This document shows positions 1 through 64,000 of a stretch of DNA of 64,000 nt, in pieces; positions within the stretch are counted from its first letter, which is position 1; every line of letters begins with the position of its first letter. Under the pieces are notes generated by a model that searched no databases, was not told where the DNA came from, and saw nothing but the letters and a program-made list of their open reading frames with translations. The DNA comes from Longimicrobiales bacterium (GTDB taxonomy: Bacteria; Gemmatimonadota; Gemmatimonadetes; Longimicrobiales; Gaopeijiaceae): assembly GCA_965215535.1 (NCBI GenBank), contig OZ244063.1:2440649-2504648 (forward strand), written 5' to 3'. The translations under genes and the position numbers were made by a program.

Positions 1-1
1 C

Positions 2-1207
2 GATTCGCAGCAACCGCTGGAGCTCTTTGTGAACTTCAAGCGCGAAGACGCCGAGGATTTCCTGACCTGGGGATCGGCGGAGCGCCCCCTGGAGGTGAAT
101 CCGGCTGATCTGGGGGACTGGATTCGCGAAACCAATCTGGTTGTGGGCATGACCGCCACCCCGGTTGCGTCTCCGGCGCTGCGTCTGCAACTGCGACCGC
201 AACTTCAGCATGTTCGGGTGCGCCACCACTTTCACGACAACAACGACTTCCACCACTCGACCCGCTACGGAGCCGATCTTCAACTTTCGCTTGCGGGTGC
301 AGAGCGCCACTCCCTGACCGTGGGCGGCGAGTTTTCGCAAACCCGCGTCTCGTCGAACTTTCTGGATCCCGATCCGCTGGTGACAGACCTGGCCCTCTTT
401 GTGCATGACGAGATCGCCATCTCGGAGCGCCTGCGGGCCACTGCCGGTCTGCGCACCGATTGGCACGACACCGGCGTCAGCGCGCGCGATCTGGCTCTGA
501 ATCCTACGGTGGGACTGGTTCTGCGCACCTCGTCTCGCCTCTCCCTGCGCACCTCATTCAGTCGCGGCTACCGCGCTCCCAGCGTCTCCGAACAGTTCAC
601 CTCCACCACCCTCTTCGACTTTCGCGTGATCCCGAATCCCGAGCTCCGCGGCGAATCGGCGTGGTCGGGCGAAGTGGGCGTCACGGCCTCGCCACGCGCG
701 CGCCTGCGTCTGGATGGCACCTTCTTCTGGAGCGAATACGCGGGGCTGATCGAGGCGGCTCCCGCGCCGAACCGCGCTCTGACCTTCCAGTTTCGCAATC
801 TGGCCGATGCCCGGATTCGCGGCCTCGATCTGGGTGCGCAGTTCGCACTCCTTCCGGGAACGCTCAATCTGAACGCCACCTGGCTCTTTCTCGACACCCG
901 GGACCGCGAGACCGGGCGGGCGCTGCCCTATCGATCCACGCACAACGCCACTGCAACGCTCTCGGCCTGGTCGGACCGCGCGGCCCTGGATCTGCGCTAC
1001 CGCAGCCGCGCCGATCAGGTGATCGTCTATCCACTCGACGACCGCGGCGATATCACCGTAGTGGATTTGCGGCTTGGGCACAGCTTCGGCAGTGTGGACA
1101 TTCGCGCCCGCATTGGCAACCTTTTGCAGGCGCGCTACGTAGATGTCCGGGAACGCAACCCGGGGCCGTCGCGCAGTGTGCGGATCACCCTGACTTCGCG
1201 CTTTTAG
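2..1207 (+). CDS. TonB-dependent receptor, C-terminal beta-barrel portion (5' end lies outside the window)
   Basis: The frame is open to the window edge. The sequence shows alternating beta-strand-like segments, and the C-terminus ...VRITLTSRF ends in the aromatic Phe typical of TonB-dependent outer-membrane barrels. Confidence 0.7.
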   Translation, partial: DSQQPLELFVNFKREDAEDFLTWGSAERPLEVNPADLGDWIRETNLVVGMTATPVASPALRLQLRPQLQHVRVRHHFHDNNDFHHSTRYGADLQLSLAGAERHSLTVGGEFSQTRVSSNFLDPDPLVTDLALFVHDEIAISERLRATAGLRTDWHDTGVSARDLALNPTVGLVLRTSSRLSLRTSFSRGYRAPSVSEQFTSTTLFDFRVIPNPELRGESAWSGEVGVTASPRARLRLDGTFFWSEYAGLIEAAPAPNRALTFQFRNLADARIRGLDLGAQFALLPGTLNLNATWLFLDTRDRETGRALPYRSTHNATATLSAWSDRAALDLRYRSRADQVIVYPLDDRGDITVVDLRLGHSFGSVDIRARIGNLLQARYVDVRERNPGPSRSVRITLTSRF

Positions 1208-1312
1208 TCGGGAATGAATTCCGCCGCGCTTCTTGGTGGTCGGGAGATCCCTGTATTGTCAGTCATCGCTTTGTAGAAGTCCGTCAATCCGAATCCGAAC
1301 CCGAACCCAAAT

Positions 1313-2317
1313 ATGCCAAAGCTTCCCCTTCTCTATCTTCCCTGTGCCGCATCCCGCTTCCCGGCCTCGCTGGCGGGTCGGGTGGCCGCGGCCCCTCTCT
1401 GTCTCCTCCCCTTTCTTTCCCCTGGCCCGGCAGTGGCCCAGGAGAGCGCGGCGCCCATGCTTGCAAGGGGCACAATCGATCCCCTGGTCGAGCCCGAGTG
1501 GCTTCTGGAACAGATCGACGACGACGACCTGATCGTGATTCAGAGCGTGCGGCGCGAGGGCGAGTTTGCGCGCGAACACATTGCGGGTGCGCAGCCGCTG
1601 CGCTTCGACGAGATCACCTGGGAGGGCGAAGAGGGGTGGATCGTCGAATTCCCCGAGGTCGATGACCTTGTCGATGTGTTGCGCAAGGCGGGAATCCGGA
1701 AGAATTCGCGGGTCGTCATCTATGGCGCCAGCATGACCGCAACTGCGCGGACATGGGTAACCTTCGAGTATCTGGGGCTGGGTGACCGGGCCTTCCTGCT
1801 GAATGGCGGACTGGCCGACTGGAAGGCGGCGGGGGGAGCCGTGGCGACCGGCGAGGCCGAAGCGATTGCCCGTGGCGATGTGGAGGCAGGCGATCCGCTT
1901 GACTTCCGGGTTTCGGCAGAGTGGGTGCTGGAGCGACTGGACGATCCCTCGGTTGTGCTGCTCGATGCGCGCCCCGACGATGAATACACCGGCGCCGACG
2001 ATGGCATGGGCGGAATCACAACCCCGGGCCACATTCCAGGCGCCGCCCAACTCTACTGGGAAGAGCTGATGGACCCCGAAAACAACACGCGCTTTTTGCC
2101 ACCGGAGCAGGTCGCCCGGGTTCTGGAGCAACACGGCGCGGGCGCAGGCCGCACCCACGTCGCCTACTGCATGATCGGAATGCGGGCCAGCGTGGCCTAC
2201 ATGGCAGCCCGCATGCACGGCCTCGACATTCATCTTTACGACGGAAGCTGGCGTGACTGGGGAATGCGCGAAGGGGTCCCGGTCGAAACGGGACCGGATC
2301 CGCGCGGCAAGCGGTAG
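1313..2317 (+). CDS. Secreted tandem-rhodanese sulfurtransferase (thiosulfate/3-mercaptopyruvate type)
   Basis: The protein is 334 aa with an N-terminal signal-like segment (...LLPFLSPGPAVAQE). It has two rhodanese modules and an active-site loop CMIGMRAS (CxxGxR) in the second module. Confidence 0.8.
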   Translation: MPKLPLLYLPCAASRFPASLAGRVAAAPLCLLPFLSPGPAVAQESAAPMLARGTIDPLVEPEWLLEQIDDDDLIVIQSVRREGEFAREHIAGAQPLRFDEITWEGEEGWIVEFPEVDDLVDVLRKAGIRKNSRVVIYGASMTATARTWVTFEYLGLGDRAFLLNGGLADWKAAGGAVATGEAEAIARGDVEAGDPLDFRVSAEWVLERLDDPSVVLLDARPDDEYTGADDGMGGITTPGHIPGAAQLYWEELMDPENNTRFLPPEQVARVLEQHGAGAGRTHVAYCMIGMRASVAYMAARMHGLDIHLYDGSWRDWGMREGVPVETGPDPRGKR

Positions 2318-2320
2318 GAG

Positions 2321-5300
2321 TCAGGCGGCGCGCAACCACCGAAGCTGCACCGTCGTCAGCGCAGGCACAATCATCATCAGGACCACCGTGGCGAAGATGA
2401 TGCCGAAGCCAAGCGAGGCGGCCATCGGGATCAGGAATTGAGCCTGGATGCTGGTCTCGAAGACGAGTGGGGCCACGCCCAGGAAGGTGGTGACCGAAGT
2501 CAGAAAGATGGGACGGAAGCGGGCCTTGGCGCCCTCGATGATGGCTTCGCGGGAGGGAACGCCCCGGCTGCGCCGTTCATTGATGAAGTCGATCATGACC
2601 AGGGCGTCGTTGACCACAACGCCGCTGAGGCCGATAACGCCGAACATCGACATGATGGTGAGCTGGAGGTCGAGCAGGAAGTGCCCCAAAACTGCGCCGA
2701 TGATGCCAAAGGGAATGGCCGCCATGATGATGAGCGGCTTGGTGTACGAGGCGAAGGGGATTGCGAGGAGTGCGTAGATGGCCAGAAGAGCGAGGGCGAA
2801 GCCGCCTCCCAGCGCGCTGAAGGATTCCCGCTGCTCCTGCTGTTCACCGCCAAAGGCATACGACATGTCGGGGTAGCGGCTGGTCAGCGCCGGCAGAATG
2901 GCGCTCTCCATCCGATTTGTGACTTCGTCGCCGGTGATAACCGCAGTGTTGACGTCGGCGGTTACGGTAAGAACGCGGCGGCCGTCCTTGCGCCGAATTG
3001 TGGTTGGAGAGTTGCCAAAGTGAACCGAGGCAGCGCGCGCAAGGGGCACCGCGTCGCCTGCCGGCGTGCGCACAAGATAGCTCTCGACGTCGGCGATGGC
3101 GTTGCGCTCCTCTTCGGGAAGCCGAACATATACGCGAATGTCTTCGCGGCCTCTCTGCACGCGCAGCGCCTCGTCGCCAAAGAAGGCGCTGCGAATCTGA
3201 CGCGCCAGATTGTCGAGGGTCAGCCCCAGCGTACGCGCCTCGGGAAGCAGGTCGAGCTGAATTTCGCGCAATCCCTGGTCCTGGTCGGTCTGGACATCGA
3301 AGACGCCCTCGAATGCGCGCAAATTTGCCATAACCGAATCGCCGATCTCGCGCAGCGCCCTGGCGTCGGAGTGGGCGATCTCGATCTGCACGGGGCTTCC
3401 GAAGGAGATCAGCTCGGCGCTGATGGTCAGCGATTTTGCCTCGGGGAGCGCACCCAGCGTTTCGCGCCAGCGATTCTGAAACTCGGTGGCAGAGATGTCG
3501 CGCTCATCGGCGCTCACCATCTTGAACTCGACAGCGGCGATATTGGCTCCCGATACATTCTCCGGTCCCGCTCCCCCCGGCCCCGATCGTCGTGCATACT
3601 GGCCGATGGTCACATTCACCCCGCTGATCAGCGCAGGCGCCGCATCGCCCAGCGCCCGGTATCCGGCGTCTTGCAGCGCATCCGCAACCTGCGCGGTGCG
3701 CGCAACCGGCGTTCCCTCGGGCATCTCAAGGCTGGCGATCACCAGATCCGCCTCGACCGCAGGCATGAAATCGACCCTGATGATTCCCGCCGGGACCATC
3801 GCCACCGAGACAATGATCATTGCAATGCCGGCCGCAATCACAACGCCGGGCCGTTCGGTGGCCACCTGCAGCGCGCGGTCGAGCGGTCCATCGATAAAGC
3901 GCTTCAATTCCCTGTCGATGCGTTGCTGAAGAGCGGAGATTCCCTGCCCCAATCGGCGAAACAACCCCGGGCGGGCGTTCCTTGGCCCTTTGTTTCGCGG
4001 ACCCGGCCCATGCGCCAGGTGGTTGGGAAGCACAAGCAGGGATTCAATCAGCGAAAAGATGAGAACGGAGATGACAATCACGGGAATCGTTCCCACGATT
4101 TTTCCAATCGAGCTCGGAATGAAGAAGAGGGGACAGAAGGCGACCACGGTGCTCAGAACCGCAAAGATGACCGGTCCGGTAATGCGCCGCGCGCCCCGGA
4201 TCGATGCCGCCACTCCGCGCATGCCCCGTTCCCGTTCGGCATAAATGTTTTCGCCTACCACAATTGCGTCATCAACCACGATGCCGATTGCAAGAATGAA
4301 GGCAAAGAGCGACATGAGATTGATCGAGATGCCCAATACGCTCATCACGGCGAAGGTGCCCACAAAGGAGACCGCAATTCCGACCGCGACCCAGAAGGCG
4401 AGCCGCGCCTCGAGAAAGAGCGTAAGGGCAAGGAGGACGAGCAGCAAACCCAAAAGCCCGTTCTTGATCAGCAGTCCGAGCCGGTCCTGCAAGATCTCGG
4501 CGTCATTGTTCCAGATCTCGAGACCGACGCCCGCCGGGAGCGAGGGAACGATCACATTGTCCAGATGGTCCTCGACCGCCGCGACAATATCCAGCACCTT
4601 TTCGTCGGCGGTGCGAAAAACCTCCACATAGGCGGCGGACTGTCCCTGGTAGCGCCCGATCAGATCGACATCCTGAAACTCGTCGCGCACCCGGGCAATG
4701 TCGCCCAGCCGAACCACCGTGCCATCGACGCGGCTCAGCACGATGATCTCCTCGAAGTCCTGCTGGGTATAGTTCTGACCCGTCGTGCGGATCCTCACCT
4801 CTTCGTCGCGGGTCGCAATGCTCCCGGCCGACAGATCCAGCGAACCGCTGCGCACGGCTGCCGAGATGTCGCGCAGGGCAAGGCCCAGGGCGCGGAGGCG
4901 CTCAAGGGGGACTTCGATCGAGATTTCGTAGTTGCGCACACCGGTGGTCTCGACATAGCTGACCACATCCAGCGCGGCGAGCTCGTCTTCGGTGCGGTAG
5001 GCCAGCTCCTTGAGGGTGCGTTCGGGCACATCGCCAAAGATGACCAGCCGGATGACGCTCTGGCGACTTGTGAGCTCGGTGACCTCGGGTCGTTCGGCAT
5101 CAAGCGGAAAGGTCTGGATCCGGTCTACCTGTGCCTTGATGTCATCGAGCGCACGGCTGAGATCCTCGCCCAGGTTGAGCTCCGCCACCACCGTTCCGCG
5201 TCCCTCTGCAGCGGTGGAGCGAACCGCCTTGATTCCGTCCACCGCCTCGATCTGCTCTTCGATCTTGACGACAATCGATTGTTCGACTTCGTCCGGGGTG

Positions 5301-5503
5301 GCGCCGGGGTAGGAAACCGCAATATTGATTTGGTCCAGCGAGACTTCGGGAAAGACTTCCTGCACAAGATCGCGCAGAGCAAAGATGCCGGCCAGCAGAA
5401 TGAAGGCCATCAGCAGATTTGCGGCGACGCCATTGCGCGCCATGTACGCCACCGGCCCGCGCTTCTCCCGGGCTCGCAGATCGTCCTTCCGATTCATGGA
5501 CAC
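2321..5503 (-). CDS. RND efflux transporter permease (AcrB/CzcA superfamily)
   Basis: The protein is 1060 aa with a multi-TM layout. It carries conserved RND segments IVVDDAIVVGENI and GVVVNDALVMIDFINE, and it lies downstream of the MFP and OMF genes on the same strand. Confidence 0.9.
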   Translation of the reverse strand: MSMNRKDDLRAREKRGPVAYMARNGVAANLLMAFILLAGIFALRDLVQEVFPEVSLDQINIAVSYPGATPDEVEQSIVVKIEEQIEAVDGIKAVRSTAAEGRGTVVAELNLGEDLSRALDDIKAQVDRIQTFPLDAERPEVTELTSRQSVIRLVIFGDVPERTLKELAYRTEDELAALDVVSYVETTGVRNYEISIEVPLERLRALGLALRDISAAVRSGSLDLSAGSIATRDEEVRIRTTGQNYTQQDFEEIIVLSRVDGTVVRLGDIARVRDEFQDVDLIGRYQGQSAAYVEVFRTADEKVLDIVAAVEDHLDNVIVPSLPAGVGLEIWNNDAEILQDRLGLLIKNGLLGLLLVLLALTLFLEARLAFWVAVGIAVSFVGTFAVMSVLGISINLMSLFAFILAIGIVVDDAIVVGENIYAERERGMRGVAASIRGARRITGPVIFAVLSTVVAFCPLFFIPSSIGKIVGTIPVIVISVLIFSLIESLLVLPNHLAHGPGPRNKGPRNARPGLFRRLGQGISALQQRIDRELKRFIDGPLDRALQVATERPGVVIAAGIAMIIVSVAMVPAGIIRVDFMPAVEADLVIASLEMPEGTPVARTAQVADALQDAGYRALGDAAPALISGVNVTIGQYARRSGPGGAGPENVSGANIAAVEFKMVSADERDISATEFQNRWRETLGALPEAKSLTISAELISFGSPVQIEIAHSDARALREIGDSVMANLRAFEGVFDVQTDQDQGLREIQLDLLPEARTLGLTLDNLARQIRSAFFGDEALRVQRGREDIRVYVRLPEEERNAIADVESYLVRTPAGDAVPLARAASVHFGNSPTTIRRKDGRRVLTVTADVNTAVITGDEVTNRMESAILPALTSRYPDMSYAFGGEQQEQRESFSALGGGFALALLAIYALLAIPFASYTKPLIIMAAIPFGIIGAVLGHFLLDLQLTIMSMFGVIGLSGVVVNDALVMIDFINERRSRGVPSREAIIEGAKARFRPIFLTSVTTFLGVAPLVFETSIQAQFLIPMAASLGFGIIFATVVLMMIVPALTTVQLRWLRAA

Positions 5504-5582
5504 ACTCCTGACGGCAGTCGGTGCGGGGCGCGAAGGGGGCGAACGATCGAAAAAAACGGGCGGCTCCGGGCAGGCAGTCCAT

Positions 5583-5616
5583 CAATACACAGCGAACGGC
5601 CAATACACAGCGAACG
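5583..5616. repeat. Perfect 16-nt direct repeat with an 18-bp period (caatacacagcgaacg x2) in the MFP-RND intergenic spacer
   Basis: Read directly from the sequence: the copies are at 5583-5598 and 5601-5616, separated by gc. Confidence 0.9.
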
Positions 5617-5656
5617 ACATTCGCGCTGCGCTGCCATCGGTGCCTGAACGCCGGTC

Positions 5657-6922
5657 CTACTGTGTTCCGGTTCGCACCGCCATTCCCTCGGTGGCGATCT
5701 GGATTCCGCCCACGACAACCCGCTGACCCGTCCCGAGAGCGCCGGCCAGATACACGGCTTCGTCGGCGCGTTGCAGGACGCGCACCGGAATAATCATGAC
5801 GCGGTCGTCACCGTCGAGCGCCCAGACCTCGTTGCCGGTGCGAAGGGCCGCGCGCGGTACCGCGAAGTACTCTGCGGGCGCAATGCCATCGATGCGGACC
5901 TCGACAAACTGACCGACAAGAAGGGGTGGGGCCTGTGTGGAAGAGGTGGCCGCGGCCATCGGAGTCGTCTCCATCTCGTCGCCGGTCATGAGGGTTCCGC
6001 TCTGCATTGGGCCGGGAACCCGCACCACCACGTCGATCGTGCGGGTCTGTTCGTCGAGCGCGGCCTCGGCACGATCCACATATCCCGACCAGGCATAGCG
6101 CATGTCGCCGTACTCGGCCGAGACGGTGGCCGTGACCGCGCGGTTGCCGTCACCGGCGGCCAGTTCCCAGAGACTGGGAATCAGCGCGGCGTCGGCATCG
6201 GAGAGCGGCACCACCACCTCGACCACATCGTCTGCGTAGAGCCGTCCCACACTCTGCCCCGGCGCCACGAACTGCCCGGGATCGACCGATTCTGCGCGTA
6301 CGATCCCGCTGAAGGGCGCGGTCACCTCGGTTCGCGCAAAGGCGAGCTCGGCATCGGCCAGCATTGCACTGTCGCGCGCCAGCGCCGCCCGCGCGGCCTG
6401 AAGCTGCGGTTCGCGGAGGGTCAGGGGATTGGCCTCGGTTGCGGCCATGCCATCGCCGCGCCGCTGCTGGAAGCTCTCGTACTCGGTGCGGGCAATGCGG
6501 GCTTCCTCCTCGGCCTCCATCAACGCAACCTGCTGGGCCGCCACATTGGCGCGCGCCTGCTGCACCCGGTTGCGGTAGTCGGCGTCGTCGATCCGGAAGA
6601 GCACCTGGCCATTCCTCACCCGGCCCCCTCCCTGAAAGGCCGGCGCGACCCAGGCAACCTTGCCGCTGATCTCGGCCGCGACATCAATCTCGGCGCGTGG
6701 CCGCACCGTTCCGGCGCCCAGAACGGGAATCGCCCCCTGGCGCGCCTCCACCATCGCCGTCGTCACGAAGGACAGCCGCGAGGGGGGCTCGCGGAGGGGG
6801 GGATCCGGCCGCAACTGGATCATCACAAAGGCAATCAGCAGGGCACCGGCCAGGATTCCGACGGGCAGAAGTCTTCGGGTCATGCGCCCTCTGCGCGTTG
6901 AACTTGTGGAATTCGCACTCAC
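5657..6922 (-). CDS. RND efflux periplasmic adaptor (membrane fusion protein, HlyD/AcrA family)
   Basis: The protein is 421 aa with an N-terminal TM anchor (LLPVGILAGALLIAFVMI). It has a coiled-coil hairpin (QQARANVAAQQVALMEAEEEARIARTEYE) and a beta-rich C-terminus. Its start lies 16 nt downstream of the OMF stop. Confidence 0.85.
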   Translation of the reverse strand: MSANSTSSTRRGRMTRRLLPVGILAGALLIAFVMIQLRPDPPLREPPSRLSFVTTAMVEARQGAIPVLGAGTVRPRAEIDVAAEISGKVAWVAPAFQGGGRVRNGQVLFRIDDADYRNRVQQARANVAAQQVALMEAEEEARIARTEYESFQQRRGDGMAATEANPLTLREPQLQAARAALARDSAMLADAELAFARTEVTAPFSGIVRAESVDPGQFVAPGQSVGRLYADDVVEVVVPLSDADAALIPSLWELAAGDGNRAVTATVSAEYGDMRYAWSGYVDRAEAALDEQTRTIDVVVRVPGPMQSGTLMTGDEMETTPMAAATSSTQAPPLLVGQFVEVRIDGIAPAEYFAVPRAALRTGNEVWALDGDDRVMIIPVRVLQRADEAVYLAGALGTGQRVVVGGIQIATEGMAVRTGTQ

Positions 6923-6938
6923 CTGCAGTTCTCCATTC

Positions 6939-8537
6939 TTATCTGCGGGAATTCATCCCGTCCGGGCTTCCGGCTGCCGGAGCGGTCTCTCGGGGGTCGG
7001 GCCGGGGTGTGCCGGTGTCATCCGATTCATCCGATTCGTCTGCGGGTGTGGGCAGATCTTCGGGCATGACCCACTCGCCGCCCAGCGCCCGGTGCACGGC
7101 CAGCCGGGCCATGGCAAGATCGCGGCGCGCGCCCGCCAGGGTGGATTCCACATTGAGGAGCGCCCTCAGCGCATCGAGGTAATCGGTATAGCCGGCCACT
7201 CCCGAGTCGTACCGTCGCGATTGCAGCGCCGCAGTCGCGGCCGCCGCCTCGCGCTGGGACAGGAGAAATTCGTGTCGGCGGCCCTCGTTGGCCAGGGTGA
7301 CCAGCGCGGCCTCCACCTCGTGTACCGCCGTCACCACCGTACGCCCGTAGGCCGCGGTTGCCTGATCGAAGGCGGCCTCGGCGAGCTCGATGTTCCTGCC
7401 GATGCGCCCGCCCTGGAAGATCGGCGCGGTCAGGTTGCCGAGAAGATTGCGGAACCACTGGTCCACGTCGAAGAGTCCGTCCGCCTCGGCCGCCTGCAGA
7501 CCGATCGTTCCCGAGAGCGAGAGCGAGGGCAGCCGCTGGGCCCTGCGCGCACCGACCGCAAAGCGTGCAGCCTCCATTCGCTCCCACGCCGCGCGCACAT
7601 CGGGGCGTTGCAGAAGCAGATCGGCGGGCACTCCTGCCGCCACCTCGGCGTCGGGGGTTGCGGGGGCCAGCGAATCGGGCAGAATGGCATTGAGCTTTGA
7701 CCGGAAGCCACCCAGAAGCACCGCCAGGCGCCCCTCGGCGTTCACCAGTCCGCTTTCGAGCTGTGGGCGCGCGGCCTGGATGTTGCGCAGATCCTGGCGC
7801 ACCTGGTAAAGCTCGAAGGAGGTTGCCAGACCGCGGTCGTAGCGGGTCTCGGTCAGCGCCACGCGCTCGAGCGTCACATCGACCGTTTCCTCGGCCAGTT
7901 CGTTGCGTCTCCGCAGATCGACGATCTCGAAATAGGTGGCGATCGTCTCGGCCAGCACCCCGATGCGCGCCGCGTGGAAATCCGATTCCGACGCCAGATA
8001 CTGCATCGCGGCCGATTTCGAGTCGTTGCGGGCGCGTCCCCAGAAATCGAGCTCCCAGGCAAAGTCTGCCCCCAGCGACCAGGTGGTGATCCCCAGCCGT
8101 TCGGGGAACTCGAAGCCGCCAGGAAGGCTACCCCCGGCCAACTCGGAAAACTGCTGTCCGAAGCCGGCGTTCGCGGGGGTGTCCTGGTTCGAGGCCGTTG
8201 CGCTGGCCTGCACCGAGGGGAAGAGGGCCGCGCGCGCAATTCCCGCCTGGGCTCGGGCCTGACGGACGCGCGCAATCGCCTCGGCCAGGTCGAAGTTGGC
8301 CACCAGAACCGAATCGATCACCGTGTTGAGGACCGGGTCGTCGAAGGTCGTCCACCACAGGCGCGCCTCGTGGTCTTCATCGGCGTCGGCGCTCTTGGCA
8401 AAGCGTTCGGCGAGGTTGGCGGCCGGTTCGGGAATTGAGGGCGGAGGCGCGAAGGAGCAGGCAGAGAGAAGGAGCGCAGGGGCGAGCAGCCCGCAGATCG
8501 GGCCGGGCGGCAGGGTGCGCAGTGCAAAGCTATTCAA
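6939..8537 (-). CDS. Outer-membrane efflux lipoprotein (NodT/TolC family)
   Basis: TolC-type repeats are present and a lipobox LLSAC follows a hydrophobic segment. I chose the TTG at 8537 because it is preceded by GGAGGA; the alternative ATG starts are at 8582 and 8588. The chosen start overlaps the DUF3224 stop by 8 nt. The C-terminal tail is unusually acidic and Pro-rich (PADESDESDDTGTPRPDP...). Confidence 0.8.
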   Translation of the reverse strand: MNSFALRTLPPGPICGLLAPALLLSACSFAPPPSIPEPAANLAERFAKSADADEDHEARLWWTTFDDPVLNTVIDSVLVANFDLAEAIARVRQARAQAGIARAALFPSVQASATASNQDTPANAGFGQQFSELAGGSLPGGFEFPERLGITTWSLGADFAWELDFWGRARNDSKSAAMQYLASESDFHAARIGVLAETIATYFEIVDLRRRNELAEETVDVTLERVALTETRYDRGLATSFELYQVRQDLRNIQAARPQLESGLVNAEGRLAVLLGGFRSKLNAILPDSLAPATPDAEVAAGVPADLLLQRPDVRAAWERMEAARFAVGARRAQRLPSLSLSGTIGLQAAEADGLFDVDQWFRNLLGNLTAPIFQGGRIGRNIELAEAAFDQATAAYGRTVVTAVHEVEAALVTLANEGRRHEFLLSQREAAAATAALQSRRYDSGVAGYTDYLDALRALLNVESTLAGARRDLAMARLAVHRALGGEWVMPEDLPTPADESDESDDTGTPRPDPRETAPAAGSPDGMNSRR

Positions 8538-8976
8538 TCCGTCCTCCGATTTCGTACTCCAGCACGAGGGTATGCGTGCCATCGTCATCCACGCGAATCT
8601 CCATGCTTCCGAGCAATCCGGCAAGGTCTCCCGTTCCCGATCCGGGCACCACATGGCCTGCGGTCCAGGGCGGCGATGCCTCTGGCGCAACCCCCCAGTG
8701 ATGCAGCACGAAACCTCCGGCGCGCCCCGCAAGGCGTCCCCTGAACTCTTCCGAAACGATATAGCCCGCATTCCGGAGCGGTCCCTCGCGGTGGGCGCGG
8801 CACATCAGCAGCCGGGCGTGGCCGACGCCCTCCAGATCGCCCTCGTATTCCTTGCGGACGCGCACCGCCGAAAGGTGGGGGCCCTCTGTCGCGGCATCGT
8901 CATCTGCCTCTGCCGATTGCAGCGCCCACGGCTCCTCGTCCCACCCCGTGACTTTGAAGCGGGCGATCGCCTTCAT
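8530..8976 (-). CDS. DUF3224-like small beta-barrel protein
   Basis: The protein is 148 aa, starting at MKAIARFKVTGWDEEPW. Its ATG overlaps the stop of the upstream aminotransferase (ATGA, 8973-8976). The family call is from memory of the N-terminal signature. Confidence 0.55.
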   Translation of the reverse strand: MKAIARFKVTGWDEEPWALQSAEADDDAATEGPHLSAVRVRKEYEGDLEGVGHARLLMCRAHREGPLRNAGYIVSEEFRGRLAGRAGGFVLHHWGVAPEASPPWTAGHVVPGSGTGDLAGLLGSMEIRVDDDGTHTLVLEYEIGGRIE

Positions 8977-10118
8977 CCGGTTGCGCCCTTCACGACTCGC
9001 TGCAGCGCGGTTGCAAAGGTCTCGACCGTGCGGTCGACGTGGCCGAGCTTGTCCAGTCCGAAGAGTCCCAGGCGGAAGGTCGAAAAGTCGCGCGGTTCGC
9101 CGCACTGCAGCGGCACGCCCGCCGCAATCTGGATGCCCTCGGCGGCAAAGCGCGACCCGTCGCGGATTTTGGGATCGTCGGTGTAGCTCACCACAACGCC
9201 CGGCGCCTCGAATCCCGGTGCGGCCACACTCGCAAATCCGTGTTCGGCCAGGAGCGCGCGAATTCTGCCTCCGAGCTCCCACTGCCGCTCCCGCGCCCGC
9301 TCCATTCCGAAGTCGCGCGTCTCCACAATGCGATCGTGCAGGAAGCGAATCGAATCCGTAGGCACGGTCGTGTGATAGTGCTGACCGCCATTCACATAGG
9401 CGTCCATGACGCGCAGCCAGACCCCCAGATCGCAGGCGAAGCTGGTGCTCTCGGCGGCCTTGGCGCGGGCGCGTCCCTCGGGGCCGAACATGACCATTCC
9501 GGCGCAGGGCGAGGCGCTCCATCCCTTCTGCGGCGCGCTGATCAGCACATCGATCCCCGTCGCTTCCATACCCAGGTGGATGGCGCCCGCAGCGATCGCG
9601 TCGATCACCAGAATTCCGCCGACTTCATGGGTGGCGTCGGCGAGGGTGCGCAGATAGTCGTCGGGCAGAATGATTCCGGACGAGGTCTCCACGTGGGGCG
9701 CAAAGACCACATCGGGCCGCTCTTTGGCGATCCGGGCGACGACCTCGTCGATCGGGGCCGGCGCAAAGGGCGCAGTCGGTCCGTCGGTGGTGGGCCGCGC
9801 ACGGATCACCGACGCATGTGCGGGGATCGCGGCCTTGCGGAAGATCTGCGACCAGCGAAAGCTGAACCAGCCGTTGCGCAGAACCAGACAGCGCTTTCCG
9901 GTTGCGAATTGGCGCGCCACCGCCTCCATGGCAAAGGTGCCGCCTCCGGGCACGAGCGCGACCGCAGTGGCCGCATAGCTCTCGCGGAGCATCTCCGACA
10001 CCCCCCGCATGATCGTGCGGAAGCGCGCCGACATGTGATTCAGCGAACGGTCGGTAAAGACGACCGAATATTCCAGAAGTCCATCGGGATCGATATGAGG
10101 ATGAAGTCCGGGCACCAC
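8973..10118 (-). CDS. Class V PLP aminotransferase (alanine-glyoxylate/serine-pyruvate type)
   Basis: A SAPQKGW Lys motif and a class V fold pattern are present. The start is set at the GTG at 10118 (or 10115), 4-7 nt after AAGGAG. The track ORF extends to 10385, but that extension looks non-coding. Confidence 0.75.
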   Translation of the reverse strand: MVPGLHPHIDPDGLLEYSVVFTDRSLNHMSARFRTIMRGVSEMLRESYAATAVALVPGGGTFAMEAVARQFATGKRCLVLRNGWFSFRWSQIFRKAAIPAHASVIRARPTTDGPTAPFAPAPIDEVVARIAKERPDVVFAPHVETSSGIILPDDYLRTLADATHEVGGILVIDAIAAGAIHLGMEATGIDVLISAPQKGWSASPCAGMVMFGPEGRARAKAAESTSFACDLGVWLRVMDAYVNGGQHYHTTVPTDSIRFLHDRIVETRDFGMERARERQWELGGRIRALLAEHGFASVAAPGFEAPGVVVSYTDDPKIRDGSRFAAEGIQIAAGVPLQCGEPRDFSTFRLGLFGLDKLGHVDRTVETFATALQRVVKGATG

Positions 10119-10299
10119 CGCACTCCTTGCATTGCATATATGTGTGTAGGAAGCCGCGCCGCCCGCCGGCGGAGAAAGGAGCGGTTTGCGGCGCTTGCTG
10201 ATGGAAAGATGACAGGAAGATACTACATTCGCTCTGCATGTCCGCGCTCCCTGGTTTCCACAGCGCGCGCACCGGTCGATGACAGGGAGGATTTCAACA

Positions 10300-11073
10300 A
10301 TGACAATTGCCGCTGCGGTCCGAAGATGGGCGCTGGCCGTCGCTTTGCCATGCATCTGCGCCTGCGCCGACACAAGCGTTCCCACAGTCGGCTACGAGCT
10401 TCGGCGCACGCTGCCGCACGACACGGCCGCCTACACCCAGGGACTTTTGCTGTACGAGGGCGCTCTCCTGGAGAGTACGGGCCGCTACGGCAGCTCTCAG
10501 CTCCGCCTGGTGGAGATCGCGACAGGCCGGGTTCTGCGCAGCGCGGATCTGTCCGACGATCTCTTTGGCGAGGGGGTGGCCGTGGTGGGGAACCGCGCGA
10601 TCCAGCTCACCTGGAAGGCCGGGCTTGCCCTCGTTCACGATCTGGATTCCTTTGCCGTGATCGATACCCTGCGGTACGAGGGCGAGGGCTGGGGCCTCTG
10701 CTACGATGGCGCCTTCCTCTATCAGTCTGATGGCAGCGGCACCCTGACGCGGCGCGATCCGGTCAGCTTTGCCCCCCTGGACGAGTTGCGCGTCACCCGC
10801 AACGGCTTCTCGACGCGGGGTCTCAACGAGCTCGAGTGCGTGGGCGACGACATCTGGGCCAATATCTACCTGACCAACGAGATTGTGCGGATCGACAAGG
10901 CAACCGGGGCCGTGACCGGCAGTCTGGATGGGCTCGGGCTGGCTCTTGCAAGTCGGCGCTCGAGCGATCCCGGAGCGGTCTTCAACGGCATTGCCTGGGA
11001 CGAGGGCAGCGGCCACTTCTTCGTGACCGGCAAGCTCTGGCCCGAACTCTTCGAGATTGCGATTGCGCCGTAG
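10300..11073 (+). CDS. Glutaminyl-peptide cyclotransferase (beta-propeller bacterial/plant type), lipoprotein
   Basis: Diagnostic motifs are YTQGLLLYEGALLESTGRYGSSQLR, LNELECVGDDIWANIY and NGIAWDEGSGHFFVTGKLWP. The ATG at 10300 follows GGGAGG by 9 nt, and the signal peptide ends in ICAC. Confidence 0.85.
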   Translation: MTIAAAVRRWALAVALPCICACADTSVPTVGYELRRTLPHDTAAYTQGLLLYEGALLESTGRYGSSQLRLVEIATGRVLRSADLSDDLFGEGVAVVGNRAIQLTWKAGLALVHDLDSFAVIDTLRYEGEGWGLCYDGAFLYQSDGSGTLTRRDPVSFAPLDELRVTRNGFSTRGLNELECVGDDIWANIYLTNEIVRIDKATGAVTGSLDGLGLALASRRSSDPGAVFNGIAWDEGSGHFFVTGKLWPELFEIAIAP

Positions 11074-11181
11074 GGGATGCAGAATGGGGGCGCAGGCTGC
11101 GGCCTGAGTCGGGATGATTTGACGCCGAGCGGATTCAGATGGTAGGGTCATATCCCTGCGCCATCACGATCATTCGGGACG

Positions 11182-12303
11182 GTGCAGGTCACGATGTCCC
11201 GGTCAACGCGCCTGGGGCCAAATCCGCCGGAACAAGAACCTCCGAGCGGGCTGGGGGATCGAAATGACCCGAAAGACCGACGCAACCGGGGGGGGGGGAT
11301 CCACCGCCTGACCGCTCCCCTGATCGCCCTCCTCGCTGGTCTCCACATGGCCGCCTGTACCGATGCGGCCCCGCCCGCTGCGGATTCATCCCCACCCGTC
11401 GCAGAGACGGTCGGCCGCGCTGGCGAGCGCATCCTGGTCGATCCGCCGACCGAGCGGGTTGCCCTGCTGGGTGAACCGCCCCACGCCCTGGCGTATCCGG
11501 TGGCGGTGGCGGTCTCGGTCAACGAAGATTATGTCTATGTAGCCGACATGGGTGAATTCGTTGTGCGTCAGTTCACCATTCAGGGCGATTTTGTTCGCGA
11601 TTATGGCGGTGGCCAGGGAATGGGCCCCGGCGAGTTTTTCTCGCTGACCGATGCCGAGGTGGACGCACGCGGCAGAGTCTGGACGCTGGATCCCTCGCAG
11701 GGCCGCATTCAGCTCTTCGACGCAGATGGAACGGTGGTCGAGACCATCCGCACCCCCGGCAGCGCCACCGCCTTTGAGCGCATTCCGGGTGGCGGCGTCG
11801 TGCTGATGGTGCTTGACTCGCTGCTCTTTCGCGCGTTGACGCCTGCGGGCGAGGTCATTCACAACTTCGGTCGCGTTGCAGACGATCAGAGGGCCCGGGC
11901 GATCGCGCTTTGGGGATTTGTGGACAGCGACGGAGAGAATATTTTCTATAGCGGCACGTATGGCGGGTATGTGGGTCGCTGGTCAACCGACGACGGCACT
12001 CTTGCATATCTGCGCCCCTCGATTGTGGAGCAGGGGTATCCCGAGGTTGTCACGCAAAGTGGCGCAACCATGGTGGATCCCGAAAGCCGGCGGTGGGCAT
12101 CGTTCGGGCTGCATGTCGGCCGCGACACTCTGTATGTGCTTGGCGCTGCCGACGGCCGCCGCCTTGTGGATCTCTACGAAGCCGGGAGCGGCGAATATCT
12201 GTACTCGATTCCCCTGCCCGAAAGGGAGGTCAGCGCTCTTTCCGTGACCACCGATCATCTTCTGCTTGTGCACGACACGCTGGTGAGCATCTGGCGACGC
12301 TGA
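11182..12303 (+). CDS. Beta-propeller (NHL / 6-bladed type) lipoprotein, paralog 1
   Basis: Repeated blade motifs are present (GGGQGMGPGEFFSLTD, RIQLFDADGTVV) and the lipobox is LHMAAC. The start is ambiguous between GTG 11182, ATG 11194, and ATG 11264 (in another frame, which would need the G tract to be G12). Confidence 0.6.
   Translation: MQVTMSRSTRLGPNPPEQEPPSGLGDRNDPKDRRNRGGGIHRLTAPLIALLAGLHMAACTDAAPPAADSSPPVAETVGRAGERILVDPPTERVALLGEPPHALAYPVAVAVSVNEDYVYVADMGEFVVRQFTIQGDFVRDYGGGQGMGPGEFFSLTDAEVDARGRVWTLDPSQGRIQLFDADGTVVETIRTPGSATAFERIPGGGVVLMVLDSLLFRALTPAGEVIHNFGRVADDQRARAIALWGFVDSDGENIFYSGTYGGYVGRWSTDDGTLAYLRPSIVEQGYPEVVTQSGATMVDPESRRWASFGLHVGRDTLYVLGAADGRRLVDLYEAGSGEYLYSIPLPEREVSALSVTTDHLLLVHDTLVSIWRR
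11288..11298. repeat. G11 homopolymer inside the 5' region of the paralog-1 gene
   Basis: Counted directly from the sequence: cgcaaccGGGGGGGGGGGatcc. Confidence 0.95.
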
Positions 12304-12332
12304 TTGCCGCTTGTACATATGCGGCGGCGCAG

Positions 12333-13646
12333 TTATGCAAACATTCCCCCGGGCGCGCGCCGCTCGTCGGCCATGAAATCGGCAAATCCCCGTACATCGT
12401 CGGCTGCCTGGGCGATCCGCTCCACCCCGCGTCGGATTTCATCCATGCCATTTGCAATCGAGATGCGCAGAAAGTCCTGCCCCCCGGCTCCGACCTTGCC
12501 AAAGGAGGCCCTGTCCATCGTGGCCACGGCGTAGCGATAGAGAAGAAACATCTGCAAAAGCGCCGCAGGAGTTGTCCCCTGGCGCACCCGTTCGGGAAGC
12601 ATTGCGTGGGCCGCATGCACACCCAGCCGTTCGCAGAGCCCCGATACATCGGGAAAGACATAGAAGGCGCCCTTCGGCACCCGACACCGCACCCCCGGAA
12701 TGCGATTCAGCGCAGGCACAATCCAGTCGCGCCGCTCCTCGAAGGCCTCCACCATGCGCCCGACTGCGACCGCCGAGCGCGGGTCGGTATAGGCTGCGGC
12801 GCCGGCCTCCTGCAGAAAGGGGGGAACGCACGACACGATATTAATGTTGATGCGCTTGAAAAGCTGTGCTTCCTCTGCGGTGGGCAGCACCGCCCAGCCG
12901 AGCCTCCAGCCGGTCATGGCAAAGCCCTTGGAGTGGCCGCTGGCGATCACCGTGCGCTCCTGCATTCCAGGGTGCGAGACGATGCTCTCGTGGCGGCGGC
13001 CATCGAAGAGAATCTGTTCGTAGATCTCGTCGGAATAGATCCGGAGATCGGGGTGGCCGCGCTCGCGAATCACGTCCGCAATTGCGGCCAGCTCGTCGTG
13101 CCCCAGAACGCCGCCGGTCGGATTGGAGGGCGAACAGAGAATCAGCAGCCGGGTCCTGTCGGTCAGGAGCGCCGCCAGGTCGTCGGCGGTGAAGTTGAAG
13201 TCGCGTTCGGGCGCAAGTTGAAGCGGGCGGGGAATCGCCCCCACATAGCGCACCCACGATTCGTAGATCGGAAATCCGGGCGAGGGGTAGATCACCTCGT
13301 CGCCTTCGTCCACATAGCTTTGCAGGGTGTAGCCGATCGGCGGCTTGGCTCCCGGAGTGACGACAACCCGGTCGGGCTCGACCGGAACCCGGCGGGTGCG
13401 GGCAACGTGGTCGGCAATGGCCTGGCGGAAGAGGGGAATGCCGGCGGGATCGCAATACCCCGAGCGTCCGGCCGCGAGCGCCTCGGCGGCGATCTGGTTC
13501 AGGTGCGGAGGGCTATGGAAATCGGGTGCGCCCAGATTGAAGCGAATGACATCCATGCCCATCTCGACGCAGCGCGCGATGTCGTCGCCCAGGCTGAAGG
13601 CATTCTCGGTGCCCAGGCGGCGCATGCGACGGGCGATGACAGCCAT
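12333..13646 (-). CDS. Class I/II PLP aminotransferase
   Basis: The protein starts at MAVIARRMRRLGTENAF, and the SGHSKGFAMTGWRLGW motif carries the catalytic Lys. The ATG at 13646 has an AGGAAAG-like RBS. The track ORF start at 13706 is less likely. Confidence 0.85.
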   Translation of the reverse strand: MAVIARRMRRLGTENAFSLGDDIARCVEMGMDVIRFNLGAPDFHSPPHLNQIAAEALAAGRSGYCDPAGIPLFRQAIADHVARTRRVPVEPDRVVVTPGAKPPIGYTLQSYVDEGDEVIYPSPGFPIYESWVRYVGAIPRPLQLAPERDFNFTADDLAALLTDRTRLLILCSPSNPTGGVLGHDELAAIADVIRERGHPDLRIYSDEIYEQILFDGRRHESIVSHPGMQERTVIASGHSKGFAMTGWRLGWAVLPTAEEAQLFKRININIVSCVPPFLQEAGAAAYTDPRSAVAVGRMVEAFEERRDWIVPALNRIPGVRCRVPKGAFYVFPDVSGLCERLGVHAAHAMLPERVRQGTTPAALLQMFLLYRYAVATMDRASFGKVGAGGQDFLRISIANGMDEIRRGVERIAQAADDVRGFADFMADERRAPGGMFA

Positions 13647-13718
13647 GACAGTCTTTCCTAGCGAGAGGTCGGTCTGCCGGGCCTGCACCCCGTGCAACCT
13701 GCGCAACCTCGCGAGCCG

Positions 13719-14264
13719 CTACGGACGCCGTGCCGCAATTCCCATCACCTCGAAGCGCGCTCCGAAGAGCAGCGTGCCCGATCCCAGGAAGGCCCGCGCC
13801 GGAAACTCGCTCGTAAAGTAGGTGCGGTAGACGCTGTTGAAGGCGCCATAGTCGCCCACATCGGCTGCATAAACCTGCACCCACACAAGGTCGTCCATCG
13901 TGAGGCCGGCATCGGCGAGGGTGCTCTGAATGTTGTTCAGAACATTGGTGGCTTCGGCCTCGGCGGTTGCGGGCGGCGCTCCATTTTCCAGCCCCAGAGC
14001 TCCCGAGAGATAAAGAGTGCTGCCCACCCAGACCGCCCCGCTGAAGGGCGGCATCTGATCGCCATCGGCGGGCGAGCGCGGATTGACATGTCGGACCGCC
14101 ATATGCTCGGCGTGCATCTCTTCGTGCATGGCGTCGTCGTGGGCCATCTCCTGCTGCATGGCGCCCGTGTCGGCGCAGGCCAGCGTCAGGGCCAGCAGAA
14201 GCAGGCCGGTTGCCGGAAGGAGTGGGAAGCGGGTGTGGGGGCCGGTTGCTGACGGTGTGGTCAT
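13719..14264 (-). CDS. RidA/YjgF/UK114 family protein with signal/lipobox (LTLAC)
   Basis: The C-terminal roughly 125 aa match the RidA pattern (STLYLSGALG..., PARAFLGSG..., FEVMGIA). The gene lies 72 nt upstream of the aminotransferase on the same strand. Confidence 0.8.
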   Translation of the reverse strand: MTTPSATGPHTRFPLLPATGLLLLALTLACADTGAMQQEMAHDDAMHEEMHAEHMAVRHVNPRSPADGDQMPPFSGAVWVGSTLYLSGALGLENGAPPATAEAEATNVLNNIQSTLADAGLTMDDLVWVQVYAADVGDYGAFNSVYRTYFTSEFPARAFLGSGTLLFGARFEVMGIAARRP

Positions 14265-14343
14265 GGTGGTATTCTCCGGTGCGGGTGGACAGGTTGCGGG
14301 TATGGGTGGACAGGATTGAGAAGAAATCAGGAGGGAAGGTCCG

Positions 14344-15690
14344 ATGCGGAAACGAATCGAGTGGAGTCAGTCCGGCACAGTTGAAATGAACGGAAGAAGG
14401 TGGGGGAAACAAGCCCGACCGCTGCGACCCCGGCTTCGCTCCCGCTTGTGCAGGATGTGGCTATGCGGTGCGCTTGCACCCCTTGCCGCCTGCGGCGACA
14501 ACGGGGAACCCCCCTCCAGCGCCATGCAGGTCGTCGATTCGGCCGGGATTCGGATCGTCACCCATGCGGCGACCGATCGGGTGTATGCCACCGTGGCTGC
14601 CGAACCCGTCTTCTCGCTCGGTCTCCTCGATGGCCCCGCCGAGTTTCTCTTCGGGCGTATTGCTTCGGTGGCGATCGGGCCTGCGGGCACCCTGATCGTG
14701 GCCGATGGCCAGAGCAACGAGATTCGCCTCTTCGACGCAGAGGGCAACCATCTGCGCACCCTGGGCGGCCCCGGCGAGGGCCCGGGCGAATTTGGAAGGC
14801 TCGAACGCGCCTGGTCGCTGGCCGGGGGCGAGATTGTTGCGGCGGACCGCGCGCGCATCACCCGCTTCGGAGCGGACGGCGAACTGGTGAACTCCGAAAC
14901 CATCAGCGATTCGCCGCTTCGGGTGATCGGCCATGCAGGGCCGGATGCCATGTTGATCGGGGTTCAGTTGAGAGATGCTTTTGATGGGATGCGGGAGGGG
15001 ATGATGGAAGATGCGCTGATCAAATCGCAGATCGCATATCTGCTCCGGCACACCTCGGACGGTCTCCTTGATACCCTGACCCTTCTCAAGGGCCCGTCCA
15101 CCCAGATCGACGTTGAGGGGAGCGGCACCAACATGTCGATTCAGATAATGCGGGTTCCCCTGGCGCCGAACCCTTCGGCCACCACCTCGGCTGCGGGCCG
15201 GATCGCCGTCACCGGGGGCGCCTCGTACGAGATCATGCTCTATGGCACGGATGGCGCGCTGGAACAGATCGTGCGCCTGGCCGAAGAGCCGCCGCTGCGG
15301 ACAGAGGCCCATCTTGAGGCCTATGTGGGCAACTCTGTGCGCATGGGCCCTTCCGGGGAACGGGAAACCATGGACGCGGCCGCCCTGAATCAGGCCGTGA
15401 GCCGCTACGCCGCCATGCCGATCCCCGAGCGGCTTCCCGCCTGGAACAATCTGGTGATTGGCGACGATGGCCGGATCTGGGCGCGTCGCTTTGCGGTTCC
15501 CGGCACCCCGACGATCGTGCGCGACGTCTTCAGCGCCGAGGGTCACTATCTGGGCAAGGTCACGATGCCGACCGATGCGGGGCGGCAGCTTGAGCAGGTG
15601 GTGGAGGAGCGGCTTGTGGTGATCGCTACCGATGACCTCGGGGTCCAGCGAGTCGCGTTCCATGCATTGCAGTACAATTCCTCGCAGTAG
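14344..15690 (+). CDS. Beta-propeller lipoprotein, paralog 2
   Basis: It shares the GPGEGPGEF blade motif and overall layout with paralogs 1, 3 and 4, and its lipobox is LAAC. The true start may be an internal Met (for example MNGRRWGK). Confidence 0.6.
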   Translation: MRKRIEWSQSGTVEMNGRRWGKQARPLRPRLRSRLCRMWLCGALAPLAACGDNGEPPSSAMQVVDSAGIRIVTHAATDRVYATVAAEPVFSLGLLDGPAEFLFGRIASVAIGPAGTLIVADGQSNEIRLFDAEGNHLRTLGGPGEGPGEFGRLERAWSLAGGEIVAADRARITRFGADGELVNSETISDSPLRVIGHAGPDAMLIGVQLRDAFDGMREGMMEDALIKSQIAYLLRHTSDGLLDTLTLLKGPSTQIDVEGSGTNMSIQIMRVPLAPNPSATTSAAGRIAVTGGASYEIMLYGTDGALEQIVRLAEEPPLRTEAHLEAYVGNSVRMGPSGERETMDAAALNQAVSRYAAMPIPERLPAWNNLVIGDDGRIWARRFAVPGTPTIVRDVFSAEGHYLGKVTMPTDAGRQLEQVVEERLVVIATDDLGVQRVAFHALQYNSSQ

Positions 15691-15720
15691 CAATTCCTCG
15701 AATCCACAAGGCGATCTCCC

Positions 15721-16125
15721 ATGACCGATTCTCCCTCTGTCACCCTTGAATGGCGCTATCACCGCCCCGGCTGAAATGGCTGCAAGCGTACGCAGGAGTT
15801 TCTTGCGCAGAATGAGGTTGCAGACGCCGCCGAGATTCGCAGCGCCACCCGCGATCCGGTTCAGGCCGCCGAGGTGCCGACGCTGCTGGCCGGAATCAGG
15901 GAACTGTGCGTGGCGCGCGGCAAGACGTTTGTGCGCCACAGCCTGACCGGCCCCGACCGCCCCGGAGACGACGAGATCGTGGCGATGGTGACGAGCCGCT
16001 GGGGCAAGCTGCGGGCACCCGCGCTACGGGTGGGGACGACCCTGGCGGTCGGCTTCAACCGGGAGATGCTGGAGTCGATCTTCACAGCTCGTGGATCACA
16101 CCAAGCGGCATTCGAGCGGCGCTGA
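15721..16125 (+). CDS. ArsC/Spx-like thioredoxin-fold protein with an in-frame TGA at 15772-15774 (candidate selenocysteine; alternatively a pseudogene)
   Basis: The ATG at 15721 gives MTDSPSVTLEWRYHRPG, followed by TGA and then NGCKRTQEFLAQNEV...GKLRAPALRVGTTLAVGFNREMLESIF, all in one frame. The TGA falls at the first position of the expected redox xxC motif. About the last 12 codons are supplied by the adjacent tandem repeat. Confidence 0.4.
15791..15807 (+). other. Hairpin 17 nt downstream of the in-frame TGA (bSECIS-like candidate)
   Basis: The sequence cgcagg-agttt-cttgcg forms a 6-bp stem (one G-U pair) with a 5-nt loop. An outer ctgc/gcag pairing could extend the stem. Confidence 0.25.
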
Positions 16126-16725
16126 ATCCGCGCTGGACGCTGCGCTCTGCGTTGCTCCTTGTCCACATAGCTGGGGCTATGCGGACTGCGAAGCGCCTTG
16201 CCAGCCCGGCCCATCGCCGCTCTCGGTGCGCACTTGGCGTGATCCACGAACTGTGGACAGCCCGCGATCACACCAAGCGGCATTCGAGCGGCGCTGAATC
16301 CGCGCTGGACCGCTGTGCTCTGCGTTGCTCCTTGTCCCCGTAGCTGGGGGCTATGCGGACTGCGAAGCGCCTTGCCAGCCCGGCCCATCGCCGCTCTCGG
16401 TGCGCACTTGGCGTGATCCACGAACTGTGGACAGCCCGCGATCACACCAAGCGGCATTCGAGCGGCGCTGAATCCGCGCTGGACGCTGCGCTCTGCGTTG
16501 CTCCTTGTCCACATAGCTGGGGCTATGCGGACTGCGAAGCGCCTTGCCAGCCCGGCCCATCGCCGCTCTCGGTGCGCACTTGGCGTGATCCACGAACTGT
16601 GGACAGCCCGCGATCACACCAAGCGGCATTCGAGCGGCGCTGAATCCGCGCTGGACCGCTGTGCTCTGCGTTGCTCCTTGTCCCCGTAGCTGGGGGCTAT
16701 GCAGGCTGCGTCGTGCCTTGCCCGC
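16084..16725. repeat. Tandem array of about 3.7 units of 172/174 bp in alternating A/B variants (higher-order period of about 346 bp)
   Basis: Unit phase markers 'gatcacaccaagcggcattcgagcggc' occur at 16094, 16266, 16440 and 16612. Each unit contains the 15-nt inverted repeat GTGGATCACaCCAAG / CTTGGcGTGATCCAC about 123 nt apart, plus a junction hairpin GTGATC..CCACgaactGTGG..GATCAC. Confidence 0.9.
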
Positions 16726-16843
16726 CGCGCGGATTCCTGATTTGCGACTGCGCGCCGCTGTTGCATTGTCTATCTTTCAGGGATTCCGCCGCGCTTCTGC
16801 GCGGTGCATCCCCACTGGTCCCGCATCCAGAGAGAATCTCGTC

Positions 16844-19744
16844 ATGCAAAAGCCCTCGTGCCGCACGATTCGCGTCGCCCTCATTCCCCTCCTGCTTCTC
16901 GGTGTTCTTGCGCATCCCGGACTTGCGCAACAGCGCGCCCTCGATCACGACGACGTGCTGCGCTGGAACACCATTGCCACCCCCGTTCTGTCTCCCGATG
17001 GTGCCTGGCTGGCCTTTGTTCTGAATGCCATGCAGGGCGATCCGTCGCTTACGATCCGTGCGGCGCGCGCAGGGAGCGAAGAGGTTGTACTGCGGGGCAC
17101 AGGGCCGCGCTTTACCCCGGATTCGCGCTTTGTGGTATGGAGTGTGCCGCCGGTCGAGGCGGTTGTGGATTCGCTGCGGCGCGAAGGTATGCGGGGCGAT
17201 GCGCTGCCGGGCGACTCGCTGGCCTTTGCCGAGGTGGAGTCGCTGCTGAATGGCGGTGCGCCGACCGTTCTGGGCGCGGTGAAGAACTTTCGGATTGCCG
17301 GCGAGGGAAGCTGGATCGCCTGGAAGCCCGCCGATCCGGAAGAGGACGCCGAAGAAGAAGAGGAGGAGGCCGAAGAGCCGGAGGAGGAGGCCGGGGGCGG
17401 CGGCGACGAGGATGATGAAGACGATGCGCGCACAAAGGAGGAAGGCTCTGCGCTGATTCTGCACAACCCGGGCACGGGCAGCGAGATGCGCCTGGAGAGG
17501 GTGACCGACTATTTTTTTGCCGAAGATGCGGCGACGCTGGTCTATGCGGTCTCGACGCGCAACGGCGATGGCGATGGCGTCTTTATGGCCTGGGCGGAGG
17601 GGGACAATGGCATGACGACGCGCTCGCTGCTCGAGGGCGAGGGCAACTACCGGCAGCTTGCGATCGCCGACGATGGCGGGCAGGTGGCCTTCCTGACCGA
17701 CCGCAACGACTACGAGGCCGATCAGCCCGAGTTCACCCTCTATCATGCGGCGGCGCCCTCGTGGTCGGCTGCGGGGTTGGCGAACTCTGCCACGGAGGGG
17801 GTGCCCGAGGGGTGGTGGGTGAGCGAAAATGGCGATGTGAGCCTTTCGGATGGCGGCGGCCGGGTGCACTTCGGAACCGCGCCGCGTCCCGAACCCGAGA
17901 ACGAGGATGCAGAAGAGATCCTGGAGCGCGACCGGGTTCGTCTCGATGTATGGAATTGGCGCGACCCGTATCTGCAACCGATGCAACTTGTGCAACTCGA
18001 TGACGAGCGTCGCCGGAGCTATGCGGCATTGGTGCATCTGGATGGAGGCCGGGTGGTGCAGCTCGCCACGCCGGAGCTTCCCACGGTGCGCTTTGCCGCC
18101 GAGGGCGACGCGACCCATGCGGTGGGTGCGACCGATGTGCCCTACCGCCAGCTTCTCTCGTGGGATGGGCGCTACAACGATGTCCATGCGATCGATCTGG
18201 CGACTGGCGAGCGCCGCCGGGTTGCCGAGAAGGTCAAGGGGTTTGCCGGAGCGCAGATCTCGCCCACCGGCGCGTATCTCTACTGGTGGGATGGCGATGC
18301 GCGTCACTGGATGGTGGCGGCCACCGCCGGCGGCGAAATCATGACGGCCAGCGCCGATCTTCCGCACCCCGTCTGGAACGAACTCGACGATCACCCCGAC
18401 CTGCCCCCCTCGTACGGGTCGGCGGGCTGGACCGAGGGCGACGAGGGATTCCTCTTCTACGACCGCTTCGATATCTGGCGCTTTGATCCGGCCACCGGCG
18501 CGACCACCAACCTGACCCAGGGCGAGGGCCGCGTCACCGGCACCCGCTTCCGCCATGTCCGCACCGACTTCGAATCCCCCGCGATCGCCGAGGGCGAGGC
18601 GCTCCTTCAGTCCTTTCACTACCTGGGCAAGCAATCGGGATTTCATCGGGGGCGCACCGACCGGGCCGCGACGCCCGAACCCGTGATTATGGCCGACAAG
18701 GTATACCGGATCCGGGGCAGGGCGGCCGACGCCAATCGCTGGCTCGTGACCCGCGAGGATTTTCGCGAATTCCCCGACCTTCAGGTCAGCGACGGCGACG
18801 ATGTGGGGCCCGCCCTGACCGACATGTTCAGAGTTTCGGATGCCAATCCGCAGCAGTCCGACTATCGCTGGGGAGCGGCCGAGATTGTGGAGTGGCACTC
18901 GAATGATGGCACCCCGCTGCAGGGAATTCTCTTTACTCCCGACAACTTCGACCCGTCCGCAAAGTATCCCATGATGGTGTATTTCTACGAACGCATGTCC
19001 GATGGCGTTCATCAGCACCGTTCGCCCCGTCCCGGCGGTTCGTCGATCTCGGTTCCCTTCTATGTGAGCCGCGGATATGTTGTCTTCATTCCCGACATTC
19101 CTTACGAGATCGGCTATCCCGGCGAGAGTGCGCTCGATGCGGTTGTGCCCGGCGTTCTCGGCCTGGTTGCGCGCGGCTTTGTGCAGGAAGACAAAATCGG
19201 CGTGCAGGGCCATTCCTGGGGCGGCTACCAGATTGCCTACATGATCACCAAAACCAACCTCTTCGCGGCGGCCGAGGCGGGTGCGCCGGTCAGCAACATG
19301 ACCAGTGCCTACGGGGGGATTCGCTGGCAGTCCGGCATGAGCCGCATGTTCCAGTACGAACGCACCCAGAGCCGGATCGGCGGCACCCTGTGGGAATCGA
19401 CCAGCGAATATTTGCACAACTCGCCCGTCTTCTACGCCGACAAGATCCACACCCCGCTCTTGATGATGCACAACGATGAAGACGGCGCCGTGCCCTGGTA
19501 CCAGGGAATTGAGATGTTCGTTGCCATGCGCCGCCTGCAAAAACCGGTCTGGATGCTCAACTACAACGGCCAGGGTCATGGCCTGAGCCGCGAAGCCGAC
19601 CGCAAGGACTGGTCGGTCCGCATGCAGCAGTTCTTCGACCACTACCTGATGGACGCCCCGGCACCGGTCTGGATGGAAGAGGGCGTGCCCGCGCTCCAGA
19701 AGGGGAAGACGCTGGGGCTGGAGGTGCGGAAGAAGGTGTCGTAA
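16844..19744 (+). CDS. Prolyl oligopeptidase (S9) family serine peptidase with N-terminal beta-propeller region, secreted
   Basis: The signal peptide is MQKPSCRTIRVALIPLLLLGVLAHPGLAQQ. The nucleophile elbow is GVQGHSWGGYQ, and the downstream HNDEDGAVP and GQGHGL motifs complete the triad. An acidic low-complexity insert DPEEDAEEEEEEAEEPEEEAGGGGDEDDEDD is encoded at about 17333-17445. Confidence 0.85.
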   Translation: MQKPSCRTIRVALIPLLLLGVLAHPGLAQQRALDHDDVLRWNTIATPVLSPDGAWLAFVLNAMQGDPSLTIRAARAGSEEVVLRGTGPRFTPDSRFVVWSVPPVEAVVDSLRREGMRGDALPGDSLAFAEVESLLNGGAPTVLGAVKNFRIAGEGSWIAWKPADPEEDAEEEEEEAEEPEEEAGGGGDEDDEDDARTKEEGSALILHNPGTGSEMRLERVTDYFFAEDAATLVYAVSTRNGDGDGVFMAWAEGDNGMTTRSLLEGEGNYRQLAIADDGGQVAFLTDRNDYEADQPEFTLYHAAAPSWSAAGLANSATEGVPEGWWVSENGDVSLSDGGGRVHFGTAPRPEPENEDAEEILERDRVRLDVWNWRDPYLQPMQLVQLDDERRRSYAALVHLDGGRVVQLATPELPTVRFAAEGDATHAVGATDVPYRQLLSWDGRYNDVHAIDLATGERRRVAEKVKGFAGAQISPTGAYLYWWDGDARHWMVAATAGGEIMTASADLPHPVWNELDDHPDLPPSYGSAGWTEGDEGFLFYDRFDIWRFDPATGATTNLTQGEGRVTGTRFRHVRTDFESPAIAEGEALLQSFHYLGKQSGFHRGRTDRAATPEPVIMADKVYRIRGRAADANRWLVTREDFREFPDLQVSDGDDVGPALTDMFRVSDANPQQSDYRWGAAEIVEWHSNDGTPLQGILFTPDNFDPSAKYPMMVYFYERMSDGVHQHRSPRPGGSSISVPFYVSRGYVVFIPDIPYEIGYPGESALDAVVPGVLGLVARGFVQEDKIGVQGHSWGGYQIAYMITKTNLFAAAEAGAPVSNMTSAYGGIRWQSGMSRMFQYERTQSRIGGTLWESTSEYLHNSPVFYADKIHTPLLMMHNDEDGAVPWYQGIEMFVAMRRLQKPVWMLNYNGQGHGLSREADRKDWSVRMQQFFDHYLMDAPAPVWMEEGVPALQKGKTLGLEVRKKVS

Positions 19745-19760
19745 GGGGGAGGAGCTGTAG

Positions 19761-20070
19761 GTGGATCGCCGAACCAACCCGTATGCGCCCGGGGTGGGAA
19801 CGCCGCCGCCGGAGCTGGTAGGCCGCGATGCGCTGATTGAGGATGCAGCGATTGCGCTGGACCGGCTCCGGGGCGGGTTGGCGGCCAAAAGCATATTGAT
19901 GATAGGGCTGCGCGGTGTAGGAAAGACCGTGTTGCTGAACAGGCTCGTTGCCGATGCGGAGCAGAGAAAATTCGAATGCGTTGTGGTTGAGGCTCCTGAG
20001 GAGAGGTCGCTGCCGGCGGCGCTGGCCGGTCCCCTGAATTCGGCGCTGATCCGCATGAGTCCCCCTCGAT
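19761..20070 (+). pseudogene. N-terminal fragment (about 100 aa) of an AAA/ORC-like ATP-binding protein
   Basis: A GTG start follows GGGGGAGGAG. The sequence NPYAPGVGTPPPELVGRDALIE...LMIGLRGVGKTVLLNRL contains a Walker A motif. Recognisable sequence stops after about 100 aa, although the frame runs on into the next gene. Confidence 0.5.
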
Positions 20071-20231
20071 CCCGCCCCTGGCACCCGCCACAACTCGCCC
20101 GTCCCCGCAGTTCTGGCGCAATCTCCGATTCCGACCGATACTTCAATGGAAGCCGGTCACCGCATTCTGGAGTGGCCCCGGCCTCACGATTCAATCCTCC
20201 ATCCCTCCATCCCCCTCACCGGCTTCCTTCC

Positions 20232-20483
20232 ATGCCCATCTTCGAATACACCTGCCTCGATTGCGGGCTTCACTTTGAGCGTCTGGTGCTGGGCGGTCGC
20301 ACGCCCACCTGTCCCGAGTGCGAAAGCGCGAAGCTGGAACGGCGGATGTCGCTGCCGCGCGTGAAGTCGTCGTCGACGCGCGCCATGGCGATGCGGGCGG
20401 CGAAGAAGCGCGATGCGTCGCAGGCGCGAGACCGCATGCACGAGCGGATCCGCTACGAGGAGAGTCACGATCGCCACGGTTGA
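20232..20483 (+). CDS. FmdB-family CxxC zinc-ribbon protein
   Basis: MPIFEYTCLDCGLHFERLVLGGRTPTCPECES has two CxxC pairs and the canonical N-terminal MPIxEYxC signature. Confidence 0.75.
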   Translation: MPIFEYTCLDCGLHFERLVLGGRTPTCPECESAKLERRMSLPRVKSSSTRAMAMRAAKKRDASQARDRMHERIRYEESHDRHG

Positions 20484-22005
20484 ACAGGCGCCGGCCGGAT
20501 CGGAGGCGTCGGCAGCGGGACCGACGGGTGCGTCACCCGGACTGAGGCGGCGGCTGGGGTTGCTGGGGCTCACCGCGACGGGGATCTGCGCCATGCTGGG
20601 CGCGGCGATCAATCTGATTCCGATCATGGTGCAGCGGAATGTGCCGGGGATCGGTCCGCATGTTCTTTCGGCCTATCTCTTCGCGGCGGTTCCGGCGCTT
20701 TTTGCGGCGCTGGCCTATGCAAGCCTCTCCTCGGCGATGCCGCGCGCCGGGGGCAGCTACATTCATGTCAGCCGTTCGCTCAGTCCGTACTGGGGATTTG
20801 TGGCCAGCTTTTCGCAGTGGTTCGGGCTGTCGATTGCGATCGGCGTCGTTTCCTATGTGCTGATCCCCTTTCTGCGCGATATCGCCGATGCCCTGGGGTG
20901 GGCGGGGACGGCCGTCGCGCTGGACACCGGTCCCCTGCGCGTCGGACTTGCGCTTGCCTTTCTCTGGAGCTTCGTAATTGTCAATTTGCGCGGCCTGGGC
21001 ATCTATCAGATTACCCTGATCCCCATGATGTTTCTGATGTTTGCGCTGGGCAGCGTGGTGATTGTGGCGGGATTTGCACACGATCAGGCCGACTTCGCGG
21101 CTGCCCTCCTTGCGCGCGACGGCCAGGTGCTTCCCCCGGCTCCGGAGGCTCCCTTCCGGGTGGGCACCTTCCTTGCGGCTTCCGCCCTTCTCTTCGCCTC
21201 CTTTATCGGCTTTGACGCGATTGCGCAGGCAGGGGGCGAGGCGCGTCGTCCAGCGCGCAATCTTCCGCTGGCAACCGGTCTTGCGGTTGTTGTGGTGGGC
21301 ACCTTCTACCTTCTCTTTACGGCTGCTGTCTATCATGCAGTTCCCTGGGGCTACGTTGCCCAGGAGGCGCAGCTTCGCGACCTCACCGCCCCCGGTCTCC
21401 TTGGCTATCTCCTGCCCACGGCCTGGACGGTTGCCATTGTTGCGGGGGCGGCCGTGGCGCTCATCAACGATCTGCCCGCAATGCTGCTGGCCGTGTCGCG
21501 CCTTGTCTATGCATGGGCCGCAGACGGGATCTTTCCCCGCCGCATTGCATCGGTGCACCAGCGTTTCCACACCCCCCACATTGCGCTGCTGATGAGCGGG
21601 TGCATGGCCACGGTGGGGATCCTGGGCAGCCACCTTGCAGGCGATTTCTTTCTTGGAATTGACATTCTGGTCACCTCCATGCTCGTCAACTTCCTGTTGA
21701 TGTGCATCTCGCTCCTGACCCTGGCGCGGCGGGCGCCCGTGCAGGCGGCAGAGATCCGGGTTTTGCGACATGGCGCGGCGCGGCGCGCGGTGGGTCTCTG
21801 CGGGGTTGCGCTGCTCGGCCTCTTCCTGGTTGTGCATATCCACAAGGATCTGACCGCCGAGGTGGGCGCCTGGTACTTTCACTCCACCTGGGTGTGGGTG
21901 ATTGTGATGGCGCTGGCGTCGGCGATCTTTGCATGGCAGTCGGGCCGGATGCGCCGCAAGGGGACCGATCCTGATGCAATCTTCCGCGCGCTGCCGCGCG
22001 AATAG
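20413..22005 (+). CDS. APC-superfamily amino acid/polyamine permease
   Basis: The hydrophobicity pattern indicates about 12 TM segments, and the N-terminal motif LRRRLGLLGLTATGICAMLGAAINLIP is present. The start is uncertain; ATG 20413 would overlap the zinc-ribbon gene by 71 nt. Confidence 0.8.
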   Translation: MRRRRETACTSGSATRRVTIATVEQAPAGSEASAAGPTGASPGLRRRLGLLGLTATGICAMLGAAINLIPIMVQRNVPGIGPHVLSAYLFAAVPALFAALAYASLSSAMPRAGGSYIHVSRSLSPYWGFVASFSQWFGLSIAIGVVSYVLIPFLRDIADALGWAGTAVALDTGPLRVGLALAFLWSFVIVNLRGLGIYQITLIPMMFLMFALGSVVIVAGFAHDQADFAAALLARDGQVLPPAPEAPFRVGTFLAASALLFASFIGFDAIAQAGGEARRPARNLPLATGLAVVVVGTFYLLFTAAVYHAVPWGYVAQEAQLRDLTAPGLLGYLLPTAWTVAIVAGAAVALINDLPAMLLAVSRLVYAWAADGIFPRRIASVHQRFHTPHIALLMSGCMATVGILGSHLAGDFFLGIDILVTSMLVNFLLMCISLLTLARRAPVQAAEIRVLRHGAARRAVGLCGVALLGLFLVVHIHKDLTAEVGAWYFHSTWVWVIVMALASAIFAWQSGRMRRKGTDPDAIFRALPRE

Positions 22006-22015
22006 CGAGGCGCAC

Positions 22016-23566
22016 ATGACCGACAACGATCGCGGCGTGGCGACGACCGGGGGCGGGCGCACGCGGGAAGAGGGCGAGGGACTGCGCACCCAACTGGCTC
22101 CCGGATTGGAGATCTCGCGGATCGTGACCGGACTCTGGCAGGTGGCCGATCAGGAGCGGGGCGGCACGACGCTGGATCCCGAAGAGGCCGCCCGGGCGCT
22201 GGATCCCTATGTCGACGCCGGGCTGACCACCTTCGATATGGCCGACCACTACGGATCGGCCGAGATCATTGCCGGAAGGCTGGCGCGTCGCCGTGCGGGG
22301 CGGGTGCAGTGTCTGACCAAGTGGGTGCCCGAACCGGGATCGGCCCGGAAGAAGGTTGTGGCGGCGGCGGTGGAGCGCGCACTGCAGCGCCTGGGCACGG
22401 AATCGATCGACCTTATGCAGCTTCATGGCTGGAGCTACGCCGACCCGAGCTGGCTGGACAATCTCTTTCTGCTGGCCGAACACCGCGACGCCGGGCGCAT
22501 TCGGCATCTGGGGCTGACCAACTGCGACGCAATTCATCTGGATATGGCGGTGCGGAGCGGTGTGCCGATCGTCTCCAATCAGATCTGCTTCTCGATGCTG
22601 GATCGCCGCGCGCTGGGTGCAATGACCGAGGTTTGCCGCCGTCATGGCATCGGCCTGCTGGCGTATGGAACGCTGGCCGGGGGATTTCTGAGCGAACGCT
22701 GGCTGGGGCAGAGCGAGCCGCCGCTCGATGACAGGTTGACGTGGTCGCAGATGAAGTACCGCCGCTTTATTGATCAGGCCGGGGGCTGGGGTCGCTTTCA
22801 GGCCTTGTTGAGGGTGTTGCAGGAGGTAGCGGAAGAGCTGGCAGAGGACGATGCGGAACCTGTGCAGGGTGGGAAGCGTCGCACTCCGACACTTGCGAAT
22901 GTGGCCTGCCGCTATATCCTCGATTGTCCCGAGGTGGCGGGAATTATTGTAGGGGCGCGGCCGGGCGGGGAGCTGCACATAGAGGAAAATCTTGCGCTGC
23001 TGGAGCGATCTCTGACCCCCCGGGCCCGGCGCGCGCTCGATGAAGCCTGCGACCGACTCGATCCGATCGGCGGCGACTGTGGCGACGAGTATCGCCGTCC
23101 CCCCTTTCTGACCGCCGCGGGCGACCTCAGTCATCACTTTGCGCACATGCCTGCGCCCTATGCGGTCGAGCATTCGGGTCCGGTTGCGCGCGTCTCCACC
23201 GGCACCCCCTGGGAGAAGATGGCCGGCTACTGTCGCGCGGTGCGCCGGGGCGATCGCATTCATGTGGCCGGCACCACCGCTTCGCATGGCGACCGCCTGA
23301 TCGGGGGGCGCGATCCGGCTGCGCAAACCCACTTCATTATCGACAAGATCGAGGGTGCTCTGCTCTCGCTGGGCGCCACCCTGGACGATGTGGTGCGAAC
23401 GCGAATCTACATTCGCAGCGGCGTCGCCTGGGAGAGTGTGGCGCGGGCGCATGGGCGGCGATTTGCACAGATTCGTCCGGTCAACACATTGGTGTATGCC
23501 GAGACCATCCACGAGGATTTGCTGGTGGAGATCGAAGCCGAGGCGGATCTGTCTGCGGCTGTATGA
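22016..23566 (+). CDS. Aldo/keto reductase fused to a C-terminal RidA/YjgF-like domain
   Basis: The AKR N-terminal part carries TTFDMADHYGSAE. The C-terminal roughly 125 aa carry RidA-like segments (IHVAGTTA..., THFIIDKIEGALLSLGATLDDVVRTRIYI..., VEIEAEA). The start is the ATG at 22016. Confidence 0.75.
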   Translation: MTDNDRGVATTGGGRTREEGEGLRTQLAPGLEISRIVTGLWQVADQERGGTTLDPEEAARALDPYVDAGLTTFDMADHYGSAEIIAGRLARRRAGRVQCLTKWVPEPGSARKKVVAAAVERALQRLGTESIDLMQLHGWSYADPSWLDNLFLLAEHRDAGRIRHLGLTNCDAIHLDMAVRSGVPIVSNQICFSMLDRRALGAMTEVCRRHGIGLLAYGTLAGGFLSERWLGQSEPPLDDRLTWSQMKYRRFIDQAGGWGRFQALLRVLQEVAEELAEDDAEPVQGGKRRTPTLANVACRYILDCPEVAGIIVGARPGGELHIEENLALLERSLTPRARRALDEACDRLDPIGGDCGDEYRRPPFLTAAGDLSHHFAHMPAPYAVEHSGPVARVSTGTPWEKMAGYCRAVRRGDRIHVAGTTASHGDRLIGGRDPAAQTHFIIDKIEGALLSLGATLDDVVRTRIYIRSGVAWESVARAHGRRFAQIRPVNTLVYAETIHEDLLVEIEAEADLSAAV

Positions 23567-23567
23567 T

Positions 23568-24941
23568 TCATGATTCCGTCTCTCGGAAGGCGCGTCCTCC
23601 GATCAGACGGTAGAGCAGCAGCGCGCCGGCGATCAGCCCGGCCGCCACCAGCACCTCTGCCGGGCGGTCGCGGGCAATGTGAAAGAGGGTCCAACCGGTC
23701 AGCGCAAGGAAGAGCAGCGGCGTTGCAGGATAGCCCCAACACCGGTAGGGCCGTTCCAGTCCGCCCTCGCGCATGCGCAGTACAATCAGTCCCGCCACGG
23801 TGGCGAAGCTGTTCAATCCCAGAACGAATCCTGTAAAGACGAGCACCTGTTCAAAGGATGCCGTGAGCACAAAGATCAGCGTCAGAATTGTCTGTACGGC
23901 AATTGCCGCCACGGGAATCCCGTTGGCGCGTCTCCATCCCAGCAGGCGCAACCTGGGGTAATCGCGCCCGATCATCTGCACAACCCGGGGGCCCGCAATG
24001 ACCATGGCGCTCACCGTCGAGATCAGGAGGAGCGCCAGAACCGCCGCCATGAGCGTTGCGCCCGCCGGACCGAAGATGAAGGTTGCCGCCACATATCCGA
24101 TCTCGACCCGGCCGGCTAGTTCGTCCATCGGCGCTGCCCGCAGAAATGCATGGTTGAGCGCCACATAGAGAAGAGTGACCAGGAGCGTGCCGATCGCCAG
24201 AACGCGCGGCAGATTGCGTCCGGGGGCGGTCAGCTCGCCGGTAATGTAGGTCGCGGCATTCCAGCCGGTATAGGCATACGAAACATAGATCAGAGACACT
24301 GCAAAGGCGCCCCCGAGGATGGCGTCAAAGTCTGCGGCAGTGGGCAGAAGAGGCACGGGTTGAGGCGCTTCGATCATTGTTGCGGCCGCTGCGCAGAATG
24401 CCACAATCAGCACAACCTTGACCGCAGTGAATCCGCTTTGCACAAATCCCGATGCGCGGTGGCTGGTCATGTGCACGGCGGCGGCGGCAAGCACAAGTCC
24501 TGCGGCCAGCGGCGTGACCGGAAGCGCCGGAATGGCCGAGGCGAGATAGGATGCGAAGGTCATGGCGGCCAGCGCGGTCGGGGCCGCAAATCCCACTGTG
24601 GCCGACACGATTCCCGACGCGAAGCCTGCGGTCGGATGATAGATGCGCGACAGAAAGGCGTATTCGCCCCCCGACCGGGGAATGGCCGCGCCCAGCTCGG
24701 CGTAGCAGACGGCACCGGAGAAGGCGGCCATGCCGCCGAGCACCCAGAGGAGCAGGAGCGCAAAGGTGGAGCGAATCTCCAGAAGCTGAAACCCCAGACT
24801 GGTGAAGACGCCAGTTCCGATCATGTTGGCGACCACCACCGAGATGGCGACCCAGGGGCCGTAGCGGCCGGATCCCGGCGGGGCGGGCGAGGGAGATGGC
24901 ATGGAGGCGGCGGGGGGAAACGAGAGAACCGGAGGAGGCAA
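23568..24941 (-). CDS. APC-superfamily amino acid permease
   Basis: The protein is 457 aa and multi-TM. The VVANMIGTGVFTSLG motif is typical of APC transporters. Confidence 0.8.
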   Translation of the reverse strand: MPPPVLSFPPAASMPSPSPAPPGSGRYGPWVAISVVVANMIGTGVFTSLGFQLLEIRSTFALLLLWVLGGMAAFSGAVCYAELGAAIPRSGGEYAFLSRIYHPTAGFASGIVSATVGFAAPTALAAMTFASYLASAIPALPVTPLAAGLVLAAAAVHMTSHRASGFVQSGFTAVKVVLIVAFCAAAATMIEAPQPVPLLPTAADFDAILGGAFAVSLIYVSYAYTGWNAATYITGELTAPGRNLPRVLAIGTLLVTLLYVALNHAFLRAAPMDELAGRVEIGYVAATFIFGPAGATLMAAVLALLLISTVSAMVIAGPRVVQMIGRDYPRLRLLGWRRANGIPVAAIAVQTILTLIFVLTASFEQVLVFTGFVLGLNSFATVAGLIVLRMREGGLERPYRCWGYPATPLLFLALTGWTLFHIARDRPAEVLVAAGLIAGALLLYRLIGGRAFRETES

Positions 24942-25144
24942 GGGATGCGAAAGAGCGGCAGCGAGGGGACGGGGACGGAAGGCTTGCGGAATCGGGTGGC
25001 GTGGTGCGGATGCACCCGGGCAGGGGTAGAATGGGGACTGGGGGGGTGCGGGGCCAGTTGGTGGAGGTGCACCGGAGGAGATTAGAGGGGCGGTGCGGTG
25101 GGTCGGACGCTGCGCTGCAAGGGGATGCGCCGTGGTCCCCCGCC

Positions 25145-25233
25145 TGCCGATTTGTCACCCTCTTGGTTTACAAAGATCAATTTTATGTCAGAAATTAAAT
25201 TCTGAATTGACAAAATCGCAAAAAAATCAACAA
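25145..25233. promoter_or_regulatory. AT-rich divergent promoter region between the permease (-) and the TIGR00725-like gene (+)
   Basis: This is the only strongly AT-rich stretch in this neighbourhood. It contains a perfect TTGACA at 25207-25212 and TTTACA at 25167-25172, but I could not pair either with a convincing -10 element. Confidence 0.25.
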
Positions 25234-25860
25234 ATGTCAACATCCGATGGCACTCCTGGCGGCTCCGATGCGCAGATCCGGGCCAGCTCCGTCCGTCCTG
25301 GACCGGGCCGAATCCCCATTGTGGGGGTCATGGGTTCGGGCGTTGAGGCGCACGCCGAGTTCGCCATTCCCCTGGGGCGACGGTTGGCGCGATTGGGCGT
25401 TCATCTGCTGACCGGAGGTGGAGCGGGTGTGATGGAGGCGGTGTCGCGGGCCTTTGCGCAGGAGCCGGGACGCGCGGGACTGGTGATCGGAATTCACCCA
25501 TTGGACCATTGCTTTTCGCGTACCGATGCTCTATACGAAGATGGACGCGGCGTGGAGGGGCGCGGGTACGCCAATCGCTGGGTCGAACTGCCGATCCGCA
25601 CCCACCTGGGCCGCGATGGCGACGATCCCCTGTCGCGCAATCATCTCAATATTCTGACCTCGGATGTGGTGGTTGCGCTGCCGGGAGGCGCCGGAACGGA
25701 CTCCGAGATCAGGCTGGCTCTGCGCTACGAACGACCGCTGATTCTCTATGGCGATCCAGAGCGCGCCCAAGGGTTGCCGAATCGGGTTGCGGTTGCCGAA
25801 AACACAGATCAGGCGATCAACTTCGTTGCACGGGAGCTGGCTGCAGGACTGCGGAAGTGA
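25234..25860 (+). CDS. TIGR00725/LOG-like Rossmann (SLOG superfamily) protein
   Basis: Diagnostic segments are IVGVMGSG...LGVHLLTGGGAGVMEAVSRAF...VIGIHP...VVVALPGGAGTDSEI. It carries an insert of about 40 aa relative to what I remember of the family. Confidence 0.6.
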   Translation: MSTSDGTPGGSDAQIRASSVRPGPGRIPIVGVMGSGVEAHAEFAIPLGRRLARLGVHLLTGGGAGVMEAVSRAFAQEPGRAGLVIGIHPLDHCFSRTDALYEDGRGVEGRGYANRWVELPIRTHLGRDGDDPLSRNHLNILTSDVVVALPGGAGTDSEIRLALRYERPLILYGDPERAQGLPNRVAVAENTDQAINFVARELAAGLRK

Positions 25861-25881
25861 GCGGCGCTCCCCCCGAAAACA

Positions 25882-27072
25882 ATGCAGAAGGACGCAATCA
25901 TGAAATCCCGTCCCCCGCCCACACTGCCTCCACTACGGGGAATCGCCGGCTTCGCGATCGATCAGGTGGCGCGCCGGACCCGCGACGATCCCCGGGTTTT
26001 GCGTCTGGAGAACCTCGACACCGACCTGTCCCCGCCCCATTCGGCCATCCGGGCGACCCGTTCCGCCATTGGCACCGACGACGCCAACAGCTATCTGCCC
26101 TTCCTGGGAAGCGGCGCGCTGCGACGGGCGGTCGCCGATCATGTCGGGCAGATGAGCGGCCAGACGATCGATCCGGATCGGCAGACAATCATTACCGCAG
26201 GGGGCACCGAGGGGCTCTTCAACGCACTCCTGGCGCTGATCGAACCGGGCGACGAGGTCGTCGTCACCGACCCCACCTACGCCGGCATGATCTACCGCAC
26301 ACGGCTGGCGGGGGGCCGGGTACGATTCGTTCGGTTTGTGGTGCAGGGTGGTGAATGGGTCCTCGATCTCGATCATCTGCACGCTGTCGTGAACGACCGT
26401 ACGCGCCTTCTCTTTCTGATGAATCCGTCGATCCCGACCGGCGCCCTCCTGACCCTCGACGACTGGCGCGAGATCGCCCGCATCTGCGCAGAGCGCGGTC
26501 TCTGGCTGCTCTACAACGCGGCCATGGAGCGCATTGTCTTCGACGGCCGCCCCGTGATCCATCCGGCCACTGTCGCGGGGCTCGAGGACCGGACCATCAC
26601 GGTGGGCTCGGTCTCGAAGGAGTTCCGCATGATCGGCTGGCGGGTGGGCTGGGGCGTCGGCCCGGCCTCTGCAATGAACCGCATCGGCCTGGTCAGCATC
26701 TACAACGTCGTCACCCCCGTGGGAATGGCTCAACCGGGCGCCTGGGCCGCCCTGACCGACCCCGCCGGCGCGGGTGTGAAGGAGGCCGTGGCCCGCTGGG
26801 AGAGCCGCCGCAATGCCGTGCTGGCCGAACTCGCCGATGCCGGAGCCGTGAGGCCGGGGGGCGGGTGGTCGCTCCTGGTCGATGTAAGCAGGAACGGCCT
26901 GGATGGGGCCGAGGCGTCGGCGCGCCTGCTCGAGCGCGGCCGCATTGCAGTCACCCCAATGACCAACTGGGGCCGGGACAATGCACGGCAGTATGTGCGA
27001 ATCGTGTTCAGCAACGAGAGCGTGGCGCGGTTGCAGGGGCTGGGGAGGCGATGGGGTGAGGGGGTGGGGTGA
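25882..27072 (+). CDS. Class I/II PLP aminotransferase
   Basis: LENLDTDLSPP, NSYLPFLG and the SVSKEFRMIGWRVGW Lys motif are present. Confidence 0.85.
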   Translation: MQKDAIMKSRPPPTLPPLRGIAGFAIDQVARRTRDDPRVLRLENLDTDLSPPHSAIRATRSAIGTDDANSYLPFLGSGALRRAVADHVGQMSGQTIDPDRQTIITAGGTEGLFNALLALIEPGDEVVVTDPTYAGMIYRTRLAGGRVRFVRFVVQGGEWVLDLDHLHAVVNDRTRLLFLMNPSIPTGALLTLDDWREIARICAERGLWLLYNAAMERIVFDGRPVIHPATVAGLEDRTITVGSVSKEFRMIGWRVGWGVGPASAMNRIGLVSIYNVVTPVGMAQPGAWAALTDPAGAGVKEAVARWESRRNAVLAELADAGAVRPGGGWSLLVDVSRNGLDGAEASARLLERGRIAVTPMTNWGRDNARQYVRIVFSNESVARLQGLGRRWGEGVG

Positions 27073-27081
27073 GTGTGTATA

Positions 27082-27098
27082 TTGGCGACCTTCGCCAA
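27082..27098 (+). terminator. Weak hairpin 10 nt after the aminotransferase stop
   Basis: TTGGCGA-cct-TCGCCAA forms a 7-bp stem with a 3-nt loop. No U-tract follows. Confidence 0.2.
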
Positions 27099-27342
27099 AT
27101 GCCGATGCCAATGCCCCAAATGGAGGCGTACAGCCTTGTGACTTGGCCCAATTTCGAGCCAAACCGGACACTTCCAGCGCCCGATATATTGATTGATCAG
27201 ATGAACGTGAGCGTCATGGCCGAATCAGGACTCGCCGATTCCAGTTGCGAGTGGAGCTTCACGGCCCGGATTGCCAACCTGCGCGGCATGTGTTGCTCAA
27301 CAGTGATCGGATACGCAATTGGGTGATCCCTTTTCTACGCCG

Positions 27343-28434
27343 ATGTCACGGATTCCACTCCGGATCAGCATGGTGCTCTCTCTCTGCACCGTCTCCAACG
27401 GGTGTAGCGTCTCGCCCCTCGAAGTTCCGTCGCCGTCTTTTGCCGAAGTCTTCGATCTGGTTGAGGTCGTGACCCTCGAAGAGGCACCGGGCGACTCGGT
27501 TGCCGAGGTGGGGATCCTGGTTGAGGCGGAGCCCCGGGGATTCATGATTGCGGATGGTCTCTTGCCCCGGGTCCGCCGTTATGCGGAGGACGGATCGCTG
27601 CTGGCCGCGTTCGGGCGATTTGGCCGCGGCCCGTGGGAGCTTGAACGGGTCATCGGGTTGATGCAGACGCCTGTGGGCAGAGTTCTGGTGACCGATGGGT
27701 CGCAACTCCGGGTTACGGTCCTGAACGAAGATCTGACCCCGGATACGCTTGTCTCGGTGCCACATGTCATACGGGCAATGCGCGCCATGAACGATGGGAG
27801 CATCATCTTTACCGGCATTCCCGACAACGTTGCAATCACCAGCTTTGAGCAGCTCGCCGCGAGGCCGAGGATTCACCGACTTGCCGACGGCGCGGTTCTG
27901 TGGAGCCGTTGGACATCGCCGGAATTCGCGAAGCCGTACGTAATGAATCTGTCGGGCCTGCCGTGGACGGCGACAGGCGACAGCGTCTTCGTCATGGCCG
28001 GGGTCGCCTATCCCGCAACGATCCTCGACGTCAATGGCGACTCCGTGGGGACAATCGGCACTCCCTCGCCCCGCTTCCGGCCCATTCCGGATATTCCCGA
28101 GGGCTACTTCGCCACCCAACAGTCCGGCCCCAGGGTGGCGGATCTGCTGCGCAGCTTCGACACGGTGGACCGGCTCGACGTGATCCACAGCGACCATCTC
28201 GTCTTCACAATCGGTCGCCTCGACCATCTGCGCCCCTACCCTCCCTTCAAGAGGCTCCATACCCGCCTGGAGATCTACAATCGGCACACAGGCGAGAAGC
28301 TCTACGAAGACGTGCCGCTCCCGGCGGGCGCGAAGGTGCTTGGCGGTGGGCGCTATCTGTACCTGCTGCTGAATCCCGACATTCCCCCCTGGCGGATCGC
28401 CAAATACCGGCTTGCGACGGCAGCACAGGAGTAG
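27343..28434 (+). CDS. Beta-propeller lipoprotein, paralog 3
   Basis: MSRIPLRISMVLSLCTVSNGCS contains a lipobox. The blade motif FGRFGRGPWEL is present and the layout matches the other paralogs. The 5' flank has visibly lower G+C. Confidence 0.6.
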   Translation: MSRIPLRISMVLSLCTVSNGCSVSPLEVPSPSFAEVFDLVEVVTLEEAPGDSVAEVGILVEAEPRGFMIADGLLPRVRRYAEDGSLLAAFGRFGRGPWELERVIGLMQTPVGRVLVTDGSQLRVTVLNEDLTPDTLVSVPHVIRAMRAMNDGSIIFTGIPDNVAITSFEQLAARPRIHRLADGAVLWSRWTSPEFAKPYVMNLSGLPWTATGDSVFVMAGVAYPATILDVNGDSVGTIGTPSPRFRPIPDIPEGYFATQQSGPRVADLLRSFDTVDRLDVIHSDHLVFTIGRLDHLRPYPPFKRLHTRLEIYNRHTGEKLYEDVPLPAGAKVLGGGRYLYLLLNPDIPPWRIAKYRLATAAQE

Positions 28435-28526
28435 GATCGCACTTGCCCTTTCAGATGCCGGACCCCGATTGGGACAGGTGCTTCTCTCAACCCCTGGCCT
28501 TCACGGAAGTGGGTTGGCCGCGGGCC

Positions 28527-29609
28527 TCACCCCATCTCCCCCATCCACGCCTGAATCGCCCGCAGGTAGTAGTTCGGGTTGAACATCACCCAGCTCCCCA
28601 GCTCGGCCGGCACCTCGTAGCGCTCGGCCACCTCGTCGGCGCTCATTCCCCGCTGCCACCCCTCGCGGGCCGCCTCCTCAACCGAAGCGAGCAGCGCCAC
28701 ATAGCGCGACATCGCATCGGCCCCGGCCAGCGGACCATGTCCCGGCACGAAGGTTGTCGCTCCCGACCCTGACAACTGCCCCACTTCGCGCATCAGTTGC
28801 GAGGGCGTTGCGTCCATGAAGTTCGGAAACATTGCATTCCACACCAGATCGCCGCAAAACACCGTGTGCGGATCGTCGCTGCCCGCTCCACCGCCCGCCT
28901 GCCCGCTTCCGCCCCGCACCTCTAACGTCAGATCGCTGGCCGTGTGACCCCGGCGCGGTACAATCGACACCAGGCGATCCCCCAGATCGATCGTGGTGGG
29001 GCCATCTTCGGACACAAGCACAACGTCGGCCCAGGGTACCCTGGCGGCTGCATCGGCCCGCCCGTTCTGCACAAGGTCCTTTGTGATTGCGGTTGCCCAC
29101 AGACTTGGCGTCGCTTCGCTCTCCTCGGCAAAGCCCGCCGCTCCCGCCGAGTGATCGCCGTGGTAGTGGCTCACAATCAGGTGCGTCGGCCAGCGTCCGG
29201 TCAGCGCGCGCGCCTGCTCCGCCGCCCATTTGCCTCCCTCGGGCGTCGCAAAGCTCTCCACCACGATCGTGCCCGCCGGCCCTCCGATGATTCCGCCATT
29301 GCACACCGTGGTGTAGTCGCCCTCTAGGGGGGTCGAGATAATGGCAAAGAGGTCGTCGCCCAGATCCTCGATGCGCGCAAAGGGCGTTTGGGCCACAATT
29401 TGCTGCCTCCGCGCGGTCGCCCCCGCCCGGCCCGCGTCCCTTTCATTCCCACTCCACGCGCGCAGCGCCGCAGGCGACAGAAAGGCTGCGGCTCCGGAGA
29501 TCCACGCCGTGCATCCGGTCGCTGCCGAGGTTGCCACAAAGTCGCGCCGGCTCACATCCTCCGGGCAGCAGGCACCCCCGGGCGTTGTCCTGAGGGTCGG
29601 CTTCTTCAT
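28527..29609 (-). CDS. MBL-fold metallo-hydrolase with twin-arginine (Tat) signal
   Basis: The Tat motif is SRRDFVATSAATG and the metal-binding motif is HYHGDHSAG (HxHxDH). Its ATG overlaps the stop of the upstream membrane-protein gene (ATGA, 29606-29609). Confidence 0.8.
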   Translation of the reverse strand: MKKPTLRTTPGGACCPEDVSRRDFVATSAATGCTAWISGAAAFLSPAALRAWSGNERDAGRAGATARRQQIVAQTPFARIEDLGDDLFAIISTPLEGDYTTVCNGGIIGGPAGTIVVESFATPEGGKWAAEQARALTGRWPTHLIVSHYHGDHSAGAAGFAEESEATPSLWATAITKDLVQNGRADAAARVPWADVVLVSEDGPTTIDLGDRLVSIVPRRGHTASDLTLEVRGGSGQAGGGAGSDDPHTVFCGDLVWNAMFPNFMDATPSQLMREVGQLSGSGATTFVPGHGPLAGADAMSRYVALLASVEEAAREGWQRGMSADEVAERYEVPAELGSWVMFNPNYYLRAIQAWMGEMG

Positions 29610-30913
29610 CGGGAATCGCTCCAGTGCAGATAAAGGTTCGACATCAGACGGCCGGCGAGGAATGCGACAAAGGCGGCGGTTGCGCCCACCCATCCCAATC
29701 CCCACGCCAGGACCGGAAAGACCGCCACAATGCCCGCCAGCCCGAGTGTGGTGGCGATGGTGATTGCGCCGGTTCGCTTGCGAAGAACCATAAGCGCACT
29801 TTGCTGCGAAAGCCAGAAGGAGAGCGCGGGCAGGGGAATCAGAACCAGCGCGGGAATGGCGGCGTAGCGGGCAAGCTCGGGGGTCAGGCCCGATATGGTT
29901 TCGAACCAGACCCCGAAGAGGGGCGTCAGCACAATCAGCGCATAACCGGCCGATGTGGCGAACCCCGCCCCGAGCGCAAAGCGACCGACGGCGCGCCGGT
30001 TCTCGAAATCCTTCCCCATCAGGGCAATGGCGGCCTCCTGGTAGCTCAGACCGGTGGAACGAAAGAGAAAGGAGAGCGCGTGGACAACCGGAAGCACGGC
30101 CAGCGACTCCAGCGGATCGCGCGCGCGCCCAACCAGAAGCGTCAGCAGGGGATGCGTGGCCAGCGCCACCAGCGAGGTCAGCGCCAGAGGATAGTAGAAG
30201 GTCCAGATTCCCCGGTAGGATGTCGGTGCCGCTCCGCTTTGCGACGACGATGTGGCCAGCATCCGGCGAATCGAGCCGGACGCCATGATCCGCGTCACAA
30301 GCGCTTCGACACAGACCCCGATTGTCAGTGCCGCCGCGCCCACCCAGGTTCCCGGAAGATCAAGGAGGGCGGGCAGGCCAAAGGCGGTGGCGGTCATCGC
30401 TCCCAGCCGAAACATTGTGCCGACCGCAACCTGGCGGGTCCGGCCATCGACAATCATGACCCCATGAATAAAGCGTCGGTAGCCAATTGCGGCGGGCCAT
30501 GGCAGATAGATCCAGAGTGCCCCGCGAACCAGCTCGGCCACATCGTCGGGCAGCGCCAGCAGCCCCGGAATCAGCAGGTCGAAGAGGGGGGGCACCAGAA
30601 GTGCGCAAAGCAGCAGAGTGGCCAGCAGATTCAGGCCATGCGCAAAGCGGCGCAGACGTACAAAGCTCTCGCGGTCGCGCACAAGCGCAGTGGCAGCCGT
30701 CATCAGCATAATGATCGGTCCCTCGACCAGAATCGCAATCGCAAAGACGACGCCATGCGCAGCCAGATTGATCTTGGCATCGGCAAGGCGCGCAATTGTA
30801 GCCGCAATCAGCGGACCCTCAACCGCCATCATCAGCCATGTCGCAGCCAGCGGCGACCAGAAGCGCGCAATCCCGCGCGCAGAGAGCGGAGCAGACGTTG
30901 TCAAGGGAAGCAA
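29606..30913 (-). CDS. Polytopic membrane protein, MATE/MOP-superfamily-like
   Basis: The protein is 435 aa with about 12 hydrophobic segments and an internal two-fold repeat appearance. The family assignment is tentative. Confidence 0.45.
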   Translation of the reverse strand: MLPLTTSAPLSARGIARFWSPLAATWLMMAVEGPLIAATIARLADAKINLAAHGVVFAIAILVEGPIIMLMTAATALVRDRESFVRLRRFAHGLNLLATLLLCALLVPPLFDLLIPGLLALPDDVAELVRGALWIYLPWPAAIGYRRFIHGVMIVDGRTRQVAVGTMFRLGAMTATAFGLPALLDLPGTWVGAAALTIGVCVEALVTRIMASGSIRRMLATSSSQSGAAPTSYRGIWTFYYPLALTSLVALATHPLLTLLVGRARDPLESLAVLPVVHALSFLFRSTGLSYQEAAIALMGKDFENRRAVGRFALGAGFATSAGYALIVLTPLFGVWFETISGLTPELARYAAIPALVLIPLPALSFWLSQQSALMVLRKRTGAITIATTLGLAGIVAVFPVLAWGLGWVGATAAFVAFLAGRLMSNLYLHWSDSR

Positions 30914-31281
30914 AAGCCCGCAGAGGGGGAACGAACGGGGGGAGGACAGGAGGACCGGTGAAACAAATTAGCACAATGCAGAAGAGGGGGGATGCGCGCG
31001 CCCCCGATCGTAATCGGCTCCCCGATCGGGCCGGCCCGCTCAGGGGCCGGAGGGGGCGTCCCGATGCCCATGAAGCGAGCCGGGCGCATACCGCAAGCGG
31101 TAGCGCGCCAGTGACTTGCGGGTCTGTCTGCTCTGGATGAACGAAGCGTGCCCGGGGCCGATCTGATGGCAATCGTGTCCGGGCGTCAACATAGTCATCA
31201 ATTACAAAGATGATCCCGGGAACCCCGCCGGATCGTCTCCCCGGTTGATCGCGCGCACGCACGGGGTGCATCTTTCCCGCC

Positions 31282-32208
31282 ATGGCCTCCTCCCTCTACC
31301 CCGATCGCCCCTGGGGTGCGTTCCCCGCCACCGGCCCGGCACGATTCTGGCTCGCTATCGCGCGGTCTCTTCCGGGGGGCTGGCCCTGGAACCGCTTTGC
31401 GCTCCTGGCCCGGCGCTTCGCGCGGCGGCGCCTCGACGGCCCGGTCGATGTGCGCCTCTGGGGTCTTGCGCTTCGTCTCTTCCCGCACCGTTCGGTCTCC
31501 GAGTCGCGCATTCTCTTTCTGCCGCGCTCCTGGGACCGGGCCGAGAGACGCTGGCTCGGTCGCTCCCTTCACCCCGCCTTCACCTTTGTCGATGTGGGCG
31601 CAAATGTCGGCGCCTATTCCTTCTGGGTTCTCGCCCAGAGCGGTCCCGCCAGTCGTATTGTGGCGGTCGAGCCCAACCCCGATCTCGCGTGCCAGTTGCA
31701 CTTCAATATTGCCGCCAATGCCGCCCACACCCGCATGACCGTTGTGGAAGCCGCCGTGAGCGAGCGCAGCGGAAGTGGCCGCCTCACCATCAGCGAGCCG
31801 AACTCGGGCGAAAATCGCCTTCTTCGCCCGGATGCCGACCCGGATGCCGGCATCGCCGTTGCGGTTCTCTCTCTTGCCGAGGTGGTCGCCGCCGCCGGTC
31901 TGGAGCGCATCGACTGCCTCAAGGTCGATGTCGAGGGGCACGAAGCGCAGGTTCTGCGTCCCTTCCTGACCACCGCCCCGGCTTCGCTCTGGCCGCGCCT
32001 CCTTGTGGTGGAGATGAAGCCATCGGAATCCGATCCCCCCGGCTTTCCCGGAGCGCTGGCGCTCTGGCTCACGCGCCGCGGTTACCGCCTGGAGCTGCGC
32101 ACAAAGCTGAATGGACTCTTCCGCCTGGATTCGCCCCGGCCCGCCCTGTCCCGGGCCTCCGGTCTCGATGGACAGACGGGCTCTGGCCGCGCCGAGGCGG
32201 ACGGCTGA
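31282..32208 (+). CDS. FkbM-family SAM-dependent methyltransferase
   Basis: The FVDVGANVGAYSFWV glycine-rich SAM loop, VAVEPNPDL and LKVDVEGHE motifs are present. Confidence 0.75.
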   Translation: MASSLYPDRPWGAFPATGPARFWLAIARSLPGGWPWNRFALLARRFARRRLDGPVDVRLWGLALRLFPHRSVSESRILFLPRSWDRAERRWLGRSLHPAFTFVDVGANVGAYSFWVLAQSGPASRIVAVEPNPDLACQLHFNIAANAAHTRMTVVEAAVSERSGSGRLTISEPNSGENRLLRPDADPDAGIAVAVLSLAEVVAAAGLERIDCLKVDVEGHEAQVLRPFLTTAPASLWPRLLVVEMKPSESDPPGFPGALALWLTRRGYRLELRTKLNGLFRLDSPRPALSRASGLDGQTGSGRAEADG

Positions 32209-32217
32209 CGGCCAGCA

Positions 32218-32349
32218 TCAGGGCAGGAGATCGCGTATGTAGAACACCTCAATCCGGCGGCTGTGAACCCGTCCGCTCCGCCGCGCGACGACATCCAGGG
32301 CGTCTCTCCTCTCGGTCGCGGAGAGACGCTGGAAGTTGGTTTCAGCCAT
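32218..32349 (-). pseudogene. N-terminal 43-codon remnant of an AbiEii-type nucleotidyltransferase toxin
   Basis: MAETNFQRLSATERRDALDVVARRSGRVHSRRIEVFYIRDLLP* resembles the 'LSxxERRDALxxAAxxSGRP...EKDxWV' N-terminus I recall for AbiEii/AbiGii toxins. It stops after 43 codons. Confidence 0.4.
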
Positions 32350-32380
32350 GCGCGAGTCGCCTGCCCAGCGGTTCCGCTAT

Positions 32381-32887
32381 TCACGCAGGCATTGCGGCCT
32401 GAGCGGCGACGAGGTCGCTCAAATCTTCACCGGTGAGCTGTGGAATCACGGCATCAAGGCTCTTCTCAACCTCGTTGGGACCGAGCCACGCCAGCGCCCG
32501 GATGACGACGCCGGCGGTCTGATGCGGTGCCGACGGAGCGCCAAGAGTCCGAATCACGGCAGGAAATCATCTAACTTATTACAGGGCTGCACGATCTGCG
32601 TTTCCTGCCATTGGACTGAATCGTCCTGGATCGTACCGAGATAGCGGTAAAAACGGATCTGAATGGCGGGAGTTCTTGTAGGTCATTCCGGCCTCTGCCG
32701 ACCGACGAAGCAGCGCCTGCATCCAAGTCTCCGGTGGCATGTTGTGAGTGTGAAGAGCTTCCGCCGCAGAAGCGCGGTGGATGAGACAGGGAGGCGAGTG
32801 GGCGGACGGAAAGCATGCGGGTTCGATGGGTGAGGGGGTGGGGGATTTGGGGCGCTGATAGCTCGTCACGAGGTCGCGACGGTCCAT
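32381..32887 (-). pseudogene. Frameshifted remnant of an AbiEi/DUF6088-type antitoxin
   Basis: The C-terminal piece (32381-32557) reads VIRTLGAPSAPHQTAGVVIRALAWLGPNEVEKSLDAVIPQLTGEDLSDLVAAQAAMPA. An upstream piece in another frame reads ...YQRPK...NMPPETWMQALLRRSAEAG.... The remnant lies directly upstream of the toxin remnant. Confidence 0.35.
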
Positions 32888-32904
32888 TTTGCCTCAGGGC
32901 AACC

Positions 32905-33474
32905 TCATTCGTCTGCACCTGACCCAACAGGCCCTGATGTCGCCACACTATCACGAAGGCGTGTAGTGGATCGGCTGTTGCTATAGATATCCGCTAGCTT
33001 TTCTAGCGCTATCATCTGCCTAACATCGGCGGAGTGTCGCGACATCAGCAGTTCTTTCATCGACTCCGTTTCTATCAGCGAGGTGGCCTTGGCTTGTCGT
33101 ATGCCTCCACGTCGCTTTCGCCATCTAGCAGTGATCGCCGTAACCGGCATTCTCGGGGTGTCTCCCACACCCCACCAGCAGACATGGCGACGCTGACCCG
33201 GAGGAAGGTATGGCACATCTACCAGCTCCACTTTTGCTCCCTTTATCGGGTCGAGAGCCCGGATAGGTCGGTCAGATTCGAAACGGATATCGAACGCGGG
33301 TCATTCCCCCACATTCTCGATGAAGAGATGAGGCACCTTGTCGTCCAGTTCTACGTATGCAATAACGTCTGGCCTGCTTGCCGTCCGAACCAGCGTGACA
33401 ACAAGCGCAATGGTGCTTATGACGATTGGGATGCCCCACTGAATCCACTCAACCAACTCGCTGGTCTCGTTCAT
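32905..33474 (-). pseudogene. Single-TM small protein ORF interrupted by an in-frame TGA at 33301-33303
   Basis: The ATG at 33474 follows AGAAGGAAG. MNETSELVEWIQWGIPIVISTIALVVTLV contains the TM segment. The reading is ...HLFIENVGE[TGA]PAFDIRFESD...; the two track ORFs (33301..33672 and 32905..33231) are in the same frame. Confidence 0.45.
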
Positions 33475-33729
33475 GTTGTCTTTCTTCCTTCTGGCAAAAT
33501 GTGTCACAAATGATGAAGCCGGTATGAGCGGATATCGAAGGAGCTTTCCTCGATGTCCTGACCAGGCAGGATGACGGGCTTGCTTACTAGCGCGTGAGCC
33601 AAGTACAAGATCGTCATGCGCCGAATCGTTGCCCATGCCCGTGTCCGTGCCCGCCGCTGCACAATCCGTCATTTCTGACGTTGGCGGCTTGTCTGAATTG
33701 AATACGCTGAAAACACAGGGGAACCCGTG

Positions 33730-34983
33730 TTATTTGGCGGAAGTATCATCGAGCTCGTTCGCCGGGCTGCGCATGGTTTGACGGCTGCCGTCCTCTCGTA
33801 GGATCTCGATGCGATTACCCAACATGAAATTGACGGTTTGAGGAGTACCATGCACCGCCACTACGACTGTCAATGGCCAGTCGACGAGCTTTTCCCCTAG
33901 TGAGTTCTGGCGTCGTTCGATGCGTGCATGTACCGTCCAGCCAAGCGCGTGGAGCTCTTCCAGGGTCTGCGTGAGCGCATTCGCAACCTTTGCTCTCTGA
34001 AGTGGACCGATCTCACCCCAGATTTCCGACCACTCGAACATTTCCTGTTGGAATCCACCAACGAGGTCCACAGCCTCCCCGCGCAGTGCATCGTTGAAGA
34101 AGAAGAAACCGTAAGTGCCTAGCAGTGTCGTTAGCTCTTCGCCCGTCGTGACGCGAGGAACACGGGTTCTGTGGGCGTACTCTGTTAGCTCCTGTTCGCG
34201 GTTGACCGCAGTCCGAAGACGATCTGGAGCGATGACCTTCAACAGCCCTGCCGCGACAAGCTCAACGCCATCTTGCCACTTCAGAGCGACACGATCCGCG
34301 AGCCGCGGCGAGTGGCGGCGAACACCTTCGGCGTCAATGTCATGCCAAACGGGCAGGATGAGGTCTTGCCCGTCTAATTCACGCTGGGCTAGCCCGTCAA
34401 GCTCTGACTCCGGGTAGTCTTTTTCGAAAAAACTCTCGGAGAGTATGACCACGCCGAATCTGCACCGAGCCAAGCCCTCATCAATCCTTCTACGGAGGCG
34501 ATCCCCGACCCGCAACTCTATTTCGTCGTACCAGACTCGAAGTCCAAAAGCGCAAAGGATCGTAGCCAACGGTCGAGCGACTGATTCACGATCTTCAGAC
34601 GCGTACGATACGAAGACATCCCATTCCTGTCGCTTCGTGTTGGCGAATTGGAGCAGATGCTTTTTCGCCATTTTCCAAGTCAGCAACCGCCCGTCCGCAT
34701 GACTGGATTCCTTGGCCCGCTCACGCCAGTTCTCGGGAGCCGTGCGGAGCGCTTCGGCGATCCGATGACCCTCAGGTGTGAGACGGATCGCCTTCCAGTC
34801 GTCTCCGGTTTGATCCGTACCCCAGTTCTTGGCTTCCACCAGTCCGTCTCTGCGCAGGAAGTCAACGTAGTAGCTTCGGAGTTGATCATCTTCGATGCCC
34901 AGGTCGATACCACGCCAATCGGGAAGGGCATCCTCAAGTGTGAATAGGATCTGCTGGATCAGCTCAATCTTGAGTGCTGGCAT
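33730..34983 (-). CDS. TIR-domain protein with N-terminal DUF2513-like winged-helix region and an unassigned C-terminal domain
   Basis: The TIR core spans about residues 121-250 (WDVFVSYASEDRE, RFGVVILSESFFEKDYPESELDG, LILPVWHDID). The N-terminus IELIQQILFTLED...YYVDFLRRDGLVEA...IRLTPEGHRIAEAL resembles DUF2513. The ATG lies 11 nt after the res stop. Confidence 0.8.
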   Translation of the reverse strand: MPALKIELIQQILFTLEDALPDWRGIDLGIEDDQLRSYYVDFLRRDGLVEAKNWGTDQTGDDWKAIRLTPEGHRIAEALRTAPENWRERAKESSHADGRLLTWKMAKKHLLQFANTKRQEWDVFVSYASEDRESVARPLATILCAFGLRVWYDEIELRVGDRLRRRIDEGLARCRFGVVILSESFFEKDYPESELDGLAQRELDGQDLILPVWHDIDAEGVRRHSPRLADRVALKWQDGVELVAAGLLKVIAPDRLRTAVNREQELTEYAHRTRVPRVTTGEELTTLLGTYGFFFFNDALRGEAVDLVGGFQQEMFEWSEIWGEIGPLQRAKVANALTQTLEELHALGWTVHARIERRQNSLGEKLVDWPLTVVVAVHGTPQTVNFMLGNRIEILREDGSRQTMRSPANELDDTSAK

Positions 34984-34994
34984 AGTGGTTGCTT

Positions 34995-37571
34995 TTAAGC
35001 ACCTTCCCTAAACAGCATCCCATTCAGCCGCGCCTGCCACTCGTTTTCGTCCACGATCTCGAAGCGCATCACCTTGCTCTGCATCGCGGGCACGAGCTCG
35101 GCCCAATCGGCCTTGCGGGCGTGCTCGCCGCAGATGTCGAAGACGGATCGCTTGTATTCGGTGTCCTCTGAGTCCTTCAGGTGAACGCCCTTGGTTTCGA
35201 CCACGAAGACCCGATGGAAACCGTCGTCCGCCTCGTGCTCTCCATCCCGTAGAGTCACGATGAAGTCGGCGTAGATCCGGCGCGGCTTCCACCCCTGCAC
35301 GTAGTAGTCCTTGCGGGAGCGGTTGCGGTACCAGAAGAAGAGCCGCGCCTGCTGGTCCAAGTAGGTCGCGACCTTGTTCTCGAACTGGTTGAGATCGTCT
35401 TCCGTGGTGATGTCGAACAGGTTGCGCTGGTAGTCGCTACCGTCTTCCCGATTGGCCTGCTTCGCCTTCGGAACCTCAATCTTCTCGGGGAGGCGATTGA
35501 ACTTGAGATCGTCCGCGACGACCAGAAAACGCATTTTCCCAGACTCCAAGAGAGCGCGAAAGACCTCTCGCGACAAGCGGTCGCGTTCTCTTTCGATCCG
35601 TCGCCGCAACTCTTCGAGGACAAATACGTGATTGGCTGCCACCCGCTCCGCCGGATAACGTTTGAGGAGGGCCTCGAAGGTCCGCCGAGCCAGATCGCGC
35701 CCCTGCCACGGGTTGGGAACCAGGTCCAGCAGATGGCTGGCCGCGAAGAAGTAGTCCACCGGGTCGCCGTCGTTGCCCGAGGCATCGCTTGGAATCTCCG
35801 CTGCTCTCGGATCGCCAGGGCTCGCGGCCTCCGGCCTCGAAACAGCCGCGTCGCCAGCGACGTTGGTTACCAGTACGGTGTCTCCGTCACCCCTCTCGCC
35901 CAAAATCAGATCATCCAGGGCCGACAAATCGATGTCGTTCCATCGCACCCGTGAGAGGATATCCGCCTCGTAATGCACGAGACGCCACCCATCCAGATCC
36001 CGGATCATGAAGGCGGGCAAGACGAGATCCCGCGCCGCCTTGCGATACCGCGCCCGTTGCCGTGTTGTGAGCTTCTCCGGCGGTCGGAAGGGACCGTCGT
36101 CGGAGATTACTCGCCCCTCAAGGCCCTGCAACCCCTCCAGTCCGAACCCCCTCCTAACCTCCTGCAGCAACTCGTTCCCGCGACGACTGAAGCAGAACAC
36201 GTAGCTCTCGTCCAGCAGAGCCACCCCCGTTTTGCTCGCGTAGGGTTGCCGGAGGATCCGACCGACTAGCTGGGTGATCCCGGTCCTCGACATCGGGTTG
36301 GCGAGGATCGTCAGGATGTAGGCGAATGGGCAATCCCAGCCCTCTTGGAGCGCCTGCTTGGTGATGATGAAGCGGATCGGACAGTCGCGGGACAGCAGCC
36401 CGCCAACATCGTCCACCTCCTTCAGTTCGTCCTTTGAACTGGTCTTGACCGCGATGTGTTCCGGCGCGATTCCCGGGTGTTGGAGCAGGTACTCGCGCAC
36501 GTCGTCGGTGTGGACATACCCCGGTTTCCTCTGCTCCTTGCCGGTTCGCTCCACCTGGATCACGCAGATGGGCCGAATGTAGGTGCCGGACTCGGCTTCG
36601 TGAAGTCGCGCCTCGACCTCAAGCGCTTCACGGTGTTCGATCGACTCCAGTAGCGTGCCGCGCCAGTCGCCGCCCGCCTTGTTCAAAATGTGAAGGTCGA
36701 GCTTGATCATCTCCTCGACGTTGAGTTCCTGGCCCAGAACCTCCACGAGCACGTTCGCGCCCTGAGCTGGGGTGGCCGAAAGCTCGACGATCATGCAGGG
36801 GTTGAATCCCTCTAGCGTCTCCTTCGCGTTGGCGCTGTACGCCTTGTGTCCCTCGTCGAGAATGATGAGTGGCTGCAACCGCCGCACCGTGTTCCCAAGG
36901 GATGTCTTGATGTAGCGGCCCCAGAAGCCCGCCGTTTGCTCGAAGGTGTCGAGGTTCGGGATCTCCGCCAGCATCTTGGCGTGCGCGGTCGGATCGTCGT
37001 CCGGGGGGAAGAACCGATCGAAGCCTCCGCTGTCGCGGAACAACCGGAGCGTGTCTTTCGTCTTCCGGTTGGCGGACGGGAGCATGAGCAGAAGAACGCA
37101 GAGGTTCTCGGCGACATCGCGCGGGCCAAACGCCGTGGTCTTCTCGAAGATGCGCGTGCGCTGGCCGGACGACAGGTCGAGTTGCTGGCGGTAGGGGTGG
37201 TCGCGGTCCTTGAGCGCCTTGAGCATCTGGTTGTAAATCTGCGTCGTGGGCACGATCCAAAGCACCAGCCCACGCCGACTCTGCCGGAAGTGGGCGTTCA
37301 CGAGATCGATCACCCTGGTTGCGAGCAGCGTCTTGCCGCCCCCGGTCGGAATCTTGAGGCAGAAGGCCGGAAGGTGCTCACCCAGCCCGTTCCGGCGGGG
37401 GTTGTAGCGTCGTCCGACCGCAGTGCGATCCCACGCTCGCTGCACCCAATCCGAACCCCAGTTCGGGTTGTGTTTCCGCGCCTCTGCGTCCTCGGCCCGC
37501 CACTTCGCCAACTCCGCAACGAAGCCGCGGACCGTCGCAACCGTACGCTTCTGGTATTCCTTTAGGATCAT
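34995..37571 (-). CDS. res: Type III restriction enzyme Res subunit (SF2 helicase plus C-terminal PD-(D/E)xK nuclease)
   Basis: The helicase motifs are IPTGGGKT (motif I) and ILDEGHK (motif II). The C-terminal nuclease-like segment is YADFIV...VFVVETKG. Its ATG overlaps the mod stop (ATGA, 37568-37571). Confidence 0.85.
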   Translation of the reverse strand: MILKEYQKRTVATVRGFVAELAKWRAEDAEARKHNPNWGSDWVQRAWDRTAVGRRYNPRRNGLGEHLPAFCLKIPTGGGKTLLATRVIDLVNAHFRQSRRGLVLWIVPTTQIYNQMLKALKDRDHPYRQQLDLSSGQRTRIFEKTTAFGPRDVAENLCVLLLMLPSANRKTKDTLRLFRDSGGFDRFFPPDDDPTAHAKMLAEIPNLDTFEQTAGFWGRYIKTSLGNTVRRLQPLIILDEGHKAYSANAKETLEGFNPCMIVELSATPAQGANVLVEVLGQELNVEEMIKLDLHILNKAGGDWRGTLLESIEHREALEVEARLHEAESGTYIRPICVIQVERTGKEQRKPGYVHTDDVREYLLQHPGIAPEHIAVKTSSKDELKEVDDVGGLLSRDCPIRFIITKQALQEGWDCPFAYILTILANPMSRTGITQLVGRILRQPYASKTGVALLDESYVFCFSRRGNELLQEVRRGFGLEGLQGLEGRVISDDGPFRPPEKLTTRQRARYRKAARDLVLPAFMIRDLDGWRLVHYEADILSRVRWNDIDLSALDDLILGERGDGDTVLVTNVAGDAAVSRPEAASPGDPRAAEIPSDASGNDGDPVDYFFAASHLLDLVPNPWQGRDLARRTFEALLKRYPAERVAANHVFVLEELRRRIERERDRLSREVFRALLESGKMRFLVVADDLKFNRLPEKIEVPKAKQANREDGSDYQRNLFDITTEDDLNQFENKVATYLDQQARLFFWYRNRSRKDYYVQGWKPRRIYADFIVTLRDGEHEADDGFHRVFVVETKGVHLKDSEDTEYKRSVFDICGEHARKADWAELVPAMQSKVMRFEIVDENEWQARLNGMLFREGA

Positions 37572-39205
37572 CGTTCCAGCCTGTCGATCGCTTCGTAGAT
37601 CTGGAAGGGCAACTGTTGGAAATCGATCCGGTACTGGTGAAGGAAATCGCGATCCAGGTATTTGGTGGGCGCGAAGACGAGCCTCCTTCGCGATCCCCCT
37701 TTCGGCAGAGAGCGCGCCTCGGCCAGCGAGAACGCGAGATTCTTGAGCGTCTCGACATCCGGCTGGTAGAACAGGAAGACATCGTGGGACGCGGTGCGCC
37801 CGACGAACCCGGTGTCCGGGTTGGTCTCGGCGGGGTCGAACTCCTGCCCGGTCGCGGTGAAGAAGATGTATCCCGCGAGCTTCTCCCAAGAAGGCAGGTG
37901 GGAGCCGTCGAGGAGCGACTCCTGTTGCATGGGACGGCCCAGTTCGAAGTAACTGAACGTGCCCCCGAGGCCAGCCTTGAGGGCGTCATCCTTTGCGCCC
38001 GGAACCCCTTGAATGACCCGCCGGATGCGCTCGGCAGTGATGGTATCGGCGTAGTCCTCACACTCGACGAGGATGAAGCGTCGGTTGCCACCGTCCTCCT
38101 GATTCTGCGCGAGGACGGCGTGGGCCGTCGTGCCGGAGCCCGCGAAGGAATCGAGGACAATGGAGTCGGGGTCGGTTGCGATCTGGAGTATGCGACGGAC
38201 GAGGCGTGAGGGCTTCGGGGTGTCGAATGGCGCCCTGCCATCGTGCAAAACCTTCAATTCGAGCGTTGCCTCCTTGTTGTGGCCCGCAAACGAATAATCC
38301 CACCAAGTGTTCGGCGTGAGTCCTTCTTGGGCCTCGGACAGGAATCGTTTCAGCATTGGACGGCCCCTACCGCTCTTGCCGAAGGTGATCCGCCCATCCG
38401 CCAACCACTTTCGGTATTGGTCTTCGTTCATCCGCCAGTACCTGTTGGGAGGAGGCTTGAATTTCTGGCCATGTGGGCCGGTGATCACGAAGAGGCCTGC
38501 CTTGTACGGTTTGCTCGCCGAAAGATCCTGCGCTCGCCATCTGCCTCGCGGATCGTCGTCTGGATTCCGGTAGGGGGCTTCCTGCTCGGTGCTACGGGGA
38601 ATTTTGTGTACCTTGAAGTTCCTGACATCGCGGGCGTAGCAGATGATGTGGTCGTGCATGTCAGAAATGAACCCGGAGGTCACGTTCGAGACGTATCGCT
38701 TCTGCCAGACGACATTCGCCAGAAAGTTCTCCTCCCCGAACACCTCGTCCATCAGAGACCGCAGATGGTGCACCTCGTTGTCGTCGATGGACACGAAGAT
38801 CGCCCCGTCCTCTCGGAGCAGTTCGCGCAGAAGCTTCAGGCGCGGAAGCATCATGCAGCACCACTTGTCGTGGCGGGTCAGGTCGTCCCGGTCTACCACG
38901 CGCCCCAGCCAGTCCCGCATGAGGGGCGAGTTCACGTTGTCGTTGTAGGCCCAGCCTTCGTTGCCCGTGTTGTAGGGCGGGTCGATGTAGACGCACTTCA
39001 CCTTGCCGTAGTAGGTCGGCAGCAGGGCCTTCAGCGCGGCCAGGTTGTCGCCGTGGACGATCAGGTTGTCGCGCAGGCTCGCCTTCTCGCTCAGTCCTTT
39101 GTCACGGATCGGCAGCAGTTCGTGGAAGGGAACGGCGAGGTGGTGGTTCTCGACGAAGACCTTTCCCTTGAAATGGAGCCGTGGCAAGGAGCCCTCCTGT
39201 GGCAC
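37568..39205 (-). CDS. mod: Type III R-M Mod subunit (beta-class N6-adenine/N4-cytosine DNA methyltransferase)
   Basis: DPPYNTG (motif IV) precedes DSFAGSGTT (motif I). The size is 545 aa, and the gene sits directly upstream of res and is coupled to it. Confidence 0.9.
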   Translation of the reverse strand: MPQEGSLPRLHFKGKVFVENHHLAVPFHELLPIRDKGLSEKASLRDNLIVHGDNLAALKALLPTYYGKVKCVYIDPPYNTGNEGWAYNDNVNSPLMRDWLGRVVDRDDLTRHDKWCCMMLPRLKLLRELLREDGAIFVSIDDNEVHHLRSLMDEVFGEENFLANVVWQKRYVSNVTSGFISDMHDHIICYARDVRNFKVHKIPRSTEQEAPYRNPDDDPRGRWRAQDLSASKPYKAGLFVITGPHGQKFKPPPNRYWRMNEDQYRKWLADGRITFGKSGRGRPMLKRFLSEAQEGLTPNTWWDYSFAGHNKEATLELKVLHDGRAPFDTPKPSRLVRRILQIATDPDSIVLDSFAGSGTTAHAVLAQNQEDGGNRRFILVECEDYADTITAERIRRVIQGVPGAKDDALKAGLGGTFSYFELGRPMQQESLLDGSHLPSWEKLAGYIFFTATGQEFDPAETNPDTGFVGRTASHDVFLFYQPDVETLKNLAFSLAEARSLPKGGSRRRLVFAPTKYLDRDFLHQYRIDFQQLPFQIYEAIDRLER

Positions 39206-39455
39206 GTCTTGGATGTCCTGAGCGCGCCGCCCGCTGGAACCGGACGGATTTTCTTCCCTCCCAAGCTAACTCCTATGCCACGGTCGAGCAGGCCATCAGG
39301 GCATCTTGCGCGGCTACGAGTGGGGCGACGAAGGCCGCTGGCGGAGGGATATCCGGGTCCAGAATCCATATCGGAACGATTGGAAAATCATTTGAGTTTA
39401 TGCCGTTGACACGCCCCAATCGAGCCTCTCCCGCGCTTGGTGGTCACAGCGGCTC

Positions 39456-40733
39456 TTGCCGGATCCACTGGGGTGGTTCATCCCACGCGTGAGCAAGTGG
39501 AGACAGTCGCCGATGCGTGCGGCGAGCCGACCCGATTTCGGGGGGAACCCATCGGCATCCATGTGCGCAGACACGAGCTCTGGACGTGTACGCCCAATGA
39601 CGGCGCAGGCCGCTGGCGCGCCTGCCGTTACGCCACGACGGAACCTGCGGCCGTGGCCGGAGCGACTCTCCTCCTGGGACGCTTGGTGTGCCACGGGGAA
39701 GGGTTGGGATGTGCAAGTCATCCCAGGGAGGATCGGCCCGAGCGGACGGCCCGTGGCGAACCGAACAATCGAGTACGACCTGAAGTTCCTGGTCGCGGTG
39801 TTGAACTGGGCGGCGAAGTCGCGCGATGAAGGGGGTCGGTTGTTGCTCGACCGGAATCCGCTCAGAGAGCTCAAGACGCCGAGCGAGAAGAATCCGGTCC
39901 GGGTGGTGCTCGCCGAAGAGGAATACCGAGCGCTCTTGGAGGTGTCGCGCCGGGTGGACTGGCGATTCCAGGTCGCGCTTGTGCTCGCGCACGAGACGGG
40001 TCATCGGATCGGCGCCATCCGCCAGCTTCGGTGGTCGGACATCGACTTCGAGGGCGGAACCATCGTTTGGCGAGCCGAGCACGACAAGTCCGGCTACGAG
40101 CACATCACGCCGGCTACCGCCGAGGCGCTCGCCGCTCTGGAGGAGGCGCGAATGCGAAGCTCCGGTGTCGGAAATGTGCCACTGCTCCCGGCGCCCCGGA
40201 GTCCGTCGGCTTGCATGGGAGCCGCATTGGCGCAAAGATTGTGGGACAGAGCCGAACGGCTTGCGGGACTGGAGCCGAAGCGCGGCAGGGGCTGGCACTC
40301 GCTCAGGCGGAAGTTCGCCAGCGATCTGATGGATCAACCGCTGAAGGTGCTCTGCCAACTCGGCGGCTGGAAAACGGCGGCCAGAGCGCCGAAAGAGACG
40401 CCAGCGCCTTTTCAAGTGCGGAGCCCGGAGATCGAATCTGGTCTGGATCGGACACATGTAGATGCTCTGCAGATTCGCAGGAGCCGATCCGAGCGAGCGA
40501 GGCGGGACAGGGCCCGGGCCACTGCGGCGCAGTCGTCGAGGTGCAGCAAATCGTTCGCCCGTATCGGGGTGGCCTCCGGCGTGGTCTCGGCGTACTCAAA
40601 AGATCCGCTTGGGTCGACTGTTCATCGCGTCACCTTGACCTCATGGACCTGCGCCCAAGGGTCTGAACCTGACTCAATCCAATCGGCGGGAATCAAAGCG
40701 CGGGAATTCGAAGCGCCGAATCGCATAAGCTGA
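39456..40733 (+). mobile_element. Tyrosine recombinase (phage-type integrase), probably inactivated
   Basis: Box I (ETGHRIGAIRQLRWSDIDF) and box II (GWHSLRRKFASDL ... LGGWKT) are present. No Tyr follows box II; a Phe (TPAPFQVRSPE) sits where I would expect the nucleophile. The C-terminal tail is abnormally long and Arg/Ser-rich, and the N-terminal region looks atypical or truncated. Confidence 0.6.
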
Positions 40734-40879
40734 ACGATCGCAACGGCATGTGCATCCAAAAGCTTCCGCCGCCGCCGCCAATCCGATATAATTCCGGCAG
40801 ATTTGGCGAATTTCCCGCGCCTCCGCTCCGGGTGCGGCGCGCGACGGCATGAATTGAACCGTTCAGAGGCCACCCATCC

Positions 40880-41926
40880 ATGATCGATCTGCGTTCCGAT
40901 ACCGTCACCCGTCCGACCCCTGCAATGCGCGAGGCAATGGCCCGCGCAGAGGTGGGCGACGACGTCTATGGCGACGACCCCACGATCAGGAAGCTGGAGG
41001 CGCGCGCGGCCGAGCTTCTGGGCAAGGAAGACGCGGTGTATATGCCCACCGGCACCATGACCAACCAGGTGGCGATCCGGGCGCACACCGAGCCGGGCGA
41101 TTGCGTCGTCATGGATATCGGTTCGCATGTCGTGCGCTCCGAGGGCGGCGGACCGGCTGCGCTCTCGGGCGTCACCGTCCATCCGCTGGCGGGCGAACGC
41201 GGCATCTTTACCACCGCCCAACTGCAGGACGCGCTGGGCGTTGCGCATCCGGGGTCGCCCACCACCCTGGCCCCGCCTCCCCGTCTGCTCTGCCTCGAGA
41301 ATACGCACAATGGCGGCGGCGGCAGCATCTGGCCGCTGGAACAGCTCGACGCAGTGGCGGCCATGGCTCGCGCTGCCGGCCTGCGCTGCCACCTCGATGG
41401 CGCCCGCATCTGGAACGCCGCCGCCGCCACCGGAATCCCGCCCGCCCGCTACGCCCGCGCCTTCGACAGCGTCTCGGTCTGCTTTTCCAAGGGCCTGGGC
41501 GCTCCGGTGGGATCGGCGCTGGCGGGTTCGCGCAGCTTTACGGCCCGGGCGCGGCGCTTCAAGCAGCTCTTCGGAGGCGGCTTCCGCCAGGGCGGCGTGA
41601 TCGCGGCGGGGGCGCTCTTCGCTCTTGAACATCACCGGGCCGCGCTCGCCCACGACCACGAAAAGGCAGCCTGCCTGGCCGATCTCCTGGTCCGCATTCC
41701 CGCGGTGGCGCTGGTGCGCGAGCATGTCGAGACCAATATCCTGCGCTTCGACGTCGATATCGCCGGGGGCGCGCCGCGCTTTGTGGATGCGTGCCGCGAG
41801 GGGGGCGTCGCCATCCTGGTGGCCGGCGCCAGAAGCGTGCGGGCGGTGACGCACCGCGACCTCTCGATGGACGATATTCACCGTGCCGGCGAGGTCATGC
41901 GCGCAGCTCTCGCCGTCGTTGCCTGA
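40880..41926 (+). CDS. ltaE: Low-specificity L-threonine aldolase
   Basis: The canonical LtaE N-terminus is MIDLRSDTVTRPTPAMREAM...GDDVYGDDPT...YMPTGTMTNQ. The Lys motif is present in CFSKGLGAPVGS. Confidence 0.9.
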   Translation: MIDLRSDTVTRPTPAMREAMARAEVGDDVYGDDPTIRKLEARAAELLGKEDAVYMPTGTMTNQVAIRAHTEPGDCVVMDIGSHVVRSEGGGPAALSGVTVHPLAGERGIFTTAQLQDALGVAHPGSPTTLAPPPRLLCLENTHNGGGGSIWPLEQLDAVAAMARAAGLRCHLDGARIWNAAAATGIPPARYARAFDSVSVCFSKGLGAPVGSALAGSRSFTARARRFKQLFGGGFRQGGVIAAGALFALEHHRAALAHDHEKAACLADLLVRIPAVALVREHVETNILRFDVDIAGGAPRFVDACREGGVAILVAGARSVRAVTHRDLSMDDIHRAGEVMRAALAVVA

Positions 41927-42099
41927 GGCCGCAGGCGCATCCTGCCTGCAGGCGCGCCCTGCCCGTTTGCCACAATCCACATCTGAGCCGGCGCTCAATG
42001 GGCGTGGTGGCCGCGAGGCGATCGGCGCGCTTGTTCCCATCTGAACTTCGCTGTTGGTGTTGTTGTATCGCCGACGTTGTGTTTTCTGACGAATTTGAT

Positions 42100-42116
42100 A
42101 ATCACAATTTGTGATT
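42100..42116. promoter_or_regulatory. Perfect 8-1-8 palindrome AATCACAA-T-TTGTGATT upstream of the feo locus (candidate metal-regulator operator)
   Basis: Read directly from the sequence. It sits in an unusually AT-rich spacer about 240 nt upstream of the DtxR-FeoA gene. Confidence 0.4.
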
Positions 42117-42154
42117 TACATCAATTTGTTGTTGTCGGACGCGGTGGGCGCCGG

Positions 42155-42174
42155 ATTGTGTTGTTGATCACAAT
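42155..42174. promoter_or_regulatory. Second, imperfect inverted repeat sharing the half-site (ATTGTG-N8-CACAAT)
   Basis: It uses the same TCACAAT/ATTGTGA half-site as the 42100 palindrome, but with different spacing. Confidence 0.2.
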
Positions 42175-42358
42175 ATGCACATCGCAATCAAGATGGGATT
42201 TGCCCGTGGGTTCGCCGGGCCATGCAAGGGGCCGACCCCCGAAAGCCGTCGCCAACCGCCGATCATTCTGCCAATCCCCCTCCGCCCCTTGCAAAAATAT
42301 TTAGTCTCGCCTAAACTTCCTTTCACCTCCTTCCCCCTCTCCCGCATCCCCTCCGCAC

Positions 42359-43465
42359 ATGCCCGATCCCGCCCTCGCCCTCCTCCTCTTTCTGGCGCTT
42401 GCCGCCCTGTCCGCCCTCGTCCTCTGGCCCGGCCGCGGCATCGGCGCGCGACTCCGCCGCATTGCCCGGCTCACCGAACGGGTGCGCATGGAAGACGCCC
42501 TCAAGCAGATCTACAAGCTGGACTACGACCGGCGGCCCGCCACGGCCGAGAGTGTGGCCGGCGCCCTGCAGCTCTCCCGCGCGCAGGCGATCCGGCTCCT
42601 GCAGCGGCTCGAAGAGAGCGAGCTCGTCACCGCAGCCGACGACCGCTTCGCCCTCACCGACGCGGGCCGCACCCAGGCGCTGCACATCGTGCGCACGCAC
42701 CGCCTCTGGGAGCGCTTCCTCGCCGACCGCACCGGAACGCCGCCCGAGGAGTGGCACCGCAGCGCCGAAGCCCACGAGCACCGCCTCTCGGTGGCCCAGC
42801 GCGAGGATCTGGCAGCCTCCCTGGGGCACCCGGTTTACGACCCTCACGGCGACCCGATTCCAACCGCAGAGGGCGAGATGCCGTCGCGCTCGGGCATTCC
42901 GCTGACCGCACTGGCCCCGGGCGAACGCGGACGGGTCACGCACCTGGAGGACGAACCGCGCGAGATCTTTCGCGAACTGGTCGGTCTCGAGATCGAGCTC
43001 ATGACCCCCGTCGAGCGGCTCAGGGTCGAGCCGGAGGAGGGCGCATCGGGGCGTGTGGCCTTCCTCGCCGGATCCCGCCGTCACGAGGTGCCAAGCGCAG
43101 TCGCGCGCAACATTACGGTCGAGCCTCTGGAGCGGGTGGAGCCGGCGCCCGCAGCAACGGGATCGCGCACCCTGGCCGATCTCGAACCGGGTCAGAGCGG
43201 ACGGGTGGCCGGCATTGCGCCCCGGGTTCGCGGACCCGCCCGTCGCCGCCTCCTGGATCTGGGCGTGGTGCCGGGAACGGTTGTGCAGGCGCGCATGCGC
43301 AGCGCAGGGGGCGATCCGGTCGCCTACGACATTCGCGGGGCGCTGATTGCGCTCAGGCGTGCGCAGGCGGTGCAGATTCAACTGGCCGACGAGTCGCCGG
43401 CCGAGATCGAAGCCGCCACCACCGAGGCCGAGGCAGCCAGGGCAAAGGGGCAGAGAGCATCGTGA
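42359..43465 (+). CDS. Membrane-anchored DtxR-family metalloregulator fused to two FeoA/SH3-like domains
   Basis: The N-terminal hydrophobic helix is ALALLLFLALAALSALVLW. The DtxR core carries VRTHRLWERFL, AEAHEHRLS and HPVYDPHGDPIP. Two FeoA-like modules follow (LAPGERGRVTHLED... and LEPGQSGRVAGI...VVPGTVV). Confidence 0.75.
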   Translation: MPDPALALLLFLALAALSALVLWPGRGIGARLRRIARLTERVRMEDALKQIYKLDYDRRPATAESVAGALQLSRAQAIRLLQRLEESELVTAADDRFALTDAGRTQALHIVRTHRLWERFLADRTGTPPEEWHRSAEAHEHRLSVAQREDLAASLGHPVYDPHGDPIPTAEGEMPSRSGIPLTALAPGERGRVTHLEDEPREIFRELVGLEIELMTPVERLRVEPEEGASGRVAFLAGSRRHEVPSAVARNITVEPLERVEPAPAATGSRTLADLEPGQSGRVAGIAPRVRGPARRRLLDLGVVPGTVVQARMRSAGGDPVAYDIRGALIALRRAQAVQIQLADESPAEIEAATTEAEAARAKGQRAS

Positions 43466-52526: not shown

Positions 52527-53663
52527 TCACAGCTCCAGCGTTCCCTGTACCCCCCCGCCGCTCCGGAAGGCCGCCGTGGAGAGGGGGGGCAGGGTGGAGT
52601 CCAGCCCCATCCGCCGAACCGAGGTGCGGAAGAGTGCGCGGATCTGCTGCGCATAGACCCCCTGACCCCGGAAGCGGCGATGAAACCCGGTCTGATTGAG
52701 CTTGCCTCCGCGCACATCGCGAATGCGGGCCAGAATTTTCTCCTTGCGGGCGGGCAGATTCAGCTCCAGCCAGCGCACGAAGTGGTCGTCAACGCCTTCG
52801 GGAAGGCGCAGCAGAAGAAAACCGGCGGAGCGGGCTCCGGCCTCGGCCGCCGCTTCGACAATTGCGGGAATCTCTTCGGCGGTAAGCCCGGGAATGACCG
52901 GTGCCACCAGAACGCCCACCGGAATTCCGGCCCGGGTCAGGGTGCGGATCGCCGCCAGCCGCCGCGCCGGAATCGAGGCGCGCGGCTCCATGATTCTTTG
53001 GAGGTCGTTGCGGAGCGTGGTCACCGAAAGCGTTACCTGGGCGGCCTGCACCGCCGCGAGCTCGCCGAGCAGATCGATGTCGCGGGTGACCAGGTGGTTC
53101 TTGGTGATGATCGTCACCGGATTGCGGAAATCGCGCAGCGCGGCAATGCACCCACGGGTCAGGCCGAGGCGTCGCTCCACCGGCTGGTAGGGGTCGGTCA
53201 CGCCCGATATGCCCACGACCTGCGGGCGCCACGAGCGCCGGGCCAGAGCTTCGCGCAGCAGCGCCGGGGCGCGTTCCTTTACAAGAATCTTCCGCTCGAA
53301 GTCCAGGCCGGAGGAGAGGCCCAGATACTCGTGCGTGGGGCGGGCGTAGCAATAGATGCACCCGTGCTCGCATCCGCGGTAGGGATTGACCGAGAGGTTG
53401 AAGGGCACATCGGGGCTGTTGTTGCGCGCCAGCACCGTGCGCGTGCGGTCGGCAAGGAAGCGGGTCTCCGGCGCTCCCCCTTCCATCGTGGCGGGGTCCG
53501 GCTCAAGATGAATCGATTCAAAGCGGTTCGGCGGATCGTACGCGGTTCCTCGGCCCTTCAGCCGACGCGTCGGCCCCGGAGAATCCGCAGGAGCGCACCT
53601 GTCGTCAGCGTGGCCCTGGCGCGCGGAGGCGGTGCCGAATTGCTTGAGGTGGACATCGGACAT
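52527..53663 (-). CDS. PA0069-family radical SAM protein
   Basis: NPYRGCEHGCIYCYARPTHEYLG contains the CxxxCxxC motif, and the N-terminal signature GRGTAYDPPNRF is typical of this family. Confidence 0.8.
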   Translation of the reverse strand: MSDVHLKQFGTASARQGHADDRCAPADSPGPTRRLKGRGTAYDPPNRFESIHLEPDPATMEGGAPETRFLADRTRTVLARNNSPDVPFNLSVNPYRGCEHGCIYCYARPTHEYLGLSSGLDFERKILVKERAPALLREALARRSWRPQVVGISGVTDPYQPVERRLGLTRGCIAALRDFRNPVTIITKNHLVTRDIDLLGELAAVQAAQVTLSVTTLRNDLQRIMEPRASIPARRLAAIRTLTRAGIPVGVLVAPVIPGLTAEEIPAIVEAAAEAGARSAGFLLLRLPEGVDDHFVRWLELNLPARKEKILARIRDVRGGKLNQTGFHRRFRGQGVYAQQIRALFRTSVRRMGLDSTLPPLSTAAFRSGGGVQGTLEL

Positions 53664-53713
53664 GCATTCATATTCGGTTTTTATTCGGAAAAAGTCAAGG
53701 AAGGCACAGCAGC

Positions 53714-54139
53714 GTGACCATCGAACAGCTCGAAAAACGGCTCAACGCCCTCTCCGACCGGACACTCCGCTACGACTACATCATCCAGTTGGGCAGACGC
53801 CTGCCCGCCATGGATCCGGCTCTTCGCACAGAGGAAAATCAGGTGCCCGGCTGCATGAGTCCGGCCTGGCTGGCTGGCACCGTCGAGGGCGATCCGCCAC
53901 GGCTCTGCTTTGTGGGGGATTCGGAATCGATGATCGTGAAGGGACTCTTCGCGATTCTGGCCGAGGTGTACAACGGCAGGGCTCCCGAAGACGCCCTCGT
54001 CATCGATCTCTCCGATATCTTCGAGAGATTGCGCCTGGGCGAGGCGCTCAGCCCCAATCGCCGCAACGGCTTCTACTCCATGGTGAAGAAGATTCGCCGC
54101 GTGGCGCTCTCGCTGGCCCCGGGGGAACCGGCCTCCTGA
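53714..54139 (+). CDS. sufE: SufE-family sulfur acceptor
   Basis: The family N-terminus DRTLRYDYIIQLGRRLP and the active-site motif VPGCMSPAWL are present. Confidence 0.85.
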   Translation: MTIEQLEKRLNALSDRTLRYDYIIQLGRRLPAMDPALRTEENQVPGCMSPAWLAGTVEGDPPRLCFVGDSESMIVKGLFAILAEVYNGRAPEDALVIDLSDIFERLRLGEALSPNRRNGFYSMVKKIRRVALSLAPGEPAS

Positions 54140-54255
54140 CCCGGGGGCACACCGGGGCAGGAACGGGCAACAACGCAGGCGACCCGACCCGGGTGCAGGC
54201 GGCGGGTGCCGCCATGGCGTTGTCCGGGATGGTCGGCGGCTGGCTGCGAAGCCTG

Positions 54256-54696
54256 CTAGATCGCCTCGATCTCGTAGCCGACTCGCCAGTTGGAGAGATT
54301 CTCGGGGTCGCCGCCGCTCTCGTCGCCCGGCTGCACGACGCCGATATGGTCGGCGATCGGGCCGGTGAAGGTGCGCTTGTAGCGCTCGAGGTGGTCGTTC
54401 TTCGTGAACTGGTCCAGCTCCTCGCCGCGCAGCTCGACCGTCAGATGATCGGTGACCTCGCCCTCGAAGAGAACCTTGTCAAGATCCCTGAGCCGATTCC
54501 AGCGCGGATGATCCGAGATCGGGTAGTGTCCCTCGCGCGGAAGACGGGTCTCCTGGGTGTGGCCGCCGTTGTTGTCCGTCGAGACCCGCGCCCAGAAGAC
54601 GAACTCTCCCTTTTTCTTGAAGAAGGGGTCCAGATCATCGAGGATCTGCACCCAACGCAACGTGACCCTGATCCGGGTTCCGGCCTGTCCGCTCAT
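54256..54696 (-). CDS. Hypothetical protein with no motif I recognise
   Basis: The ORF has coding-like composition and starts at MSGQAGTRIRVTLRWVQILDDLD. It lies on the same strand downstream of plsC-like. No family assignment is possible by eye. Confidence 0.4.
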   Translation of the reverse strand: MSGQAGTRIRVTLRWVQILDDLDPFFKKKGEFVFWARVSTDNNGGHTQETRLPREGHYPISDHPRWNRLRDLDKVLFEGEVTDHLTVELRGEELDQFTKNDHLERYKRTFTGPIADHIGVVQPGDESGGDPENLSNWRVGYEIEAI

Positions 54697-54877
54697 CTGG
54701 TGATGCTCCGTGGTGACTGCGGGCCCCGCGCCGGGGAGCCGCAAGTGTGAAGTTGCAAGGTTTCAGGTCAAGTCGTACGCCAAAGGGGCAAGCTATGTTG
54801 CAGGGTGTTGGTTGTCCAGTGGCTGCCCGGAGCCGTGGAGCGCGCCGGGCGCACCGCATATGCCGCCCGGTCCACCT

Positions 54878-55762
54878 TCACGGGTTGCCGGAGCGGGAGA
54901 CCGGGCGAAACCCCCGCATCATGGCCTCGCGCAGCGCGCCCGCCAGCGCCTTGCGGTTGTCGGCGACGATCGGCGCATCTCCGAAGCGCACTCGGCAGAC
55001 AATCCGCCTCAGCGCCATGACCCCGACCAGATGGGGAAGGAAGCCTCTGTCGCCCCACCAGCAAACCCGGTCGCGCGCCGAAGGTTCCCCCGGCGGGGTC
55101 GTGTAGGAGAGCGTTGCCCAGTACACCGGGTGCAGCGAGCGGGCGGCATCGGCCAGAAGGGGCGAGCGAAAGGGAAGAATGGTATCGCCGGCGGTGCTGG
55201 TCGCTTCGGGAAAGAGAACCACGGTGTCGCGCCGGTCCAGAGCGCGGGTCATCGCCAGGCGCACCCGCAGAATGTCGCGCCGAAGTCCCCGATCAACGAA
55301 GATCGTGTCACCTGCGGCCGAGAGCATTCCCCAGACCGGCCACCCCCTGACCTCGGCCTTGGCCACGAAGACCGCCGGCACGATCGCATTCAACACCGGA
55401 ATGTCCAGGTAGGAGAGGTGATTGGAGACGACCAGTGCGCCTGCGGGAGGCGGCGTTCCCTCGTAGCGGATCCGGATCCGGAGGATGGCGGCCATTCCGC
55501 GGCCCCATATCCGTGCAATGGGTCGTCGGAGCGGAGCCCGCCACCGATCGGATGGACCGGGCAGCAGGACGGCGATTGTGCATGTCAGGAGCACCGGGAG
55601 CGCAATGAAGAGCGTCCAGATTCCGATGAGGGCCGTGCGCAGCGCCACCCTTGGCCACCGCAGCGCCCCGATGTGTAGAGGCGGCAGGGTTTCGGCGCCG
55701 GTGCGTGCGTCTGGTGCCACTGCGGCCTGGCGGTTTGGCGCCCCGGGGGGGCTGGAGGTCAT
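54878..55762 (-). CDS. 1-acyl-sn-glycerol-3-phosphate acyltransferase family (PlsC-like)
   Basis: The NHLSYLD (HX4D) and FPEATST motifs are present, with an N-terminal TM segment. The start is set at the ATG at 55762. Confidence 0.75.
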   Translation of the reverse strand: MTSSPPGAPNRQAAVAPDARTGAETLPPLHIGALRWPRVALRTALIGIWTLFIALPVLLTCTIAVLLPGPSDRWRAPLRRPIARIWGRGMAAILRIRIRYEGTPPPAGALVVSNHLSYLDIPVLNAIVPAVFVAKAEVRGWPVWGMLSAAGDTIFVDRGLRRDILRVRLAMTRALDRRDTVVLFPEATSTAGDTILPFRSPLLADAARSLHPVYWATLSYTTPPGEPSARDRVCWWGDRGFLPHLVGVMALRRIVCRVRFGDAPIVADNRKALAGALREAMMRGFRPVSRSGNP

Positions 55763-56067
55763 GCGGCGGCTCCATTTGGTGGGTGACGGATCTGGGGTCG
55801 CGGTGCGGTGTCGCCCGGAGGCCCGACGCTCCTCCGGGCGAGGCGAATTTTGCGAATTTCGGGTCCGAATTCCGAAGGGTGCAGTGGGAAGGGTACAGTG
55901 GACGGGTGGGGGCGCGCAGCGCGGGGGCCGCAATCCAGCAGCGATTCCCCGTCTCCCGGAGCATCTGAAACCCGGCCGGGAGAATGGGCGTAAGGTTGCC
56001 GACTGTCGCCGGGTGGGCCGTACGTCCCTCCTGCCCGATCGTCCACAATGCCAGGGAGCACGCCACG

Positions 56068-56961
56068 ATGTCCGATCCATACGCCGAAGCCACCCGTCAC
56101 GAACGCAAAAGAATGCCCACCTTCGCCAAGGCCATCCTGGTGGTGGGGGGGCTGGTGGCCGTTGCCTTTGTCACCATCGCGACGATCGCGACGCTCCTGG
56201 TGAAGCGACAGTTCGAGGATATGGCGATGGAGCTGGAGAACGGTCCCGCTTTTGCCCTGGCCTCCGATGCCACCATCGCCGAGGCGGTCTCCGATGCCGC
56301 CCGCTCGATCTTCGGCGAAGATGTGCGGATCAACGAGAGCGATCTGGCGTTCTTTGATCCGAGCGCGGCGGGTCAGGAAATCCATATCGACATGAGCGGT
56401 CTCGAAGAGGGACTGGCCGGGCTGGAGTCCGGGTTGGAGGCGCTTGTCGCAGAGAGCCTGGAGAAGGGAATCAGGATTGAGGGATCGTTCCGCGAGGGGG
56501 CCGACAGTTGGCTGCAGATCGATTGCCGCGACTGTCCGGGACGTCTGGAGCTGCACGCCGACGAAGAGGGCGGCTCGCTCAGGATTCGGGGGCCCGGAGG
56601 CAGCACCCGCGTGGATCTGGGCAATGAAGCGGCCCGCCTTCCCCGGTGGGTTCCGACCTATCCCGGAGCCAGGTTGCAGAAGCGCCTCTTCTCGGGCGAG
56701 AGAGATGGATACCGCTTCGGCGGGGTTCTGCACACGAGCGGCGCACAGGCAGAAGAGGTTTACGACTGGTTCGAAGAGAATCTGCGCAGCGACCTCGACG
56801 GCATCTCCAACTGGAATGGCGTATGGAAGAACCACGACAATCGGGGCCTGATCCAGGTGCAGAGCCGGAGCCGTTCGGGCACCCGCGAGCTGACTGTCAT
56901 CACCTGGGCGAACGACGAGGGGCAAAGCTCGATTGTCACCATGCACAAGATGGAGCGCTGA
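56068..56961 (+). CDS. Hypothetical membrane-anchored protein
   Basis: The ATG at 56068 follows AGGGAG. There is a single TM segment (AILVVGGLVAVAFVTIATIATLLV) and a soluble C-terminal region with no recognised motif. Confidence 0.5.
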   Translation: MSDPYAEATRHERKRMPTFAKAILVVGGLVAVAFVTIATIATLLVKRQFEDMAMELENGPAFALASDATIAEAVSDAARSIFGEDVRINESDLAFFDPSAAGQEIHIDMSGLEEGLAGLESGLEALVAESLEKGIRIEGSFREGADSWLQIDCRDCPGRLELHADEEGGSLRIRGPGGSTRVDLGNEAARLPRWVPTYPGARLQKRLFSGERDGYRFGGVLHTSGAQAEEVYDWFEENLRSDLDGISNWNGVWKNHDNRGLIQVQSRSRSGTRELTVITWANDEGQSSIVTMHKMER

Positions 56962-57345
56962 GCCGGGAAGCCGCGTAGTAAGGGGGTTAGCGGATTTCTT
57001 GCACGCGCCCGGCGGTGACTGCGCCGAGGGGCGTGAGGCCGATCATGGAAGCTTGACGCATGGTCATGCATCGCATACCATGACTGTGCCTGTTTGAGGC
57101 TTGCATATTCGTTCGGTCGCGCTCCTGCTCCCGGCGATGATGTCCGTCGCCCACCCACGGCAACGAGCGCAACTGCACGCACTGGGATGAGTCATCCAGT
57201 GTCGGAAAAGCGCCTAGGATACCTTCTTCGGTGCCGTCGGAAATGGAAGAAGTGACCTGTTGTGCGATATCCCTCGCGGAATCAGCATGGCTTGCCTGCG
57301 CCGTTCCAGCTTCTCAATCAATCTCTTCCTGCGAACAGGTTCAGG

Positions 57346-58537
57346 ATGAAATGCCGGAACCGGTCCCCGATTTTGCGGGTGTGGAGCGGTCCGGTCCTGA
57401 TCGCGTGCACACTCTGGGGGCTGGTGGCGTGCCAACGGGAAGTCGCGGATTCTCCCGCAGCGGAGGCCTCAGGGGTGGGTCTTCCTGTTGCCGAAAGCGA
57501 CGACGGTTTCGGACGATCCGCCGACTCCGAGGGTGAATCGGACCACTCGGATCTGCCTGCAGGCGCCCGGCTTCATCCCGGAATCCTCTCTGTTGCCGAT
57601 GCCGCGCCGTTGGGCGACACCTGGTTCATTCTGGATCAACTGGGGTACAGAGTGTACAGGGTCGGGCCGGATGGCGAGCTGATGGGCGAATTCGGAAGGC
57701 AGGGCGAGGGTCCGGGCGAGCTGATTTTTCCCGAAGCGCTGGCGGTGCATGGCGATACCATTGTCGTGGCCGATCAGGGCGTGTTGCGCCTCTACAATCC
57801 TGAAGGAGATCACATCGCCGATCGCAATCTGGACGTTCGCGGTTGTGCGACATCGATCCCGACGGTGCTGGACATTGCCTCGGCGAAGACCGGAATTCTG
57901 GCGCTGCTCCACTGCACGGGAGGGAATGTCGAGTCGCTTGTGTGGCTGATGGCAGAAGATGGACGTTCACGGATTGTGATGCGCAGCCACCCGGAATCAC
58001 AGGGCGAGGTTGTCTTCGATTTCAATTCGGTTCCGGTTCTGGCCTCCCACCCGCAAGGCTTTATCTTCGGCAATGCGCGCGACGAATGCCTGGGGGTTCA
58101 TACCCTCGATGGCCTCCTGCTGGAATCCGTATGTCATGAATGGATTGACCGGCCGGCGTTGCCGGTCGCAGCCGCCCGGAAATATGCAGAGGCGGCCGAA
58201 GACGCCAGACAGCTTGCGCAGAGTCGGGGGCTTGCGGGTCGTTGTCCTGGATCTTGAGGGCGTCTGGCCCTTCCGACGCATCTTTGTCACAACGTCCGGT
58301 TCATTGGCGTATGTCTCGCCGGTGATCGGGGCAGATGGCGCAGAGTCCGCTCGCCTTGTAACCCCGACCGCCATTGCCATGGAAGATTGTGCAGATATGC
58401 CGGACGCATCGGATTTTTTTGTTTCGGAGAGAGAAATTCTGGCCGTCCGTGACGAACCCGACGGAACGCGCATCGCCAACTGTCGCTGGTATCCTGTAGG
58501 CCACTCCGGCGACAGCGGGAAAGACATGAGCCGGTGA
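57346..58537 (+). pseudogene. Beta-propeller lipoprotein, paralog 4, with an apparent +1 frameshift near the G5 run at 58226-58230
   Basis: Frame A (57346-58257, lipobox LVAC, motif FGRQGEGPGEL) stops prematurely. Frame B continues with ...LRVVVLDLEGVWPFRRIFVTTSGSLAYVS... to 58537. The frame-B stop overlaps the ABC ATPase GTG (GTGA). Confidence 0.55.
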
Positions 58538-59265
58538 TCGCCAACCTCCATGTCAGGGAGGTTGTGGCGTCATACCCGACAGTGTTGGGCCGCAGGGTTG
58601 CCGTACACAATGCATCGTTTGATGTTCGTCATGGCGAAGTGGCGGCAATTGTGGGGCCCAATGGAGCGGGCAAATCGACGTTGCTTTCGGTGGTCACGGG
58701 ATTTCACAGGCCCGATCGGGGCATTTGCCTGATCGGCGGAATCGATCCCGTTCGTTGGCGCCGCAGCCGGGGCATTGCCTGTTTGCCCCAGATTGCAACC
58801 TTGCCCGAGGGATGGTCGGTGCGACACTTCCTGGGGCGGGCAGCCGATCTGTCCTGTCCGCCTGCAGAACGCGCCGAAGCCTTGCAGAGGGCGATCGAGC
58901 GCGCAGCTCTGGAAGCTGAAACGCTACAGGCCATCGGGAGCGCATGCTCTCCCGGCACACGGCGTCGCATTGTCTTTGCAGCCGCCCTGATGGGCGATCC
59001 CGCCTTCATTGTTGCCGACGAACCCTTTGCCGGGCTGGATCCGGCGGCGCGTGTCCGGCTGCGTCATCAGTTGCGCGCTGCGGTGGACGGGGGCGCCACG
59101 CTGCTGATCGCCAGTCACGACCTGCGGGCAGTTGCCGAGTTGGCGAACCGGGTATGGATCATGGCCAGGGGCCAGTTGCGTCCGGCCAGAGGTGCGGAGC
59201 GTGGCAACGGAGTGCGTGCTTCCGATCTGGAAGAGGAGTTGCTTGCCGAAAGACTGTCCTCATGA
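58534..59265 (+). CDS. ABC transporter ATP-binding protein
   Basis: Walker A is GPNGAGKST, Walker B is FIVADEP and the H-loop is IASHD. The signature motif is degenerate (CSPGTRRR). Confidence 0.85.
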   Translation: MIANLHVREVVASYPTVLGRRVAVHNASFDVRHGEVAAIVGPNGAGKSTLLSVVTGFHRPDRGICLIGGIDPVRWRRSRGIACLPQIATLPEGWSVRHFLGRAADLSCPPAERAEALQRAIERAALEAETLQAIGSACSPGTRRRIVFAAALMGDPAFIVADEPFAGLDPAARVRLRHQLRAAVDGGATLLIASHDLRAVAELANRVWIMARGQLRPARGAERGNGVRASDLEEELLAERLSS

Positions 59266-60020
59266 GCGAATCCGAACGGATGGTTCGTCTCTGGACGCGG
59301 GTCTGGCTGGTGGTTCGGATGCGCGCCCGATCGCTGACGCTTGCCTTTCTGGTCGTAGCCATGTTTCTGGTCGTCATGCTGATCGACGGCAGGGGGGAGG
59401 CGCTTGTGGAGATCTTCGAAACGGGGGTCCGCCTCTTCACGATTACCCTTCCGCTCCTGGTGTCCGATGTCTGCCGCGATCTGCGCCGGGGCACGCGCGA
59501 ACTGTGGCTCCAGAAGCCGATTTCCCCCATTGCCTTTTTTCTGGCGCGCTTCGGAGAACATCTATTGGCGGTTACCCTGGCGGTGATCGTTCCAATTGTC
59601 TGTCTGGGGTTGATTGAAGCTGTCGGAAACCCGGAGTTCTCCGGTGCCGAGCTTCTGGGCGGAGTGATATCGGCTGGATTATGGTCGTTGCTGATCGTCT
59701 CGCTGGGATTTGGCATCTCGGCATGGCTGCCCGGGCGGGAGCGCCTGGCCACACTGCTCGTTCTGGTCCTTTCCTTTGCCGTCCAGATTCGGGTTGTTCT
59801 TGATATTGGGAGATCGACAATCCCCCTTGTGCAACCGGAGATTCGCCCCAGCCAATGGCTTCTATTGCCGATCTGGGCCGTGCCCGATGTGGCCGGCTTT
59901 CGCCAGGGCGCGCTCGGCAATCTGCTGTGGGTATTGGGATATTGTGCGATCTGGATTTTGATCGCGGTGGGTGGAGTTCACCGTGCGACCCGCAGTCCGG
60001 TCACTGCGCGTTCGGCATGA
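59262..60020 (+). CDS. ABC-2-like integral membrane (permease) protein
   Basis: The protein is 252 aa with about 6 hydrophobic segments. Its ATG overlaps the ATPase stop (ATGA, 59262-59265). Confidence 0.6.
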   Translation: MSESERMVRLWTRVWLVVRMRARSLTLAFLVVAMFLVVMLIDGRGEALVEIFETGVRLFTITLPLLVSDVCRDLRRGTRELWLQKPISPIAFFLARFGEHLLAVTLAVIVPIVCLGLIEAVGNPEFSGAELLGGVISAGLWSLLIVSLGFGISAWLPGRERLATLLVLVLSFAVQIRVVLDIGRSTIPLVQPEIRPSQWLLLPIWAVPDVAGFRQGALGNLLWVLGYCAIWILIAVGGVHRATRSPVTARSA

Positions 60021-60120
60021 ACCCGGGGCGTGTCAGGGTGAATCGGAGGCTTTCCGGTCGGGCGCCATATGCACAATGCATCGTCATCGGGCAACTCCAC
60101 AATCCCCCGAGGGTTCGTAC

Positions 60121-61611
60121 TCAACCCTTGGCCCGTTTCCGCTCCGCAACGAAGAGCGCATCCACCTCCTGGCCGTCGTAGGGTGCCGTGCGGAGCGCCA
60201 CAATCCAGTATGCCAGAAAGGAAAGCGCGACTGCGGGGAAGACCTGGTGGACGCCGGCGCTGAAGGGCAGCCACCGCCAGGCGAGCAGCACGATCAGGCC
60301 CGTGGCAAAGGACGCCACCGCCGCCGCTCCATTCCCTCGGCGCCAGTAGAGGCCCAGAATCAATGCGGGTCCGAAGCAGGCGCCGTAGATTGCGCCCGAC
60401 AGAGCGGTCAATCCCACAATTCCGTCGGGGGGATTGAGGGAAATGATTGCGGTAATCAGGGCGAAGATCGCTACGTAGACGCGGGTGGCGGTCAGCATCG
60501 AGCGCTCCGACTGCGGCCCGCCCAGCATTCCCACAATGTCGCGCTGCGTGGTCGAAGCCATGACAAGGAGCACGCTGTCGAGCGAAGACATTGCCGCGGC
60601 CACCATCGCAAGCAGCAGAAAGGCGCTGGCCCAGAAGGGAAAGACCCCTTCGGCTGCGAGAAGCTGCGGAACCACCAGATCGGTGTCGGTCAGACCGCCG
60701 CCCACGACATTGCGCGCATACAGTCCCACGGGAATCAGCAGGGTGTAGACCACAACGAATGCCAGCGTCGAGACCCAGACCCCGCGCCGGATTGCGGCCC
60801 GGTTTTCGAGGGCGTAAAAGCGCGAAAGCTGGCGCGGCTCGACGGCAAACTTTACCGTTCCGGCAAAGATCACTCCGAGCGCGAAGGGAACCGAAACGCC
60901 ACCGCCCCAGCGCAGCAACGGTTCGGTCAGCGGATCGGCGGCCAACTCCCGGTACGATCCCAATCCCCCGGCCGCCAGCACCGTTCCCCCGAAGAGCAGC
61001 ATGGCCGCGACCGCCATCACAAGACCCTGCACGGCATCGGTCTTGACAACCGAGATGAATCCCCCGACAACCGTATAGATCATCACAATAAAGAAGACCA
61101 CAATAATTGCGGTCCGGTAGGGAATCTCCAGAAATACCTCAAGGAGGTTGCCGATTCCCTTGAAGACCGCCGTCATATAGAAGAATGACGCGAAGAGGAC
61201 GATGAGCGCGGCCAGAACGCGCGCCGCCGGACTGCCGAAGCGGAAGCCGATGAAGTCCGGAATCGTGAGCGAGCCCAGCGATTCGGTAAAGCTCCGCAGC
61301 CGCGGCGCGACTCCCACCCAGGCGAAGAGCGACAATCCCACCACAAAGGGAACCAGCAGAAACCAGGTGATTCCCCATTCGTAGGCCTGCCCCGAAAATC
61401 CCACAAAGGAGTTGGTGCTGGAATAGGTGGCAAAGAACGAAAGCCCGATCGCCACCGGCCCCATGGCCCGTCCGCCGACGAAATAATCGGTGACGCCACG
61501 GGTTTTGCGATTGCCCGACCATGCGTGCCAGGCCAGGAGCAGGGTGTAGAGAAGCAGAAGAAGGTGAACGAACCAGTAGCTGCGCAGGTTGTCCAGAATG
61601 GCCTGAATCAA
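60121..61611 (-). CDS. Sodium:solute symporter (SSS) family transporter
   Basis: The SSS N-terminus is DYFVGGRAMGPVAIGLSFFATYSSTNSFVG. There are about 13 TM segments. Confidence 0.85.
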   Translation of the reverse strand: MIQAILDNLRSYWFVHLLLLLYTLLLAWHAWSGNRKTRGVTDYFVGGRAMGPVAIGLSFFATYSSTNSFVGFSGQAYEWGITWFLLVPFVVGLSLFAWVGVAPRLRSFTESLGSLTIPDFIGFRFGSPAARVLAALIVLFASFFYMTAVFKGIGNLLEVFLEIPYRTAIIVVFFIVMIYTVVGGFISVVKTDAVQGLVMAVAAMLLFGGTVLAAGGLGSYRELAADPLTEPLLRWGGGVSVPFALGVIFAGTVKFAVEPRQLSRFYALENRAAIRRGVWVSTLAFVVVYTLLIPVGLYARNVVGGGLTDTDLVVPQLLAAEGVFPFWASAFLLLAMVAAAMSSLDSVLLVMASTTQRDIVGMLGGPQSERSMLTATRVYVAIFALITAIISLNPPDGIVGLTALSGAIYGACFGPALILGLYWRRGNGAAAVASFATGLIVLLAWRWLPFSAGVHQVFPAVALSFLAYWIVALRTAPYDGQEVDALFVAERKRAKG

Positions 61612-61684
61612 GGGGACTTGCCTGGGTGGAGGTTGAGGGAATGGAGGGTGGATGGGTTGCGAGGCGACAATTTCTGCCTGTGCA

Positions 61685-64000: not shown

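Follow-up and report, generated by a model that had tools for sequence, protein, structure and literature searches.

The gene at positions 15721-16125 (forward strand) of the 64-kb stretch of DNA analysed here (the window) very probably encodes a cytoplasmic selenoprotein of 134 residues with a thioredoxin-like fold, which belongs to the ArsC/Spx superfamily and to the NCBIfam family NF041106, and in which the in-frame UGA at 15772-15774 would be decoded as selenocysteine. This assignment is drawn from comparison of the gene with its orthologues and homologues. According to the proposed mechanism, a stem-loop located at 15791-15807 would recruit SelB with Sec-tRNA(Sec) to the ribosome, the second TGA of the frame (16123), which has no SECIS element after it, would terminate translation, and the product would act as a small selenol/thiol-disulfide oxidoreductase.

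Gene structure and public gene calls

The coding sequence starts with the ATG at 15721 and reads MTDSPSVTLEWRYHRPG up to the in-frame TGA at 15772-15774. Beyond this codon the same frame continues as NGCKRTQEFLAQ...LRAPALRVGTTLAVGFNREMLESIF... (the downstream reading has also been given as NGCKRTQEFLAQNEV...GKLRAPALRVGTTLAVGFNREMLESIF...) until the terminating TGA at 16123-16125. These three positions agree with those of the original prediction, and the resulting 134-residue protein, with U18, has the same architecture as its orthologues. The prediction had also described the open reading frame at 15874 as initiated by ATG, which was wrong: the only entry of the open-reading-frame list in the frame of the selenoprotein is an 83-codon ORF that starts with GTG at 15874.

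The window has a G+C content of 64%, and in a crude GC3-based gene call TGA was the commonest stop codon, ending 14 of its 28 ORFs, so the standard genetic code is in use here. TGA is also the stop codon of the gene itself and of 60 among 88 orthologous copies. The earlier claim that TGA otherwise works as a stop in this DNA is thus borne out, and in all these copies one mRNA would carry both a recoded and a terminating TGA.

A protein search has revealed that the public calls for this gene and its orthologues are mostly 80-94 residues long, cover the C-terminal part and start 3' of the TGA, with few full-length calls among them. The window gene is represented by an 83-residue call (P0001), and other calls begin right after the TGA (M-x-C-K...) or show tryptophan at this column. 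The calls of 80-94 residues are what would be expected if the TGA at 15772 were a true stop, the real gene being the 83-residue ORF from GTG 15874 and the upstream frame being non-coding. However, conservation at the protein level with variable synonymous sites is seen in 87 copies, both for the 17 codons that precede the TGA and for the 33 codons that separate it from the GTG, and the alignment to the NF041106 model begins at residue 9. The part of the fold that these codons specify comprises strand 1, helix 1 and the active-site motif, so that an 83-residue product would be deprived of half of the domain. A true stop at 15772 is considered extremely improbable on these grounds.

Conservation of the in-frame TGA

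The codon at position 18 was compared in 87 copies of the gene, namely the window and the fetched loci, some of which duplicate one contig. It was TGA, after the invariant heptapeptide WRYHRPG, in 86 of them and TGT (Cys) in the remaining one. A scan of reference genomes has provided 80 loci, all of them (80/80) with TGA after WRYHRPG, and copies from metagenomes have it too; the codon is also present at the DNA level in loci L001 and L003. Most of the 80 loci come from metagenome-assembled genomes (MAGs) of Longimicrobiales/Gemmatimonadota, many of sponge and marine origin, and a minority from bins labelled Vicinamibacteria, Latescibacterota, Marinacidobacterium or Gammaproteobacteria. An ATG was found 5-16 codons upstream of the conserved tryptophan in 78 of 88 copies.

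The WRYHRPG codons (15751-15771, forward strand), which precede the UGA and correspond to strand beta-1 and the loop toward the active site in the AlphaFold2 (AF2) model of a Cys homologue, are invariant as protein, and their third positions vary considerably, with entropies of 1.31 bit at R, 0.99 bit at Y and 1.64 bit at P. An invariant peptide with variable synonymous sites indicates purifying selection at the protein level upstream of the presumed stop. The original prediction was to be abandoned if the N-terminal codons were not conserved, and they are. Three codons after the TGA, the TGC at 15781-15783 (forward strand) encodes Cys21, the putative resolving partner of the UxxC motif, which is invariant in all copies.

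When an in-frame stop is seen once, in one MAG-like sequence, it may mark a pseudogene or a sequencing or assembly error for TGC or TGT, and one homologue does have TGT at this codon. Against this, the TGA occurs in copies that derive mostly from independent assemblies, from several phyla and several sequencing projects, and the frame is intact on both sides of it. Because 86 of the 87 copies carry the TGA, a read error or a pseudogene is practically ruled out.

The homologue with the TGT codon (protein P0006, locus L006) reads HRPGCTSCK at the corresponding place. When this protein was used as query in an exhaustive search, the best 150 representatives included 47 full-length sequences with CxxC, 10 with tryptophan at the column, 28 that start right after the column and 63 that start further downstream. 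Cysteine thus stands where the gene has TGA in L006, in 47 of these best 150 representatives and in Spx (Cys10), which was another outcome on which the original prediction depended. Judged from these sequences, the overall pattern is that of a classic Cys/Sec family with mis-called Sec members. Dozens of orthologues in Longimicrobiales/Gemmatimonadota MAGs are shortened or translated with tryptophan in public collections. Correction of these calls restores the active site and marks lineages that are mostly marine and sponge-associated as users of selenocysteine.

Candidate SECIS element

The hairpin that had been noticed at a SECIS-compatible distance from the TGA is present, its pairing is kept among orthologues with compensatory changes, and its synonymous sites are frozen. 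It is a candidate bacterial SECIS upper stem-loop (15791-15807, forward strand) that lies within the codons for T-Q-E-F-L-A, with the arms CGCAGG (15791-15796) and CUUGCG (15802-15807) around the loop AGUUU, and with a spacer of 16 bases from the TGA to the stem. Folded by itself, it has an energy of -7.1 to -8.2 kcal/mol. In the window sequence taken singly, stability above chance was not found when a 75-nt fold was compared with shuffles (z = -0.02). Since the single-sequence fold equals the shuffles, the significance of the hairpin comes only from the comparison of orthologues.

This comparison was carried out with 70 distinct sequences covering positions -9 to +56 around the TGA. The helix formed by +19 to +24 and +30 to +35 was paired in 99.8% of cells, all five pairing measures exceeded those of 500 shuffles and of slid controls, and sliding the 3' partners made the pairing collapse. 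Compensatory double changes were found in the Cys form L006 (A-U to U-A) and in L066 (G-C to U-A, through a synonymous ACG-to-ACT change plus an Ala-to-Glu change), and one pair toggles between G-U and A-U with a 36/34 split. The covariation is thin, as it consists of two single-sequence events and one toggle, and most pairs never vary. A smaller hairpin enclosing the UGA was also proposed by RNAalifold (alignment columns 7-10 with 16-19), and it was rejected as lacking double-sided covariation.

The synonymous sites of the element give what is, in the aligned sequences, a stronger SECIS signal than the covariation. Third-position entropy was 0.00-0.10 bit at the Thr, Glu, Phe, Leu and Ala codons of the element, in contrast to 1.1-1.75 bit at four-fold sites in other parts of the gene where Gly, Arg, Pro or Ala is invariant. 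The codons used are also peculiar: within the element TTT is used for Phe and CTT for Leu (82:1 each), whereas elsewhere in the same genes Phe is TTC (41:2) and Leu is CTG or CTC. The conserved stem-loop bears the signature of a bacterial SECIS and is regarded here as a candidate element.

Rfam gave no SECIS or any other family for this element, either at gathering threshold or at E <= 10, its sole hits being chance miRNA and sRNA matches within a tandem repeat. The missing match is expected, as SECIS elements in bacteria differ from one gene family to the next. The element keeps about 18 nt nearly unchanged among genomes whose proteins are only about 50% identical, so the locus is a very clear instance of a SECIS within a coding sequence, and it could serve to train or benchmark programs that look for selenoproteins.

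Decoding of the UGA and selenocysteine machinery

A UGA may also be read as another amino acid, either Trp or Gly by a reassigned code, or Trp or Cys by near-cognate read-through that needs no SECIS. The public calls P0005, P0007 and P0030 show tryptophan at the column, and the Sec machinery was not seen in the 64-kb window. No tRNA gene, tRNA-Sec included, was detected with ARAGORN in the window or in 60 related loci, and tblastn searches of the window and of related loci (about 1.7 Mb) with E. coli queries yielded no homologues of SelA, SelB or SelD. Weak matches to GTPases (about 26% identity) were taken as other translational GTPases and not as SelB.

Several results stand against such a reading. 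The TGA stops of the window ORFs, of this gene and of most orthologous copies point to the standard code, and full-length homologues have Cys at the column. The tryptophan calls are limited to 10 WxxC/WxxS sequences, and in the one that was checked in DNA, the full-length call P0005, the codon is TGA and the tryptophan appears only by translation with another code. The conserved, co-varying stem-loop with its frozen synonymous sites, at the distance proper to a SECIS, also counts against it. Finally, the orthologue L025 is on contig MPNE01000027.1 of the Gemmatimonadetes MAG bin94, and Table S4 for this bin lists one copy each of SelA (COG1921), SelB (COG3276) and SelD (COG0709), SelA and SelB co-occurring in most sponge-symbiont bins (Slaby et al. 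2017, PMC5649159). Insertion of an amino acid other than selenocysteine is regarded as highly improbable. The conservation of the TGA across 80 genomes, together with the relative bin94, leads us to infer that selenocysteine is decoded in the source genome.

A second selenoprotein was not found in the window by two GC3-based scans for frames that look coding apart from an interrupting TGA. The candidates of these scans were noise (antisense frames, upstream extensions and an integrase with its start after the TGA). An FmdB-type zinc-ribbon gene near 20.2 kb was also considered, since this family has Sec forms, and here it is the Cys form.

Family membership and fold

With U read as C, the protein scored 93.5 bits (E = 1.1e-26) against NF041106 (ArsC_rel_Se_1, 'ArsC family (seleno)protein'), the curated threshold for whole proteins being 85 bits, and residues 9-116 aligned to positions 1-106 of the 107 of the model. 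The first position of the xxC motif, which is Sec or Cys in this family, is TGA in 86 of 87 copies, TGT in one and Cys in the 47 CxxC proteins of the wider family. The ArsC/Spx-like assignment made at the outset is supported by this match. The Pfam ArsC model (PF03960) covered 77 of its 79 positions with 18.7 bits (E = 0.0022), below the gathering threshold of 24 bits, and precomputed PF03960 hits exist for the homologues P0005, P0006 and P0030; on this sequence evidence the protein is a remote member of the superfamily and not an outsider. The narrower models remained under their cut-offs, both those for Spx/MgsR (TIGR01617, 21.8 vs 75 bits; NF002459, 18.9 vs 123 bits) and the arsC equivalog (TIGR00014, 12.3 vs 106 bits). 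A biochemical activity cannot be read from membership in the ArsC family as defined by sequence.

The fold was modelled on a natural Cys homologue, P0006, which is 47% identical to the window protein. The AF2 model (pLDDT 94.5, pTM 0.87) has a strand at residues 3-9, Cys13 straight after it in the first turn of a helix, and this helix at residues 14-25, so the redox motif is at the N-terminus of helix 1 after strand 1, as in a thioredoxin fold. Foldseek gave TM-scores of about 0.55 for the best matches to the model, which were Spx and, after it, ArsC-family proteins and glutaredoxins. In addition, a profile of six family members identified Spx as the nearest solved structure (E = 1e-8), with U18 on Cys10, C21 on Cys13 and KLRAP on LLRRP. 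Given the P0006 model and the Spx alignment, the residues that precede the TGA would encode the central beta-1 strand.

The invariant GKLRAP block includes R98-A99-P100 (16012-16020, forward strand), invariant columns that align with the LLRRP of Spx/ArsC and that, by analogy with thioredoxin folds, presumably form the cis-Pro loop facing the active site. U18-N-G-C21 would be the redox centre, placed at the N-terminus of helix 1, after strand 1, and facing the R-A-P loop. The selenolate of U18 would most likely attack a disulfide or an oxidised substrate, and C21 may resolve the intermediate as a selenenylsulfide.

Two more specific functions have been considered for a selenoprotein of this kind. 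The first is arsenate reduction coupled to glutaredoxin, as in the ArsC of plasmid R773. The window motif YH-RPG-U-NG-C-KRT resembles the ArsC motif YH-NPA-C-GT-S-RNT, U lies on the nucleophile column of ArsC/Spx proteins, and arsenate-reductase-like selenoproteins have been named in the literature (PMC2398784). On the other side, the TIGR00014 score is far below its cut-off, no arsR, arsB, acr3 or arsA gene is nearby, and the UxxC found here contrasts with the lone Cys of true ArsC (UxxS in the 'ArsC 1' selenoproteins, PMC2398784). Arsenate reduction is considered unlikely.

The second is an Spx-like function, in which a protein with a redox switch would bind to RNA polymerase and change the transcription programme. 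Spx is the nearest protein both by sequence and by fold, and its C10xxC13 switch aligns with UxxC. Nevertheless, the scores with TIGR01617 and NF002459 are well under their cut-offs, the TM-scores are low, the C-terminal tail of Spx is absent, and Spx is a system of Firmicutes, all of which makes this function quite unlikely. If the Gemmatimonadota protein were an Spx-type selenocysteine redox sensor, with RNA polymerase or a different regulator as its partner and a selenenylsulfide as its switch, a proposal from sequence that seems very unlikely, it would be the first selenoprotein regulator of transcription. A small selenol/thiol-disulfide oxidoreductase remains the preferred reading.

Genomic context

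The coding sequence of a 448-residue beta-propeller protein, which has a lipoprotein-like signal (LAAC), stops 30 nt before the gene. The neighbourhood includes, besides this lipoprotein, a class I/II aminotransferase, a divergent RidA gene and, downstream, an S9 peptidase; neither ars genes nor a redox partner linked to the gene were found in it. The order RidA, beta-propeller lipoprotein, selenoprotein gene and S9 peptidase was discarded as a clue to function, as it is kept in the closer clade only and lost in distant relatives.

At its 3' end the gene runs into a tandem array (16094-16726). This array has 3.7 repeats of a 172-174-nt unit with 95% identity, and the units are long imperfect palindromes (about -100 kcal/mol each). 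It substitutes ..ESIFTARGSHQAAFERR* for the C-terminus that is usual in the family, ..ESVFGVGQS*, and fills an intergenic gap of 535 nt, compared with about 150-185 nt in L001 and L003. Partial copies of the unit were found in other Gemmatimonadota loci.

Comparison with known systems

The window gene is typical of its family. This family, its motif and the mechanism that it uses have all been described previously, and nothing is added here on selenoproteins in general. What is new is a matter of bookkeeping: the Sec form seems to be fixed in Longimicrobiales, being present in all 80 reference loci, and its public gene calls are too short.

Like bacterial SECIS elements (E. coli fdhF type; bSECISearch consensus), the candidate is a stem-loop that follows the UGA directly and lies inside the ORF, and it has an apical-loop G followed by U about 23 nt after the UGA, which is inside the consensus range of 16-37 nt. 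It differs in its short helix, of 6-7 bp, with no obvious bulged U, and the distance of its apical G from the UGA exceeds that in fdhF by about 4 nt. The part played by such a stem-loop in the insertion of Sec in bacteria has been described (PMC9312934).

Compared with Spx of Bacillus subtilis and Streptococcus (PDB 1Z3E, 3L78, 6GHB), which is its nearest solved structure, the window protein has UxxC aligned column for column with C10-T-S-C13, and KLRAP aligned with LLRRP. It differs from Spx in falling under the Spx/MgsR cut-offs, with about 20-24% identity and TM-scores of about 0.55, and it ends right after the core domain, without the C-terminal tail of Spx. From NF041106 it shows no substantial difference, and it is atypical only in its last ~13 residues (TARGSHQAAFERR), owing to the tandem palindromic repeat into which the gene extends.

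ArsC-like selenoproteins from marine metagenomes, to which the original prediction had correctly referred, were reported in the selenoproteome of the Global Ocean Sampling, where 'Arsenate reductase 2' (cd03032, ArsC_Spx) has UxxC and comprises 42 Sec sequences and 238 Cys homologues, and where there is also an 'ArsC 1' group with UxxS (Zhang and Gladyshev 2008, PMC2398784). A 2022 review has the entry 'arsenate reductase-like protein, COG1393, UxxC' (PMC9312934), and neither paper gives a function for the ArsC-like UxxC selenoproteins. Likened by their descriptions, the window protein and the 'Arsenate reductase 2' and COG1393 UxxC entries share the superfamily, the UxxC motif, the occurrence in marine and uncultured bacteria and the existence of Cys homologues.

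Palindromic tandem array at the 3' end of the selenoprotein gene

A tandem array with 3.7 copies of a 172-174 nt unit (95% identity) is located at positions 16094-16726 of the window, with an inverted arm starting at 16083. The 35-mer GATCACACCAAGCGGCATTCGAGCGGCGCTGAATC was found four times in the array (16094, 16266, 16440 and 16612), and each unit constitutes a long imperfect palindrome, the fold of 16083-16256 reaching -100.7 kcal/mol. The final ~10 codons of the selenoprotein gene are overlapped by the array, and this overlap results in an atypical C-terminus of the encoded protein. Partial copies of the unit, with 77-93% identity over 40-110 nt, were also present in other Gemmatimonadota loci (L007, L035, L042, L020 and L046), and the array has no match in Rfam. 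It resembles dispersed palindromic elements of the MITE or REP kind.

On its other side, the array extends into the gene encoding an S9 (prolyl oligopeptidase family) peptidase (16661-19744), so that the GTG start at 16661 assigned in the mechanical ORF list falls within the repeat. About 61 codons downstream of this GTG, a signal-peptide-like segment (MQKPSCRTIRVALIPLLLLGVLAHPGLAQQ) was identified, and translation of the S9 gene more likely starts at this segment than at the listed codon.

Predicted mini-hairpin at the UGA codon

A mini-hairpin of 4-6 bp was predicted by RNAalifold from columns 7-10 and 16-19 of the nucleotide alignment around the recoded codon (A2), which correspond to window positions 15769-15781. 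The UGA sits in the loop of this hairpin or beside it, and the arms are of the GGCU/AGCU type. The pairs are conserved in the alignment and only one-sided changes were found, so that amino-acid constraint could account for their conservation.

Genomic context of the ArsC-like gene

A gene encoding RidA (Endoribonuclease L-PSP, PF01042) adjoins the ArsC-like gene in two arrangements (window; L006; L001-L047, L075 and L082). In the Longimicrobiales clade it lies upstream and is divergently oriented (window 13719-14264, reverse strand), and in L006, the contig carrying the Cys-form homologue, it is located directly downstream on the same strand (506-886). This proximity may reflect a functional link between both genes or else be a coincidence.

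Four orthologues from bins labelled Gammaproteobacteria (L055, L060, L064 and L065) were near-identical, in both sequence and context, to Gemmatimonadota copies such as L056, L069 and L072; these contigs may have been mis-binned.

Other genes in the window

A forward-strand frame at ~39.4-40.7 kb (…HETGHRIGAIRQLRWSDID…WHSLRRKFASDL…), whose translation was judged by eye, looks like a tyrosine-recombinase/integrase gene and suggests an integrated mobile element around this position. An in-frame TGA upstream of this frame was rejected as a Sec candidate.

An FmdB-family zinc-ribbon protein (MPIFEYTCLDCG...CPECES) is encoded on the forward strand at ~20232-20483, inside ORF 19761-20483, in which the ORF list joins it in frame with an upstream fragment bearing a P-loop motif (GLRGVGKT) that looks like an ATPase remnant. 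Sec-containing members of the FmdB family are known from the GOS study (PMC2398784); the FmdB proteins of both the window and the homologous locus L001 are all-Cys forms.

Follow-up and report, generated by a model that had tools for sequence, protein, structure and literature searches.

A Type III restriction-modification operon and a putative single-protein TIR defense gene placed end to end in a Longimicrobiales genome

Three uninterrupted minus-strand genes, mod, res and a TIR-domain gene, follow one another in the 64,000-nucleotide stretch of a Longimicrobiales genome analyzed here (the window). We consider it likely that they are two self-sufficient, independently mobile defense modules lying end to end: an ordinary Type III restriction-modification (R-M) system and an autonomous single-protein TIR NADase. 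The original prediction had named the three products correctly, as judged by ORFs, Pfam, PADLOC and motifs, and had proposed that they form a coupled trio or that an R-M-derived sensor feeds the TIR protein. A new three-gene mod-res-TIR system was rejected, because the TIR gene and mod-res each occur without the other.

Results

The mod gene (37568-39205, minus strand) is an uninterrupted ORF with a GTG start and encodes a Type III DNA methyltransferase of 545 aa. Mod matches N6_N4_Mtase in Pfam (9e-36) and, over its full length, the PADLOC model MTase_III (1e-166, profile positions 1-540 of 542). Its motif order is that of the beta class, in which motif IV (DPPY, aa 75-78) is followed by the TRD and then by motif I (FAGSG, aa 354-358). 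The variable target-recognition region (38177-38698, minus strand) appears as a homology break against otherwise 88%-identical loci; in blastn comparisons with L001 and L103-L107, mod homology is interrupted between 38176 and 38699/38922. Upstream of mod, a conserved leader (39206-39314, minus strand) with 88-89% nucleotide identity to L103-L107, ending at 39314, is the probable promoter region of the mod-res module.

The res gene (34995-37571, minus strand) lies directly 3' of mod in one operon, an order kept in all related loci, and encodes a Type III restriction subunit with an SF2 helicase and a C-terminal PD-(D/E)xK nuclease. Its ORF stays open further upstream to a TTG at 37889; the length of 858 aa is counted from the ATG, and Res homologues are 857-870 aa long. 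Res matches ResIII in Pfam (1e-14) and, over aa 54-847, REase_III in PADLOC (7e-169), and it belongs to a 64-member cluster at 90% protein identity. The motifs GGGKT, DEGH, SAT and QxxGRxxR (QLVGRILR) are intact, and the nuclease motif YADF...VVETKG (D...ETK) is found near the C-terminus. At the mod/res junction, ...GAACGATGATCC..., the stop codon of mod (TGA) and the start codon of res (ATG) overlap as ATGA (37568-37571); both this overlap and the 11-nt gap between res and the TIR gene had been read accurately before.

By its sequence, mod-res is an ordinary Type III R-M system with predicted enzyme activities. It shares with the EcoP15I/EcoP1I-type systems the mod-res operon with overlapping stop and start, a beta-class N6-adenine methyltransferase with a variable TRD, a Res with SF2 helicase and C-terminal PD-(D/E)xK nuclease, and near end-to-end matches to the PADLOC models. 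The pair itself does not differ from these systems; what is unusual is only the co-oriented third gene 11 nt downstream, which is swappable cargo. In one alternative, an integrated three-component system, Mod/Res has evolved into a DNA sensor, and its translocase, on meeting unmodified DNA, signals directly to the TIR effector, with or without cutting. Adjacency and probable co-transcription are the evidence in its favor. However, the Res nuclease and helicase motifs and the Mod catalytic motifs are all intact, so nothing marks Mod/Res as a degenerate sensor, the TRD of mod has been exchanged, as happens in ordinary Type III systems, the same mod-res (82-89% nucleotide identity) is found with other downstream genes or none, and the TIR gene is found without mod-res. 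We regard this alternative as highly improbable.

The TIR gene (33730-34983, minus strand) encodes a protein of 417 aa with a wHTH/DUF2513-like N-terminal domain, a TIR domain and a C-terminal domain (AF2 model, pLDDT 81). The winged-helix region (34708-34971, minus strand; aa 5-92) matches PF10711 at 1.2e-5, under the gathering score; the same family is precomputed on most full-length relatives, and alignment shows that the short relatives of about 285 aa do not have the region. TIR_2 is found at aa 123-236 (Pfam, 8.5e-18). The TIR domain (34234-34629, minus strand; aa 119-250) has Foldseek matches at E about 1e-13 with TMt 0.8-0.9, a phmmer match against PDB at 1.5e-36, and 43-49% identity to the solved domains of AbTir, TcpB/BtpA, PdTIR and BtTir. 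It shares with these domains the TIR fold (TM about 0.85-0.9; Foldseek E 2e-13 with TMt 0.88 at 45-49% identity), the catalytic Glu, the SxASED motif and the VGD BB-loop motif, and AbTir W204 is replaced by Tyr (Y190). Their architectures differ: proteins of the AbTir clade are about 270 aa long and place a coiled coil N-terminal to the TIR domain, whereas the window protein has a wHTH before the TIR domain and a domain of about 150 aa of no recognized fold after it.

The predicted catalytic glutamate, E194 (codon 34402-34404, minus strand), lies in the alphaC region, is unchanged across all 74 related sequences and in the alignment falls on the Glu of AbTir '...NYELDGL', which bears out the earlier guess at this residue. 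Mutation E208A renders AbTir inactive (bioRxiv 10.1101/2022.05.07.491051), and we infer NADase activity of the window protein via E194. Modeled alone, the C-terminal domain (33769-34161, minus strand; about aa 275-405), a helical hairpin plus beta-sheet, reaches pLDDT 91 and pTM 0.83 (AF2), and Foldseek searches against PDB and BFVD gave zero matches at E<=1e-3. Elsewhere this domain is joined to TIR, DUF4062, HNH_2 or HTH_3 N-termini, and it is a probable sensor or assembly module.

The best PADLOC match of the TIR protein, PDC-S66 (4e-52), is confined to the TIR part, where aa 109-235 align with positions 137-263 of the 282-position profile. The E. coli single-protein systems TIR-II, -V, -VI and -IX (PMC11350192) are likewise encoded by one gene in defense islands, and their active-site Glu is needed for defense; the accessory domains of these systems and of PDC-S66 are unlike those of the window protein. 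A further possibility is a Thoeris-like generator: on sensing infection, the TIR protein would produce a cADPR-isomer messenger that switches on an effector whose gene lies elsewhere in the genome. ThsB models of PADLOC do match at 1e-29, and AbTir and TcpB, among the closest solved relatives, make 2'cADPR (bioRxiv 10.1101/2022.05.07.491051). The NCBIfam Thoeris and retron-TIR models, however, score far under their cut-offs (Thoeris type III ThcB4, 23.9 bits against 220). In Thoeris, moreover, ThsB adjoins the gene for a signal-activated effector (SLOG-SIR2, Macro-TM), and the window TIR gene does not. Neither a ThsA-type (SLOG/SIR2/Macro/TM) nor any other partner gene is conserved across 18 TIR + C-domain loci, and none is evident in the island, which makes a messenger role quite improbable.

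The arrangement that suggested coupling is the res-TIR junction, where the res stop TAA (34995-34997) is followed by AAGCAACCACT (11 nt; 34984-34994, minus strand) and the TIR ATG at 34983. A spacer of about 125 nt is retained at this position in L001, L002 and L101, and on the junction alignment the 11-nt gap is its remnant, left by a secondary local deletion. Zero terminator-like or sigma-70-like sites lie between res and the TIR gene, in keeping with the co-transcription proposed earlier, and since the spacer of about 125 nt is deleted here, the TIR gene in this genome is probably transcribed by read-through from mod-res. The resulting co-expression of res and TIR would be an accident of history and is not evidence for mechanistic coupling.

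The linkage itself is not confined to the window. The order mod-res-TIR is also found in two other contigs (L001 and L002), and L101/L102 carry a res remnant upstream of the TIR gene. The res-TIR junction of the window, L001 and L002 has outlasted nucleotide divergence of about 18-20%, and the res remnant persists in L101/L102, so the linkage is old within the clade, which counts against the two-module reading. L101/L102 are the sole lineage to have lost mod-res, and there an IS interrupts the TIR gene.

We compared eight distinct res loci from one 90%-protein-identity cluster (pairwise nucleotide identity of res, 82-92%) and found six different states downstream of res. The TIR gene is present in the window, L001 and L002; a 193-aa gene and a 954-aa Dsr1-like gene in L103-106 (PADLOC, 3e-46); Avs2 in L107, after a gap of 15 nt (PADLOC, 3.7e-261); HD-CE plus HATPase_c_3 in L108 (Pfam, 2.7e-46); a 200-aa gene in L114/115, after a gap of 2 nt; and no same-strand gene in L116. 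Between the window and res copies with other cargo (88% nucleotide identity), homology ends at 35002-35010, 5-13 nt short of the res stop; over the set of res genes the break falls about 5-15 nt short of that stop. L103 and L107 share flanks on both sides of different cassettes. Mobility genes (MobC/NikA, relaxase, integrase) adjoin related loci. The region thus has the hallmarks of a hotspot, with conserved flanks, alternative defense genes in one position and mobility genes nearby. Five of the six states are co-oriented with res at gaps of 2-224 nt, and three start within 15 nt of its stop. Co-orientation and short gaps could hint at selection for co-expression in a sample too small for significance. 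Avs2 is an established autonomous defense system and sits 15 nt away from res, so close spacing in this slot does not imply coupling. None of the distant res homologues (36-45% identity) on plasmids and IMG/VR contigs had a TIR neighbor.

Relatedness and composition also separate the two modules. The nearest relatives of the window res, at 88.3-88.7% identity, are loci that lack the TIR gene; its identity to res of the TIR-linked L001 is only 82%, and the window TIR gene is nearest to that of L101 (85.6%). The L001 TIR gene is 84-85% identical to those of the R-M-less L098 and L099, above its 80% identity to the window TIR gene. GC3 is 0.806/0.807 in mod/res versus 0.617 in the TIR gene. This split (0.81 versus 0.62), together with the homology break-points near the res stop, shows that mod-res and the TIR gene are two modules with separate histories.

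We sampled about 20 genomic contexts, mostly metagenome contigs. Full-length relatives of the TIR protein occur without Type III R-M in an ICE (L099), in a defense island with RT/SIR2/BsaWI (L100) and near Type I R-M and IS elements (L098), and in a Longimicrobiales MAG (L003) no R-M lies within 10 kb. Of ten retrieved loci with the short form (TIR + C-domain), 0 carry a homologue of Type III res, and only two carry a distant methyltransferase (26% identity), which lies 6 kb away. The family recurs in defense islands and as MGE cargo beside RT, SIR2, R-M, TA and AbiV-like genes. Synteny is conserved in part, in L001, L002 and as the res remnant of L101/L102, and in part gives way to unrelated neighbors. 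The coupled trio, which had been predicted to fail if TIR relatives sat beside unrelated genes, does not withstand the contexts of L003, L098, L099 and L100, and near-identical res with other cargo or none, the GC3 split, the homology break-points and the spacer deletion all speak against it.

The region around these genes, from about 32.4 to 40.75 kb, is most likely an integrative island that arrived by horizontal transfer and has since decayed in part; its GC content is below that of its flanks. At the mod-proximal end lies a tyrosine-recombinase ORF (39456-40733, plus strand; Phage_integrase, 8e-14), in which aa 151-307 correspond to Pfam profile positions 2-158 of 172 and the last ~14 catalytic-domain positions are missing. 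At the TIR-distal end, tblastn and blastn detect an integrase C-terminal remnant (32516-32641, plus strand) that is 41% identical to residues 177-220 of a 239-aa gene of L001 (tblastn) and has a 65-nt core (32550-32614) common to L001 and L108 (blastn). A low-GC stretch of about 1.5 kb (32209-33729, no strand; GC 0.578) contains no gene that could be recognized, with zero Pfam or PADLOC matches among its ORFs. L001/L002 carry a convergent 430-aa HEPN_AbiV-like gene at this position, and no tblastn trace of the L001 gene was found in the stretch. The original prediction had called the surroundings of the trio decayed, which is true of the truncated integrase, the integrase remnant and the low-GC stretch, and only partly true overall.

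This decay also bears on whether the TIR gene is anti-phage here at all. It might instead be a silent hitch-hiker or a toxin or addiction element, or its product might have a different TIR activity, for example decapping of NAD-RNA. Decay has affected part of the island, the TIR gene is without its own upstream spacer, and the L101/L102 homologue is IS-disrupted; in addition, TIR proteins of the same clade are reported to decap NAD-RNA (PMC10937652). Against this, the ORF is intact and carries all invariant family residues, and the family is recurrent in defense islands and MGE cargo regions. We therefore find a role outside phage defense improbable.

Discussion

Under the preferred reading of two independent modules, Mod would methylate one strand of an asymmetric site, and Mod2Res would cut DNA with unmethylated sites via the Res SF2 ATPase and PD-ExK nuclease. 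The TIR gene sits directly 3' of res, in a slot whose cargo varies. Once activated, the TIR protein would most likely self-associate and cleave NAD+ via E194, possibly yielding a cADPR-isomer product, and the predicted outcome is NAD+ depletion and abortive infection. Since the C-terminal domain is found elsewhere in combination with different effector heads (DUF4062, HNH), it and the winged-helix N-domain may be the trigger-sensing and assembly parts. Single-protein TIR systems alone protect E. coli (PMC11350192). The two modules would provide layered defense only in the generic sense of a defense island.

That R-M loci can carry suicide-type genes has been described before (Makarova et al. 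2012, PMC3506569; PrrC/EcoprrI, PMC1484252), including Type III loci with the toxin-like neighbors HEPN, Sir2 and AIPR; a TIR occupant is not mentioned in the survey of Makarova et al. One analogy is PrrC in the Type Ic EcoprrI locus, likewise a suicide-type effector in one transcription unit with R-M (PMC1484252; review PMC12707154), and because of such a shared transcription unit layered immunity is conceivable. By this analogy, the TIR protein could be held latent in the Mod/Res complex and freed by a phage anti-restriction factor or when restriction is overwhelmed, with the slot after res as a general second-line position for varied effectors. The operon-like placement 11 nt after res, the linkage, which is kept in L001 and L002 and has left a remnant in L101, the co-orientation of five of the six alternative cargos at gaps of 2-224 nt, the PrrC/EcoprrI precedent (PMC1484252, PMC3458546) and the hypothesis of immunity-suicide coupling, which points to genes resembling toxins in R-M loci of Types I and III (PMC3506569), are in line with such a guardian. 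PrrC, however, is an ABC-ATPase/HEPN RNase of Type Ic R-M that is reported always to be R-M-linked (PMC3458546) and to be physically masked by the enzyme, whereas the window gene encodes a predicted TIR NADase beside Type III R-M, and its family's linkage is facultative (L003, L098, L099, L100 and the ten short-form loci). The short res-TIR gap is a secondary deletion, and the compositional and phylogenetic incongruence of the modules speaks against co-adaptation. With Avs2, moreover, the slot holds an occupant that works alone. We consider a guardian role unlikely.

The two-module reading finds a parallel in the P2/P4 hotspots (bioRxiv 10.1101/2021.01.21.427644), where conserved flanks likewise surround a slot with alternative defense systems, and the integrase, MobC/NikA and relaxase hallmarks recur at loci related to ours. 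Unlike in those hotspots, the left anchor here is res itself, with junctions a few codons from its stop. A more speculative reading, which we hold to be rather unlikely, is that the slot 3' of res is a dedicated backup-effector position, whose read-through-expressed occupants (TIR NADase, Avs2, Dsr1-like, HD-CE/MORC-like ATPase, 200-aa protein) act as guardians once Type III restriction has failed or been inhibited. If true, the principle seen in PrrC/EcoprrI would apply also to Type III systems and to effectors that deplete NAD.

The locus is one more defense island, composed of a normal Type III R-M system and a single-gene TIR defense candidate. Since deletion and cassette exchange can create operon-like spacing, such spacing should not be taken as functional coupling. 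Our analysis also defines a small TIR family with wHTH-TIR-C-domain and TIR-C-domain forms. The C-terminal domain of this family is modeled with confidence, lacks any structural relative and turns up behind HNH and DUF4062 heads as well, which makes it a candidate new phage-sensing or assembly module. Finally, the set of res genes that are 82-92% identical in nucleotide sequence, with its six alternative cargos, offers a natural experiment on whether R-M systems and abortive-infection effectors co-travel or cooperate.

Results

The three minus-strand ORFs at 33730-39205 are unbroken, and the original prediction had read their positions and junctions correctly. The mod gene (37568-39205, -; 545 aa, GTG start) ends in an ATGA overlap with the start of res (34995-37571, -; 858 aa counted from the ATG; junction GAACGATGATCC), and the res stop, TAA at 34995-34997, is followed by 11 nt (AAGCAACCACT) and then the ATG of the TIR protein gene (33730-34983, -; 417 aa). 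The res frame stays open further upstream to a TTG at 37889; Res homologues are 857-870 aa long. The predicted identities were likewise borne out by profile searches, with Pfam matches to N6_N4_Mtase, ResIII/DEAD and TIR_2/TIR, respectively, and PADLOC matches to MTase_III (1e-166) and REase_III (7e-169) that run essentially end to end. Mod carries the catalytic motifs DPPY and FAGSG, and Res the motifs GGGKT, DEGH, SAT and QxxGRxxR as well as a C-terminal D...ETK nuclease motif. A separate promoter or terminator between res and the TIR gene was looked for, and the gap in the window contains no terminator-like and no sigma-70-like site. It is reasonable to infer that the TIR gene is co-transcribed with mod-res in the window genome.

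The window Res belongs to a 64-member cluster at 90% identity. Eight distinct res loci retrieved from this cluster group were compared (res DNA identity 82-92% pairwise, and 82-89% between the window and the others), and six different states were found directly 3' of res. The TIR gene fills this slot in the window and in the relatives' loci L001 and L002, at 11, 122 and 126 nt from the res stop, respectively. Elsewhere the slot holds a 193-aa gene with a 954-aa Dsr1-like protein (L103-L106; gap 224 nt), Avs2 (L107; 15 nt; PADLOC 3.7e-261), an HD-CE plus HATPase_c_3 protein (L108; 71 nt) or a 200-aa protein (L114/L115; 2 nt); in L116 it has only a convergent AAA protein and no co-oriented gene to which a gap would apply. 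The window and the loci that carry other cargos are homologous (88% DNA identity) across res and most of mod, and this homology ends at 35002-35010, a few codons short of the res stop. Its only internal break is the mod target-recognition region (38177-38698, -), and the replacement of this region relative to otherwise 88%-identical loci implies a different predicted methylation and restriction specificity. L103 (8575-12288) and L107 (6169-10499) have common flanks, namely mod-res to the left and, to the right, a pair of convergent genes with 81-87% amino acid identity and no family match. The cassettes in between are unrelated (the Dsr1-like pair versus Avs2), which makes this a clean hotspot. 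Upstream of mod, MobC/NikA-like and relaxase genes are present in L103, L104, L107, L114 and L115 where the window has an integrase. Res homologues at a greater distance (36-45%), from plasmids and IMG/VR contigs, have no TIR neighbour, the IMG/VR copies L109-111 included (for the L110 res, none within 6 kb). In L108 (2394-3059) and L116 (5342-6004), mod is called at only ~220 aa beside an intact res, possibly through frameshift, misassembly or decay of the R-M.

The TIR family comprises ~20 relatives of full length (62-84% identity) along with numerous shorter proteins of ~285 aa that consist of TIR and C-terminal domains; none was found in IMG/VR. The full-length gene occurs in mod-res-TIR order in L001 and L002, but not in L003, L098, L099 or L100, and the order is absent from ten short-form loci. 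Linkage to a Type III R-M is facultative, at roughly 1/3 among the contexts sampled. L003, from a Longimicrobiales MAG, has no Mod or Res within 10 kb of its full-length TIR gene; in L098 the full-length gene lies near a Type I hsdR and IS elements, and in L099 it is carried by a conjugative element, with MobC, TrbL, VirB8 and an integrase as neighbours. The TIR relative of L100 shares its defence island with a second TIR, a reverse transcriptase, a SIR2 protein and a BsaWI-type R-M. In L101/L102, a PemK toxin-antitoxin pair and IS elements adjoin the TIR gene, which is itself IS-disrupted. By tblastn, the ten retrieved short-form loci have no homologue of the Type III Res, and only two of them (L004, L005) have a distant Mod-like MTase, 26% identical and ~6 kb away. 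The TIR family has no other conserved neighbour gene, which is evidence against a two-gene system of the Thoeris kind.

Two neighbouring arrangements were also observed. In the closest relatives, L001 (11359-12651, -) and L002 (2164-3450, -), the TIR gene is followed by a ~430-aa gene in convergent orientation that has HEPN_AbiV-like and DUF3775-like regions, and L101/L102 hold fragments of it; a search of the window 3' of its TIR gene found no remnant. L100 has, convergent to its TIR relative, a pair of genes (6286-8702, -) in which a 202-aa ORF precedes a 575-aa reverse transcriptase. The 202-aa ORF matches the C-terminal nuclease domain of the window Res (53% identity; 77% nt), and the two genes are possibly a DRT-like pair with a borrowed Res nuclease domain.

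The GC3 values are 0.806 for mod, 0.807 for res and 0.617 for the TIR gene, and other cargos are likewise below res in GC. Between the window res and those of the TIR-less loci L103/L107/L108, identity is 88.3-88.7%, versus only 82.0% and 84.5% for the TIR-linked L001 and L002. The nearest relative of the window TIR is that of L101 (85.6%), while the L001 TIR is 84-85% identical to those of the R-M-less L098/L099 versus 80.2% to the window TIR. This composition contrast and these incongruent similarities indicate that the mod-res and TIR modules do not have one common tree. In a junction alignment, a ~125-nt spacer from the res stop to the TIR ATG was common to L001, L002 and L101; the latter is without a res gene, yet keeps the last ~30 nt of res. 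It follows that the window, L001, L002 and L101/L102 form one clade descended from a single res-spacer-TIR junction; the 11-nt gap of the window is a secondary deletion of the spacer, and mod-res was lost later from L101/L102. The R-M-less L003, L098, L099 and L100 have only ~35 nt upstream of the TIR ATG in common and no res remnant. No consensus promoter or terminator was found in the relatives' spacer. RNAalifold folded it into a long hairpin, and a structured RNA was rejected on single-sequence z-scores of ~0.

An AlphaFold model of the TIR protein built from 74 sequences (mean pLDDT 81) has three parts: a helical, winged-helix-like N-terminal part, the TIR domain (aa 119-250) and a C-terminal domain (~aa 275-405). 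A sub-threshold Pfam match to DUF2513 covers aa 5-92. Among solved structures, the TIR domains of AbTir, TcpB/BtpA, PdTIR and BtTir share 43-49% identity with that of the window protein (Foldseek E ~1e-13, TM 0.85-0.9; phmmer 1.5e-36). E194, the proposed catalytic Glu, is aligned with the Glu of AbTir '...WTNYELDGL' and is invariant among the 74 family members, in agreement with that assignment. In AbTir this residue is E208, which is essential for NADase activity, and activity requires self-association (bioRxiv 10.1101/2022.05.07.491051).

The C-terminal domain (33769-34161, -; relatives P0144-P0233) was modelled confidently on its own (pLDDT 91, pTM 0.83), and searches of PDB and BFVD gave no significant match to its fold. 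A full scan with HMMER of 1.8 billion representative proteins turned up 95 that carry this domain, preceded in the sampled proteins by TIR, DUF4062, HNH_2 nuclease or HTH_3 heads. DUF4062 is a TIR-like NADase family. The occurrence of the C-terminal domain behind such different heads is the pattern of a putative module for sensing or assembly whose effector heads can be exchanged.

At one island end, an integrase ORF (39456-40733, +) has the core without the end of the catalytic domain, and an integrase C-terminal remnant (32516-32641, +) is a separate piece at the other end. A 65-nt stretch (32550-32614) is common to L001 (12879-12943) and L108 (9951-10014) and possibly marks a common island end; a search for att-type direct repeats flanking the island gave only short matches at chance level. 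Searches for tRNA genes and Rfam families gave no hit. The flanks encode an FkbM methyltransferase (31282-32208), a threonine aldolase (40880-41926) and a FeoA/iron-repressor (42359-43465), each with a copy of at least 90% identity on a 41,722-nt contig from another sample, presumably one contig. These copies, and the single-member cluster of the TIR protein, suggest a close relative without the island. A single ORF of 1454 aa (45815-50179, -) has many leucine-rich repeats and, towards the C-terminus, a weak resemblance to Peptidase_M66. It occupies a stretch of 56% GC against a background of 64-70%, and is therefore apparently a second foreign segment.

Discussion

Our comparisons speak against the original prediction that mod, res and the TIR gene form one coupled defence system, since res has six downstream states and the TIR protein also occurs without a Type III R-M. 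The prediction is supported in part: the gene identities, probable co-transcription and clade-level synteny stand, but the claim of a novel coupled system finds no support. The locus is read most simply as a mobile defence island, with an ordinary, complete Type III R-M as the anchor of a variable cargo slot that is occupied in the window by an autonomous single-protein TIR defence candidate. Single-protein TIR systems alone protect E. coli, dependent on the active site (PMC11350192); together with Avs2 in the same slot and TIR genes without R-M elsewhere, this makes autonomy the default. Such a protein would sense an infection cue via its wHTH and/or C-terminal domain, whereupon the TIR domains would self-associate and cleave NAD+ through E194. 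The outcome would be abortive infection, with a cADPR isomer as a possible by-product or signal.

Alternatively, the TIR protein could stand to the Type III R-M as a PrrC-like guardian, an effector that is kept silent by its R-M enzyme and freed when restriction is inhibited (PMC1484252, PMC3458546; reviewed in PMC12707154). Linkage of res and TIR has been kept in one clade across ~18-20% nucleotide divergence, and of the six cargos five run in the direction of res, three at most 15 nt from its stop, which leaves computational room for this relation; however, the obligate linkage that defines a guardian is missing, and we consider the relation improbable.

The idea that R-M loci, Type III included, carry suicide-type genes such as HEPN, Sir2 and AIPR was put forward in 2012 (PMC3506569). 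Neither a TIR occupant nor an R-M plus TIR system was reported in the literature that was searched, and standalone TIRs were explicitly discarded in the Thoeris-discovery preprint. The locus is a combination of known kinds, a defence-island R-M plus a single-gene TIR, and its side interest lies in the uncharacterised, shuffled C-terminal domain.
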